From the NCBI GenBank assembly GCA_004022145.1, contig RCNU01000003.1: a DNA stretch of 64,000 nt; one strand, 5' to 3'. The position numbers were made by a program, and so were the translations under genes. The stretch is from Paecilomyces variotii (taxonomy: Eukaryota). This document shows positions 1-64,000 of the stretch, one piece after another (position 1 is the stretch's first letter; every line of letters starts with the position of its first letter). Below the pieces are notes generated by a model, which saw nothing but the letters and a program-made list of their open reading frames with translations, was not told where the DNA came from and did not search any database.

Positions 1-431
1 AGTTTGCCTGGAGTCGGTGATGGACGTGGTTGGGATGATGTTAGGTTGCCGGGTGAGAATGGTTATTACTCCTAACTTGAGCTTTTGTTTTTTCCTCTTG
101 GCGGGCATTAGGAGTAGTATGTATGTATGTATGTACATGCTGGCGAGGATGACTGTCGGGTAAGGCATGATGAGAAACGAAAACGAAACATCTGATGCAA
201 ATTGACGAATCATCGATGAGTACATACTTGCCATGGGCAGTGCGACTCGAATACACAACAGCATGAACGGTTACAATACATAGTATAAGCAATAGGCAAT
301 GGCAATCACTCACCCAAAACATGTTCCTTATTCATAACATAACACCAAGTATCAACTAAGTAAACAGATCGTATATTCTCATACCTATCTACTTATATAG
401 AACCGAAATAAAAAGAAAAGGGAGAACCGCA

Positions 432-2324
432 CTACAAAATCCGATCTATCCCCTTGACGAACCTCTTAAACCCACTCTTCTCATTCACCTCGACCGCCTC
501 ACCCATGCTTGCCCCCGAACCAATCTTCTCCTCATCACTCGGCACTGGCTCCACGCCTTCCACGGCCATCTCCCTCGCATCATATATCTCATCCGGCAGA
601 ACGGCGCGCTCAATCAGCATCGTCTCCACGGGGAAGAAATGCGACAAGGTGATATAAACAAGACTACTGGCCACGAACCCCAATAGCCATCCGAATTGAT
701 ACGGATGAATACCCACACCGACTTCGATACTCGAATTGACGGAATTGATCAGACCTGGTAAATTGGGTCCGACGCCAACGAGGAACGCTACCACGGCGCG
801 CCAGTTTACACCGTAGCGGCCATATTGGTATATACCTTGGGGCTGGTAGAGGGCCAAAGAGTCGTATTTTCTGCGTTTGATGATCCAATAATCCCACAAC
901 ATGATGGCAGCGATGGGGCCGAGGAAGATCGCATACGCGGACATGAAGTTGAGGAAGTTTCCGGCGGAGGCGAGGATTTTCCAGGGCACGAGACACCATG
1001 ATAAGATGGCGCAGAGAAGTTGGCCGCGGCGGATGTTGATGAAGCGCGGAGCGAGCGCGGTGAAGTCGTTTGCGGCGGAGAGGGAGTTCGCGGAGATATT
1101 GACTCCCAGAGAGGCGAGGGCGAAGGTGAAGGAGGCGAAGAAGCGACATGCGCGGTTGTCCCAGTAGCTGATCAGGACGGTGGGATCCCACGGGAGGGAG
1201 CCGCCGTAGCGTGCTTGGCCTGCGGAGGAGGTGGTGATGCCGATGAAGGCGATGAAGGTGAAGACGATAGGGAGCATAGGGACGTAGAGGATTTGCCATT
1301 TTACGCTGACGCGGGAGTAGCGCGAGAAGTCGGACTGTTTTCGGGGTTGGATTAGATATATTTCATTTTTTGATGCTGATTTGGAAGAAAGGGAGAGAGT
1401 AGCGGGGGAGGGACGATTGCATACCTGGTTGACACTGAGAGTGGCATAGTTGCCAATGACCGAAGTCAAGTTAGCCAGGAACAACCAGCTGTATGCGGAC
1501 GAGCCTGGTTTCAACGTTGGTTGCTGGTCATAGATCTTTCCACCACCCTCTGAGACAAAAGCCCAGATCAACATGGCGATCCAGCCGATAGGAACAAAGA
1601 TCGACTTTGCCATAAACAACCAGCGGAGCTTGTCCGGTCTCATGTACAGGAAAGGGATCTGTGCGAGCCAGAAGAGGAAGAAGCTGACCATCCCGTTCGT
1701 CGTGATGCCCTGGTTCTCGGGAATGGTGTTTTTGATTGTCAGAAAGCTGGGCCAGATGGCGCCGATCATGACTCGGACGGCATTTCCACCGTTGACATTT
1801 TGAATGGCGAACCTGGTCAAAGTTAGAGAAGGGGGGATTTAGCTCCCAGATGCTAATACTGACCAGAACACTGCCAGAATGACACGAGATATGATGGCGA
1901 TGTAGGACCCCCAGAACCCCCAGCTGGCGCGCGCCAGGACCGGAAAGGGGACGTGATAGATGGACCCAATGGCACCGTTACCGGATATGACGAAAGAAAT
2001 GATGAAAAATGCAACGGCCACAATGATGAGGGATTCGCGATAGGTCATGCCGACGGCCAGAATACTGCTGGCGAACTGCCATGTTGCGGTATTGAACGCG
2101 TCGGATATCCAGTATGCTGGGAGTCATGAAGTCAGCATTTCACCTCCATTGAAACGTATGTATTCGGAATATAAGATGATAGACGTACCGATAAAACTAG
2201 TGACTCCCCATTTTCGCATGTGACGAGGCACCGGGTCGAGATCGAGGTTCGTCCAGCGAGCATTGCCCTCAGCGAATGCTGATTTGGGCTGCGTGACGAA
2301 GAGACTGGGCCGTTTGAACTTCAT
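432..2324 (-). CDS. NCS1 (nucleobase:cation symporter-1) permease, Fur4/Dal4 allantoin/uracil-like
   Basis: ATG 2324 (MKFKRPSLF...WTNLDLDPVP). GT-AG introns at 2117-2188, 1813-1863 and 1335-1424 restore one frame. NCS1 motifs: AYWISD, FPVLARASWG, NQSDFSRY, N-SANSLSAANDF, INIRRG, VPWKIL, FLGPI. Confidence 0.92.
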
Positions 2325-2538
2325 TTCTGCGACGACACCGAAGTTCAATCAAGGGGAGTCTTTCTATTGCGTATAAAACAGGACCAGCCTGCAGACGGGA
2401 CGAGTAAATATCTACCGCTGCAACTGCCGGCAGAGAACACGACGCATCCGCCTCGAAAGTATTAAACACTACCGAATAGCTCCATTATAGCGGACAGACG
2501 GCCAGATTTCTCTACCGAAGTCGGGATGCACGTCCAAC

Positions 2539-2770
2539 AGATAGCGAGCAAGATAGAGCACAGCGACGGCTGATAAGCCACGAGGAGGACTGATAAGCGC
2601 TTCCCCGTGCGGAATAGACTAGACCCCCAACGCCCGACCCGGCTGATAATAACGACGATCGTCAGGGCCTTAATTGGCCGTCGGCTCTCATATGGCGTGG
2701 CGACTTCCTGCTGATGATAAGAGAAGGCCTGTGATATTAATTGATTCCACTGTTCCCCCGGGCGAGATAA
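2539..2770. promoter_or_regulatory. Cluster of seven HGATAR (AreA-type GATA) sites upstream of the NCS1 permease
   Basis: AGATAG 2539 and 2551, TGATAAG 2571, 2591 and 2715, TGATAA 2644, AGATAA 2765. All are on the + strand, 215-450 bp upstream of the ATG. Confidence 0.7.
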
Positions 2771-3370
2771 TACTTAGTAGACCCGCCCCCGGCCAGCGCC
2801 AAGTTTTGCGGAAATCATCCCCCAATACTGTAATGGCAAGTAGATCCAGAGGAAAGAATGGCTTGTTTGGCGCTTGACGCTTGCACGATTACGAGTTTTC
2901 GATTGTGATCATTCCGTGACTTTCGTAATAATGCTATCCGGGTATCTATAGTCTCGTAGCGTCACTCGCTAGCAAATATGGCTTAAATTTCCCTTGCCTA
3001 ACCCTCAGCCAAGTTAGCTGTACCGGATGGTCGGTGGCAATTAAACCAAGGTCCTCTGAATAGTGGCGTTCAGTCAAGCAGATACACAGATTGTGCCATT
3101 GATCGCAGTTTATACCCCGCCGTCGGCAGGCGGCTTCGAGACCTCACAAAAGACCTCCTGTACACCCGCCGAGGCTCAAGAGACTGCGAGTGGGACCTTC
3201 TGGTAAAGGGTCATAGTTCTTGGGATGCCAGGTTCAGACGAATTTGCGATTCAGTGACGCACAGGCCAAACGTGGCCAATTGCTTGTGCGCAACGTAGTT
3301 ATTGGTGCTGCTATGTTGATTGGCGTCGTGGCTGGACAGACGTTTGTGAAGAATTGACAAAAGAGGCGCA

Positions 3371-4598
3371 TCACGACTCCGACGCAGCAGATTTTGCTTC
3401 CTTCAGCACCTTGGCCACTGCAGCAGACGCTCGTCCGGCCTCTCCCCCTTCCTTGCGCGCATTCTCCACACCCCGCTCGATCGCTCTTCTGAACTTCTCT
3501 GAAAAGACTCGATAGCGGTCTTCGCGGGTCTCGTACATTTCTCCTTCTTCATCTCGCGGCTGTCCGAACAGGTTCAAGTAAGCGTACGGAGTGGACTTGG
3601 CAGGAATCATATGCTGCGCCGTGTCGCACAGCGGGAATTCCCAGCCGCCAGTCACAGGGAATGCAAGATTCTCCTCCCCATCAGCTGTTGAGTCCACCAT
3701 GTCTACATCGTCTTCACCTGGCTGACATAACCCGGCGCGCAAGAATTCCGCTAACACCTGCAGAACCTTGACCATGGGTTTCCCTTCACTGCCAGCCTTG
3801 CCGAACGTGCCTCTATTGGCTGACCATTTAGAAGATTCATCCGTATGCCATCCGAGCAGTGAGAGGAAGCAATTAATCGTCCGAATCCAGCCTCCTGCAG
3901 ACGAGACCACCTCCGGCCCCGCCACTTCCACCAGCCATGACAGGATCTCCACGGCAGACAGACGAATATCCGCTGCCAGATGTGTCATACCCGCGCGGAT
4001 ATAAGGCAGTAATTGTGCCACATGGTCCTCAATTTCGGCTTCAGGCAGCGAGCGGAGAAATTTAAGAAGCTGCGTCCGGACACCGTTGCTTGCGTCCAGA
4101 ATAAGTGGAAGCATAGTCGGCAGCATCACACTCACCGGTTGCGGGAGAGGAGAGTCCACGGGCCGTGAGGACACGGAGGTGGTCAGATATGCCAGAGACT
4201 CTCGACGCTGGGAGTCTGATTTCGATGACAGTAGTGAGAGATGGTGAGAGAACTGCGACGAAGATGACGGAGCAGAAGTGGTTAGAGACTGCTGGTTTAG
4301 GACGATAGCTGTTTAAATTAGAATCATGTCACAAACAAACTCGAATAATCTCAAACTTAGTAGATTAAAGGAGGAGAAGAAGAAGAAAAGAAGAGAAAAC
4401 GCACCTTTCGATCTAAAACTCGTATCTGTAAAATTATCAGCCTTCGGCCTTGCCTTCCCGACCTTCAGCTTCGTTTTCTGCAAGCAGTCAGTTCTATCCT
4501 CCAAGACCAATTTCTGAATGATACGTATACTCAAGTAGTTAGGAACATACCTGGAAATCCTTCTTCTTCTCATTCTTCTTTTTCTGACTGGAACCCAT
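3371..4598 (-). CDS. IPI1: Pre-rRNA-processing protein Ipi1 (Rix1 complex)
   Basis: Exon 1 MGSSQKKKNEKKKDFQ, then KTKLKVGKARPKADNFTDTSFRSK-AIVLNQQSL, the characteristic Ipi1 N-terminus. Introns ~4478-4550 and 4309-4404. Continues into ORF 3371..4174 (LPLILD..VR.QLL, AMTHL..DIR-type motifs). Confidence 0.9.
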
Positions 4599-4970
4599 CT
4601 TTCTGATTCGTCCTTAGGTGGACGCTTGGCTCAAATTCCCGACAAAGGACAGTAGAAGGGATGGAATTGATTATACACAATCCGCAGGATAAAATTCACA
4701 CCAGGAGAGAACGAAAGGCCACTTTGGAGAACGAAATTTCGCTCCTCGGATTTTATGCGTCAGAGCTGGAGGTGAAATTCGGACGTCAGGATTTGGCAGC
4801 GTAACAATTGGCCCGGTGCCGGAGAAAAGGAACAGATAGCCACAGATAGTGGTCTTCCGTAAGCTATTCAGCACTTGATGATGTAGCGAAGCTCTGATTT
4901 CCAGAGAAATTGTTTCCAAGTCTGGACGCGATATAAATTTACCGGGGAACTTTTTGCGATATCATATCTC

Positions 4971-4993
4971 CACGTGACGTCTACAGTCACGTG
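4971..4993. promoter_or_regulatory. Inverted pair of GTCACGTG E-boxes (Cbf1/bHLH-type) upstream of IPI1
   Basis: CACGTGAC-N7-GTCACGTG perfect inverted repeat, about 370 bp upstream of the IPI1 ATG. Confidence 0.5.
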
Positions 4994-5122
4994 GTATATC
5001 TATGTTCGCCTCAGGCAGGAATGTTTCTACTCCACGACTACTGAGGATAGGACTACTCGCTGTTGATAATATATCGATATGCTATATTTTTGCTACTATC
5101 GGCTCGATCCTCCCAGGATATT

Positions 5123-6736
5123 TCAATTCGGCAGGATGACTTCCTCCAAGACCTTAACCAGGCCTTTCACTTCTTCCTCTGTAGAGACGGTCAGTATGTA
5201 TGAAATCATCTAGCATAAAGAGCGGCACTTACCAGTATTGTAATGCATCATGCTGACTCTGACAACGCCATCCTCCACATCTTCCAGATGCATGATCTCC
5301 TGCAGCAGTCGATGGCTGTACATATGCCCGTTGCGGAACCCGAAGTTCGACCTCTTCTCCACTTCGTCTACCACCGTCTTACTTTTCATTCCCTTCACCG
5401 TAAATGAGACAACGGGGACTCGTAGATCCTTGTTTGCAGACGGCTCTCCGTAGATGGTAATGCGCGGGTTGCTTCGAAGGTATGAGAGAAGAATCTCTTG
5501 CAGCTGTTCTTCGTATGCAGCAATCTGTCCCCACTTTGTCTTTATATCTGAGCCAAAGTACTCAACCACGCAGGGAAGGCTTTGGGTCAATTCGTAGTTC
5601 GCGGATGCAAGGTTCAGCATTATATCCAGGGTCACGGGGTCCTTGAAGTAATGGCACAGAGGCGTGATCTCGGAGTGCACACGGGAGGAGGCGTATAGTT
5701 GGGAGATGTGTGGGCCGAGGACTTTGTACCAGGAGAAGGTCTGCGGAGTGGTCAGCAAAAGTGTTTTTTCTTCTTGCCTCAAGCGGTTGCATACATAGAA
5801 GTCTGCGTCTAATTCTTTTACATCTATGTGTCGGTGAGGTGCGAAAGCGACTCCATCAACGCAAAGTAGTGCCTGTCAGTATCAAGGCCGTTAGCGCTCT
5901 GCACTCTGGATGGAAATAGTCCAAATTCATTTGACATACCCTCGGAAATTGATGCACTGCGGCTGCAATCTCCTTGACGTTCGTTATCGTCCCGGTGATA
6001 TTAGACACATGTGGGCACGCCACCAGCCTTGTCTTCTCAGACAGCAGACTCTTCAGCTCCTCAAGGTCGCAGACAGGATTCTTCACATCTGTCGCGGACC
6101 ACCATTTGATCGTCAGGCCGAGTCTCTTGGCGATCCGAACCCAGGGAGAGATGTTGGCTTCGTGGTTGACTTTTGAGAGAATCAGTTCGTCACCGGGTTC
6201 GAAGTTGAGCGCAGTAGAGAGATTGTGGAGGAGTTGGGTAGTGGATATGCCGATGGATATCTGAGATGATTTAGTGCATGAATCGACATTGACCTCATCA
6301 CCAGCACAGTACATGGTACAGATGCAAAAGAATCGACGGTACATACCTCATTTGGACCTGCGTTGATGAACTTAGCCGCCGGTACAAACGCATTATTATA
6401 GGCAGTCGTGCATGCCTTGGCCACGTTGTATGTTGCACCGATTTGGACGTTTGTTCGCGACAAGTACGTCTGGATCCTAAGGATGGAAATCAGGGCTATT
6501 TCTACGCAAAAAGAAGCTCAATCAAGACTCACGATTCGATCACCGTATCTAGAACGTGGCTACCTCCTAATACCCATTACCTCAGATTAGTGATTCTTGA
6601 ATCTCATCGGAAAAACACAAAAAAAAAAAACCCGCAACTGTGACATTCATCTACCTGCGTTATCCATAAAAACCTGGTCCTGTTTCAAGGCAGGGAAGCG
6701 CGATCGCACCTGGGCCACGTCGAACGTTGAAGCCAT
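5123..6736 (-). CDS. Aminotransferase class-V PLP enzyme (cysteine desulfurase/selenocysteine lyase-like, VC1184-type subfamily)
   Basis: Multi-exon. MASTFDVAQVRSRFPAL..FMDNAGGSHV, NHEANISPW, HVSNITG, CVDGVAFAPH, PLP-lysine motif DFY-TFSWYKVLGPH, C-terminal VRVSMMHYNT.EEV. Stop TGA at 5123-5125. Confidence 0.85.
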
Positions 6737-7704
6737 TGTAATAATCGGAGTCACTTCACGAATTGGGCCAAGTTACGCAACCAAGTCACAGAAAGGACAG
6801 CAATGAGACGGGTATCTTCAGATTATAATCTCTTTGATGTCCATATTGCTTATCGGAGGCGTCAGCTGGAGCTAACCCCTCCTGTCGGAGCAGTTATGCT
6901 GACAACATCGGTAGGCGAGGGGTAAATAGTTGGCCGATATTGACTAGATCCTATCAGCGATTCTAGTAGGAGTTGCCCGATGAGCTAGTCTACAAATCGG
7001 TTGCACCAGCTGTTATTTCTGGAACAGAAGGTTTTTACATCGGAAAAGGCAATTATATTATATGGCGTTCAATTATTCGTCTCCGTGGTACTGCCAGTCG
7101 GATATGTTCCTCTTGAGATTGACGTTGAATGGCTGTGAAGCATATTTTAATCCTACGGCTGATTGTCCGTTGGATGTGCACCTTATATAAATCTCAGCGG
7201 TATCTCTTCATACGCACAAGACTTTTATCTGCTATAGATTTCAAGGCATCCAAGTAGCGCAGGAGTAGTTCATGGTGGTGCGTCGAAGAGATCTGCAGTG
7301 ATGGCCGCGAGAGTTAATTCCTAAATTTGCGTTCCTGCTCAGTTGACTTCGGAAAAGTCTTGTTCACTAATTGTCCTGTCCCTGTATATATGCTATTTTA
7401 CTCGCAGTCATGTGCATATTTAGTAATAGCAGCATGACCGTTGTCAGTCATCTCGCAGGTATCCAGATGCAATGTCAAAAACTTTGTGATATAAAGTGCT
7501 TTCCAACGATATCAGAGTACAATGGCCATGAACATGGGAAGATATAGGGAAATATCGTAACTACTTCTAGTCGACTACAACCGGGTATATGACAGTAAAC
7601 ACGCCAAGCCAACACAGATCGCTCCAGACCAACCAAAGGCGCAGAAACCACTTGACTGAGAAAATTGGAATATGACTCCTAAATCGATGCCTCGACAACT
7701 TCGT

Positions 7705-8417
7705 TCACCTGGATGCTCCTCCACCCCCTGGTGCTCCCGCTGACCCAGCAGCCCCGGATGCGCCGTGAACAACGCAGAGTAAATACTTCCGGTCGGGCAC
7801 CACGACAATCTCATGTTTCTTCGTCCTCAGCCGCAAGAGCTTGACTTCATCTTCGTCCTCCTTGTGGCTCTCTCCTTCTGCATCGTCATCCCGGGAACCG
7901 ATTCCGTTGGCCGAAGTCTCATCATAAGCGTTCGTAGCTAGCGACCTCGAGCCGTATCCGTTCTCTGTCCCAGTGGCCGAGGCAGGGTGTGATAGAGACG
8001 TGCTTAAAGCGGACGCACTTGTGACAAAGGCGTGGATATGTGCCGCCAGGGCTTCTGCATGGCTAGGCTTGTATGGAGGGGTCTGGTTCGTAGCAGTAGA
8101 GCTTATAGCATCTGTCGACGGGGTAGGTTCGGAGGATGATGAGCTGGGCGGTGCAGAAGTCTCTACGACATTCCCGCGGGAGCCTGGAGCTGTCTGGTTG
8201 GAACTGGCTGCTAGCAGTCCAGTGCACTGGATTATCGACCCATCTTTGCGGGATAGAATCAGCGTAGACTGGACGCCGGGCCGGGAGGTGAGGTGAGTGA
8301 GCAATGCGGATACATGCTGAGGAACGGGCTGTTGCTAGGCCATAATGTGTCAACTTCTCGTCCGTTGAACCCATCCATAGGCATTACCAGATTGCTTACC
8401 GTAGGGCTCTGCGCCAT
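7705..8417 (-). CDS. Roadblock/LC7 (LAMTOR2-like) domain protein with long low-complexity insertions
   Basis: ATG 8417 (MAQSPT), GTAAGC intron, then LLTHLTSRPGVQSTLILSRKDGSII ... DEVKLLRLRTKKHEIVVVPDRKYLLCVVH, the typical Roadblock signature. Confidence 0.8.
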
Positions 8418-8967
8418 TGTTCCGCGGAACTTCCCAAGAGAGTACACGCAAATCGTCAAATGCGGGGTGGACTTGAGGAGCAAACAGGAGGCCCGACGAT
8501 CTTACTGATACCGCGCGCAGCTCAAGATAAATAGCCGCTAGTAGCTTTCGGTATCAGTGGACTTATAAGTTAGTCAATGGCGCACTCTGAACTTGGAGCG
8601 AAAGGACGATCTCGTCCTCGATGTCAACAACATCCAACAATGAGTTGCCCGTCAAGCTGGCCGGATGACTCAGCAGGAACCACATGCAACGGAAACATCG
8701 GCAATAAACAAGTGGGATTCTCCTTTATACTTGTTTTTTTCCCTTCTTTTTTCCTTCCGCCCCTCGTTATCTTTTGATTCCCTTCTTATGCCTAATTGTA
8801 CATATTTTTCTGTATTTCCTACTGTTTTTCCTTGTCTCTAGATATCCCAATCACCAAAACAGCTCCAGTACTACAGCACATAGACGTCTCGCAGCACGAA
8901 AAGACTCCTGATAAGAGTCCTTGTTTGCATTCTGTTTTAATTATCCATACTCTTGAATTGAAGCAAC

Positions 8968-10072
8968 ATGTTCGACCTATTCATAAGATTTCGCGTCACA
9001 CGGCCTGCTCGCCCAGTCACAAAGTCGAGCACTAATTCCCTAAAGAATACCGTCGACGGGGAGCCTGTAGAACAGGCCCCGAGCAAAAATACCTTACTCA
9101 AGATAGATGAAGTCCCCAAGTGGTACGACGTGAATCCGTTTATCATTTCTGGCTATCGCAATGAGAGCAACTCCTTCCTTGGCTCTCTGGCGAGCTGGAC
9201 ATATCTGCACAACGAAACGTGCAACATCTATTCTCATTTGATCCCGGCGGTGGTTTCGGTCTTCGCTCAAAGCTTCATGTACGAACATGTCCGGACGCGG
9301 TACCCTAATCTCACCAGCTTCGATTGGTCGGTGCTCTCGCTCCAATTGCTGACGGCGACGGTCTGCTTGGCTGTGTCGACGCTGTACCACACGCTCCTGA
9401 ACCATTCGCCCAGTGTATCTCACCGCTGGCTGCATTTCGACTACTTGGGTATCATGACTCTGATCCTGGGCAACTTTATCAGTGGTCTGCATTTCGGGTT
9501 CTATTGTGATCCGACTCTGAAATATACCTACTGGAGCCTTGTTAGTCACGGGTTAAACCAGGTTGTTACTCGAATAACGCCAGCTGACTAGTTGTGCTCC
9601 TCGCATTTAGATATTTACCCTGGCATCCGCTACCACCGCACTGTTAGTCAGTCCCTGGTTCCGGGACCCAAGCTGGAGAACGTTCCGCCTTATGAGTTTC
9701 ATCTGCACGGGATTGTCAGCTTTCGCCCCTATCGGCCACGGCACTCTCATCTGGGGACCGGAGTTCCTTTCAAACATCGGCGTGCCTTATTATCTACTCG
9801 AAGGTCTCCTCTTGATTATCGGTTGTTTCTTCTGGGAGGTACGTATTTCAACTAGCTGTAGCAGAATGTTCCTGTTAGACGCTAACCTTATCTGCCGTGT
9901 CAAGAGGAGAGCGCCAGAGAGATACTTTCCCGGGAAGTTTGATATCTGGGGCCACTCCCATACGATATGGCACATTTTCGTTACTCTGTCCATCGGAGCG
10001 CATATCATGGGCCTCATGAGCGCCTTGGAGTATGCCTATATGCGATCTTCGTGCCGTGTCGCCCTCTCGTAG
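8968..10072 (+). CDS. PAQR / haemolysin-III (Izh-like) membrane protein
   Basis: Exons 8968-9540, 9611-9838 and 9905-10072. Motifs: NPFIISGYR, HNETCNIYSH, STLYH..H, DYLGI, PERYFPGKFDIWGHSHTIWH. Confidence 0.92.
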
Positions 10073-10432
10073 ACTCAAGATACACAAAAGGTGACGTGCA
10101 GTATACTAGTGAGGATGATGATCAGACGAAGCTAGTGTTATAGTATGATAATAATTGCAATCCCGTTGCCATCTGACAAGAACTGCGTACATTAAGTAGT
10201 TGGCTACCAGTAGTCTAAGTCCTACATAGTATCAAATCACATTCTAATTCCCTAGACTAACCTTTTCTTTCTCTATAGCCAACCTACCCCTCTCCTTCAG
10301 GATAGGATATACAATCTGAAACCTATCCTATCCAGATCGAAAGAAAAAAAAAAGCCTTGATCCCATCAACAGCCCAACAATAATGCCACTTGGATCAAAA
10401 ATATTCCGATCTCGTATATATCACCGCTTCAC

Positions 10433-10497
10433 TCAGCTCCTAGATCCTAAACCGTATCCCAACCCCCCTTCGTTAGTTACTCTCCATCGAAAAAAAG

Positions 10498-10529
<32 letters not shown>

Positions 10530-11113
10530 AGAGAGAGAGAGAGAGAGAGAGACAGAGAACCCACCTCTCCCACCCCCCAAAGCCTTCGAAACCGTCTCCT
10601 GCACCGACTGCAACACCGAAGTATTCCCCCCTTCCTGCTGCCCCTCCTCATTCTGTTGCTGCACATTCGCACCGGACGGAACGTCCGATAAACGACGAGT
10701 CGTGGCCTTATTATCGCCCGGTTGGAACGCTTCTGCGATTTTCTCTCTCATGCTGCTGGCGGATTGGCGCGCTTTATTGTACGGTGAGTAGGTGTCGTCG
10801 TCGTTGTGGATCGTGGGTGTTATGGGATCTGTTGCTTCTGTTGTTTGTTTGTTTTTTATTAGTGGATGGGTTGGGTTGGGTTGAGGATGGGAAGATATGG
10901 AGGGAGGAATGGGGGTGTGTATATACATACGTTGAGCAATGTCTGAGTCGCCTCTCTGGGTATCCCAAAGTGGTGTTAGTATTATAGTTCAAGATTTCGT
11001 TGTTATCTTGCTCTCCCAATCCTGAATCCCATATTGATCGATGAAACTTGAAGAAATAGCACAATACATAATAAAATAAATATAGAGATCCAACTCACCG
11101 GCATTCCAGCCAT
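10433..11113 (-). CDS. Small hydrophilic 108-aa hypothetical protein (4 exons)
   Basis: Exons 11113-11099 (MAGMP), 10955-10931, 10837-10565 and 10446-10433 sum to 327 nt in frame. Donors are GTGAGT, GTATGT and GTGGGT, with CTAAC/CTAAT branch sites and YAG acceptors. Confidence 0.7.
10490..10552. repeat. Poly-A tract followed by (GA)n microsatellite, inside intron 3 of the small gene
   Basis: About 30-nt A run, then gagagaga... read directly from the sequence. Confidence 0.9.
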
Positions 11114-12669
11114 GATGGATATTATCAGAGATAAAAATATAATATCTTATGTCCTTGTATCTATCTTCTCTTCTCAAGTAAACACACCAAAAACTCGTGT
11201 CTTGCTTGTCTTGGTGTTGATTCGGAATTTCTGAACACGATATTGGATCTCAGATGGATCAAGTCAGTCAGTCAGTCAAGTCAGGTCTAAATTGAAATAA
11301 TCACGGCAATACCGCCTCCCTCCTTTTTCGCCTTTGCCTTCCGGTGGTGGTGTGCATGATGTCATGGGAAATTATACAATGGGGACGTCACGGTATGTTT
11401 AAATAACTAGACTTTGGGGGAGAGGAGGGTAGGGAACGGGTAGAGGAGGAGAAGGGTGTTGGTTATTGGAGATAGAGGTTATCATCAAGAGAGAATGCTA
11501 TTACGGTGTTTAGGGTTGGGTGTCGATCATACGGCAGGCCAGGGTCTAAACATATGTCGAATAATAATGGCACGGAAGCATAGTCTGATTTGAACCTGCT
11601 GTAAACGGATGGCTGAGAGATAACCTAGACGTACGATTTATGCGCTGACAGTATATACATGGATCGTTGGTAGATGTGGGGTGCTGTGGCTCATGACTAG
11701 ATATCAGCGTATATGTAGCAGACTACTATTGTCGATCGTCAAGGACCTACTCAATGTAATACTCATCTGCACCACTCACTGCTGAGAACCTTAGAGCTGG
11801 AAATTACAATACCAGAAGTGACTCTTAAATCATAGATTAAAGCAATAACATATATTCCAGATCGGATAGCGAGCAATCTACCCTGCCACGGCAAGTCTCA
11901 CGCTCCACTTCTTGAAAACTACCAGTATCCATCGGCCACAAGAAGCGGATAATTGACATACGCGCGAAAATCCGACCAAACATAAACCAGCACAGATAAA
12001 AAACAATAAAAAGACGAGATGCGCACTTCTGCCCGGTCCCCAGCCCACAATAACCACGTGTATTAGCGAAAGGAAAAACAAAAACAGAAATGAAAACAAA
12101 ACTGAAAATTGGGCTGAGTAACCGGAACAGACGCGGTTGTATCAATCAAAAAGCACTCAAATCAGACACAGAAAACCAAACCAAACAAGGCGTTCATCAT
12201 ATTCACCCATGACCGCACAATAGACGGTCAAGGCTTGATCGGAGAGGGGCAAAGTCGGAAGACAATCGACGACATACAGCCGCGGTCCATCATAAGTACG
12301 TGAGCATGAGGTAAGAGGTAATAGAGAAAACCCAGCGAGGAAATCAACCCAGAGCAGTAAGACCCATTTCCCACAGGACATAACAATTCGTGTCAGGCGT
12401 CGTAAGATCCGGTCCCAATAGCGAAAGGAAAAGAACAAAAAAAATTAACGAACCGAGATCAAATCCGTATCGTACTCCTCCCGGCTGCGGTGTCCCGCAA
12501 CCGAACGTAAACGCACGAAACCCGAAGCCAGGATCAAATCTATAGTAGAGCGCTGTCGCTTCCAACGCTTCCATGCCGATCACCACGGACACACAAATAT
12601 GCATCACCCACTCTAATAATCTCTGTCTGTGTCATCGCGGACCTTCCCATGATACACCGCGCTCATGAA

Positions 12670-15633
12670 TCACAGACTCATGGTCAACCACTCCCACTCC
12701 TGACTGCCACCTTGGCCTGCAGCAAGACTGTGATTCGCAGGGTTGGCTGCCGCTGGTTGCACTGCTGGGGCAAGCGGCACGACCTTGGACCTCGACGCTC
12801 CCTTGTCTTCACCATCACCCTCCTGCAATGAACTGGTCGAGCCCTTTTCCAGTCGTCGTTGACGTTTAGGGGCTACCTGGACGGATGCACGACTTTGACT
12901 GGCACCGTTCGAAGGGGCAGGCTTCGGGGGAGCCGCCGCGATGGGCACAACACCACCCTTGCCGGAGCCCTGGAAGCTAGTCGGAGTAGTTCCGGCTGTA
13001 GATCCACTGGAGCCTTGCATGGAAGGCGGAGATTCCGACGCTGTCGCGCTCTGCGGCTTGCCCGAGGTGGGCGTCGTGAGAGGAGCCTGGGCGACCGAGT
13101 TCTTCCTGCTGCCCTTCTTTGACGAGCGGGTTGAAGAGACTCCAACAGATAAGCTGTTACCGCTACCTCTGTTGCGCTTCTTAATCACATCCGTCTTCAG
13201 GGAAAGAGGTCGCACCACTCCGTGCAGCTTCAGGAAAAGACCACAGGCGTTGCAAAGAGGCTGGCCCTCCGGATTGCGACGCCATAGCGGTGTTGTCTGC
13301 GTGAAACAGTTGGTACAGGTAGTGGGCGTATTGCCCTGCTCGCCGTTCTTGGAGCCTCCTGGGCTGGCAGGCCGGGAAGGAGCAGTGCTGTTGAATCCGG
13401 ATTCTGGCGGCGTGTTGGGTGAGGTGAGGGACTGGTTGTTCATACTCTGATGAAGCAGCTGCGTAGTATTGGGGGTGGAGATGGTGCGGGCAATCTTCTG
13501 CCTGCGGGGATCCTGCTCACGGTTGCGGATTTCGCTCACGGATGCTGCAGATCCGTGAGTCCGGCCGAGACTGCCACCCTGGTTCCAGTCTCTCGACTGA
13601 TCCATCATGTCACCGCCAATCGTGATATGCTTCCTGTGCTGGCCGTTGAAAGTAGGCATCGAGTTGAACTGGCCAAAGTGAGCATCCCACTGGAGCCCCG
13701 TGTTCAGGTCGAGGGAAGCATCATCGACCGAGTTGAAATCCGTGTGCATGTTCATGTTGCGGTCAGAGAAAGCGTTGCCATCCTCATCCTCGTTGTCGGA
13801 GTCTGCACCGAAAGTGAACATATTGTCATTGCTGGTTAAGTTCAAGCCATGATGGGACGGACCGGCCGAGAAGTCACCACGACCCAGAACGCGAGACGGG
13901 TCGACATGCTGCTGCGGCATGGAGAAGCCTGGAGACGGGATGTTCGAGGGTGGACCGCTCAAGGAGTTAAACCCTTGGTCATTGTTGGTATTGAACATAT
14001 AGCGAGGCTGCACGGAGGACGAAAGGTTGGAGGATCGGTGAGAAGCATAGTTAGGGACCCGATGCTGAGTACGGGCATCTATGGAACTCTCAAAGTACAT
14101 AGAGTGCTCATTATCGAAGCCTGGCTGAGGAGTCGAGGCGGCCGACTGATAGCCGGAGGGAGGAGGAGAGTAAAAATCGGTAGAGTTGAGCGAAGAGCCC
14201 ATGGGGGTGTTGGCGTAGACATTAGCAAATGGTCCTCCGCTTGCCATCGGAGAGTCCGTGGGGGAGAAGGTGAAGTTGTGCTGGTACGGACCAGCCGAAG
14301 TCAAAATCGGGTCGTCATTCAAGTGGAAGGTATCCAGGTTGAAAGGCACACCCGGCGAAGTGTGGCTGTTGGTAGAGTACGCGGAGTGAGGCTGGTCGAG
14401 CTGGTAATCCGGCATTCCAGAGTCGAAGTCGGCGTCGACGGGGATCATCAGATTGGAGACCGGGGGGACCTGAGGAGAAGATTCGGCTGGACGCTTGCGA
14501 GTCTTGTCATTTGTGTTAGAATCCAGGATCCCCGTCCACTTCACGACGGGGTTGCCGCTCACCTTCCGCTCGTCGACACTGGTCTTGCGAATCCGTCGTT
14601 GGACGTAGCTGAATTCCCCGTTCTTGCGCTGGTCTTGAGGCGGGTGAGGTAACGACGCAGGAACCAGAGGCCCATGCGACGCGGTCGCCTGATCCTTTCG
14701 ACCCTTGATGGGGATGGCGGAGGCGACGGCGTTGTCGGATGTCGAGCCTTTGTCGGCCGACGGAGAAGCCGGGATGCCAGAGGGAGAGCCGATCGAGGAG
14801 GGGATTATGAAGTCGTCCAGGTTCATAGGATCCGCCTCCTCGTTGTTACTGTTGCCAGCGTTGGTCGCTGTGTGGTCGAGCGACTTCCGCAGCTGTGAGA
14901 TCCCGCCCGGTGTGGAGGTGTTGGCGGTGCTCCTGTGGTCAATGCTGTTTCTCTTCTGCTGGGCCAGTCTGATGAAACCCACCCAAGTCAGCCAACCCTC
15001 CTAGGCGGTTGCAAGGCAGCAGAAAGAGGAAGAGAGCACAGGAAAAAAGAGGGAAAGAGGGGAGAGACAAGAAGGGCCGGTGCGCACGACGAGCAGAAAG
15101 ATAAGAGATGATAGATAGCAGGCACAAGAACTAGCGTCCTGCACGTAGCTTTCGAGTGCGAATAATACATACCGAGCCTCACGTTCTTTACGCCTCAAAC
15201 TCATCGCCATCATCCGCCAGGTCAGATTCTCCATGCGCTCCTGGTTTGGAAGCTGGGTCTTGGTGCGCGTGTACAGCTTCCAGATTTGCGTGGCCAGAGG
15301 GTCTTTCTTCTGCATCTCATCCGGATCCTCGAGGCCCTCCCGGGGGTTGCCATGCTTCCAGTCGGGGAAGACGGAGTCGGGCAACCCCCCGCGGGCGAGA
15401 CTGGCAGCGATTGGGAACTCCAGCTTGTCGTTTGGTCGACTGAGGTCGGACGGCGTGAAGGAGGAATCGAGAGACAATTCCTGTGACGACGAAGGGGAAG
15501 AAGGAAGGAATTGGGAAGAAGAGAGATCGGCCATCCAGGTCGAGGTGCTTGGAGGGAAGAAAGACGAGGAAAAGGCGGCCGTGGTGCTGCAAATGGTCTC
15601 GGTTCCCCCACGCTCTCCATCCGCCCCGGACAT
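12670..15633 (-). CDS. areA: GATA-type nitrogen regulatory transcription factor AreA (NIT2 orthologue)
   Basis: ATG 15633 (MSG...). [11 protein letters not shown]...[12 protein letters not shown]-terminal domain, GATA finger [50 protein letters not shown], and the diagnostic C-terminus [10 protein letters not shown]. Introns 14969-15172 and 14503-14562. Confidence 0.97.
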
Positions 15634-18600
15634 GGCCAGGCGGGAATGTTGCGGTTGTGGTGTTGTCTGGTGTAGGAGAGAGAGGGAGAGAGAGACTTTG
15701 TAAAATAACAGGGAATCCAAAAGGGCGAGACCAGCGGAACAATAGTAAGTAGTAAAAGCAAGCAAGTAAGTAAGTAATAATACGGGATCAACACCGGCCG
15801 GGATGAGGAGGGGGAGAGCAATTCCTTTTTACCGTCCCGCCCAAAGGTGCTGACGCCTCTCCGCGCTGGAAAGTGAGAGAGGAGAGTAAGTAGTCAGTAG
15901 TGAGTGAGCCAGTCAAGCATAAGTAAATTAATTGGATTAAATTAAATTACCGGCTCTTGGTCTCTCTCACTCTCTGACTCTCTCTCTCACATTCACTACT
16001 CTCTTTCTTGTGCTTGTCTTCGGACGGTGCCCGCACTGGGGCGCCTCTTTTTTTTTTCGGCTTCCACGGTGGAGGGTAAGTTAAAAAACGGTGCGTACCG
16101 GTACGGAACAGACGCACTTGTCGGCCCTAGTCAGAGATTCTTTTTTAACGCCTTCGAGGCTAGAACGAGTGCGGACAAGAGCTCCACGCAGCCAGGGATC
16201 TCGAGTAGTAAAGCAAAGTGGTTAGTTAGTTCGTTCTAGGTGGCTTGGTTGGCTCTGTATTATTTCCACCGTGCCGGCTGGTCGGGCACAGATGCACGCT
16301 ATACTAGCAAGACTAGCGGGAGCAGGAGGAATTAAATTGTACGTAGTAATAAAAGTGAGTAAACAGGCTGGAAAAAAAGATGAAAGAAAGGAAGAACAAT
16401 TGACGACTCTTTTTTCTTTCCAAGCTGAAATAAAAGACTGGCCATGACGGCAGGATCGTAAGCGGCGCAAGTCGTCACCGGAGACAGGATGGACCACCGA
16501 AGGATCTCCCGGGTATGACGAAGGGGATCGCGGACATCAAAAGACTTGGTTGCTCGAGTTAGTGCGTCAACAGAACCAGACAGTAGTCGAGTCAAAGCGT
16601 CTGGTTGATTGAACTATACTCTACTCTACTCTACTCTACTAACTACTGGCTCTCTCCTGGTTCTGGAGATGTCAGAATAACCACACCCTATGATCCTATA
16701 GACCCCTCTTCCTGTCATACTGTAAGATCTCCGGACGAGCCCAGAACATCCCCGGCAGAGTTTCGATGGAGAGAGCGGGAGGTCTTCTCGAACATCGAGG
16801 GTGGTGGTTGCGCCAGGCTGATTCGGCCGTGGAAAAGGCAGCACTGCCCGTGGTCATCGATGCTCGGTGGGGAGAGACAGGCCCGTTAGTCGTTTCTGTC
16901 GTGCAGGCTAACTAGTGTGTTGGAGAAGGGGGGCCGGAGGGTTGAGTTGGGTTGACTCTCTCTGAAGTTAAGTTAATCCATCGTGAGAAGGCCAGCAATG
17001 CAATGCGATGCGATGCGTGCGAGTTGCCTTGGTGCGACAGCCTTGTTGTGCGGCCGATGGGGGTGGGATGTCGGGGAGTCAGGAAGTAATACAGCAGAAG
17101 AAGGCTGCATGGAACTTCCATGATAATTACATACCAGACTCTACTCTGGTCATCTTACATCCTGGAAATGAAACGGTATCGTTAATCAATTACCGTCTGG
17201 TTTCTCTCGCTCTCTCCGTTGCCGCCTGTCAGTGTTTCAAGGAATCTCTATGGCATGTTCATTAGAGAAGAGAAGATCAGTTATTGTATGTATATACATA
17301 CATACAATAATACTATATCTGAGGAGCAGAGATGCACTCGAATAATAGAGCAAGCCATCCTCAGCCCGTATCCATCATAATGGGTCCATCTCCCTGACTT
17401 TCCACCTCGTGGCAGCAAAAGTGGCGAAGGCACCGATCGGTTCGCCTCTCCGGGCGTTCGTTTGCCCGCCACAAGTCAGCATGTTTCGTATCGAACGCCC
17501 GTTCCACTCGGGCTGATTCCGTATACGGCTTGGGATCCTGTGCCTCTCTTATTCTTCTTCTCCTTCAGGATTTAACTATGTTGTGTTGATTACAGCAGAA
17601 ACCTGCCTTCCCATCGCTTCGTCTACCCGTCAACACATTCTGACAGGTACATTATCCTGTCCGCCTCCCGAGTCTGGAACTTGTTCCTTCATCTCCGGCC
17701 CCGCTGTCTTTTCCCCCACCATTATCTCGATAACAACGACAACAACCCTACTCCGTAGGTTCGTTCCTCAGCATTCCTCCCCTGCACGAGGTGGCTGCTG
17801 CTACTGCTGCGCCGTAGATTATTGCTCTTGCAGACGGTCTAGCAGCATGAAACAGCAGGCAATAATATAACGCCTGCAGCTCAGTGCCATCCCGAAGAAA
17901 AGCCTGGTCTACAAGAGGTATAAGGCCCGTTCATAGAGGCATCCACTGGTAGCCTAGCACTAGTTCCAACAAACTGCTGCTTCGCCTATATCTTTGCTCC
18001 CTGATACGTCCATCGAGTTATATACCATAACCATACTCTCCCGTCCTGCGGATCCGCAATATTACCACTAGATGCGCACTACCACTTAGCCGACGAGTAA
18101 TGTCCACTGCCGGAATAGAGTATCACTATTATTATTATTGTTGTTGTTTGTCTCTGTTGACGAGCGCTCTGACGAACAATGATGTCCATGCGTCTATAAT
18201 CATCACTGCACTGTTCTTTCTTTCTTTCAAGAAACACTGCGTTCCCAACTTGCTTTTTGCTTCCATCGAGTCGCATGAGATCATTACCCGGCCGACAGAC
18301 AAGCAGGGATGTGATATCACCCTCGTTGACTCGCCAGGAGCACGCGACGATCTTGCAGATGCGTCGATCGGACCCAACGTCGAAGTCACAACGGTCATTG
18401 TTCTGGACTGTAGGGCCACGAGCTCAACGACGGGGATATCGATTAAACTTCCGATGGCTATCGTCTATAGCATCTCGTTGGCCACACCACAACGCCAACT
18501 ACTTCATCTGAGTATATCCTACCAAGCATCTGGACCCTTTCTTTTCTCATGAAAAAGTATTAGCCCCCCCCAGTGACAGAGTCTCATCTACCATACGCAC

Positions 18601-21600
18601 CACCAACCGTGCCAGGAACACTGCCTGGTCCCCACTGGCCTGAACCCTCCGTCGAACGCTCAGACCTAAAGGCCCAGTTTATTACCTTCTCCCAGCACCC
18701 GCCACAAGTGCAAAGTCCACGCAGTGCACTGTGAACCACACCCTCTATTAGGCAAAGCACCGACTCGATCTGATTCTTACAACCCATCGCCTAGACCCAG
18801 GCATCTTAGGTCTAGTTCTCAATTTTCCCCTGCAGCTCTCTCTTGCTGGTCCATGCGTACGCTCGGACTGCCGCTATTTTAAGCCACCCGCACAGGTCCG
18901 TATCACTATCATCTCTGAGCAGAGCAGCGAGAGCTCGTCTCGATAATCCGTGAATCTGCCCCCTTCTGGCTCCCATCGGGGGGTAGTTTAATATGACACG
19001 GTCCAGTCCAGGATACATTTAATTTAATAATAACAGTGACCATTTATAATCTACCTCTATCTATACAATCTGATCTCGGCAGAAAGAACAGAAACGGGAC
19101 TAGTCCTGGCGCCAATCTACCCGACATGCAGGTCATTGATAGTCAGAATGAAACGGATTACTATATCTTATAGTTAATAGTTAATAATTATCAATAATCC
19201 TAGTCCCGACCTCCCCGGAGACGAGCACCGGCAATGCATTATACCACCGCACGGGCCGTGTTGTCCGGCAACGACGTATTCCGACTTTTTTTTTAAAACT
19301 TGAGATTCTAGACTCGTTTATGTAGATGTAACTAAATGAGAGTTACGCGGTCGGGTTGTGCGTACTCTGTGATTATTATTATTATCCTTTACTTCCCACC
19401 TTGGTGTAGAGTGTTCGTTTCATAATATATAATGATAACAGTTGCAGTGATAACAGTTTAACTAACTATTCATTCAGCATTGATATTCGCTCCAGTCGAC
19501 GTATGTATAGAATACACTTGTAGGGAAAGAAAGAAAAGTCTTTGCATTCTAGCTAGATACACATACTGAGAAATCCAAGGATAACTTAGTTAATATTATC
19601 ATGCTACTCTTGATCCTTATATTCTTAACTATTCTAATTTATTTTCCCCATATACTTTTAGACTCATAATAACTATTAACCTCAACTCTACAGAGTAACT
19701 ATAACTTAACAAGCAATAATACATCCCATCTCGACCCAGACCACCAAAAAAACAGAAAAAGTACGGTAATTACCCTCCGAACCAATTAAAACGCCGGCAT
19801 TCATGGATTCCGAGTCAACTTTTCCCTTAAACCCGGGTGTAACCCAGCCCAGCTCGTTAGGACTCTTTCTCTCCTAGACAAGCTTTCATTACTTATTTCG
19901 AAGATTTCATTTGTTCCCCCCTTTTTCGACACGACTAAGCGGGGGGATAATAATAATGGTCACTGGGTCAATTACTATTGTTGGTTTAAATATCTAATTG
20001 ATCCATAAAATAGAAATAAGTAAGTTCCAAGGTTGAAGTCAGAAAGTGGAGAACCATGGAGATGCCACTATTGCTACTGTTCTACAGTACCACTCTAGAG
20101 TACCATGATTACTACTATCTGGAGTACCATGTGTTTCTTGGGGACTCTGACGTACGCTATATGCTGTGGGTGGTTGGAATTTAGACTTGGAGAGACGTAG
20201 TAGTAGTAAACAATGCGGCTGGAAAAAGTGGTCCCAGGTGAGGGTCTACAAAGAGTGTCGGTTATGTCCGCCCGTTAGAACTTGGGTCTGATGTATCCTA
20301 TCTGTTAAGCTCCATCTACACAGGTTGTGACTCGAGATGAAAACAGGAAATTGTACTGTGAATGCTGGCAGTTGGTGGGCTAGGGTCATTCCGCGGAGAC
20401 TCGATAATAATAATGTTACCCGTCCATGATCTTAACCTGTCCAGGAACAGCAAGGAGGAACGCGAACAACTTCTCTAAATGCAGCCAGCATCTACTCATG
20501 GGCCCGACCCTCGATGCGGCGGTCATTACTCCGTACTGTAGTTAACTACTGCTGTACTTTCGTTAATAATTATCTGGACTCGGTAGGATGTCCGACACGG
20601 GCGGGTCCAAGTTAGTATCGAGAGAGGGGTTGTCAGACGGAGTTAACGTCGGAGCAAACCCGCCCGCGCTTAACTTAGACTCCCTATCTTACCCGATCAT
20701 GGTATGGACGCCGTCACATACGCCGTATGTATGGTACCGTAAATAACTCCCCGCTGGTATTTTGTCGTCACTTACTACGGGGACTTCCGAACTGCGAATC
20801 AGCCATCCGGGGATGCTGATGGATGACCACATGGAGGTGACGCAGAACAGAAAGAGCAACGCCGATCAATGACTCGCTCATTAGAACTGTCTTACTATCC
20901 GTAAGACAGTTCTGGATGTTCTTCTGGCGAGATCAGAATCAGCCTCCTCAATGGTCAGCAGATGTTTCCTGTGTTCAGGTCCATGCCGCTCCATAGTGCA
21001 TTGTATATACTCTTTCTCAGGTACCTGATATCCATTGAAAACAACTACTGGCGCAGTGTTTCCGACGGCGCAGCAGCTGAGCAAGTGGTAGCGACCTGAC
21101 GCGGATACCTGGGACCAGAATAATATTCAGCCGACTCAAACGCACTGATCTTCCGGAAAAAGGCTGATGCATTGGTTGCACTGCATGGACTTGGGGACTA
21201 TTGACCATGCATCCCACGGCCGTTTAGATCAATTATGCCAGTTCAAAGATGAAAATTGGGGTCGGGTAATGCGCATGAAGACCGGCAATACCTCTCTTCT
21301 GGTGAACCTGCTCCGAGCCGAGTCAGTGATCCTCTGCACGTTGTAACTATCTGGATTCCCGTTAGATCGTCATCGACGGTCAGAACGTGAGCTGTTTCCA
21401 ATTTGAGGACCTGTTCATGGTGCTTCTAATCTGTGCTGTAACTCCAGACGAGAAGATCGTAGTCCCGCACGGATAGGTTACACTCGTCGAGTCCCACCCT
21501 TAGCGGCGGTGAGCATCCGCTCCAAACATCCTATGAGAATGGTATCCCTTGTAACCAACGCGCCCGTGTCTAATAATAAGCGGGATTGAAGAGGACATTT

Positions 21601-24600
21601 CAGATCCGATAATAGCTGCCGCAGATTTGATCGTGTCGTCCTCCTCTAGCCATTATTTGAGCTTTGACGAACGATGCCAATGGTCCAGCGCCAAGATGAG
21701 GTCGCAAGATAATGCAACAACAGAATTAAAGTTCGACAGCGGCTGTTGCGACGGTTTCGGCCGCCCCAAGGAAGGGCGAGTAACACTAAATAGTGGACTT
21801 CGATAGTAGTCGTGGCGCGCGCCAGATAATGATCGATTATCTAGTTCCGGCCGGGCGGATTCACTCAACGGGTTGACCGGCGCTCGAGCAGCTCCTCTCG
21901 CGTGTGCATTCTGTTGATCGCATCCCAAATCCTTTCGAGGCTGACGAACCGGCAGTGTCAGATTGGTTAGTGGTTTCCATTGAAATGTCGCTTTGCTTTA
22001 GTGACGGCCAATCCTAACAGAGTTAAAACCAAAGGTGAAGGTGTCGCTGGGCCGGTAAGTCCAGAACAGTAATGGTATCTCTTCCACGCGTCAATCAGAC
22101 GGATGTCGTGTGCTCTCCGATCCAACTTACTCCAGCTCCCCAATGCTTATCAGCGGCCAGGATTGGGCCAGCTGAAGAGCTGGTGGCAAGGGAGTGGGCG
22201 AACAGGATAGGGAGAGACAGCCAGTTAGTGCCGGGGTGGACCCTAGAGGCTGAGTTGCCGAGAGCGGAAGCAGCATCGGGTCCCGATCGACAGGTCGGGA
22301 AGCGAACAGTGAGAGCTCCCGAGTCGACGGCCGGCCCCTGCGTCCTCAGCTATCTAGTCCATTATTATTTATTAGTTAGTGTGTTATATCTTGCGAGGTT
22401 GGGCGCATGTGACAGGGAGATCCGTACTGTATGCGACCGATCGTCCATACGTAGACGACCCTTTTAGCCGGAGCAATAATAATGAGGCGCATCGTCGCGC
22501 AGCAGTCGAAAGCAGATGGAGATTTGCGGCAGAGCGCTGAGGAGTTAGCCAGAGAAGAGTAGTAGTAGAGAGTGAATCTGGTCAAATCAATGCAGTGCGG
22601 GATGGAGACCAGGATGGGAAAGCGAGGGCCAACTCCAACTCCAACGACCCCCACGCTAGCCCCGGTTTCTTCCCTGCCATAACGAACATCCCCAGTCTAA
22701 TAATCCCTCCATCCTCTCGTCACTCTTCTATGCGGCTGCTGCGGATAGCTGAAAACCCATCTGTCGCGCATTTCAAATCATCCTGTGGTCCCAGGATGAT
22801 CAATGTCTTGTTTGAATATGAGCGATGCATCCTGTAGATGATCAGTGCATTTGGCCCTGGTGCCTCTTGCGACTCACAAGCGCAACAGCGCCCCAGTGGC
22901 TTACAGCCATCAAAGTTCGAAGTCTCAGTGGTATAATTACCGCGAGTGTCTCTCAGTATTGGTCTATCCATGGATCCACGGATCCACGGACACCAGGCGG
23001 CTATGTCACGATGGCAAAGCGTCCTTCGTCATCCATTTTGATCTACCTTGCAATCAATGTGCGACTGTCTCTCATTCAGGAAGAGAGTCAGGTGTCCATA
23101 GTGACCGTCATTGACGATTACCGGTCGCAACATGCAGGCATAATGTCTTCCTGTGCTCGATGAGTAAGAGCCAAGCCCATGTTGCACAGCCTGATCCTCA
23201 AGTCTTCCAAGCGTCCATCTAGTGAGCCAAGCCCATGATCAGAATGCCCGTGACTGTAGACTATGTTACCCTGGGCCTGTAGTAGTAGTTCAAGCCTCGA
23301 TCAGACTCCAGACTGTCTCTCTGATCGGAGTAACGGAAGCTGAGATATTCCGGCCATCATAGTCAAAGCAGTCCAGGTCGATGCAAGGCAGATGCGACTC
23401 TTCTGGGGTTCTCGTATCGAGTGTTGAAGGTAGAACCAAGTATCAATTGTTCTTCCGGGGCAGATCTGAGGCCCTTTGGAAAAGAAGGGACTCTCCCTAG
23501 TCTTATATGGTGCAAAGCAGCTAGGCTCGTCGCACGCGAAAAGACGGTGATAAGGTGTCATCCACGAATGATGGGCCCTCGATATCGGTGAAGTCAACGA
23601 CTCGACCAGAGCACACAAACAAAAGAGAATTTTTCGTTTTGTTTTTTGTAGCATCAAGCCCAACCCCAGCGAAACCTGTCGATCCTGGACAGCCGGGATT
23701 CGGGTTCCTGTTTCGGGGAAAAGGGCAGAGTGATGCGATACACTATTTGCAGTCCCCAGTCCGGAGGATCTTCGAGATAAGAAGAAAGGGGCAAGTCGTG
23801 CTCTTTAAAAGTCTCACATTGGATGGTTGGATCGGGATATCTCGTCAGTTTGTCAGATTTGCGCACAAGGTCTTGCGGATCCATGGGCATTATTGCCAGT
23901 CGAGGATCTGTTTTCTTATCTTTGGGGACCTGCTGCGCTTGAAGTCAATCAATCGCCTGAAAACGTCTTCTCCACGGCCTCAGAGTTTCACTTTCTTTTT
24001 TGTTTACTCCGGTTTCGCTCCCCACCTTTTACCTCTTCCATATCTCCAGATGCTTTTTCTATCTTAATGTTTCTTTTTCCGGTCTTATCTCTTTTTCTTG
24101 TTACATCAATTCAAGATAACACTTCCATGGGTGCGCAAGCTATCTATCTCGCGACTACACCGTGGTGAGATGAGGCGGGCAACCCTGAGTGATAAGATAG
24201 AACCTGGTTACGTTTGAAAACTGACTATGCATTACTGCTGAGATCATCTTCATTATCATAACCAGTGGGTATTGCTTTCCAGTCCACACATAGTGCCTTT
24301 GCATTCGCCACTACTACTGAGACTGGAGTCTTCTGTTTAGCTCGTTGTTTCTGAATGCAGGCATATCGTCGTCCACAACCATTTTGGGTACATTGGACTA
24401 CGGCTTACCATGGTAACTCACTAACCATTCCATTATCGGAGTCCGTATATTCCCTGACGTGGCTGAGGAACTCGATACCCAGATCTGTGAGACGTGCAGC
24501 TTGGGAGATTGCAATGCGGCTCAGTGAACGCTCCTAATTGGATATCCAGTTGTTCATATCGCTGTGTTGTCTATCTCTAGAGATAGGAATAATGCAGGAA

Positions 24601-27600
24601 CTTCCAATATACCGCGGCTAGTTCACCACTACATAACAGGGTCAGCAGGCAAACTTGCGACCCGCAGCATATAGTTATAATATACTACATCTTTGCACCT
24701 CTCCCACAATTCCATGTACATGATATTATCAAGTCGACAGTATACATCTAATCCATGACTTCTCTTCTTGTCTACCGATGACCAGGCCAACAGGCTCGGA
24801 TGTGTCTTGGCTCTTAAGTCTTCCTGTCCTGGAGGGCTGGTGCCAATGATTTCGTCATCTATTTTTTCCTGTCAACTAGGGCTTTCTAGGACTCAGCATA
24901 TATGGTGCCATGTATGGTCCAGGGTCCGGGGCAGTACAGTATTTATACTGTCAGTGGTCATCCTGTTGCCACCTCTATCCGGACCCAGGGAATGCCATTT
25001 CAGAGTCGTTACAGGAGCTCTATCGTGTCTGACAACTCAGGGCTGTGACCATATACGACCTCTTATGGTGATGATGTGTATAGTCTGTGACAGACCTCCT
25101 GATTTATTCAGACTGGCCGAGTCCCTGTCACCAGAGCCCTTTCTTTGGTCCTCTCAACTGGACATGGTGTCATGATAATGAGAAAGAATAGGCTATGACG
25201 TTGTCAAACTAATCTATGACCTGAGTGTCACTTTTCTAGGACTGCCCTCTACAACTACTCGTCGCTGGATCCGTCATGTTCCCATATGATTAGCAGACAC
25301 TATACATACACGCCCGATTCCACAATTATACAAATTGAAACGAATTTGTCACTACCTGCCACTGAACCATCCTCCCCAGGCTCCGCGAAGGAAGAAGCCA
25401 ACGAATCTTCAGCAACACAAGATAGACCGAAATCGCCATATAGTACCCAGATAAACCGCCTGAGAGATGGAGAAAACAAAAAGGACATGAGGGATGACGT
25501 TAGGAGGCAACTAGGAATATGCAGGAGCACTACTTTTGCACAGCTCGACTCGCAATGCACCTGTAAGAGTCAGCACGCCATATATACTTCAAGGGGCACA
25601 GGAATCAGGGTCGATATGGCTGACCTACGGACAAACTGTCCTTGATGTTACCGGTCAACCACCTACGGAATCCAGTAATGGGTCGATATAAGACAGCGTA
25701 ACTACCGCAGGTAGACTATACATGGTCTCTATCTCCGTAATATCAGTAATACTACGAACATCGTAATCTACTACTGCTGTGATCTGGTCGTCACACACTG
25801 CGCATCAACACAGCAATGCCGTCTCATTAAGTCAAGAGAGTCAAGCCAGGTCCATCACAAACCAGAATGGCACAATACAAGGCTCTCGTTTACCTTTTCC
25901 TTCTGTGCTGACCCGCTTCACTTAACAATCCCTCCCCAGAGACACCCAATTGCCGACCTTGCGATAAGCAACCCCTCTCCCCTCCCCTGCCCTGCCCTGC
26001 CCTGCCCTATCCTGGCTTACACCGGCCCCTCAAAAATGGACCTTCCATCCCATTCCAAGAATGGCTGAGAAATCGTCACCCTGCCCTCTGTCTCCATTCC
26101 TCTCCCATCCTCGCCACAGCCAAACACTCCATTAGTACAGTACGTAGCCTGTCAATGGCAAGTAAGAAGATCCATCCAACATGACAAGACAAGAAAGCGG
26201 CCGGCAAGGTCAGGAACCGTATTAGCCCCAATTATCACGGCATACATACGCCTGATGCATATTCCAAAGACCAGTCATGTGAAATGAAAATATTTTTCTT
26301 CTCCCCCCTGTCTCCTTTTTTCCCCCTTCCCACTTCCTACGGTGGCACTGTATGGGTATACCCACGCCGGCGCAATACACTTAACCTAATCCAATCCTTT
26401 TTTTTTTCCTTCAATTCCCTGCATATGATAGTTACTTGTCCTCGTCCGATTCGATTTTTCTCCTTCACTCTAGCTTAGACCCAGTGGCAACAGTGTCGGA
26501 GATGAAGCCACTTTCTTGTGACTCTTTCCTTTCCGTGTGCATTGCCACTGAGGTGCTCCGTCTTAACTTACTTTCTCGCCGTTGATGTTACTATTGTACG
26601 GGGTAACGCAGCTGTTTTTCTTAGCTGTATGATACACATGGAAATTTACGAGTAATGTATCGGTTATAAGGAAGCACAGGAGGATTAGAGTGGCAATGTA
26701 TGCATAGCCTAGACGTGATGTAGAGGACGTATGAGTCGTTAATAACATGTTATTCCTGCCGAGGAATACTGTGTGTCAGATACGAATCATAGAGCCTTTG
26801 TCAATAATATCAGATGACGGGTCGATTCAGAGTTATTGGCAAGGATATAGAATACCTTTTCGACTATTATCATAATGACAGGTATAAAATTCGGATAACT
26901 TGATTCTATTAAAGAAAGAGAAAAGTATATTCTTATACTTTTCTGGTATAAGGAATTCCTTTTCCAGCTCAGATTCCGAAAATACTGTAAAACTCCATAT
27001 ACAATGGGAAGTCGACCCCTGAAACTGAAAATGAGGAGTTATAGCTCTAGATATAGTAAGTAAACAACGTAGACTCGTGCAGTATATTCATCTATCCATA
27101 CCAGAGGTATATCCACAATAAACAGGGTAAATCCATATTCATTTTTCTATACAGTTATCCATCATTTAACACAAAGCTATGCCTCAGAATCGTTCTATAT
27201 ATCTCAGAATCTAAAAAGACATATGGACATATACAAACTCAGAAATTGATATCTATGTTGAGAGGGTATGCGACTTTTAGAACCTAGACTCGTCCCTGAT
27301 ATTCCTTCTATACCCTTATGTTAACAAGCACAGCTTTTATAACGAAGCTAGTCCTGGTAGACGAGCAGCAATCCAGGGATATACATATATTTACTGCCGT
27401 ATCCGAGAATGAACTTCTAATGTCACGAAAATCTACACGACGGACTCTCGCAGTTTGGTCTAGATATTCAGAAATATCACTTTTTGATCATCTTTGATAT
27501 TTCCGTATAAACATGTTATGTTTGTAAGGAGGAGGTTTTCATGCCGATACTTCGTTTCCTTCCAGGCTTATCTAGAGGATATTGATAGTGTGGTACTATG

Positions 27601-27823
27601 TAGTGATTAGTATCATAAGAATGCAACATGAACACAGAACCGAATGCTAAATAGTTGTCTCCGCAAAGTCAGTTGCTAGAGACTAGCAAAAAAAAATCCA
27701 TCGACATCTCTAGCAGTATGATTGGCCCGAAACAATATAAATGACCAGCTAAGGATCATTAACACGTTCTGGACTTGTAGCTATTGGCGTTCTCCAGTGA
27801 GACTTGGGCGATAACGCAGTATA

Positions 27824-29000
27824 TCACCCCGACAAATCCTCAAGAGCATGAGCTTCCGTCCAGCGTCTGTATCTGGGAGTATTACAATTAGAATCAAGCC
27901 ACGCAAAAGAGTGCATGAGTTCCTTCATAGTCCTTCATAGATATACAATGAAACATGAACCCTTCTTGAGCTGCGTTACATACCACACCCGGTGAGAGGG
28001 ATGCACGTCCTCTGTCGCGATTCCACCGATCATGATGCACCACATAAGTATATCAAAGACGCCTCTGTCACCGGATAGGCAGTCTGCTTTGGAAATAGCA
28101 CCTTGCAGGAGTGATACGAAGCTCTCACGAGTAGAAAGGGACTGCGGAATAGGGAATGTTACATGCGTACTGAAAATGCAAATTGCCAGCCAGCATGCGT
28201 TATAGATATTAATTGCTGGAACTGGAGGCGTACCATCGAATATATGATTGAGTGGGTCAGATGGTCTTGGTAGGAAGAGCACACGGTATTGAACTGTGTT
28301 TTAGGCGTCACTTAGCAAATCCATTGTATCTGCCTGGTTGCCGCTGGGAATGCTTAGTTGAGCACATAGTGCCAACTCCCCCATATGTATGAAGGCTTTG
28401 ATAATGTGGTCTCGACTTGCAGAGCCTTAAGCTGGTGAAAGCCACGATTGAAGATCTGTAGAATGGTTTGGTCGAGATTCTGAGTATTTATAGAGGCGAG
28501 ATATCCCCGTGCTGCTTTCTAGAAGGGTTGGAGATAGGGTACATGGGTATCGTAGATGTCACCACGGCGTACTTCAAGGATGTACTTTGACTCTCAGCTG
28601 CTTGTAAACACATACTAAGGACACAATCTACTGCCTGGGATAAGAACCGGGTGCACCATAGTATTGTATGGTTTCGAAGTCGCCGTTCTGTCTCATCAAC
28701 TGGATTAGGGCCTCTAGGTGGCACGAATTGAACTTCCGGCAGCCATTAAAGTCGACAGCCTGTAATTCCTGGAAGGGGGTTTAAATGGATTGTTATCCTT
28801 CTATACGGACGTCACAACATCATTATAGATCGCGAGAAAGCAGACGCATAGGACTATCTCGTCCATTCCAGTGTTTCCAAATTTCAGTGGCTTAGAGCAT
28901 CTTTAAAGCCTTGAGTGCTCCATATTGTGGTACAATTATTGCAGTAACTGCCCAGGGTGAGGTAGACAGATAGCCAGGCAGGAAGAATGAAAAAAGCAAA
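27824..29000 (-). pseudogene. Decayed gene resembling the C-terminal domain of fungal Zn-cluster-associated transcription factors
   Basis: Frame ...IYNACWLAICIF...ILMWCIMIGGIA...RVWYVTQLK continues through an internal TGA (27935-37) into MKELMHSFAWLDSNC...W, a typical 'W..K..L..F.W.D..C' ending. Upstream pieces are broken by stops and frameshifts. The 5' limit is approximate. Confidence 0.5.
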
Positions 29001-29305
29001 GGGCTCCATGCCCCTTTCATGCAGACTTCACAAACCTTTTCTGTGCAATAGAGACACGCCTGAAAGACAAACATCTATTGCTTAATAACCGCAAAGAAGA
29101 TCAGGACCATCCAAGAATGACTTTAAAGATGCAATAATAGAAGAAAACGCTACATATAAAATACACATGCAATGCTCGATCAGTTCATCAACACTACGCA
29201 GACCACGGTGTTCCCTGTATCACTGAAAAGATCTATTCTCCCACATCCTAACCACGACATAGGAAAAAAAAACAATAAACCAAAAATCCAAAAACAAAAA
29301 CAAAA

Positions 29306-29424
29306 ACATACAACAGCCGGGATTCGCTGGTGGTCACCCACCCAACTACTAACCGGCCGGCGTGTGGCTTAAGTACGGCTGAGCGGACGGGAAGCCCTGT
29401 TTTCCACACCCTATGGTCGTATGT
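29306..29424 (-). rRNA. 5S ribosomal RNA (dispersed copy)
   Basis: 119 nt ACATACGACCATAGGGTGTGGAAAACAGGGCTTCCCGTCCGCTCAGCC...GCGAATCCCGGCTGTTGTATGT with paired ends. Followed by an oligo-T Pol III terminator, with a TATA-like element ~25-30 nt upstream. Confidence 0.97.
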
Positions 29425-31753
29425 GCTTATTTTCTAGGAGTATTGCATTATATAATTTGGGATGATGAAATATAATTCGAACGGACTGTACCCGACAGGT
29501 AGATAATTTCTTAATGGCTTTTTGAACAAATGCAAACGACAAACTAGAAACATTCACATCTATAACGGGTAGAGGAATCTTCTTATCATTTACAAAGAAC
29601 TGCCGTATATACTTTATCAGGAGATATATATCTATTAATATTCAAAGACGGGGTTACTTTCTCCTACGCAAAAATAGTGGCTATAAATCCAGGCATGCAG
29701 GTCGGGAGAAGAGAACTATACCGAGAGAGTTTATCTTTCAACTAGTTCGTGGAGAGAAATACATTATTCACCAAAATAATACCCCGTATATAGAATCATT
29801 TTGCTGAATACCTAACTAGGATTAAATCCCGAGTATGTCCATTCTGACCACATTTAACCATAATAACCTTTATGTAAGTGCCAATAGCTAGTTAACTATC
29901 CTGCTATGATTCGTTTCATCGGTTATATGGCCAAAAATGAAGAAGACCAGTTTCTGGGCTTTTTAATAACTTGTTACATCTTTTCTGGCGCGAGCATCAA
30001 GCACAGTGGTTATTAACAACTTCAAACGGCATATCATCCATCCACTATCAGATCCGGCCATGCGGACGATACCTATATTAACTGCTATTAATAGTGTATA
30101 CTCGCACATTTTTTGAAAGGCTGGAAGATTGTTCCAATATTGATATGTATACTTATTCAATCTTCTCCTTTTACTACCTAACTCATAATAGTACACACTA
30201 CTAAAGACTGTGAACAAAGGAGTGTATGATTATTGATATAGCTTACGAGTCTATATATAGTCATATATATAAACTATTACTATCACAAAAAGCAGCGCGG
30301 GACAGTAAGAAAGAATCTGAGACCTCGTCGCATGTATAGTACATACATATTTGCTACATATTATTATTATATACTACCTACCATAGGTAAGTACAACCAG
30401 CGAACCACAACCCCCAGTTATCAATACTCAACTATCTAGGGTCAGAGAATCGAGGTTTCAAGATCCAGCATCTTATTTGCCTTGGACTAAGTAGTAACTA
30501 GAGTGGGGTTTAAGTAGCGAGCAGGGATGTGGCCCCTTTCGATTGAGTCAGTAATGACTCGAGTGACTCGTGTAGGGTTTCTCCGATGTTAGGAGTGCGC
30601 GTCAACTCCGTCGGGGGATGGGGGCGTCAGAAATCCATGGCGTGATTTTCGATAGTCCACAGCCGTCGGCAGTGTTTTAGATGCAAAATGCTGTGTGGTT
30701 CGGTTTCAATCTGCTACCTATATATGCCAGGATGTCGATATCAAAAGACGTCCCGGAAAGAAGACCAAATGTGGACCGCAAACTGTGATCTAAGAATAGG
30801 CCAAATTACATGCCCGCATTGAGAGCTAGATGGACTCTCTCTAGACAAGTAGTTACTGGCCAAAATTAGATATCCATACAAAGACAGTAAAGCGTAGGTA
30901 GCGGGCTTTCATCGTAGCTCTGTAATTCATTTCGAAAAAAAGAAAATATCGAAGCATGCATAGGTTTCCTACCCTTTTATATCTCTATTCCAAAATAAAC
31001 CCAAGAAATACGGATTGACAAAGGAAAATTATGGGTAACAGCTTTGCTCGTGCGATATCCTGGATCCCAGACGAATCCACATCTGCAAGGGTATCCTCCA
31101 CGAACGCTCAGAAAATCAAAGGATATGTTGGAATGCAAAGAAATAAAATAAAACAAGACTCGTAGATGGGTCATGATCCATCTGCCAACACTGAGCGTCT
31201 GCTTCTCAGTCGCCAGGCCATGCGATACTAGCGGAATTAGAATTGAACATCCGAGGTAGCTTCACGACCGAAGTCATGTTGTCGAGGTCAAAGGGTACAA
31301 TCCAGCACTGCCCGCAGTATGCTTCTGCATGTCATCTTGTCCATCCTCGACGGCCCCTGTCTTGTCTCGGGAGCCGTCTCATGCCCCAGAAATTATTTTC
31401 CCCAAACGCCGAATCAGAAACCTGGGTTATTCATCCCGTGATTATTCGATAAACACTGCCGTTGAAAGAAATGGAGATGCGAGTCCAGAAACCAGAGTTG
31501 CAAGAAGTCTAGTAGGCTCCGAAGAAGTCGTCACCCCGGGTATTTGTAAATCAACCGTTTTATTCCGGCAACCAGCCAGAGTTCCAAGTGATCAATGGTT
31601 GAAAAGCGCTCAAAGCGAAGAATCGAATGCATGCCGCCCAATGTCCCTGTTTTGCGCCCGCTAATGACCAGTTGCCCCTAAACACAAAGAAATAATATCT
31701 AAGGATATCAATACGACCAAGAATGGAGACCAGACAGATTGTTTGGCCGACGC

Positions 31754-33089
31754 CTAGGGCGGCGGAGAATGTCGCTGACCGGGATGTCCCATGGCTTGCC
31801 CACTGAAGTCCGTCTGAAGTGGTTCGGCTGGATACATGGTGTAGTTTGCTCCGGCAACCCCAGGCATACTGTGCCAGGTCTGAAATCCCATCACTGCTTG
31901 CTGGTTGGCGTAAGTCACCGGGATTTGTGCTGCCTGCATTTCGGAAAGCGAAGGACTGGGGGTATTGTGCATCGGGCTCCCAGCCATCTGTCCCATCGGC
32001 TGCACGGGGCTCGTCATCCGGCGTTTGAAGTCAGGATGCATCTGCTGAGGAAAGTGATTCGGGTACTGCGACGGCAACTCCGTCGGTGCGGAAAGGGTCA
32101 TGGAGCGCGCAGGCTGCATCGGCCAGACTGAGCCATCAGGCTGTATAGTAAACGCTGGGCTGGAGCTGATGATATGCGGCTGTCCTGGAACTGTTGGCGC
32201 GGGCATCGGGGAGTTACTCGCCAAGGGAGGGGCGACTGCAGCTCCTCCCGGAGCGAAGTAAACGGGGGAAGGACTGGCCATCTGAGGCTTGCCCGCCATA
32301 CTCGCCAGGAGATTCGGGTCCGATATGGTCGTGAGTTCCTCCCAAGGTACGGACGGGTCGAGCGGCTGGGTGGCAGCGAATTCAGGCGCGATAGATGCAT
32401 CTATAACAGTCAGATTGATAATAGTCCTTCTATACTCATCATTGCACGCGCTTCCATGCGCGATAATAAGCTGCGCAGCTCACCTGGGCTAAAGGACGAC
32501 ACGGGGGTTCCAGCAAAAGATGGAGCGTTGAATGCGGCCATATCCTGCCCGGAAGTCAAGGGCATCGGGGGATATGGGTAGAAGTTCTCCCCTTGCTCCG
32601 TAGCAACGGCGCCTGGAAACTGTGGTGAGGGCGACGTCTGAGAGGGTTCGCTGGCAGGAGTTTCCAGCTTCGATCCAGGTCGAGATCTCTTCTCCACGGG
32701 AGGCTGCTGGTCAACCGGGAAGAAGTGGCACTCCTTCCTCAGTCGGATACAATTCTCACATCGTCCTTGCGCGTCGTCAGCTGCGACTAAGCAACGGATC
32801 TTCCTTCGTCGGCAGTGCACTGTAATTATTGAGAAGCATGAGCATTTGAAAATCGATATATAGTAGGTCGCAATGCGGTAGGGTAAACCGGTGGATGAGA
32901 TTAGGTAGTATAGGAGATTACTCGGGGCAAAGACAGGTTTCGCTTGTTAAGAGACTGACCACATGCGACTGAAGTCCGATGATATCCAAGCTTGTTGCGC
33001 TTCTTGTCCGCACTCGACGTATTTGAGCTCTCCATGGCCAAGCTTCCAGAATTCGGAGTCGAAGTCGTACTTTCGACGACCGCGGGCAT
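31754..33089 (-). CDS. Zn(II)2Cys6 binuclear-cluster transcription factor (short, P/Q/M-rich C-terminus)
   Basis: Exons 33089-32960, 32819-32484 and 32400-31754 splice in frame. KRNKLGYHRTSVACVHCRRRKIRCLVAADDAQGRCENCIRLRKEC gives CX2CX6CX10CX2CX6C. Confidence 0.9.
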
Positions 33090-36000
33090 AGCTCCAGAGA
33101 GCGGGATCTTGCAATTGATGCACAAACAATGGGCACATCAATATGCTACCAAGAAGATGATGGCGAGAAGGGGTGGTGAGTATATTTAGATACTCCACTG
33201 ATCCCATGCGACAGGAGACACCGTTGGATGGATGTCGATCGGATAGCCCAATGCCATCACCAAGCCAGGCTGGCTGTCTCCGCAATGTGTCCGCCACGCA
33301 AGTGAACCTTTCAAGGGTTCAGAGGGGTGCCATCCAAATAAAACAAGAGACTTAATAGCACAAGGCAGGTCCCAGAACCGCCCCGCAGGATTCTTCCGAG
33401 GCTAGCGGTCTCCGCCCTTAGTTCTTGGGTTCTATCAAGAGCGATGGGCGATACTACCAACAACGGAGGAACGAGCGCAAGGAATGAAGAAAAAAAGGGA
33501 CCTCTGTGCTAGGTGGCTTGGAGGGAAAAGAACAAGGGCTGAAGAAGTCAAATCAGCGTGACCCAGTCGAGAAAGACATCAAGTGAGAGAAGCTAATCGT
33601 GGGATGAAACGCCTAAGGACCCTTTTTGTGCGCAGAATGAACTACACATGTATTTGATCGCGCCTAACTCGTCTTGGATGCCCCGGTTCCAATCGAGTAT
33701 AGTCTCAGCTCAGGGCGAAACAGAGAGAGACTACTGTACCACAGAATGACAAGCCTCCAACGTGTTGACATAACGATTGAGTTCGGGACTCGAGATCCAA
33801 TCAGGATCTGGGTTTTCCTGCCAGTTTTCGGGACCGCAGCCACCGTCATCTCTTTTTTTTTTTTCTGTTTCTTTTTTTATGGACTCGATTTGTTTAATTT
33901 TCCTTTTGGTTATTTTGAGTCTTGCGCCGTTACGTCGATGGAGCAGGAAAAAAAAGACTGGTCCATGGAATGAAGGCCAGAGCCACCTGCGTATGGAGTA
34001 TGGTCCTTTGACACGGCCTCGTCTGGCTATTGGCAGAAGAAGGCTGTGGTGCCATCTGATCAGATGCTGATTATTTAGTTCGACGGACCGTCAGCGAGTC
34101 TTGAAAGGTGGGGAGCCTTCTCCAAGTGGTGCCTCATAGGGACTAGTACTGCTCACGATACCTGTCAATCCCTACTGCACTCGTAGAATTCTTCCCCCGG
34201 CTGCCTCGATCTGATTTGGTCAAGGGAAAAGCTCAGGTTCGCCCCAGTAACGTGTTTTGTTGGCGCGGAACTACCATCCCCTGCCAGTTGCCAAGAATAG
34301 CGTCTTTTCCCCGAATCCGGGTACTGCGATTGGGAACTCGAGCCGCAGATTTGCTTGACCTTAACCCTGGGTGCGCTAGTTTTGAATGGAGGGTCCCCTG
34401 CACTGTTTCGCGTGAGGCGTCGGTTTCCCCAGCTGGAGAGAAAAAGCATGGAGGTCTGATATGCTTCAACCTGCAGAAAATAGGATACTATAAAAATGGT
34501 ATTTACCGGGGCCCAAACCCTCCCCCCCTGCCCCCTTTTCGAATCAAGGCAGGGGAGTATATTTCCAGACGAATGGGTCGACTGGGTCTCAGACTGTTGT
34601 CCGTCCCAAAAAAAAAGGAAATAATATATCAAAAATAAAAAAAAAATCCTACAGTTGCAAGACAGAACAGACAAAATGTGAGATAGATAGACCTCGATTA
34701 TCCACTTCATGCATTTAGGCCCAAGATGTGATTTTCCTCGTCGCTGTGTATCATATGATAGTCAGGCACGATTACGGCGAAAACCGACGGTGTAATCGCC
34801 AGTCACAGAATGCCGACATGATCGAGATCCCGGTGTCCATGGTAAAGCCCGGAGCTGGGCAGGTCAATTCCCATCACCCAAGGACTCGTATCAGTAATAA
34901 TAATAATGCGTTCGTCGGCATGACTTGCAGGCACGCCGTCATTTTTAGAAGATCTGCTCTATCCAAAGCAAAGAGGTGACCGGTGGGGGGCCGACGAGAA
35001 GGTTTAATTAAGGAGCAAGTCGTCAGTGTAGCGCACTGGTACTTGCGCTTCAGAAATCGATCGCAAGGGCTTGGCGTACGCCCTAGAGAGACTAACATCA
35101 GGATCACCGTTCTCCGACACTTGATCCGACCCTGCGATTGAGGGGATTGGCACTGCGATCTGAGCTTCTGAGGTTAGAACAGATCATGGATTCCAGCATC
35201 GTCCTGGAATCCTTCCGGATGCGGGCTAGTCTGTGGGGAGGGAACGTGTCAGCATCGTGGCTTTGACTTCCCAGGCCATGATCCATGCCAATAGGCGCCG
35301 CCGCCAGTACCAGTAACAGAGCCGTGAGTCTCCTCTGGCTGGTCCATGGCTCTCCCTCCCAGCATCGCACGTCAGGACGCCCCATACGGGCTGCCCCTTT
35401 TTATCCAGAGCAGGTCCCCGCCGAAGATCTTGCCCGTGCGCGGCGGGGGCCATGGACGAGACTGATTGTAAATGTGACCGTTCGCCGCCCAGTGTGCTCG
35501 TCTAAATAAACCCTATGTCCGTTATTAATATTGTATCAATACGCACTCGTCAAGGGATGCTGGAAACCAAAGCGAATTGCGATGGGTCGTTATTCGGTGA
35601 ATTATCTGATTGGACCGCGACCAGGAGAGCGACGGTGACGATCACTGGAAACCAATCTTCACGGTCCGACGGATGGCAGATGAAGAGATGTCAGCCCTGT
35701 TCGAGGGGTCATCACCGACTCGAGGGGCCGTTTTGATGCACAGATCCGGGAACTAAAAGAAGATCCCAGAAAGTGTAGTATAGTATGCTCATGATTGATG
35801 ATTGATGATTTGTTATTGATAAGTACATAGTACATAGATCCATCGATAGTTGACTTTGATGATGAATGAATGGATGGATGGATGGAAACCCAGTTGCACA
35901 CAGTGATGGGTTGGTTTAACTGACCTGGGGAGAGAGACAAGCTCAGCGCGAGGAAGTTTCACTTTCACTCGGACGACGGGCGGCGATCGGAGATTACGTC

Positions 36001-37237
36001 AGCATCATCCACGGGCGCCAAGAATCTCCGATCGCGGGCGGCGTTCTGAGGCTAGTCCAGATCGGGCTAGCTAGCCGAGGCCCTTCAGACCCTAGTCCCG
36101 TGAGCGCAAGAGCCACAGCAGAAGATCGTCGTTTTGCGTTCCTCCGTTCTCGCGATGAATGCCATTAGGCTATTTATTTAGTATTATTATCATTATTATT
36201 TTGATGAATCTCCCAGAGTCCCAGCTCTCGTCGTCACCGCCACTGCTCTGGCGCGCCCTGGGCTTGCAGCAGCCACAGCGTGTGCGCCATTTGCCTTCTT
36301 CGAAGTTGAGCGCCTTCGGGTGTGCAAAACCTTAATGTCCCTCCGTTGACGCCGGCGACATGGATACCAGAAGCTTGTAGCCTATGATTGTTCGGATAGG
36401 GACCCAATCCCAGTAATGTATGTAGTCCAAGTCCCAGTGGAACGATTCCAGAAGGTCATCACTCGTTCCCCAGAACCGCAGAGTCTACTACGTACTTAAT
36501 CAGTTAAGAGTATCCCCTGGGTCCCAGAAGAAGCCCTTTTGATTATTCCTTGGCACCACGCGGTGATCAGGGGGGAAAGAAACGCCGGAAAACAAGAGAC
36601 GCGGTAATATTCCGGCAGATTATCTGCGGAGCAACTAGGGAAAACCAACAGAAAGAGAATAATAATAATAACAATAAGACCTACTCCGGAGATTGTAGTA
36701 GTAATAATAATCATCATAATAATACTTTTAAAATAGACAACGGTCCACAGCCAGTGGGCGAGACCGTGACCCAGGAAGGACATGGCCCTAGGGCCCTGCA
36801 GCGGCACGCACGTGCCATGTTCATTTCAACAAGTTCGTTTTAGTTGCGCTGGGCCTGCAGTTGGCCAGTCAGAATTTAGGCAAAACGCAAAGCCAACCAA
36901 AAGGAAAGCCGAGGGACCCCGGAGCGTGTTGGAAAGGTAAATCATAACAGGTATAGATAGGTAGATAGTGGTATACTGGTATAGTAGATAGTATCATCGA
37001 GATTGTTTGGAGATTGCCCCTTTCGCGCCCATGTCGCCTAACCTAGCATGGGCGGATGAATGTGCTCCCTTTCTCTCTCCCCTGGCCCGCCAAAGGTATT
37101 CATCTCCGACAAGCTTCTGCAAGGCCGCGCGGCAGTGCCCCTGGCGGCCAATAACAAGGCGGTCGCAGGTAACGCCGCCGACGTACTGCGCGCTGGTGGT
37201 GCGGCTGATCCGCCACATTTGCCTCACCGCGTTGGGC

Positions 37238-37239
<2 letters not shown>

Positions 37240-37270
<31 letters not shown>
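37240..37270. repeat. (GA)n microsatellite
   Basis: About 15 GA units read directly. Confidence 0.9.
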
Positions 37271-37273
<3 letters not shown>

Positions 37274-37950
37274 GTAGTAGTACTGTTATTGTTAATTCTT
37301 CTCATCTTGATTTCTTGATACATGGTTTCATTAATCTCCGCGGCGCTTGCTTGGTTCATGCGGTCATATCTGATCTCTGCACAGTGCAGGGCCAAGAAGC
37401 CTCTTGCGCCGTACCTTCCCTTTTCCGGCGCTTCATCCATCGCGATTTCCCTTCTGTCCATAACTGACGCACTCGGAGACATCCTGTCGCATACTTCGCG
37501 TAAGCATGTAGCTATAAGGAGGTGGCGATGCTGGTCTGTTTGCTCATCGGTGTCTCCGGTTCCCCCCTTTCTGTGCAGTGTGAGGAATTCTGTACTCCCG
37601 TAGTCATATCATTTCCGTCAAGGCGTCCCGTGCAGAAGTCCCATCCTCGTTTTCTTTGTAGAATGGCATTGTCGTGGAAAACCAGTAGTTATCTCCCGCC
37701 CAAACACAGATACTCTTTATGGTACTATGCATCACGGCACTTCATGAACTCGATGTTGCTGTCAACAAACAAACAGCTTGCTCAAGGATGTATCTGTAAC
37801 TAACCAGCGGACTTCGCCATGTGGAAGCCTTAGAGAAACTGGTGTCCTGGATAGCCACAGCCCCCTTTGATATGGATAGATGATGATGGTTGCAATGACC
37901 GCCAGTATTCAACAACCCTCTCGTACATTGTGATATCAGATATCATCAAC

Positions 37951-40900
37951 TCAATCTCCGACACGGATCACAATCCCAACATCTACCGCTCTGGCCTCTC
38001 TGATGCTGCATGCGAGACATGTTCTTCCCACCCGGCTTATCACCGCGCTGGTCCCGACAGAAGCACACCATGCCCGTGCGAAAGCCTCCCGATCCTTCTC
38101 GCCCCGCGCATCCAAGATCCATGTCTCTGAAAAGGGTGACTCAGAGCTCTTATTCTTGATGTTGTTGTTTTTGTTTTTGTTGTTGCTATAACGCGACGGA
38201 AGCGCGGATGCGCCAATATCAGCAAGGGATCTTAGAGGGATATACCGATACGGATAAGACATGTGAAGCGGATGACCAGGAAGCCGGTCTGCTGTTGCAT
38301 GTTCAGATCTCCCACTAGTTGGCTTGGGCTGCTGGATGGTGGTCTTGTCCGGGGACGGGTTGCGGCTGTTGGTCGCGTATCCGTGTGGTGGCAGACATGC
38401 ATAAGAGGAGATAAAATGGGTATTGTAGGTCAATGGAAACGACAGGATGGTCGCTTTAGAAGCTGCCACGTCCATCAAGCGGAAGGCGACATATGCCTTT
38501 TTGGCGACCGTGATACCGTTCTGCATGGTCTCCTGTTCAGTTTTTCTAGATAGGAATAAGCCCTCGAGCGTTATCGCTGTCGTGTCCGTGACGGGTTGGT
38601 CCACAGGCAACGAGAATGTATCACTGGAAAGGGCACCGATTCCAAGAGGTGTAGATTGTAGCGCCAGCTGGGTTCCGTGTTGAATGCGCGGTTTCCGTGA
38701 CTTCTGCGGCACCTCTCTCGTCTCGACTTCGAGCCATGTATCTCCAAGAAGTTCTCCTGTGTGCACGTCGCGAGGGACAACATGGCTTTTTATCCAACCC
38801 ATGCAACCTGTAGTCTTGTCCAAGCAAGAGAGCACTCTTCCAACGACTGACATTTTGCTCCACCAGCTTCTATCATCATACACAAATCCACCGTACAGAT
38901 TTGCAAGTGGTCCAAGTGCCTTCATGGCTTTGGGGTCATTTTCAAGGACCGTCGCTATCAGAAAGTGACCGATTGCTTCGCCTGGAAGAACTAAACCAGA
39001 CAGCCACGTACGGGACATCCAACCGCCTACGTCACGTTCGTAGGAGCCGTCTTTGCCGACATTCTGAGGCCACTGCAGTAGGAGTAAACGCCGTGACTGG
39101 CTTTTGCGGTACATTTCGTTCTTGTCCAATGTCTGAACATACCTTTCCGGGAATGTGTTATGGACTGGTGATGCGTAGATGCTAGCAGTATCCGTGGAGC
39201 TGTCCCCAGATTTGAATTTGGAGCTCAGCTTCTCCTTCAACTCATCGGCTCCAGGCCATTCGATGCTCTGTGCAAAGATAAAAAGGCCCTGCAATTGCTT
39301 TTCTGGATGGCGAGGGACCAGAACATAGTCCCATGCCGACTCTGGATCAGCACTGGTGACCAGAGCGTCTCGGTGCTTATGACTACCGATTCTTGACAGG
39401 AGACCATGCCTACCAGCTGGTCTGTCCTGCGGAGGGACCTGCCCCTCTTCGTGGTGTGCTGGAAAATGCTGATAGTGTTGTACATCCACGTTATCGAAGA
39501 ATCGGCGCACCAGAATGAGATCCCAGTCCACCTTGCCAGAACGCAGTTTATCAAATCGCTCAATATCCTGTATGGTGAGTATGATATCCTTTGACTCCTC
39601 AAGTATACCCACTCGAACAACAGCATCAACGCGTATCAGTAATTCCGCTGCTAGCAACATCTGTAGTAAGAACCACTTTCTATCAAGACCACGCTCACTA
39701 AAAACCCTGTAATGATCAGGAGGGCAGTCTTTCGTACCCAGGAAATCTCCGTCCGGATGAGGCGGCATTTCCCAGAGAATTTGACCAATGCGCATACGCC
39801 ACTCCGTCAGACTGAAGTCGAACCAAGCTCCTTTGGTAGCCAGTACTTCGGTCAAGACTTCGATCTGGGTTTTCAGACTGTGACGATCCAAGTGTTCGAA
39901 TGTCCTCGTCGGGGGATAGAGAAATTTGGTAAATAGATTGTCGTACAGTGTGCGTGTAGATTGCCTGTCCAGCACAGTTTTCGCACTTCTTTCCACAAGG
40001 ATCTCGTGACGTATTCTACTCAATTCCTGAAGTCGATTGACCACGGATTCAATGGTGAAATCCCGAACCCCGATACGCTTCCATCCAGGAGGTCCTTCCA
40101 TGAGTAGCTTGTGACGGTCGTGGACTATATCGTTGTTGCATTCTGAGTAAGGACTGCTGAGATGCTCCATAATGTGGAATGCTTCAGAGACCGGCAAGGC
40201 AGCAAGTCTCTGAAAATCATTGCCTTTTGGCACAGGCGGTCCTTTGTATTTTTTATTATCGGCAACGGGCAGCTCGAGGAAATGACGAAACCCCACAGAA
40301 CCCGGTTCCTTGCCGTTCATGGATATCATGTTTGGAAATTCGAAGACGCCTACGTCAAAAGAAGCCCGTCTTATTACATCGCTGTTTCTCCGGTCAGTTT
40401 TCCACATCATGGTGTGCCCCTTCTTAGACCATTCATCTGGCACTGGGAGATGGGCATGTAATGTCGACAGCGTAAAGGACGGGTGCATCAGTGGTTGCGT
40501 ATCCCACAGATCTTGAATCATAGTGACATGCAAATCCCATGGGAAAAGCACCTGCGGGTACCAATAATCGTTCCTTCCCTTCTCAAGAATGAAGTGCGGC
40601 GCCCCAGAGAAGAAGTGTTTGAGATCCCACTTAGTGAGATGAGAAATGTTGTGAGGATGTTTGTGAGAATGCCCTGATTGATCACCCTTTGGCTTTTCCG
40701 TCGTGTTCAGGGCCATTTCCATAGCATCATGTATATTCGTAGGCTGCTTCGGCTCTCCCATGAATGAAGGTGGGCTGGATGACAGAGGTGACGGGGAAGC
40801 ATCACTATCGCGATGATTGTCAGATTCATCCTTTGGGATCTGGATATCCACGGCTAGAGGTGCATCATTGTGCTCCTGGACGCAGGTTAGTAAAGGTCCG

Positions 40901-41215
40901 TTCAGGAACCTCAGACGGCCTGGAATTTGCACCAGCAGCAAATGTATAGCTGCAGAAAGATATACGTACAGCATTTTCTTTTGCCTTCAGAGAATGTGAC
41001 GAGGTTGTCTCCGTGCTACCACCACTCCCACCAGTGCCACTGCGCAACCGGCTCAATAATGACATGCGTACCGGCGAGACGTCCTCAGGCGACCTCGACC
41101 CTTCCATGTGTGAAAGCCGCTTCATGGAGCCCGGTCTCCCTGTCTCATTTTCCGATGAATCAGACGCAGGAGGCCGTATTATTGGCAACTTATTCACTCC
41201 TTGGAACAGAGGCAT
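37951..41215 (-). CDS. Large (~1050 aa) fungal protein of unknown function
   Basis: Exon 1 41215-40970 (MPLFQG...), intron 40876-40969 (GTACGT..CTAAC..CAG), then a ~2.9-kb open exon ending ARAWCASVG...RTCLACSIREA. No domain recognised. Confidence 0.85.
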
Positions 41216-42374
41216 TTTGTATGAATACCCACGCCCACTTCCCCTAACCACTTCCTATTTAGAACGTCGAGCTTATCTCAGAGCGACTGTTTTCAACAAT
41301 CTAGTTTTGTCCCCCGGATCAGCGACAGATCTGCATGTGACATATGAGATGCAAGCAATTGGCAGTCGAAACCTAACCTCGTTTCCTAGTTGGAGAACCA
41401 AGCAAGGCGGGGTACGTAGTCCTCAAAAACGCCTGCAACTGAGAATCAAGACACAAGAAGATGTATGTACTTACTCATCAGAAGGGGAATATAGGTGATA
41501 GAGGGAATCCTAGTGGCAAGGCCTCAAGCTGCCTCAGGGTTCGAAATTGTCAAAAGAAGTTGGGTGAGTAAAATGGTTGAGCGCGACCACGACCATCATA
41601 TGAGCAGCAAGCAGGGCCATGGAGCGGAGCGCAGCTTCTAGAACTGCGGCCGGCCGGAGTCTGGGAGTTTTGTGCAAGCCCGTACGTAGCTGCACTTGGT
41701 TGCCGACCGTCCGTCGGATCTGTATACATCTAGCTAGCAACATTCTTTGTCACTACTAGATGACCCGTGCCACGGGGATGCCAACAGGTTTATCGAACAT
41801 GGTCGGTTTCGGCCTTGGGGCGGCCTGACGTTTGCCAAGTCTCCAATGGAAAACAACATGACAGCCGGATCCGTGCCGAGATTTCCGAGAGCATCATCAA
41901 GCATCCCGATCGAAAGAAAACCCTCCTGATTGCCCTTGTTATTGTTTGGTATATGGTATTCAGGCACGCAGGGTTGGGTAACTGGAGGTTGGAATTAACA
42001 ACATCGGTTCTCCGCGCGGATAGGGCTGTTCGGATCCTCTTACTGTGGGGTTCTGAACTGGAGATCTCGGAGGCGCCGGATGTAGGATGTTGTTTCTACT
42101 GAGCAGGCTTGTTATAGGGATTCTCTTTGATAAGGGGAAACCCTTCACTAGTTATTCACAGATCTATGCTTATATGAACATGTATGCCATGCAATTGTCT
42201 GCTCATATGTAGTTCTTTCTGCTATTTGACTAACAAACTAGTTGCGGAAATTGCATGCCATTCAAATCAATGACTTTAGGTGGCGCGGTGTCTCCGGAGT
42301 TCTTGATCATGACATTGAATTGATCAGTCCTATCTTCATGAAGCGTCTTGCAACACGATACTGCAGGGATTTGC

Positions 42375-43315
42375 CTACAGGTGCTCGTGGAAGAAGCTCA
42401 GAACGGTCTTGTAACCCCTCTCATACTCCTTCACGACTTCCGGGTCCTGAAGGTTAGAACGAGCAGCCATCCAGCCGTGGATTTGAGTGGGGAAAGTATC
42501 GACAAGTTTGGGAACAGTCAAGTTCTCCTTGTAGGCCTTGACATCGTCGACAGGCTCGTCCTTCGATGCCAGCAACGCCATCGGCACCTTTACCTGCTTC
42601 GCGTCGTTCGGGTCTACCATGGCCGGGTGGGCCTGTGCTGCAGCCTTGAACAGCTTCTCATCCTTGCCTGCTGTCAGACTCGCGATCTTTCCTCCCCAGC
42701 AGAAACCCAGAATACCCCAGGATTCGAACTTGCCGCCGCTGGGGGCCAGCTTGTTAGCCTCCGCTACAATTTCAGGGATCTTAGAGAGTATCTTCGGAGG
42801 AGCAGCCTTGGTGGAGAAGAACTCTCCCAGTTTCTGCTTGTGTTCTTCAGTCTGCGGGGGGTACCACGAGATGTCCGCAGGGCTACCCTCAAAGAAGTCA
42901 GGGATGAACACCCTGTACTTCTTCTCTGCGTCGGAGTTGGCGAGTATATCGGCTCCCTGGAGAGTCTGTTCGAAGAAGCCAAAGATATCTACAACGCGAA
43001 GAAGGCAATTAGCAAATTCCAATCGCTATTATCAAAAGCACGACTTACCGTAGATCACCAAGATGGCCTTGGAAGCAGACTCGGGGCCAGTCACGTCTGT
43101 TTCAGTTAACAATGGAGCTGTCCAACGAACGTCACTAGAAGAGATACAACTTACATGTCTTCAAGCCAGCGATGGTCTTGTACTCTCCCTTGGGGCTGTA
43201 ACCCTTGGTGACAACGGGCGGGATGCTGCGATGCAGCGGGAAAGGTCAGCACACTGTTCACCGTGGTCCACGGAAGGGTGACCTACGAGCAGCAGGCCTT
43301 ACTGATGTTCGACAT
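42375..43315 (-). CDS. Dienelactone hydrolase family (Aim2-like) alpha/beta hydrolase
   Basis: MSNISKACCS start, three GT-AG introns, YDIFG, IPDFF, nucleophile motif GFCWGG, AHPAM, and catalytic His in QIHGWMAAR. Confidence 0.92.
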
Positions 43316-46300
43316 GGCTGCGGAACTACAATGGATAGATCTGAATGTGCTAGCGTGGTACGGTTTCAACGCGGTCGCAAGATGCGGTCTTCTGAGGGGG
43401 GTAGTTAGAAACTGTTGGTATCTCATGGGAAACGAAGACAGATAAGAAGCGCACGAACAGTCTTGCTCCTAGTCTAATTATTATTAATTAAGAGGAGAGG
43501 GCTTTGATCTGTTTCTCAGGACTAACAGTCTAAGTCTGTTTCTCTCGCTTTCAAGTCGACCGCGTAACTAGTTAATCAACAGGTGCCAAAGCACAGCAAC
43601 CCCGCCAGCACGACGTCATCTCGGCGACATCGGCAACGCGAGAGACGATCGAACTTCCGCTCTCCCTCAATGGAAACAATCGACATTCTTCCTCTATCAT
43701 AACTAATCATAACTAATCATTGTAAATAGCCGTTCATGTGAATTGATACCCATGGTGATGTGGGCCGGATAAACGGTGGATAAATGATTACGGAGCACCA
43801 CAGAACCGTTATAATATCGGTCTATTCAGTGTTCGGATCGCGTCTATATTAGCCAATTTCCACTTGGTATTCAAAATCGAGATCCAAAAGTCCTTTTTAT
43901 GATGATTGAAGTCTACGTTTGAACTAATTTCTCAAACAGTTATGCAAACAATTATTCAACAGAGCTTATGTTGCATAATTGGTCCTTTTCAAGCAGTGGA
44001 AGGCCCCAATAGGCATATAGAGGACCTTGGGAGAATCTAGTTCAGTTTCCAGTACCTACTTGACGGTCCAATAGCACAACTTAAGTTCCATAAATCTCCT
44101 ATTGGGCAGTAGGACAGTTGCTATTTGGCCGAAGCTCTATAGATTATAGTTGGGTCCTTTTTGTTTCTGTTCTAGTCTGAAAAATGATAGAAATATCTAT
44201 AAACCACGTCGTTAACTATACACAGTGAAAAGAAAAGAACTAGGTTTATCTTTGACAAACAAATTGGAATAACGATTAATGGACCTGAAGTTATTGTCGG
44301 AGCCTGCCTACAGGTAGATCTCCTGTTGGGTTTCTCCCACGCCTTTCTAGCTCCACCCACAGAGATAATCACGCTGAGCTAGTTGCTAGAGAATTCAAGC
44401 TCAGCGAGCTTCGCTCCAGAGTGATTAAGACTAGGACCTTTTCCTTCTCTGTCTTGCCCAGAACTTTTCGCTTCTGTTATTGCAGACCTCATGCTATATC
44501 TGCCAATCTGAAATTTTCTCTATTCAACGTTTTGCACTTCTGACACTACGAAGGAGAGAGCTCTTGTATTTACAGGAGAACATGCGATATTCACTGATTC
44601 AGTATACCTGTATTTTTCGTCATAATCATCTATCGCATCGATTGCATTGCCAGGGATATTGGATAGAATCTCTAATCTTGTCTAGATAGGAGCTTGTGAG
44701 ATTTCTTTAAGTCTCAGCAGCACAATACTCTTCCTAGGTCTGGGATAGATGAGACTGGGCTTTTCAAGGTATGTCATAAAAAGCATAATTAAACACATGG
44801 TGCGCTGGATTTCCCCGCGGATACGGCTACAATGTTACTCTGCTGTCAAGTCTTTTTTATAACTTTCATTCAACGAACGGTTGTATAGAGAATCTATACC
44901 AGGACAGGGCCAGATTGAATAATCTAATATCTATACTTTACTGTAGGTTGATGACGACTTGAAGATGATTTAAGGTCTCTCCGCCTGTTTGTCGAGTCAA
45001 ATCATACCTACTGCTCTTGCTGCGTATAGAGCAATTCCTTGTTCCACTACAGCCTTCAATGCGGGATAGAAGTTACAATCTTATCACTTTGCTTCTTGTA
45101 TATGATAGGAGATACTATATTGTCAAGGTTTTTGGTTCATAATTAGAAAGTCATTGGAACGTTTACAGGAACGTGCATTGATGAATCTCGGCTTTACCCG
45201 ATTTCATAATTGTCAAAAGCGTATTTCACTTCTTAATCCATAGGGCAACCTGGTGTCTATAGATTTATAGTTTCTGTCCGAGACAGAGATCCGCGAAAAG
45301 ACGTTTCTGAGGACTCATGGCATGCTAGGTTCCAAGGGAAAGAGAGAAGGTAACTTATGAAAACTAAATAGGCTCTCTGATGGTGATACGTGACATGTTA
45401 TGTGGTAGAGTGGATTGGCATCAATGGACCGTCTATTAGATTCCCTCCACGGCTTTGAATAGATGTTTCACAGTGAGATTTACTCAGAAGATATATCACC
45501 AGAGACTGACCTTTCAAGAGGTTATAGCGATCTAGAATAATATTCTCGCTCATTATCTGATTCATATGCTCTTACCTACATTCTAGGGGATAAGGCAGAG
45601 AAATTATCAGTGCAGGCCTATGGATTTGTGACTTACAGAATCTTATGATCCACCGGATCGTTCATATATACAGCTTTCCATAAGGACAGTATATGCCAGT
45701 GAGTTTCAATGACTCCGTTTACTTTAGAGAAACTATAGATTCCAGAAGATCTGATATACATCATCATATTCCTTAGAAAAATAGCCGTCTTTACTTAACG
45801 TCTTTCTGTGATAGATGCTCAAATATGGATACAAGAAGACGCTCCAGTTCCCAATACACAGGCCTGTTTCTACGGCTTGGATATACTATACATATATCTA
45901 CTAGCTAGTACGCTGACAGTTACCATTTTATGGTCAGGATCAGACGAAATAGATAGCAAGTGCATGAAAACCACGTGTTCCTTTGTGTTATATGAACCAG
46001 AGTTCTCAGTGAAAACGCTAATATAACATCATTTCTATTGCAGAAATAGAGCCTCATACCCCGTACACCTCTCGTCATCACCTCCAATAATGAACGAGTA
46101 AAGGACGAGGCGGTGGTTGGCCTGGCGCGGGGAAATAATCCAGGAAGTAGAGGCACGTGGTCTGTGCTCGATCCTCTCTAGAAGGTCACCTGATTCTCTT
46201 GGATGGAATCGCCTCCCATCCGATCTCAGCTTTCGAGTGCCTCTCCATGGTTCCACCGACACTCTAAGTCTTCCTGCTATCCCCAGTACGGAGTACTCTA

Positions 46301-47399
46301 CGCCGTACGCAGTCTAGAGTATGTATGGTATCTCATGGTGGGTCAGCCCACTAACGCTGACAGTTTTAGGGGCCTTTCTTACAGCAGACTAGAGCGAAAT
46401 ACCTGGGTACCTGAACCGAGACTTGGTGGTCTCGACCAGTCCGGAAACGACCTAACGTGCGCTTTGAAGTCCTCTAATTAAAGGCAGACTTTGGATTAGG
46501 TGATTCTGACAGATAGCCTCGCTTGAAAGTCGCATACGCATAATTTTGGGCGACCAGGGTTCCCATAAACCGAGTCCAGGTATCGGGGGAACCATCAAAG
46601 GCTCCGGAGCCAGGCTTTCGCGGGTTCTTCGGTTCCTGAGACGGATCACAATCTATCGAGGTCTCGGTACCCCTGAAGCAGAAAGTGGGATTCTGCAGGA
46701 TATCTTCGAACAAAACAAAAGAATAATAATCTGATTCTGACTAGGGGGTCTTAATAGATCTGGTTCTGGCTTGTCACATTCCGCTGCATGTTCAGCCGAA
46801 ACTTTACGCATGACATGAGCAAATCGGGTTTCGCCCCCAGACGATTCGTTCGTATGCTATTATTTGATGATCCGGTGATTGCTCTTCCAGAGTTAGGAAG
46901 ACTGTGTTTTGCGAAAGATGTATTCATCACTGCTAAACTCTATGACTCTATCGGGTCTCCATGCTCAGCTCACTTTCCTGGAAGAAGCACTGGAGATATC
47001 GAAATTTGACGAGATCAAGTACTATCGGAGAATTTATGGCTCAAGAATCTGTCAGTCATTCATTCATTCAGCATGTAAGACGGTCAATCGGGTCAGCAGC
47101 ATGATTTGCCGGCAAATCCTTCAGCGCACAACTACCTGTGCTTTATGCGAGAGCTTTGCGCTAGCACAACCCCAAGCAGTGCTACCGGTTTTGAAGCACC
47201 CATTCAACCATGGGGCTCTCGTTATTATTATTTACGGCTTTTTCAGGATCCTGAATGGGGATGGGCCGAAAACCCTGGTTGGCCCAACTAACCTTTACGG
47301 AGTACGTCTGCACTGACCTACGGATTAGACCTGATCTGGAGCTCTGCGTTGTTGTTCTCGTTCAGAAGCCTAGTAAAATTACCCTCTTACCGCTTTCTG

Positions 47400-47790
47400 C
47401 AGCAGAATCGACGACATTATCACTCTTTTCCCTATTATTGTCCTCGATAAAGCAGATTCTGCCTCGCGCTAGCAACGAAAGTACCCGATGCTTGATTGTT
47501 GGGGTTGAGCCCCGAGACTAGGCTCTGGAAGCACGCGCTTGCAGGTAGAGGTCCGCGCGACCGTGATTAACACAGGAATCAACGATCTGATGCGCATTGG
47601 ATACCATCGATTATGGTGGCTCTATGCAATTCAGATATATGCATATCGATCGTGGACGCCAAGCCTTGTCAGCATTGACGCCCAGGTTGCTCAGAAGTGG
47701 AACGTCCCTGCAGAGTGGAAGCTCGTCGCACAGCTTGTCTTTGGCAAGCCTGAGCGTGAGCGGCCAGCGACTGATAGCACTTAGCTATCT
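47400..47790 (+). pseudogene. Degraded nitroreductase (Frm2/Hbn1-like) remnant
   Basis: SIDAQVAQKWNVPAEWKLVAQLVFGKP matches the Frm2/Hbn1 C-terminus. Upstream fragments (NRRHY; NESTRCLIV..RLW) resemble the N-terminal motifs but are frameshifted, and the central LQHYNP segment is missing. Confidence 0.6.
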
Positions 47791-50700
47791 CAGATTGACC
47801 AAGGAGAGCGCTTTGAACACAGACTCGCAGCATGCGACCGCTTCCGGGCAAAAAAGCATGAGAATACACTCGTGGGGCAAATAATAATGATGACATGTCC
47901 GCGTGAGCTTATAGGATATTAGGCCTCCCTGCCTGATATGGAAAGGTGAGACTGTTTAACTAATAATGAACAGAAAACCCAAAACTAAAAGCATAGTCGC
48001 TCTTATAGATTGCATTCTCTGTCCCACTGTTGGCGCTAAAATACTGGCGCTTTCGACCACATGGCGCGGAACAGGCAAGTCTGGTGTTGATGATAGGCAC
48101 CCGAGCCCCTCGCATATGCTGTACTACACGAGTCGTCAGAGATGGAGATCGCTGTGCGGGAAGTTTGGTGCAAGCGAATGTCCCAATATAAACGCGATAT
48201 ACCCTTTGACTCTTTGTCGAGATGCAAAATATCTCAGAATACAATTCTGCCAATGTTGTAGCATAGGTAAGGTTAATGAGGTCAAGTGTGCGCCAGTTCC
48301 TTGATTGATTTCTCAGCAAAGTATAGAGAAGGACTAGCAGCGACACCGTTTCTATGGATTCTCAAGCGCCGCTATCCAGCGCATCGTCAGATTTGCTGTC
48401 ATCTGCGGCACCACTCATATCTCGCAACCTAGAATGACAAGTTGAACTTAATCCCCAATACCGACAGACTGGCGCGGAGATGCCCGGTGACTCTGCGGCT
48501 TGCTGCTGTGCCTTTCTCCTGGGATAAGCCAGTAGCAGCCACCCGTGATGACCCTGTCATTAGCGGACCATGGGCCGCTGAGACACCATGCAAACTGCAA
48601 AGAACAGCGGTGCGGATCCTGCTCTCCCCAACTCCCACCGGTTCCTCGGATGGACGCTCTTGATTAGCGCTCTGCGTCGAGCGCATGGTTGGCAGGGATA
48701 TCCCGGCGCTCCGTACGAAGGACTGAGATCAGTCGAAGTCACTGCTATTGTGGGTTTGCCTTGGTTCGAAGGAAACACACAATAATAATAACCGCAGCAA
48801 GACCAGTGTTTTTAATGTCGTTCACCACAGCCTTATTCGTTGGTATCTATGCAAGGAACTACTCCTTCCTCTGTTAGGTGAGCACTGTATCCACTTGTTA
48901 TGTTATCGAAGTGAACAAGAGGCCATGTCTGGATTGTTCGGGCATCGCTCTCTACTGTTCTCAGTAAGACCGGCTGAGCGGCGAAGACCCCAGAACCCAT
49001 GTCATCTCCGAAGTGAAACCTGATGATTACCATCATGGTCCCTAATAATAATAACACAGACGGTCCCCATCCGCGGCCATCGCCTAATCGCCTAGAGTAT
49101 GGTGCTCTCCTACAGGGTCGGATCTAACCAAGATCATGGATGGCGGCCACAGGCTCCAGACTGTCCTGCTGGCTCGTATTACTCTAGCGGCAATGTCCAA
49201 TCCGATCTGGTCTTGAGCGAATCCCGGTCACCGGCCTAGTCAGTGAGTGGCCTGAGCTGCCTTTTGCTCGCTTTTGTGATTGCGCTGCTGCAGCAAGACA
49301 ATCTTGCAGGTTATTTGCGAATAGCCCCCGACGCAAACCCTGGGCTACCAATGCCCACTTCCCTCTGTGCGGACTCTATGGATAGCGCTGCGCTGCGTCT
49401 GGCAGACCACTCGAGCGCGCAGACGACGTCGCTCCGCATTGCCGGAGTCTTTTTTCTCTGTTTCTTCCAGCTTGTTCTCTGGCCGAGATTTCCAGTCGCT
49501 GGTCCCGCCCCCCGGCCTGACCACCAAGCGGGTGGCGCCCGGTCCCTCGATTAGACGAGAGACCCATTGAGCCTTTCCCGTCTTCCCAGAAACGCCGAGC
49601 TGGGGCAGGGTCTGGGAAGGCCTATTCGACCCAGTGATATTATTGCCAATGAGTTGGGACCGCTGGTTAACTTTGCCGGAATAGCGCTCGAACTCGTCGC
49701 TCGAGCCCGCTGCCCTTGGTACTGCCCGGAGCGGCAAAACCATGGATGGGGAAAAGGCGACAAAGAGAACGGCAGTCTTTCGACCTTGCTCCAGATCCTA
49801 CAATGGCTCGAACTGACTGGGGGCCAGAGAAAGAGCTCCTTGATAGCGTAAACTCTTGACCAATAGTACTAGACGTTCTTTTGGAATACGGTTTATCTTG
49901 TTCTGTTTTTTCGCCCCTCATACGATCAAACAGTTGACGGACTGTTGGACTTCCTTTTTTCCCTTTCGACCCACTTGTTTTTGACTCGGTCGCGCACCCA
50001 AAAAGAAAAGGAAAAGAAGAAGAAAAAAATAATAGGCAGCTTTAGGGCGTGAGGGTCGTCGGAGGAACGCGACGCAAGGAGTACGCTCCTAGGCCAGAGT
50101 CGAAAAAAAAGAACACACCCAGTGGACCTGAATCTCCTTTGCATACGATCAGACAGAGGACTCTTTACATTCAACCTACCGGATGCTAAGCTTATATTCC
50201 TGACCCCAAAGAAGGAAACATATCAACATTCCAAGGGCGTCCCCAGGAGCGACGATCGTCCATTCTCCACCCGAGCCATCTATCAACACCCAGATTTCTA
50301 GATCCCCAAGGCACATCACGGATGGCATCTCCCCCTTGACGAGTAATTAGTCTTGCATCCCGGCGAATATCCACCGCGGAGCTCTCGTCCAGGGATCGCC
50401 TCAGCCCCCCGAGCTGGACGTTTCGGCCACCCGCCAGACGGACTTCCTTGAGCCCTGTCAACCACGTTGCCGTTGATCACTCCGTCGACAGATTCTCTTC
50501 CCACCATCCACTCTTCCTGATCATTCGACGGAGTCTGCCCCAGCGCTTGTGCTGGTGCTGGTGCCAACCTGACGGGGTCCCCCGCGCTGGCTAGACCGCG
50601 GCTGCACGATCGTGGAGCCACGCTCGAGCACCCACCGGTCTGGGTACATCTCTCTCCATCTTCCTGGAGGTGCTACTTCTCTCCTTCTCTCTTTTACCAG

Positions 50701-51295
50701 TAAGACTCTGGGCGTTGGGTCCTGTTCGTTCCTCTCAAAAGGCCTGAACCCCAGCTGATCGTCAGGCATCGTTGGACAACTATATCCATTGCCGTTCTCG
50801 TCAGTTGTCTTTCTTCCGGGACCCGAACAGGTGATGCTCTAAGAGCGCAAAACAAAGGACTCGCGCGTCGACCATCCCGGTCTTTGTCCTCGTCGATTTA
50901 GGTGTTAGTCCCGCGTCGATCCTCTTGTGTGACTGTCTACGATCAGCCCTGTCCCGCTCTGATCGCGTTGAGCGATCATCTCCAATCACTGCTTCTTCGT
51001 CCGAGACTGAGATAACTCGGACGTCTTCATCCTATCCTCCTTCCCTTGGCGTGTATCTCTTGGATTGTCGCAGAAGAGCGGCTCCAAGGCACATTCCTGA
51101 TCGCCCCTCCTGGATCCCTCAGGCGTACCTGGTGGACGTTACTGGATATACGGAGCTAACACGTCGTTCCATTCTGCGAATCTCCCAACGACTCTTCCAA
51201 CTCCGCCTACGGCAGAGACCGTCGTCCTGCGGCCGTCCGGGCAGACGAGAGATCCGTCCGGCAATCTGGCGGCCTTAGCAGTTCCGCCGCCCGGT

Positions 51296-52695
51296 ATGGG
51301 TACGGCGATTGATGGACTGACAGCTTCTCAACCATTGACGTCTCGAAGGCCAGCAGCACAAAGCCTGCCGAGTTTCGAGCTACCTCCTCCTCCATCTCAG
51401 TTCCCATTATCCAGCTCAAACCAAAAATATCATTCTCAGTCTAACATACATCCTCCAAACGTGAGCGTTGGCAACTTGCTGACTCCTCCATCTAATCACT
51501 CCGGGGAAACAAACAACACTATCCATTCAGGCGCAGCTTCAAATACGGCCTCAGCCTCACAGGAAGTGCCTTCTTATTCTTCCGGTTACTGGCCGGGACA
51601 GAACTCCTACGGATACGGTTCTGCAACGGCGCCTTCGCAGTCGTGGAATCAGGGTGTTCATGCGCTTTTCCAGCCGCGTGGATATTCGCCCTTAGTAGGT
51701 TCCCTTGGTCGCAACACAGCCGGTACGCCCAACACAAGCGAAGGCATGTCGCAGCCATACGATATCAATCAGCTTCCGCCTTTCCAGCAATCTCTTCCTG
51801 TTTCATCTCCTACTGTGGCATCGCCCGCGGTGCAGCAACATCAAGCCATGGCGCATGCGATGATGAGCGCGCAGGGCACGCCGCCCAGTTCCGCGCCTCC
51901 CTCTCAGCAATTCACGGCTGCAGACCCATACGCATCGAAGCCTGCTTCGACACCTATATTTGGAGGCTCGCAACAAGCTCCGAATGCTCCTTATCCTTCG
52001 TATGGCGGCCCTTCACCAATCTCACACGGTGGGCTAGGTATACACCCAGCTGGTCCGAGAATGCAGCCTGGACCAAGTCAGTCACCGACTGGGCAACCCA
52101 CGCAATTCGGATACAATCGCCCTCCGTGGCCATCATATTCCCTCCCCGCGATGAGCGGGCCGGTCATGACGAATGTACATAGCCCCAATGGTCAGATGTC
52201 ACTTATGGGCGGCATGCAACCGGGAGTTTTGCCTGGCTTCAACAGCGGACAGGTTGCGAGCATGCACCATATGTATGGAGGCCATCCTTCTCACCAGGGA
52301 CATGGACAGCCAGGTCCACCCAACGACCGGCCGTTCAAGTGCGATCAGTGTCCGCAAAGCTTCAACCGAAATCATGATCTCAAACGGCATAAGAGAATCC
52401 ATCTTTCAGTAAAGCCGTTCCCATGTAATCATTGCGACAAGAGTTTCTCGCGGAAGGACGCATTGAAGGTGAGCTAGCGAGGGTTATTTCTTTTTTCTAC
52501 GGGCCTCACTAACAACCTTTTTTTCCTCTATAGAGACATATTCTGGTGAAAGGCTGCGGCAAGGATACATCTTCTGAAGGTGGAAGTGCGAATCAGGCTG
52601 GGTCCGTTACATCGAGCAAGGATGAGGACGGGGCAGTCACGAGGACCGATTCAAACAGCGACAAGCAGAGCCCTGTACTCAATGGGCATGCCTAG
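51296..52695 (+). CDS. C2H2 zinc-finger transcription factor with long P/S/Q-rich N-terminus
   Basis: Exon 1 51296-52468, intron 52469-52533 (GTGAGC..CTAAC..TAG), exon 2 to TAG 52695. Fingers: FKCDQCPQSFNRNHDLKRHKRIH and FPCNHCDKSFSRKDALKRHILVKGC. Confidence 0.92.
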
Positions 52696-53949
52696 AGGTT
52701 ATACAGTCCGTCTAGAAGCGGCTCCTGCCTAGGACCTCGTCCTAGTATCTCGATCCTAGTTCTCCTCCTCTCCCTTTCGCCTCTTCTTTTCTTTTTCCTC
52801 GACCATTTTCCTTATTTCGATGTATTTATGTTGGGAACGGTGACGATGGCAAAATGCTTCCATACTTTGCGTTACGGGTCGGGTCTGGGATATGAGCCCA
52901 AGCGCTCAAGAGATTGTTTACGTTGTGTTTACGCTGCATCGCTGTTCTGGTTTCTGGTGTGGGTCAGCAAGTCTGCGGAAATGGGTGTGTTCTTTTTTTT
53001 TTCATACTCCAGGATCTGTTACCCCTGGGTTTTCCAAGCGATCTGAAGTCGGGTTTTTCTCATCTCTGTTTCCTATGGTGTGGGTCTCTTCCTTTTTCTC
53101 TACTTTACTCGTCGATGCCTCTTCCGCTATATCTATCATGCACGTGTCCTGTATCACATTGTAGCAAAAAGGCTCATTTCCTACTACTATTCGGCGTGTT
53201 CTTTTCTCTTCCAATTCAAATCATGTCACGAGTCACGGGTGTACTTAATTATCAACTTGTCAACAAGTCATTGCAACTTTACTCGCATCCTTCACTATTT
53301 CCTTCTCATGGGTGTTTCGCGTCTTTTTCTTCTTCTGCCATCCGCCCAGCGCACGCTACGCAGCTTGGCAGCGTTTATCGGTTCTTGACATGAGTAGTAA
53401 CTCGAGTCAGACTGAATCATACTCCGCACTACTATAGATACTAATGAGATACTTTACCACGCTATCCGTGCGCGACCTTCGGCTACGGACCGGATTGGGT
53501 TAGCTGCTTTAGCTTCTTGGTGTTCTTCTTTTTAACTTTTTTCCTCGCGCTCTACAGAGTGGTCGAGACTCACACTATCTACTTCAAATTCGCCACCCCA
53601 ATCGTGGGGACTGAGCATCAGCATCTAGACAAGCCCGTGTTATCTAGCGGGGTAATTCACACATTCTTTCCAGGGTCAGCCTGCGAAAAGGCGAGATGTG
53701 GTATTATGATGCCCTCGCGTCATCGTCAGTGATGTGCCTGGATACTTAGCGCTGAAGTAAAAAAAGGAACTAGATACGGTTGAGAGACGGATAGCAGGGA
53801 CGAAGACAGATGTGGGAAAAGAAAATGATCGGCTAAGCTTTTGTCGCGAAATGGGTCTGTCTACTTTACTTAGTGGTATATAGTGCTGAATTAAGTTGTT
53901 GAAGTTTAGAACGCTCCGAAAAACAATTTTGCGGAAACAAAAAAAGAAT

Positions 53950-54037
53950 CTCCGGGACGGGGAGTCGAACCCCGGTCTCCCGCGCTCGTTCCTATTCGGA
54001 TGACAAGCGGAAATCATGACCGTTAGACCATCCCGGA
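53950..54037 (-). tRNA. tRNA-Asp(GUC) with 16-nt intron (53985-54000)
   Basis: TCCGGGA/TCCCGGA acceptor stem, D arm TGGTCTAACGGTCATGA, anticodon loop TT-GTC-A|intron|C, GGTTCGACTCC T-loop, downstream T-run terminator. Confidence 0.95.
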
Positions 54038-54444
54038 TCTTGTTGTAATGGTACTCGCTTTTCTGATTTATTATGGTAGAAGTAGATTTGTTGGATATTT
54101 GACGGCTGTGTAATTGATGTTGTTGGTGTTTGTAGGATGGTACTTTTTGTTTATTTATTTAGAACTGTGTTTACGGTTGTCAGTGTTTATACTCTAGTTA
54201 TGTAGTTTTCAGGTATCGGGCTGGTAAAAATCAATTGTTGGTTGTCTTCACTGTCTGACTCCTGGCTAAATATATTTATCGGATGCGTTTCGTACGTTCG
54301 ATCGCGGGTTGGCCTAGGTACAGATTTGACCATCCAAGACACTGACCATGGTATGAAATTCGAAGCACAGGACTATCTAAATCTGCCTCTTCCTGTTTAC
54401 CCACAGTTCTATTGCGCCAATTGCATGTATCCCACTTCGTACAC

Positions 54445-55795
54445 CTAGTCCGTGAGCGTAAACAGCTCATGAATTGCGGGCCCGGATGTAAAAGGCTCAC
54501 TCTGGCTACTCAGTTTACCCTCAACGGATCCAATCCAACGGGTGTACAAAGTAGGCACCTCTGCGGTCACCGTCTTCGTGGTGACATTCACAGACAACCT
54601 CCCACCTTCCGCATCCCCCAGATCAAAGTCCATCGAGAAACCATCTGGAGTATCACCCTTGCGAGGCGGATATCGCGTATCCGGACCCATAGTACTAACA
54701 CTGAACTGATCAGAGCTATTAGATGCGCAGAGAATCCTGCCGTTCAGAGAGACATAGCTGTTGACGTAGTGCTCATGAGAAGGAGTAATGACCGAAAACC
54801 AAACCAAGGAATAGTTCCCTACACGTCCGTGGCCCCAGTACCAGGTTCCGACGAGAGTTTCGAAAGGCGCATCGGCCCAGTTCTTTGAATAGTATAGTTA
54901 GCTTCAACGGACCGGTATGCATGCAGGTGCAGGGAGAGATTATAGAGCTCACTTGGTCGTGGTATGCGGATCCTTCAAATTGCAGGTCAGTACCCTTGAT
55001 GTTGAAGTTGACCGTTCCTTTTGAATCTGGAATAGCATTCGTCCAACCGATATGAGGGGCGATCTGCAGGGATTGTTTCTCCCTATCATTTACGGGACCA
55101 GAGGGATAATGCGCTGGTGCGATCTTCAAGTAGGAGAAGAATGAATTTATAGTCAGTACTCGAAAATTCAAATGTGCCCCGTGTTGACGCAGAAAACAAT
55201 CAAATATAGAAGCCAAGGGAATGGAAGCAGTGCAACGTACCGAATCCAACTCAAGTGTCCCGCTAATATCCATCTCATTCGACTCGATTGTCACGGTATA
55301 TTTCTGCATCTTTGGATCTCCATCCCATCTGAAACCGGTCGACTCCCAGCTCCCACTAGATCCATCTCCAATGGTGGTGATTGTCGCAAAACTGGCAGTC
55401 GTGTACCCCGTGTACACAGTCCCATTGGGAAAGGTCGCCCAGACGTATGCTACCGTGACAGAGTCGCTAGGCAATATGAACGGGAACGCAAGTGAAGTAG
55501 AGGTGAAAAAGATGATGGTGAGGGAATTTAAGAGATCTGTCGAGACGGCGTCGAAATACCACCACTGGGTGACAGTGCTGTTGATGAAATCGAGCTTGGG
55601 ACTATCGACGCCTGTGAATAGACCCGTATCATTGCCAGTCGAGGAAGAGAATTGAGCGTGGCTGATTCCATTCTGGACCGTTCCTGGATAGACCTTGACA
55701 GAAGTCGCTCCCTGGTTGCTTCCAGGAACAAAGACGCGTGAAAACGCTATTTCTATGAGGGAAAAAACAGTGACCAGGAGTCGGAAACAGTTCAT
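54445..55795 (-). CDS. Secreted CrtC/AsqI-PenF/Diels-Alderase-like double beta-barrel protein
   Basis: Hydrophobic signal-like N-terminus and motifs QWWYFDAVS, APAHYP, IGWTNAIPD, AYHDQNW and WYWGHGRVG.YSLVWF. Introns 55124-55240 and 54883-54952. Confidence 0.75.
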
Positions 55796-56797
55796 ATTGA
55801 TGAGTGAGTGCAGTTTGTTCTGCTAGAACGTGTTTAACCTAGGATTGGTGTAAGGAGAAATAGAGGGTGTGGTTCAGAGATGAGGATGAAGGTGTCTCTT
55901 TCGTTTCTCCTGCAATGAGCTTTATCTGATCAATGCTTGAGTACGGAGGCTATAGAAGGGTTAGTACACCAATAAGCAGAAAATTTTTCACAAAAAAACA
56001 AAAACAAAACAAAAGGATGCGCGTCTATAGAGCGTACCTTAGTGTGCATAAGTGTCTTATGTTCGTCCTCAATTTGCCGGATGTTCCCTACTTGCAAAGA
56101 TGCCAACAAGCAGAAGCAAACAACAATGAGAAAAGGGCGAGCAAAGAGGTACGCATGCATTTGCAGAGATAGCCAGTTACCATGGGTACCATTGGGGCTC
56201 CTGATCTTCGATGATTCCCACGCGAAACACTCGAGCCGTCCTCGGAGTTGTGTCACGCCCTTCCCTATTGCAGAACAAAGAGATAATACACCGCAAAAGC
56301 GGTTATAAGCAAACAGTCAAAATGTAGTCCTCATCCTCAACTCAAAAATCGCTCACGAATGTATGTAGATGAAGATAAGCACTGCATAAAATTCCTGATA
56401 AAGGGCTCGTGAAGCCGCTCTAAACAACACAAGAGTATAGAAAGCAGAGCCGATCGGCGAAGACCAACCCTTAACAACAGCAACTCCATGTTGGCAAAAC
56501 CACAACTATGATTCCTTGGATACCCCTGCAAAGTGTAAGTTATACCCAATATTGATTTGAACGCCCTGCATTCTATGTGGTTCTTTGTTGGCATGGACCC
56601 GACGTACCCGTGAAACCTGGGACTAACGTAGGCAAGATACCCCGATATAGACGCTATATTGTCTGGCTACCTATGCAGGTGTATTACTCGGGATATACAG
56701 TACATAAAACAAGACGACGAGAAAATCCGAAGGTACCAATGATTGAAATGAGTTGATATAACAAATATCGCGCACAAAGTTCGAGTACATCAAAAGG

Positions 56798-58520
56798 TCA
56801 AGACTTCATTTGCACATCACTATTAACCTCCTTAGAGGCTCTGAAAACTTCCACTCCTTCTATCTCGTCCCTAGGACCAACGCCTAGTCGCGTTGCTTCC
56901 TCAGTAGTGAACGTCCCATAGTAATCAGACTCATCGACCTCGCCGAGTCCCATAGGCGGCCATATCTTACTTATAGCCACGTACAAAACGGCACTGATAA
57001 CGAACCCGAGCGGGAAGGCAAGGTCATAGAGTCTCGTGCATCCAACTGGAACAGTGATCTTTGGATTAACTGCATGTACGAATCCCGGCAGCAGCGGAAT
57101 GAACCCGACCACCCAGGCAGCAAATGAACGCCAATTGATACCGTAGAGGTAGTAATATATACCCTGGGGTCGAGGGTCGTAAAGGTCACTCAGTTTGATC
57201 CGTCGAGACCTGATGATCCAGTAATCCGTAATCATGATCCCACACATGGGACCAAGGAATACAGAATAGGCAGATAAAACCTGGATGAATGTCGCAGCGC
57301 TCGCGAGCAGCTCCCAAGGACACAGGGCGATTGAGATGATGAGACCAATATATGCACCACGGCGGATGTTGATAAATTTGGGAAACAGGGCGCTCATGTC
57401 CATTCCGGTCGAGAATGCATTATCAACCGTGTTGATGGCTAGCTGGCAGATGACAAGGCCCACTCCTGCAAAGAAGGCTCCTGCTCGAGATTTTGCATTG
57501 TAATCGGTATCTAGCCACTGGAGGGCGATTTCTGGTGGGTTCCAGAGGGCTTCACCGTAGATTCCCATCGTGGCAGACGATGCCAGGCAACCAAAAAGCG
57601 GCATGACGGTACCAAACAGTATAATAGAAAACCATTGACCGAACACCTGATCGCCTGGCCTTCGAGCGAAGCGAGAATAATCTGCTTGGTTGGTCAGGCC
57701 GACCGCAATACTCCCGATTACCGATGTGATACCACTGACGATGGACCATCCAAGCTCAGTGGACCCGTTTAGAGTCGAAGGCCGAGAGAGGAGCGGACCA
57801 GCCCCGTTGGCAGCAGAAAGGGCCCAAATCATTATTCCCAGAAGGGTAAAAAAAGATACGGCGTTCATAGCCGCGAGTAATCTCTTAGTCTTTTCTGGCG
57901 GTATGTACATGATCGGGATACTGATGACGTTATAGAGGATCCATCCTATAAATTGCTTGGTGGTCAAATGGCTTGACTCGGGAAAGACGTTATCCAAGTG
58001 TTGGAATCCCGAGAATATCGATGCCAGGATGGCCGTCACGCATAATCCTCCCGTCCAGCTCTGAACAGCAAGCCAGACAAGAGAGAGCAGTATACGCTGC
58101 AAAAGCATGAGATATGAGCCGTAAATGCCCCATACTGATATGCGTTAGTATGTGGGCAGTATGATAAACCCGAACACCATCTGAAAACATACCATTCCTT
58201 GAAAACACAGGAAATCCAATGTGCCAGTCTGCCCCAACATAGCCGTTAAATACAGCGACCAAGGATATGATGATCTTTCCGACAATGATCGCAACCATAG
58301 TTTGCCAAACCGACAAGCCGGCGGCAACTAGAGAAGCGCCGACCTGCCAATTGCTTAGGCAGAGATTGTTGATAGCCCAGAACGATATATATGCATATTT
58401 CCCCCAAGTTCGCCGGTATGGCGGTAAAGGACGGATATCATCGTTGATCCAGACGGAAGATGTCGTCTCCTTCGTGGTCGGGACAGCCAGCACGTCGACG
58501 AGTCGATACCAGGAGAACAT
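56798..58520 (-). CDS. NCS1 permease (second paralogue)
   Basis: WINDDIRPLP..RRTW, HIGFPVFSR|VWGIYG (intron 58135-58192), NQADYSRFA, INIRRGAY, CPWELL, VFLGPM. Confidence 0.92.
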
Positions 58521-58682
58521 TGCTTATGTAGTAGTCGTAAGATCGTAGAACTAGTAGGTCCAGTTCTGAGAGACGGAAGGAGTAGGCATGCCAAATGTTT
58601 CGAAAGGCTCGTTGTGTTGAAACCGCAATAGCATACTCAAGGGCAGTCGGCATGCGCAAGAGGTAGGGCGCCATAGGCAAGG

Positions 58683-59903
58683 TATATAAGTTCTACAATG
58701 TCAATGGGCGGTCGTCTAACAGCCACTGGGGCAAGATAGGCAAGACTAAAATCCTGATAAGAAATTCCGAGGACAATGCTTATCAGATATGGCTTCTGCA
58801 GAGCCCACTAGGGGCTGCTCGACAGGGGTTCTCTGCGGAATCGATATTCAGCATCCAGAAATATATTAGGTCCTTTAACTATCATTCCGGATGGTCCTTG
58901 CTAGCAAGTAATAGAAGATAAGAAAGAGTGAGCTTAAATGAGTCGTTGCGATCGAACGCCTCTTTGTCCGGCTACGAGTATGCGCTACCCCAGGCTCCCC
59001 CTCACGGCTCAGGGCACCCAAATAGAGCCGAGAAGTGCACTGGTATATCCGTGCGCCTGATTGCCATCTTTCGCCTGGATTGGTCTCGGCCAGAAAACGG
59101 GATTGCGGCATGAGAACCGATGCTATGAGCACTGGCGCGGCGTCTATCATGCAGCTAGACAAGCGTTCTCGAGCGTCTTAAGGGAACTATTAGTTGTTTC
59201 CAATGAGAAATCACCGCGATAGGAATGCCTGTTCATCTCACGCTTGGTAAAAGGCCAGACCCACTGCTGTGTATGCTAACTTGCTAAGTATCAAGACGCT
59301 AAGGTTAACGTTCAGTTTCTTCATCGCATGCCTCTGCGTGGACCGGACGCCAGTGCTTGCTATCGTGTATAAGATATCGCAACTTGCAAGACCAGAGGTG
59401 ACAAAAGGGATTTACCTAATCGAAGAATAATAAACCATCTGTCACGGAGGTTGGGCTTCGTCGAAGAAATGGGGGCAAGAGGAATCTCCGTGTACGTCTG
59501 TCGGTGTTGTTCGGAGAATCGGCCACGTGATTGGTGGACGTTGTTGACTCCGGACGACTTCCGCGAGACTTTCTGACATCCAGTAGTCAAGCGTTCTAGT
59601 TGGAAGTTCCTGGATCATCTTATCTTTCGGCCATGTCGCTTGGCCGATCAAACGGAGAGGGGTCTTTAGTCTACACCCCCCAATTCCACAGTGCAGACAA
59701 GTCCGTCTTTTGCCATACGAGTCCGAACGGGGTAACGCTCCACTTAGTTGTAGCGATGTCGTTATCGGATCATGATGCGAGATTGGAAATCGTGCGGGAT
59801 GCCTCAGAGACGCAAATCTCCGAAAGTCCACTGCGGAGTGTATAAATGCTCTGCAACCTTCTCACCTCCAAGATTGAACATCACGACTGCTTCCTATCGA
59901 TAG
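58683..59903. promoter_or_regulatory. Bidirectional promoter with GATA sites between the NCS1 permease and hydantoinase::DUF917
   Basis: HGATAR or its reverse complement at 58734, 58755, 58779, 58879, 58916, 59619 and 59894. TATA-like elements at ~58683 (permease side) and 59841 (hydantoinase side). Confidence 0.55.
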
Positions 59904-59936
59904 CCTGTATCGTGAATCAGAGAAAGTGGAAGAAAC

Positions 59937-62900
59937 ATGGCTACGCCGCAGGCCTTCTATCGCATAGGTGTTGATGTTGGAGGCACAAACACAGACTCGG
60001 TGATTCTCGATACCCGTGCCTCAAATGCGCCTAATCGCGGGGTTATCGCGCTGAAGAAGACTCCGACCACGAGTCCCAACGTCACAGATGGAATAGAAAC
60101 CGCAGTGAGAAGCGTGTTGGAGGAGTCAAAGGTCCCAAGGGATCAGGTTGCATGTCTTACTATCGGAACTACCCACTTCATCAACGCGATCGTCGAGCAT
60201 GATGTACGCAGACTGTCCAAGGTCGCCATCATTAGGCTATCAAAATCTTTCACTAAGGAAGTTCCGCCGTTTTCGGACTTTCCGCCAGCCTTGAAAAAGA
60301 TTATGAATGGTCATTACGGCTTCGTGGACGGCGGTTTGCATATCGACGGGTCGCAGGAAGCACCGATAGTTGAAGAGCAGGTTGTACAGCAGTGTGCCGT
60401 TATTAAGGAAAAGGGCATCGGCGCTGTTGTCATATCCGGAGTCTTTTCACCCATCGACGAACACTTCCATCAAGAAGACCAGGTTCGCAAGATTGTGCTC
60501 CGCGAGCTTCCCGGAGTCGATGTTGTGTGCTCCTCAGAGGTCTCCCAGATTGGCTTTCTGGAGCGGGAGAACGCTTCAATTCTAAATGCATCGATCCTCA
60601 AGTTCGCCAGACGAACAATTCGCGGTTTCCGTGCAGCTATGAAGCGGTTGGATCTCAAATGTGCCCTCTATCTGACCCAGAACGATGGCACCCTGATCGA
60701 CGCTCCCGCTGCTGCTCGACTGCCTATTCGGACATTCTCCTCTGGACCAACAAACTCCATGCGAGGAGCTGCCTATTTAGGCCTTCAAGGTTCAGACGAT
60801 AAGTCGGAGCGAACCGCAACCATTGTGGTAGACATAGGAGGCACAACAACTGATGTAGGGGTGCTCTTGCCCTCCGGATTTCCACGTCAAGCGTCAGCCT
60901 ACGTTACAGTAGCAGGCGTGAAGATAAACTTTGGAATGCCGCATATCGAGTCGATTGGCCTGGGGGGTGGTTCTATCGTACGTATCGATGGAGAGCAGGT
61001 CAGCGTCGGACCGGACTCAGTGGGACATTACCTCGACACTAAGGCGACCGTGTTTGGAGGCGATACCTTGACTGCCACAGACATTGCAGTCGCAGCGGGA
61101 GAGAAGATCGGGAACCCAGAACTAGTCAGCCACCTATCAAAGTCGACAGTTGCTACGGCACAAGCGAAAATGAAGCAAATGCTCGAAGGCGTAATTGATC
61201 TTATGAAGACATCACCTGCTCCCCTGCCTGTTCTTCTTGTGGGAGGTGGCTCTGTTATCTCGCCCACTGAATTGGAAGGCGTATCCAAGGTGGTCTGCCC
61301 TCCGTTCCATTCAGTAGCAAACGCCGTTGGCGCGGCTATATCGAAGGTCGGGGGTACTGTCGACTCGATTCAAAACACTGCAGAACAGTCAGCCAAAGAA
61401 ATTGTGGAGCAGGCGAAAGCAACCGCCATCGAACGTGCTGTTGCTGCTGGCGCTCTCAGAGAAACTGTATACGTTGCGGAAGTCGATGCCATACCCCTGC
61501 AGTATGTAGCCAATCAAATGCGCGTTATTGCTCGTGCAGTTGGTGAACTGTCACCGGAGAGCTTACCGCTAGCAAATGGTGTTTCAGCAGAAGAGGAAGA
61601 GGATGGAGAGGAAGAGATCTACAACGAGGGCGAGAAAACCAAATCTTCCCAGGAAGAAGGTGAGATGCCCACTGTGGACATCGATTCGTATCGGCCAAAG
61701 GTAGTCAAAAACCCGGAGACCGGCAAACACGAGTGGATAATCTCTGAGACGGACGTTGCTTGGCTGGCAGATGGGTGTTATGTTCTTGGATGTGCTGGTG
61801 GAGGTTCTCCGTTCGGCGAATACATCCGGATCAGAGACCAGATCCGTCAAGGCTATACTATCCGTGTGATCGACGCGACTGCATTGGAGGATGATGCTGT
61901 TGTTTACTGTGAGTTAACCGTCATTCCCTACCATCAATGCGATTTTACCAGTTCTTGCTAATACTAGTTAGGGGGTGGCCATATGGGATCACCTGCAGTT
62001 TCCGTTGAGCGGTTGGCCAACGACGAGACAGAGCAAGCTGTCCTTGAGTTGATGGAATATCTTGGCCACAAGAAGATCGACGCTTTTATGGATCTTGAGA
62101 TCGGTGGCGCGAACGGATTGCAAGCGTTGGCACTTAGTTCTACAAAGAACCATGGTTGCCCGGTTGTTGATGCAGACTTCATGGGTATGTTCTGTCCTCG
62201 TCTCAACATATTTTGTGATTCAAAACGACGTGGACCTAAGCTTACAATGATTAATCTAGGCCGCGCTTATCCAACATACTGGCAAACCACTATCTGCATC
62301 TATGAGAAGAATCCGCTGGTGCCATGCGCACTCGCTTCCGGGGATGGAAAGACTATTCTTATGACAAAGACCACTAACGATGAGATCGTTGATCGCGCTC
62401 TTCGGGCTGCATGTGCAGAAATGGGCTCCCGAGTCGGGAAGGCCGCTAAACCGACGAGCAAACATAGCATCATCAACTATAGCGTCCTGAACACCGTCTC
62501 CCTCGCATGGCGCATCGGTCGCACCATTGCCCGCGCAGCAGCCACTAATACCGTCAGTACTGTCGCGGAGCAGATGATCGATGAATGTGGCGGCCCTGAA
62601 GCGGCCAAGATCCTGTTCCGGGGCAAGATCGTCTCTGTCGAGAGGCGTCTTTTCAAGGGCCATTCTTACGGCGAGATAACCATCCAGCAAGTGCAGAGCG
62701 GTGAACAAGAAGACGTTTCGACATCGACTCCAGCCGTAGCAACTGGAGGTGTTCTCAAAATACCGTTCAAGAATGAAAACATTTACGCCAAACATGTCGC
62801 AGATGATGGCACAGAGACGTACGTGGCTACTGTCCCGGATCTGATTTCGGTGCTGGACACCCAGTCTGGACGAGCCCTCGGGGTGCCTGAGTTCCGGTAC

Positions 62901-63074
62901 GGAGTGATGGTCACCGTACTGGGCATTACTTGCTCGCCTAGGTGGACAGACACTCCTAAGGGGCTAGAGATCGGTGGGCCCGGTGCCTTTGGATATCACG
63001 ATATCCCGTATAAGCCTCTGGGGAAGTACGTTGAACCGAAAAGTGTTGTTCTGGAATACGCGGAGAAGGAGTAA
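59937..63074 (+). CDS. Hydantoinase/oxoprolinase (A-type, ATP-binding) fused to a C-terminal DUF917 domain
   Basis: RIGVDVGGTNTD, IGTTHFINA, LERENASILNA, QNDGT, SSGPTNSMRGA, VVDIGGTTTDVG, SIGLGGGS and ANAVGAA. After an acidic linker: LGCAGGGSP, MGSP, EIGGANG, DADFMGRAYP, FKNEN and VPDLI. Introns 61909-61971 and 62185-62259 keep one frame. Confidence 0.9.
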
Positions 63075-63971
63075 GCCACTGTGGGCTTCGTTAACGTCAT
63101 GAGATATGTTTATCTTCGATGCAATTTTGTAGAGGCAACCCATATAGTATGCTAGCTACCCTCCTGCTGTCATCAATTAACTATGGTATGAATGTTCATG
63201 AACGTCCAAGACTAGGATGATTGTATAGACAAACCACTAAGTACCATTCCCAACACAATCAGAATTTATCATTATTATCCCTTCCGTCCTGAAAACAACT
63301 AGTTACAGTATACCCTAGAAGTAATCTAATCCAAAAACTAGGGCTTATTATTACTACAACCCCCTGCATCTACGAGACAGTTAGGGCAAGAATCTATCTA
63401 TATATAAATACCTATAACCAAATAGGGCTCTCACAATCACCTGACCTGACCCGAACTATCTAACTCAAGTGTTGGCGGCGGCATGACGTAGCCGACTCGG
63501 AGCTTTCCAAGTCATCCATTACCGAATTAAGTAATATGCTCTAGTTAGTTACTTCTACGTCACCCTTGTCAGATCACCCGGATCTGAGCGCCCGTGAATG
63601 TGTCCAGATTATTAACAGAAAGAAAGAAAGAAAGAAAAACAAAAAAATGATACATAATCCGGGTTTTAGGTGGGACGGTCCCTGTTTTTATTGCATTTAT
63701 TAGAGGACAGGGAAAAGGGTTGGGGGACGCGTAAGTGAGGATCGATCTTATCCTGTCTTGCGGGGGTTTTTCTCACTAGGTTGTTTGCTGTGATTAGGTA
63801 GGTACCTAGTTGTCGTACGATCCAGGGACTGTCGTTGACAGGGATTACGTTTTGGAATAATTACCTAAATTTTCTCCCCTCCCCGTCATGACCTCATTTC
63901 GGTGGTATTTAAAGGGTAGTTGAAGCTTGGGTAAATAACCCTGGTCCAGATCCCCTGGTGAATTTAACTAA

Positions 63972-64000
63972 CTACCTTATCTACCTTATCTACCTTATCT
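63972..64000. repeat. Tandem 9-mer (CTACCTTAT)x3+, running off the window edge
   Basis: Read directly. Each unit contains AGATAAG on the minus strand. Confidence 0.8.

Follow-up and report, generated by a model that had tools for sequence, protein, structure and literature searches.

In Paecilomyces variotii, an NCS1 permease gene (minus strand) and a gene encoding a fusion of a HyuA-type module with DUF917 (plus strand) lie head-to-head at positions 56798..63074 of the window, that is, the whole stretch of 64,000 nucleotides analysed. We suggest, with moderate confidence, that this pair is an uptake-and-breakdown unit, in which a dedicated importer would supply an ATP-dependent enzyme that opens cyclic amides or ureides and that carries DUF917 where related enzymes carry HyuB. 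The earlier note on this DNA had proposed a similar unit; its identification of DUF917, the lack of a B domain and the placing of DUF917 where HyuB would stand are supported, and the pair recurs in other fungi, whereas the thiohydantoin flavour is not supported. Each element of the divergent arrangement described there, including a fusion of ~1000 residues, was found in place, the fusion protein being 999 aa long.

The fusion gene has three exons. Exon 1 (59937..61908, plus strand, ATG at 59937) encodes an ASKHA ATPase module of the HyuA type (aa 1 to ~540), an acidic linker and the initial ~60 residues of DUF917; exon 2 (61972..62184) continues the DUF917 N-terminal domain (PF06032), and exon 3 (62260..63074, stop included) encodes the remainder of that domain and the DUF917 C domain (PF20906). 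Both introns are GT..AG introns (61909..61971, 63 nt; 62185..62259, 75 nt) and are joined exactly by RNA-library contigs, at 61908>61972 in runs X4 and X7 and at 62183/4>62259/60 in X4; these contigs speak to splice joints and coverage, not to expression level or co-regulation. Intron 2 is open in frame, and a read-through ORF exists at 61968-63074. The spliced product is matched in length by P0059, which represents its 90% cluster in the database and is named 'hypothetical protein [Paecilomyces variotii]'. In the Pfam scan, Hydant_A_N matches aa 9-190 (E 4e-28) and Hydantoinase_A aa 210-388 (E 2e-32), S-Me-THD_N (PF06032) begins at aa 605 within exon 1 and runs on into the next ORF, and S-Me-THD_C (PF20906) lies in exon 3 (E 4e-66), which bears out the assignment of the C-terminal region to DUF917. 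Because HyuA and the start of DUF917 share a single exon, the fusion is independent of splicing. AF2 models the full-length protein with a pLDDT of 87.2 and a pTM of 0.86, the disordered acidic linker (aa 545-576) being a stretch of low confidence. As the earlier note had stated, a hydantoinase-B domain is missing: Pfam found no Hydantoinase_B (PF02538) in the protein, and tblastn with a fungal HyuB part as query found no HyuB in the 64-kb window.

The ATP-site motifs of the HyuA-type module (D13-G15-T17-T19-D20, D299-G301-G302 and G436-G438) are invariant in 47 out of 47 aligned fusions, and the module is 40-46% identical over ~535 aa to stand-alone bacterial HyuA-type genes. Its fold matches N-methylhydantoinase (9h03, E 3e-29) and caprolactamase alpha (6yra, E 1.5e-18), and also acetone carboxylase beta and Apc; its sequence matches are 7hk5, 6yra, 5l9w and 5svb. 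The HyuA+HyuB enzymes N-methylhydantoinase (9h03/7hk5) and caprolactamase (6yra) thus have Hydant_A_N, Hydantoinase_A, the ASKHA ATP motifs and the fold in common with the fusion. However, in contrast to HyuA+HyuB hydantoinases, oxoprolinases and caprolactamases, the second module here is DUF917 and not HyuB (PF02538), and the HyuA module is short (~515-540 aa, with Pfam covering model positions 1-173 of 291), no Hydant_A_C being listed by Pfam for the fusion protein, unlike the HyuA+HyuB proteins compared. Against the NCBIfam model of caprolactamase alpha the fusion scores 99.9 bits, with a cut-off of 1000. Given its shortness and the lack of a listed Hydant_A_C, the chemistry of the module may differ from that of classical HyuA. 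By analogy with the HyuA+HyuB enzymes, we infer that ATP would drive activation of a ring amide, which would then be opened in the second module.

The partnership of the two modules extends to prokaryotes. In the best 80 of 585 confirmed DUF917 loci from prokaryotic genomes, a HyuA-type gene of ~515 aa, 40-46% identical to the fungal module, is present in 75, and a HyuB-type tblastn query matched in one. Where HyuA and DUF917 both gave long matches (74 loci), the genes lie within 150 nt of each other in 65 and on the same strand in 70, with HyuA first in 40 and DUF917 first in 30. Metagenome loci found with the fusion as query carry HyuA in 80/80 and DUF917 in 68/80; many of those without DUF917 are short contigs. 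The fungal fusion may be read as a Rosetta stone for this partnership. Moreover, the bacterial HyuA/DUF917 pair of locus L004 is predicted to bind (ipSAE 0.85 versus 0.23 for the best control), with runs sharing at least 82% of contacts and a partner pLDDT of at least 88. The mark reached by this pair was attained by 51 out of 78 solved complexes, by 2 out of 108 mismatched pairs and by 7 out of 44 blind neighbouring gene pairs, the score being one of model confidence. A HyuA-DUF917 complex was not found among the solved structures searched, so that recall of a solved complex by the predictor is unlikely. The predicted interface includes E74, K246 and Y319 in the numbering of L004 (E670, K851 and Y942 in fusion numbering), which are invariant in HyuA-linked or fused DUF917 and replaced in true desulfurases. 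The linkage (75 loci with HyuA, one with HyuB) and the predicted binding favor the previous proposal that DUF917 stands in for the B subunit, and by analogy DUF917 would be the hydrolytic partner in HyuB's place.

The permease gene is encoded on the minus strand by exon 1 (58193..58520, ATG at 58520-58518; PF02133 model positions 1-79, E 4e-19) and exon 2 (56798..58134, including the stop at 56798-56800; PF02133 model positions 80-440, E 4e-80). The in-frame splice model, which yields 554 aa without an internal stop, removes a predicted intron of 58 nt (58135..58192, GTATGT...ACTAAC...CAG) that is drawn from sequence signals, no RNA contig crossing it having been found; contigs of X4 cover 57127-57992 within exon 2. 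PF02133 spans the full length, as in Fur-type NCS1 proteins and bacterial Mhp1. Exon 2 matches NCBIfam TIGR00800 at 301 bits, and the Mhp1 hydantoin permease is the only solved relative (E 9e-19). The N-D-D-I-R-P of exon 1 fits, with Ile for Leu, the Fur-subfamily motif N-x-D-L-x-P as given in passages of 10.1101/588368. The N-terminal form N-x-D-[L/I]-x-P is common to the permease and the Fur-type proteins of Aspergillus nidulans: FurA (allantoin), FurD (uracil) and FurE (uracil/allantoin/uric acid).

Both the fusion and its neighbor recur in fungi. All 120 listed near-length relatives contain the HyuA and DUF917 families, and those named among the matches listed come from Eurotiomycetes, Leotiomycetes, Sordariomycetes, Dothideomycetes, Saitoella, Gloeophyllum and Jaapia; Pelomyxa also carries a HyuA::DUF917 fusion. 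A divergent upstream NCS1 gene is found in five out of seven informative fungal metagenome loci (L081, L082, L086, L087 and L088; absent from L083 and L085), its product being 30-60% identical to the P. variotii permease, and in four of them (L081, L082, L086 and L088, 37-60%) nearer to it than the 30.6% identical NCS1 paralog in the window. In the Helicocarpus model P0014, NCS1 is merged in, which represents a second arrangement. These loci substantiate the expectation that the pair would be found in other fungi. The bacterial operons of HyuA, DUF917 and NCS1 mentioned in the earlier note likewise exist, but as a minority: NCS1 occurs in 3/80 genome loci (best 80 of 585) and in 11/72 bacterial-type metagenome loci, and a Dpp/Opp-type ABC binding protein is commoner in the former (32/80). 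NCS1 subtypes only ~23% identical to the permease directly adjoin bacterial HyuA-DUF917 at L095, L122, L129, L140, L149, L156 and L043, and the presence of such unrelated subtypes beside bacterial pairs suggests that the same transporter class was recruited independently.

These patterns bear on the possibility that the enzyme serves housekeeping or metabolite repair as an ATP-dependent lactamase, clearing a lactam that forms spontaneously within the cell, and that the permease is functionally unconnected. The very high conservation across fungal classes into Basidiomycota (57-100% identity with the 657-aa exon-1 query) would fit this idea, as would the two loci without NCS1 and the variability of the other neighbors. 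However, the recurrence of NCS1, its second arrangement in P0014, the importers that flank bacterial pairs and the GATA-rich promoter shared by the two genes all speak against it, and we consider it unlikely.

It could also be speculated that the HyuA module drives ATP-dependent synthesis, such as carboxylation, cyclization or amidine formation, in the manner of acetone and acetophenone carboxylases, since its closest fold and sequence matches include acetone carboxylase beta and acetophenone carboxylase subunits, and the present evidence would fit either direction of the reaction. However, the bacterial context is catabolic: besides importers, AsnC/Lrp regulators occur in 9 and Asp/Glu/hydantoin racemases in 5 of the best 80 of 585 loci. 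HyuB, the family of the partner subunits of these carboxylases, was matched in a single one of the 80, a Pfam scan of 12 of them found no other carboxylase subunit, and the only characterized DUF917 relatives bear NCBIfam names that denote hydrolysis. A synthetic role therefore seems distinctly doubtful.

The intergenic region (58521..59936) is a spacer of 1416 bp containing 12 HGATAR sites, a TATAAA at 59841 and two CGG-N(6-11)-CCG sites, in keeping with the shared 1.4-kb promoter with several GATA sites reported earlier. One may ask whether the pair is a chance adjacency whose GATA sites mirror local base composition. The bare GATA core is only modestly in excess (19 versus 12.0 +/- 3.2, the 84th percentile of sliding windows), and fungal synteny fades fast, as the variable other neighbors illustrate. 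In contrast, the HGATAR count exceeds the 4.8 +/- 2.1 expected from 1000 dinucleotide-preserving shuffles of the spacer, two of which reach 12, and lies at the 98th percentile among same-size sliding windows over the whole window; furthermore, the same divergent NCS1 persists in five out of seven informative contigs even though their enzymes are 43-63% identical to that of P. variotii. Chance is thus a very improbable explanation. The pair may be under AreA/GATA (nitrogen) control, a suggestion drawn from the enrichment of GATA sites, which does not in itself constitute evidence of regulation.

The link between DUF917 and (S-methyl-)thiohydantoin desulfurases mentioned in the earlier note is real as a database name: the Pfam domains are called 'S-Me-THD-like', and among named DUF917 models the fusion matches only the NCBIfam desulfurase equivalogs NF058529 and NF058532. 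These desulfurases, which by name act on a hydantoin-type ring, belong to the same two-domain fold family and share its core (the GGGG loop, D724, R730-A-x-P733, R777 and N900-E901). However, the fusion reaches 40.6 and 50.3 bits where the cut-offs are 440 and 450, and bacterial HyuA-linked DUF917 also falls below them (94-134 bits). True desulfurases (600 and 602 bits) are present elsewhere in two genomes that also hold HyuA-linked DUF917 (G001 and G004), where they cluster with thiourocanate hydratase, ErtD, ErtE and a HAL-like lyase (ert clusters), with no HyuA within ~8 kb. In a quick tree, a fully supported branch (5.84 + 1.71) separates the two from the whole set of 66 domains that are HyuA-linked or fused. 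Six polar residues of the HyuA-linked forms (E670, E700, N705, D726, K851 and Y942) vary little or not at all among them but are replaced in the desulfurases. The thiohydantoin reading of the module accordingly fails. Fungi do make ergothioneine, but the idea that the pair degrades (thio)hydantoins derived from ergothioneine, freeing H2S or methanethiol, is the least credible of all, since in addition a desulfurase has no need of an ATPase and a Pfam scan covering 20 of the 42 ORFs of at least 150 aa found no homolog of thiourocanate hydratase, ErtD or ErtE near the pair. Among solved structures, a single DUF917 entry was found, CV_3147 of Chromobacterium violaceum (PDB 2o3i), which matches the fusion DUF917 in fold (Foldseek E 6e-17, TM 0.80 normalized to target) and profile (E 5.6e-30); it stands alone, is ~20% identical and was deposited as a 'hypothetical protein' with no function. 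The literature searched contained no enzymology for any HyuA-linked DUF917, and a passage in 10.1101/2023.09.25.559410 describes DUF917 proteins as uncharacterized and merely 'suggested' to be hydantoinases.

Thus, in the uptake-and-breakdown unit that we favor, the Fur-type NCS1 symporter would import a small nitrogen compound, either a heterocycle or a cyclic amide, which the 999-aa enzyme would open at the expense of ATP. By analogy with 5-oxoprolinase, N-methylhydantoinase and caprolactamase, the short HyuA-type ASKHA module would bind ATP and activate a carbonyl of the ring, probably through O-phosphorylation. DUF917, docked on the HyuA module to form a shared active site, would bind the ring and complete addition/elimination and ring opening, a DUF917-assisted hydrolysis by which it would do the job of HyuB in the classical enzymes. 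Candidate substrates are ureides resembling hydantoin or dihydropyrimidine, and lactams, for instance cyclic dipeptides. Given that ABC importers are commoner than NCS1 at the bacterial loci, substrates may differ between lineages and could be peptide-like rather than ureide-like.

The enzyme half of the divergent pair is a single gene in which a hydantoinase A (HyuA) module is followed by a DUF917 module. Stop-to-stop ORFs and the junction sequence place its start ATG at 59937 on the plus strand, with two GT..AG introns on the same strand at 61909-61971 and 62185-62259 (75 nt). Contigs of the RNA-library runs X4 and X7 join 61908 to 61972, and intron 2 is skipped in X4, so that the fusion gene model is confirmed on transcripts at both introns. 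The metatranscriptome run X4 has contigs over parts of both the permease and the fusion genes; the contigs of X3, X4 and X7 leave parts of the stretch uncovered and give no expression level or co-regulation. A contig from run X2 extends unspliced through the whole pair, spacer and introns included, and looks like a DNA or genomic-type contig; it was set aside as evidence of transcription. The spliced product has 999 aa, the same length as the database protein that represents its cluster at 90%, a 'hypothetical protein [Paecilomyces variotii]' (P0059), from which it first differs at residue 155 (I/V), the HyuA parts being 99.7% identical over 590 aa. HyuA and the first part of DUF917 both lie in exon 1, which excludes a splicing artefact as the origin of the fusion.

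The Pfam scan that the earlier note had called for finds both HyuA families, Hydant_A_N at aa 9-190 (PF05378, 98.6 bits, cut-off 25.2) and Hydantoinase_A at aa 210-388 (PF01968, 113.1 bits, cut-off 22.9), each above its gathering threshold. They are followed by the two DUF917 families in the order N then C, S-Me-THD_N from aa 605 (PF06032, 53.5 and 106.4 bits on two ORF pieces) and S-Me-THD_C (PF20906, 222.5 bits, E 4e-66), again above threshold. An AF2 model of the whole fusion, built on 47 aligned fusions, reaches pLDDT 87.2 and pTM 0.86, with a disordered linker at aa 545-576. In Foldseek, its N-terminal part matches N-methylhydantoinase (9h03, E 3e-29), acetone/acetophenone carboxylase subunits and caprolactamase alpha (6yra), and its C-terminal part matches CV_3147 (2o3i, E 6e-17, TM 0.80 to target). 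The latter, deposited as a 'hypothetical protein', is also the sole PDB match of the DUF917 profile, and it was reached by profile alone, since a single-sequence PDB search with the DUF917 C part gave 0 matches. Domain and fold thus bear out the note's assignment of the C-terminal region to DUF917. All 47 aligned fusions share the residues D13, G15, T17, T19, D20, D299, G301, G302 and G436-G438 without exception, and we take these motifs to be the phosphate-1, phosphate-2 and adenosine motifs of ATP binding. In classical HyuA+HyuB enzymes, HyuA has ~690 aa and carries PF19278, the Hydant_A C-terminal domain listed for HyuA+HyuB proteins, and Hydantoinase_B is present. The fusion, in contrast, has DUF917 as its second module; neither its Pfam matches nor the families precomputed for P0059 include PF19278, and Hydantoinase_B (PF02538) was found neither in the protein by Pfam nor in the 64-kb window by tblastn, in agreement with the note's claim that no hydantoinase B is present. 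HyuA-DUF917 is of the ATP-dependent hydantoinase/lactamase kind, with a second module from a different fold family.

The same two modules occur side by side in prokaryotes. Stand-alone DUF917 proteins were obtained from a search of representatives, in which the number of matching clusters falls from 1082 at E <= 0.001 to 390 at 1e-10 and 61 at 1e-30, and a search of one-genome-per-species contigs with an alignment of five stand-alone DUF917 proteins confirmed at least 585 loci, the best 80 of which were analysed. With the fungal modules as tblastn queries, a HyuA-type gene was found in 75 out of these best 80 (40-46% identity over ~535 aa), and HyuB in one. Both modules have long matches at 74 loci; of these, HyuA and DUF917 lie no more than 150 nt apart in 65 and on the same strand in 70, HyuA coming first in 40 and DUF917 in 30. 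At 12 of these 80 loci the ORFs were annotated with Pfam, which bore out the tblastn assignments and showed a HyuA gene of ~515 aa whose sole domains are Hydant_A_N and Hydantoinase_A. The fungal protein thus looks like a fused form of the prokaryotic pair in the HyuA-then-DUF917 order. In 27 of the best 80 out of at least 585 loci, one or two HyuA genes are accompanied by a tandem of two or three DUF917 genes that have diverged from each other (for example L010/L011, L044 and L075), an arrangement suggestive of hetero-oligomers or of one ATPase that serves several substrates.

To our knowledge, DUF917 has two named activities only, going by database names, and both are ATP-independent desulfurases. 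It is very unlikely that the fusion is itself a thiohydantoin or S-methyl thiohydantoin desulfurase, as it scores 40.6 bits against 440 on NF058529 and 50.3 against 450 on NF058532; the link that the note had drawn between DUF917 and desulfurases stands as the NCBIfam names of the family but does not extend to the window protein. Bacterial HyuA-linked DUF917 proteins score 94-134 bits on these equivalog models. Of five bacterial genomes searched, G001 and G004 also carry a true desulfurase (600 and 602 bits) at a separate locus, beside thiourocanate hydratase (1046-1063 bits), ErtD (780-794), ErtE (599-601) and a HAL-like lyase, and no HyuA match was found within ~8 kb of them. In the window, none of the 20 ORFs scanned, out of 42 of at least 150 aa, matches thiourocanate hydratase, ErtD or ErtE. 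When 68 DUF917 domains were placed in a quick maximum-likelihood tree, it split the two desulfurases from all 66 HyuA-linked or fused domains along a fully supported branch (length 5.84 + 1.71) and gathered 43 of the 47 fused forms in one fully supported clade. With the desulfurases in a clade of their own, and the ert clusters devoid of HyuA, the note's suggestion of a thiohydantoin or ergothioneine-derived substrate is not supported. The two groups share a core (the GGGG loop, D724, R730-A-x-P733, R777, N900-E901 and P921-D922), and the HyuA-linked branch is marked by the polar residues E670, E700, N705, D726, K851 and Y942, which are invariant or nearly so. Our literature search on the enzymology of DUF917-type thiohydantoin or S-methyl-thiohydantoin desulfurases returned nothing relevant.

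Structure prediction points to direct contact between the two modules. Co-folding of the two proteins of the bacterial locus L004, a HyuA of 515 aa and a DUF917 of 387 aa, gave an ipSAE of 0.85 (runs of 0.84, 0.86 and 0.85) against 0.23 for the best control, with contact agreement between runs of at least 82% and partner pLDDT of at least 88. The same mark was passed by 51 out of 78 solved complexes, 2 out of 108 mismatched pairs and 7 out of 44 blind neighbour pairs. There was no solved HyuA-DUF917 complex among the structures searched, so recall of one by the model is unlikely. The predicted interface involves residues 90-101, 190-194 and 493-504 on the HyuA side and, on the DUF917 side, residues 66-79, 135, 157-159, 178-186, 246-248, 282 and 315-322; the latter include E74, K246 and Y319, which correspond to E670, K851 and Y942 of the fusion and are invariant in HyuA-linked and fused proteins but replaced in the desulfurases. 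Together with the near-constant presence of HyuA and the near-absence of HyuB at the best 80 of at least 585 prokaryotic loci (75 and one, respectively), the predicted binding of the bacterial pair is in line with the earlier proposal that DUF917 takes the place of the B subunit.

Among eukaryotes, the fused form extends well beyond Paecilomyces. In a search for relatives of similar length, HyuA families and a DUF917 family were present in 120 out of 120 relatives listed, and all four families in those of about 990-1036 aa among the matches listed; the named relatives, 57-100% identical to the 657-aa query, come from Eurotiomycetes, Leotiomycetes, Sordariomycetes, Dothideomycetes, Saitoella, Gloeophyllum and Jaapia. 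In a search for longer proteins, 29 of 58 matches, including one from Pelomyxa, have HyuA and DUF917 merged with other domains, and in a Helicocarpus gene model (P0014) NCS1 follows the fusion in one chain. Other long proteins may be single genes or merged models: in the 2499-2715 aa range, an N-terminal HyuA::DUF917 is followed by NB-ARC and TPR domains in an NLR-like arrangement in P0023 and P0024, and by ankyrin repeats and an OTU protease in P0029. The 1345-aa P0027, predicted as one protein with the order DUF917, HyuA, NCS1, represents either a fusion of all three or an operon whose genes the gene caller joined. A search for near homologues of DUF917 gave, in the best 120 of 413 matches, nearly all exon-sized metagenome fragments of fungal type and no bacterial relatives.

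The permease half of the pair encodes 554 aa on the minus strand, from the ATG at 58520 to the stop at 56798, with a predicted intron of 58 nt. Between them, the two exons cover the whole PF02133 model (exon 1 its positions 1-79, exon 2 its positions 80-440), and exon 2 alone, 444 of the 554 aa, scores 301.3 bits on TIGR00800 (cut-off 353.1). The N-terminus reads N-D-D-I-R-P, which fits, with Ile for Leu, the N-x-D-L-x-P 'LID' motif that the accessible part of one study gives for the Fur subfamily of NCS1 (10.1101/588368). A second NCS1 permease gene lies at 630-2255 of the window, minus strand (ORF 432-1838; PF02133, E 4e-71), and is 30.6% identical to that of the pair. Just past the permease 3' end there is an ORF with a Diels-Alderase N-terminal domain (54773-55822, minus strand; PF24137, E 2e-17), and a 1011-aa open frame at 37951-40986, minus strand, has no Pfam match at E <= 0.001.

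The 1416-bp spacer between the two genes contains 12 sites of the form HGATAR, which we take to be the AreA consensus, and the several GATA sites described in a shared promoter of ~1.4 kb are thus confirmed. The expectation from dinucleotide-preserving shuffles is 4.8 +/- 2.1, a count of 12 was reached in 2 out of 1000 shuffles, and the spacer stands at the 98th percentile of sliding windows; enrichment of the bare GATA core is weaker (19 against 12.0 +/- 3.2, 84th percentile). From these sites we infer that the promoter may be under AreA control. The window also carries a probable areA nitrogen regulator at 12670-15828, minus strand, with a GATA zinc finger (E 5e-17), AreA_N and GATA_AreA; this areA-like locus is ~43 kb from the GATA-rich promoter.

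The permease is a recurrent neighbour of the fusion in fungi. Scanning metagenome contigs with the fusion alignment gave 80 loci, eight of which (L081-L088) hold intron-split fused genes; the seven that were Pfam-scanned (L084 being too short to judge) have fungal hallmark domains. A divergent NCS1 gene lies upstream, as in the window, in five of the seven (L081, L082, L086, L087 and L088) and is absent from L083 and L085, and no other recurrent neighbour was found among the seven. With the NCS1-bearing P0014, this agrees with the note's expectation that the pair is kept in other fungi. The window permease is 30-60% identical to these NCS1 proteins, and those of L081, L082, L086 and L088 (37-60%) are closer to it than is its paralog in the window. 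L085 and L086, which are related contigs, have downstream genes in common (a mitochondrial carrier, Pyr_redox_2 and a fungal rhodopsin-domain gene), but the upstream NCS1 is kept in L086 alone, its place in L085 being taken by a methyltransferase and a sugar transporter, which indicates that even closely related fungi can lose or relocate the permease neighbour. Downstream of the fusion, L081 and L083 both carry a Zn2Cys6/Fungal_trans gene. The accessible part of a published transcriptome study of the fungus Clonostachys rosea reports six genes whose induction is common to both prey fungi (PMC5999205); two of them are an NCS1 'uracil permease' and a 'hydantoinase/oxoprolinase' that may or may not be a DUF917 fusion.

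The neighbour most often met in prokaryotes is an ABC binding protein of the Dpp/Opp type, present in 32 of the best 80 out of at least 585 genome loci and in 13 of the 80 metagenome loci, every one of them bacterial-type. Of the bacterial operon described in the earlier note, the pairing of HyuA with DUF917 is upheld, but the NCS1 partner belongs to a minority: with a bacterial NCS1 query it was found in three of the best 80 genome loci out of at least 585 (L040, L043 and L065), the fungal NCS1 query having given no tblastn match at E <= 1e-6 in any of the 80, and it occurs in 11 out of 72 bacterial-type metagenome loci, often abutting (L095, L122, L129, L140, L149 and L156). The NCS1 proteins of bacterial loci are only ~23% identical to the fungal permease, which suggests repeated recruitment of this transporter class. 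Asp/Glu/hydantoin racemase genes are found in 5, and AsnC/Lrp regulators in 9, of the same best 80 out of at least 585 loci. The accessible part of a study of cyclodipeptide oxidases reports DUF917, hydantoin-racemase and AroM genes as enriched nearby, with DUF917 uncharacterised (10.1101/2023.09.25.559410).

By analogy with its relatives, the HyuA module would phosphorylate a ring carbonyl, the DUF917 module would then complete ring opening, and the permease would supply the substrate to the fusion enzyme. The adjoining permease narrows this substrate to small solutes of the NCS1 type. A small cyclic ureide is favoured by the NCS1 link and by the hydantoin-acting relatives; the bacterial genes, with their peptide-type ABC importers, their racemases and their proximity to cyclodipeptide oxidases, favour lactams such as cyclic dipeptides. 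It is tempting to speculate, and we do so tentatively, that HyuA plus DUF917 forms a third, undescribed class of ATP-dependent ring-amide opener in which DUF917 and not HyuB is the catalytic partner, encoded by hundreds of prokaryotic operons and as one chain in fungi, where the enzyme, served by a Fur-type NCS1 importer of its own, might open a nitrogen source of the environment that has gone unrecognised, for instance cyclic dipeptides, 5-substituted hydantoins or ureides of the dihydropyrimidine type.

Our literature search found no characterisation of HyuA-linked DUF917, which is annotated everywhere as 'hydantoinase/oxoprolinase' or 'DUF917'. With at least 585 prokaryotic loci and 1082 clusters at E <= 0.001, this branch is much larger than the desulfurases, and the fungal fusion offers a single-chain, easily expressed version of a two-component enzyme. 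Were its substrate found, fungal nitrogen metabolism would gain a catabolic route, and it would become clear how an ASKHA ATPase can pair with a second module other than HyuB.
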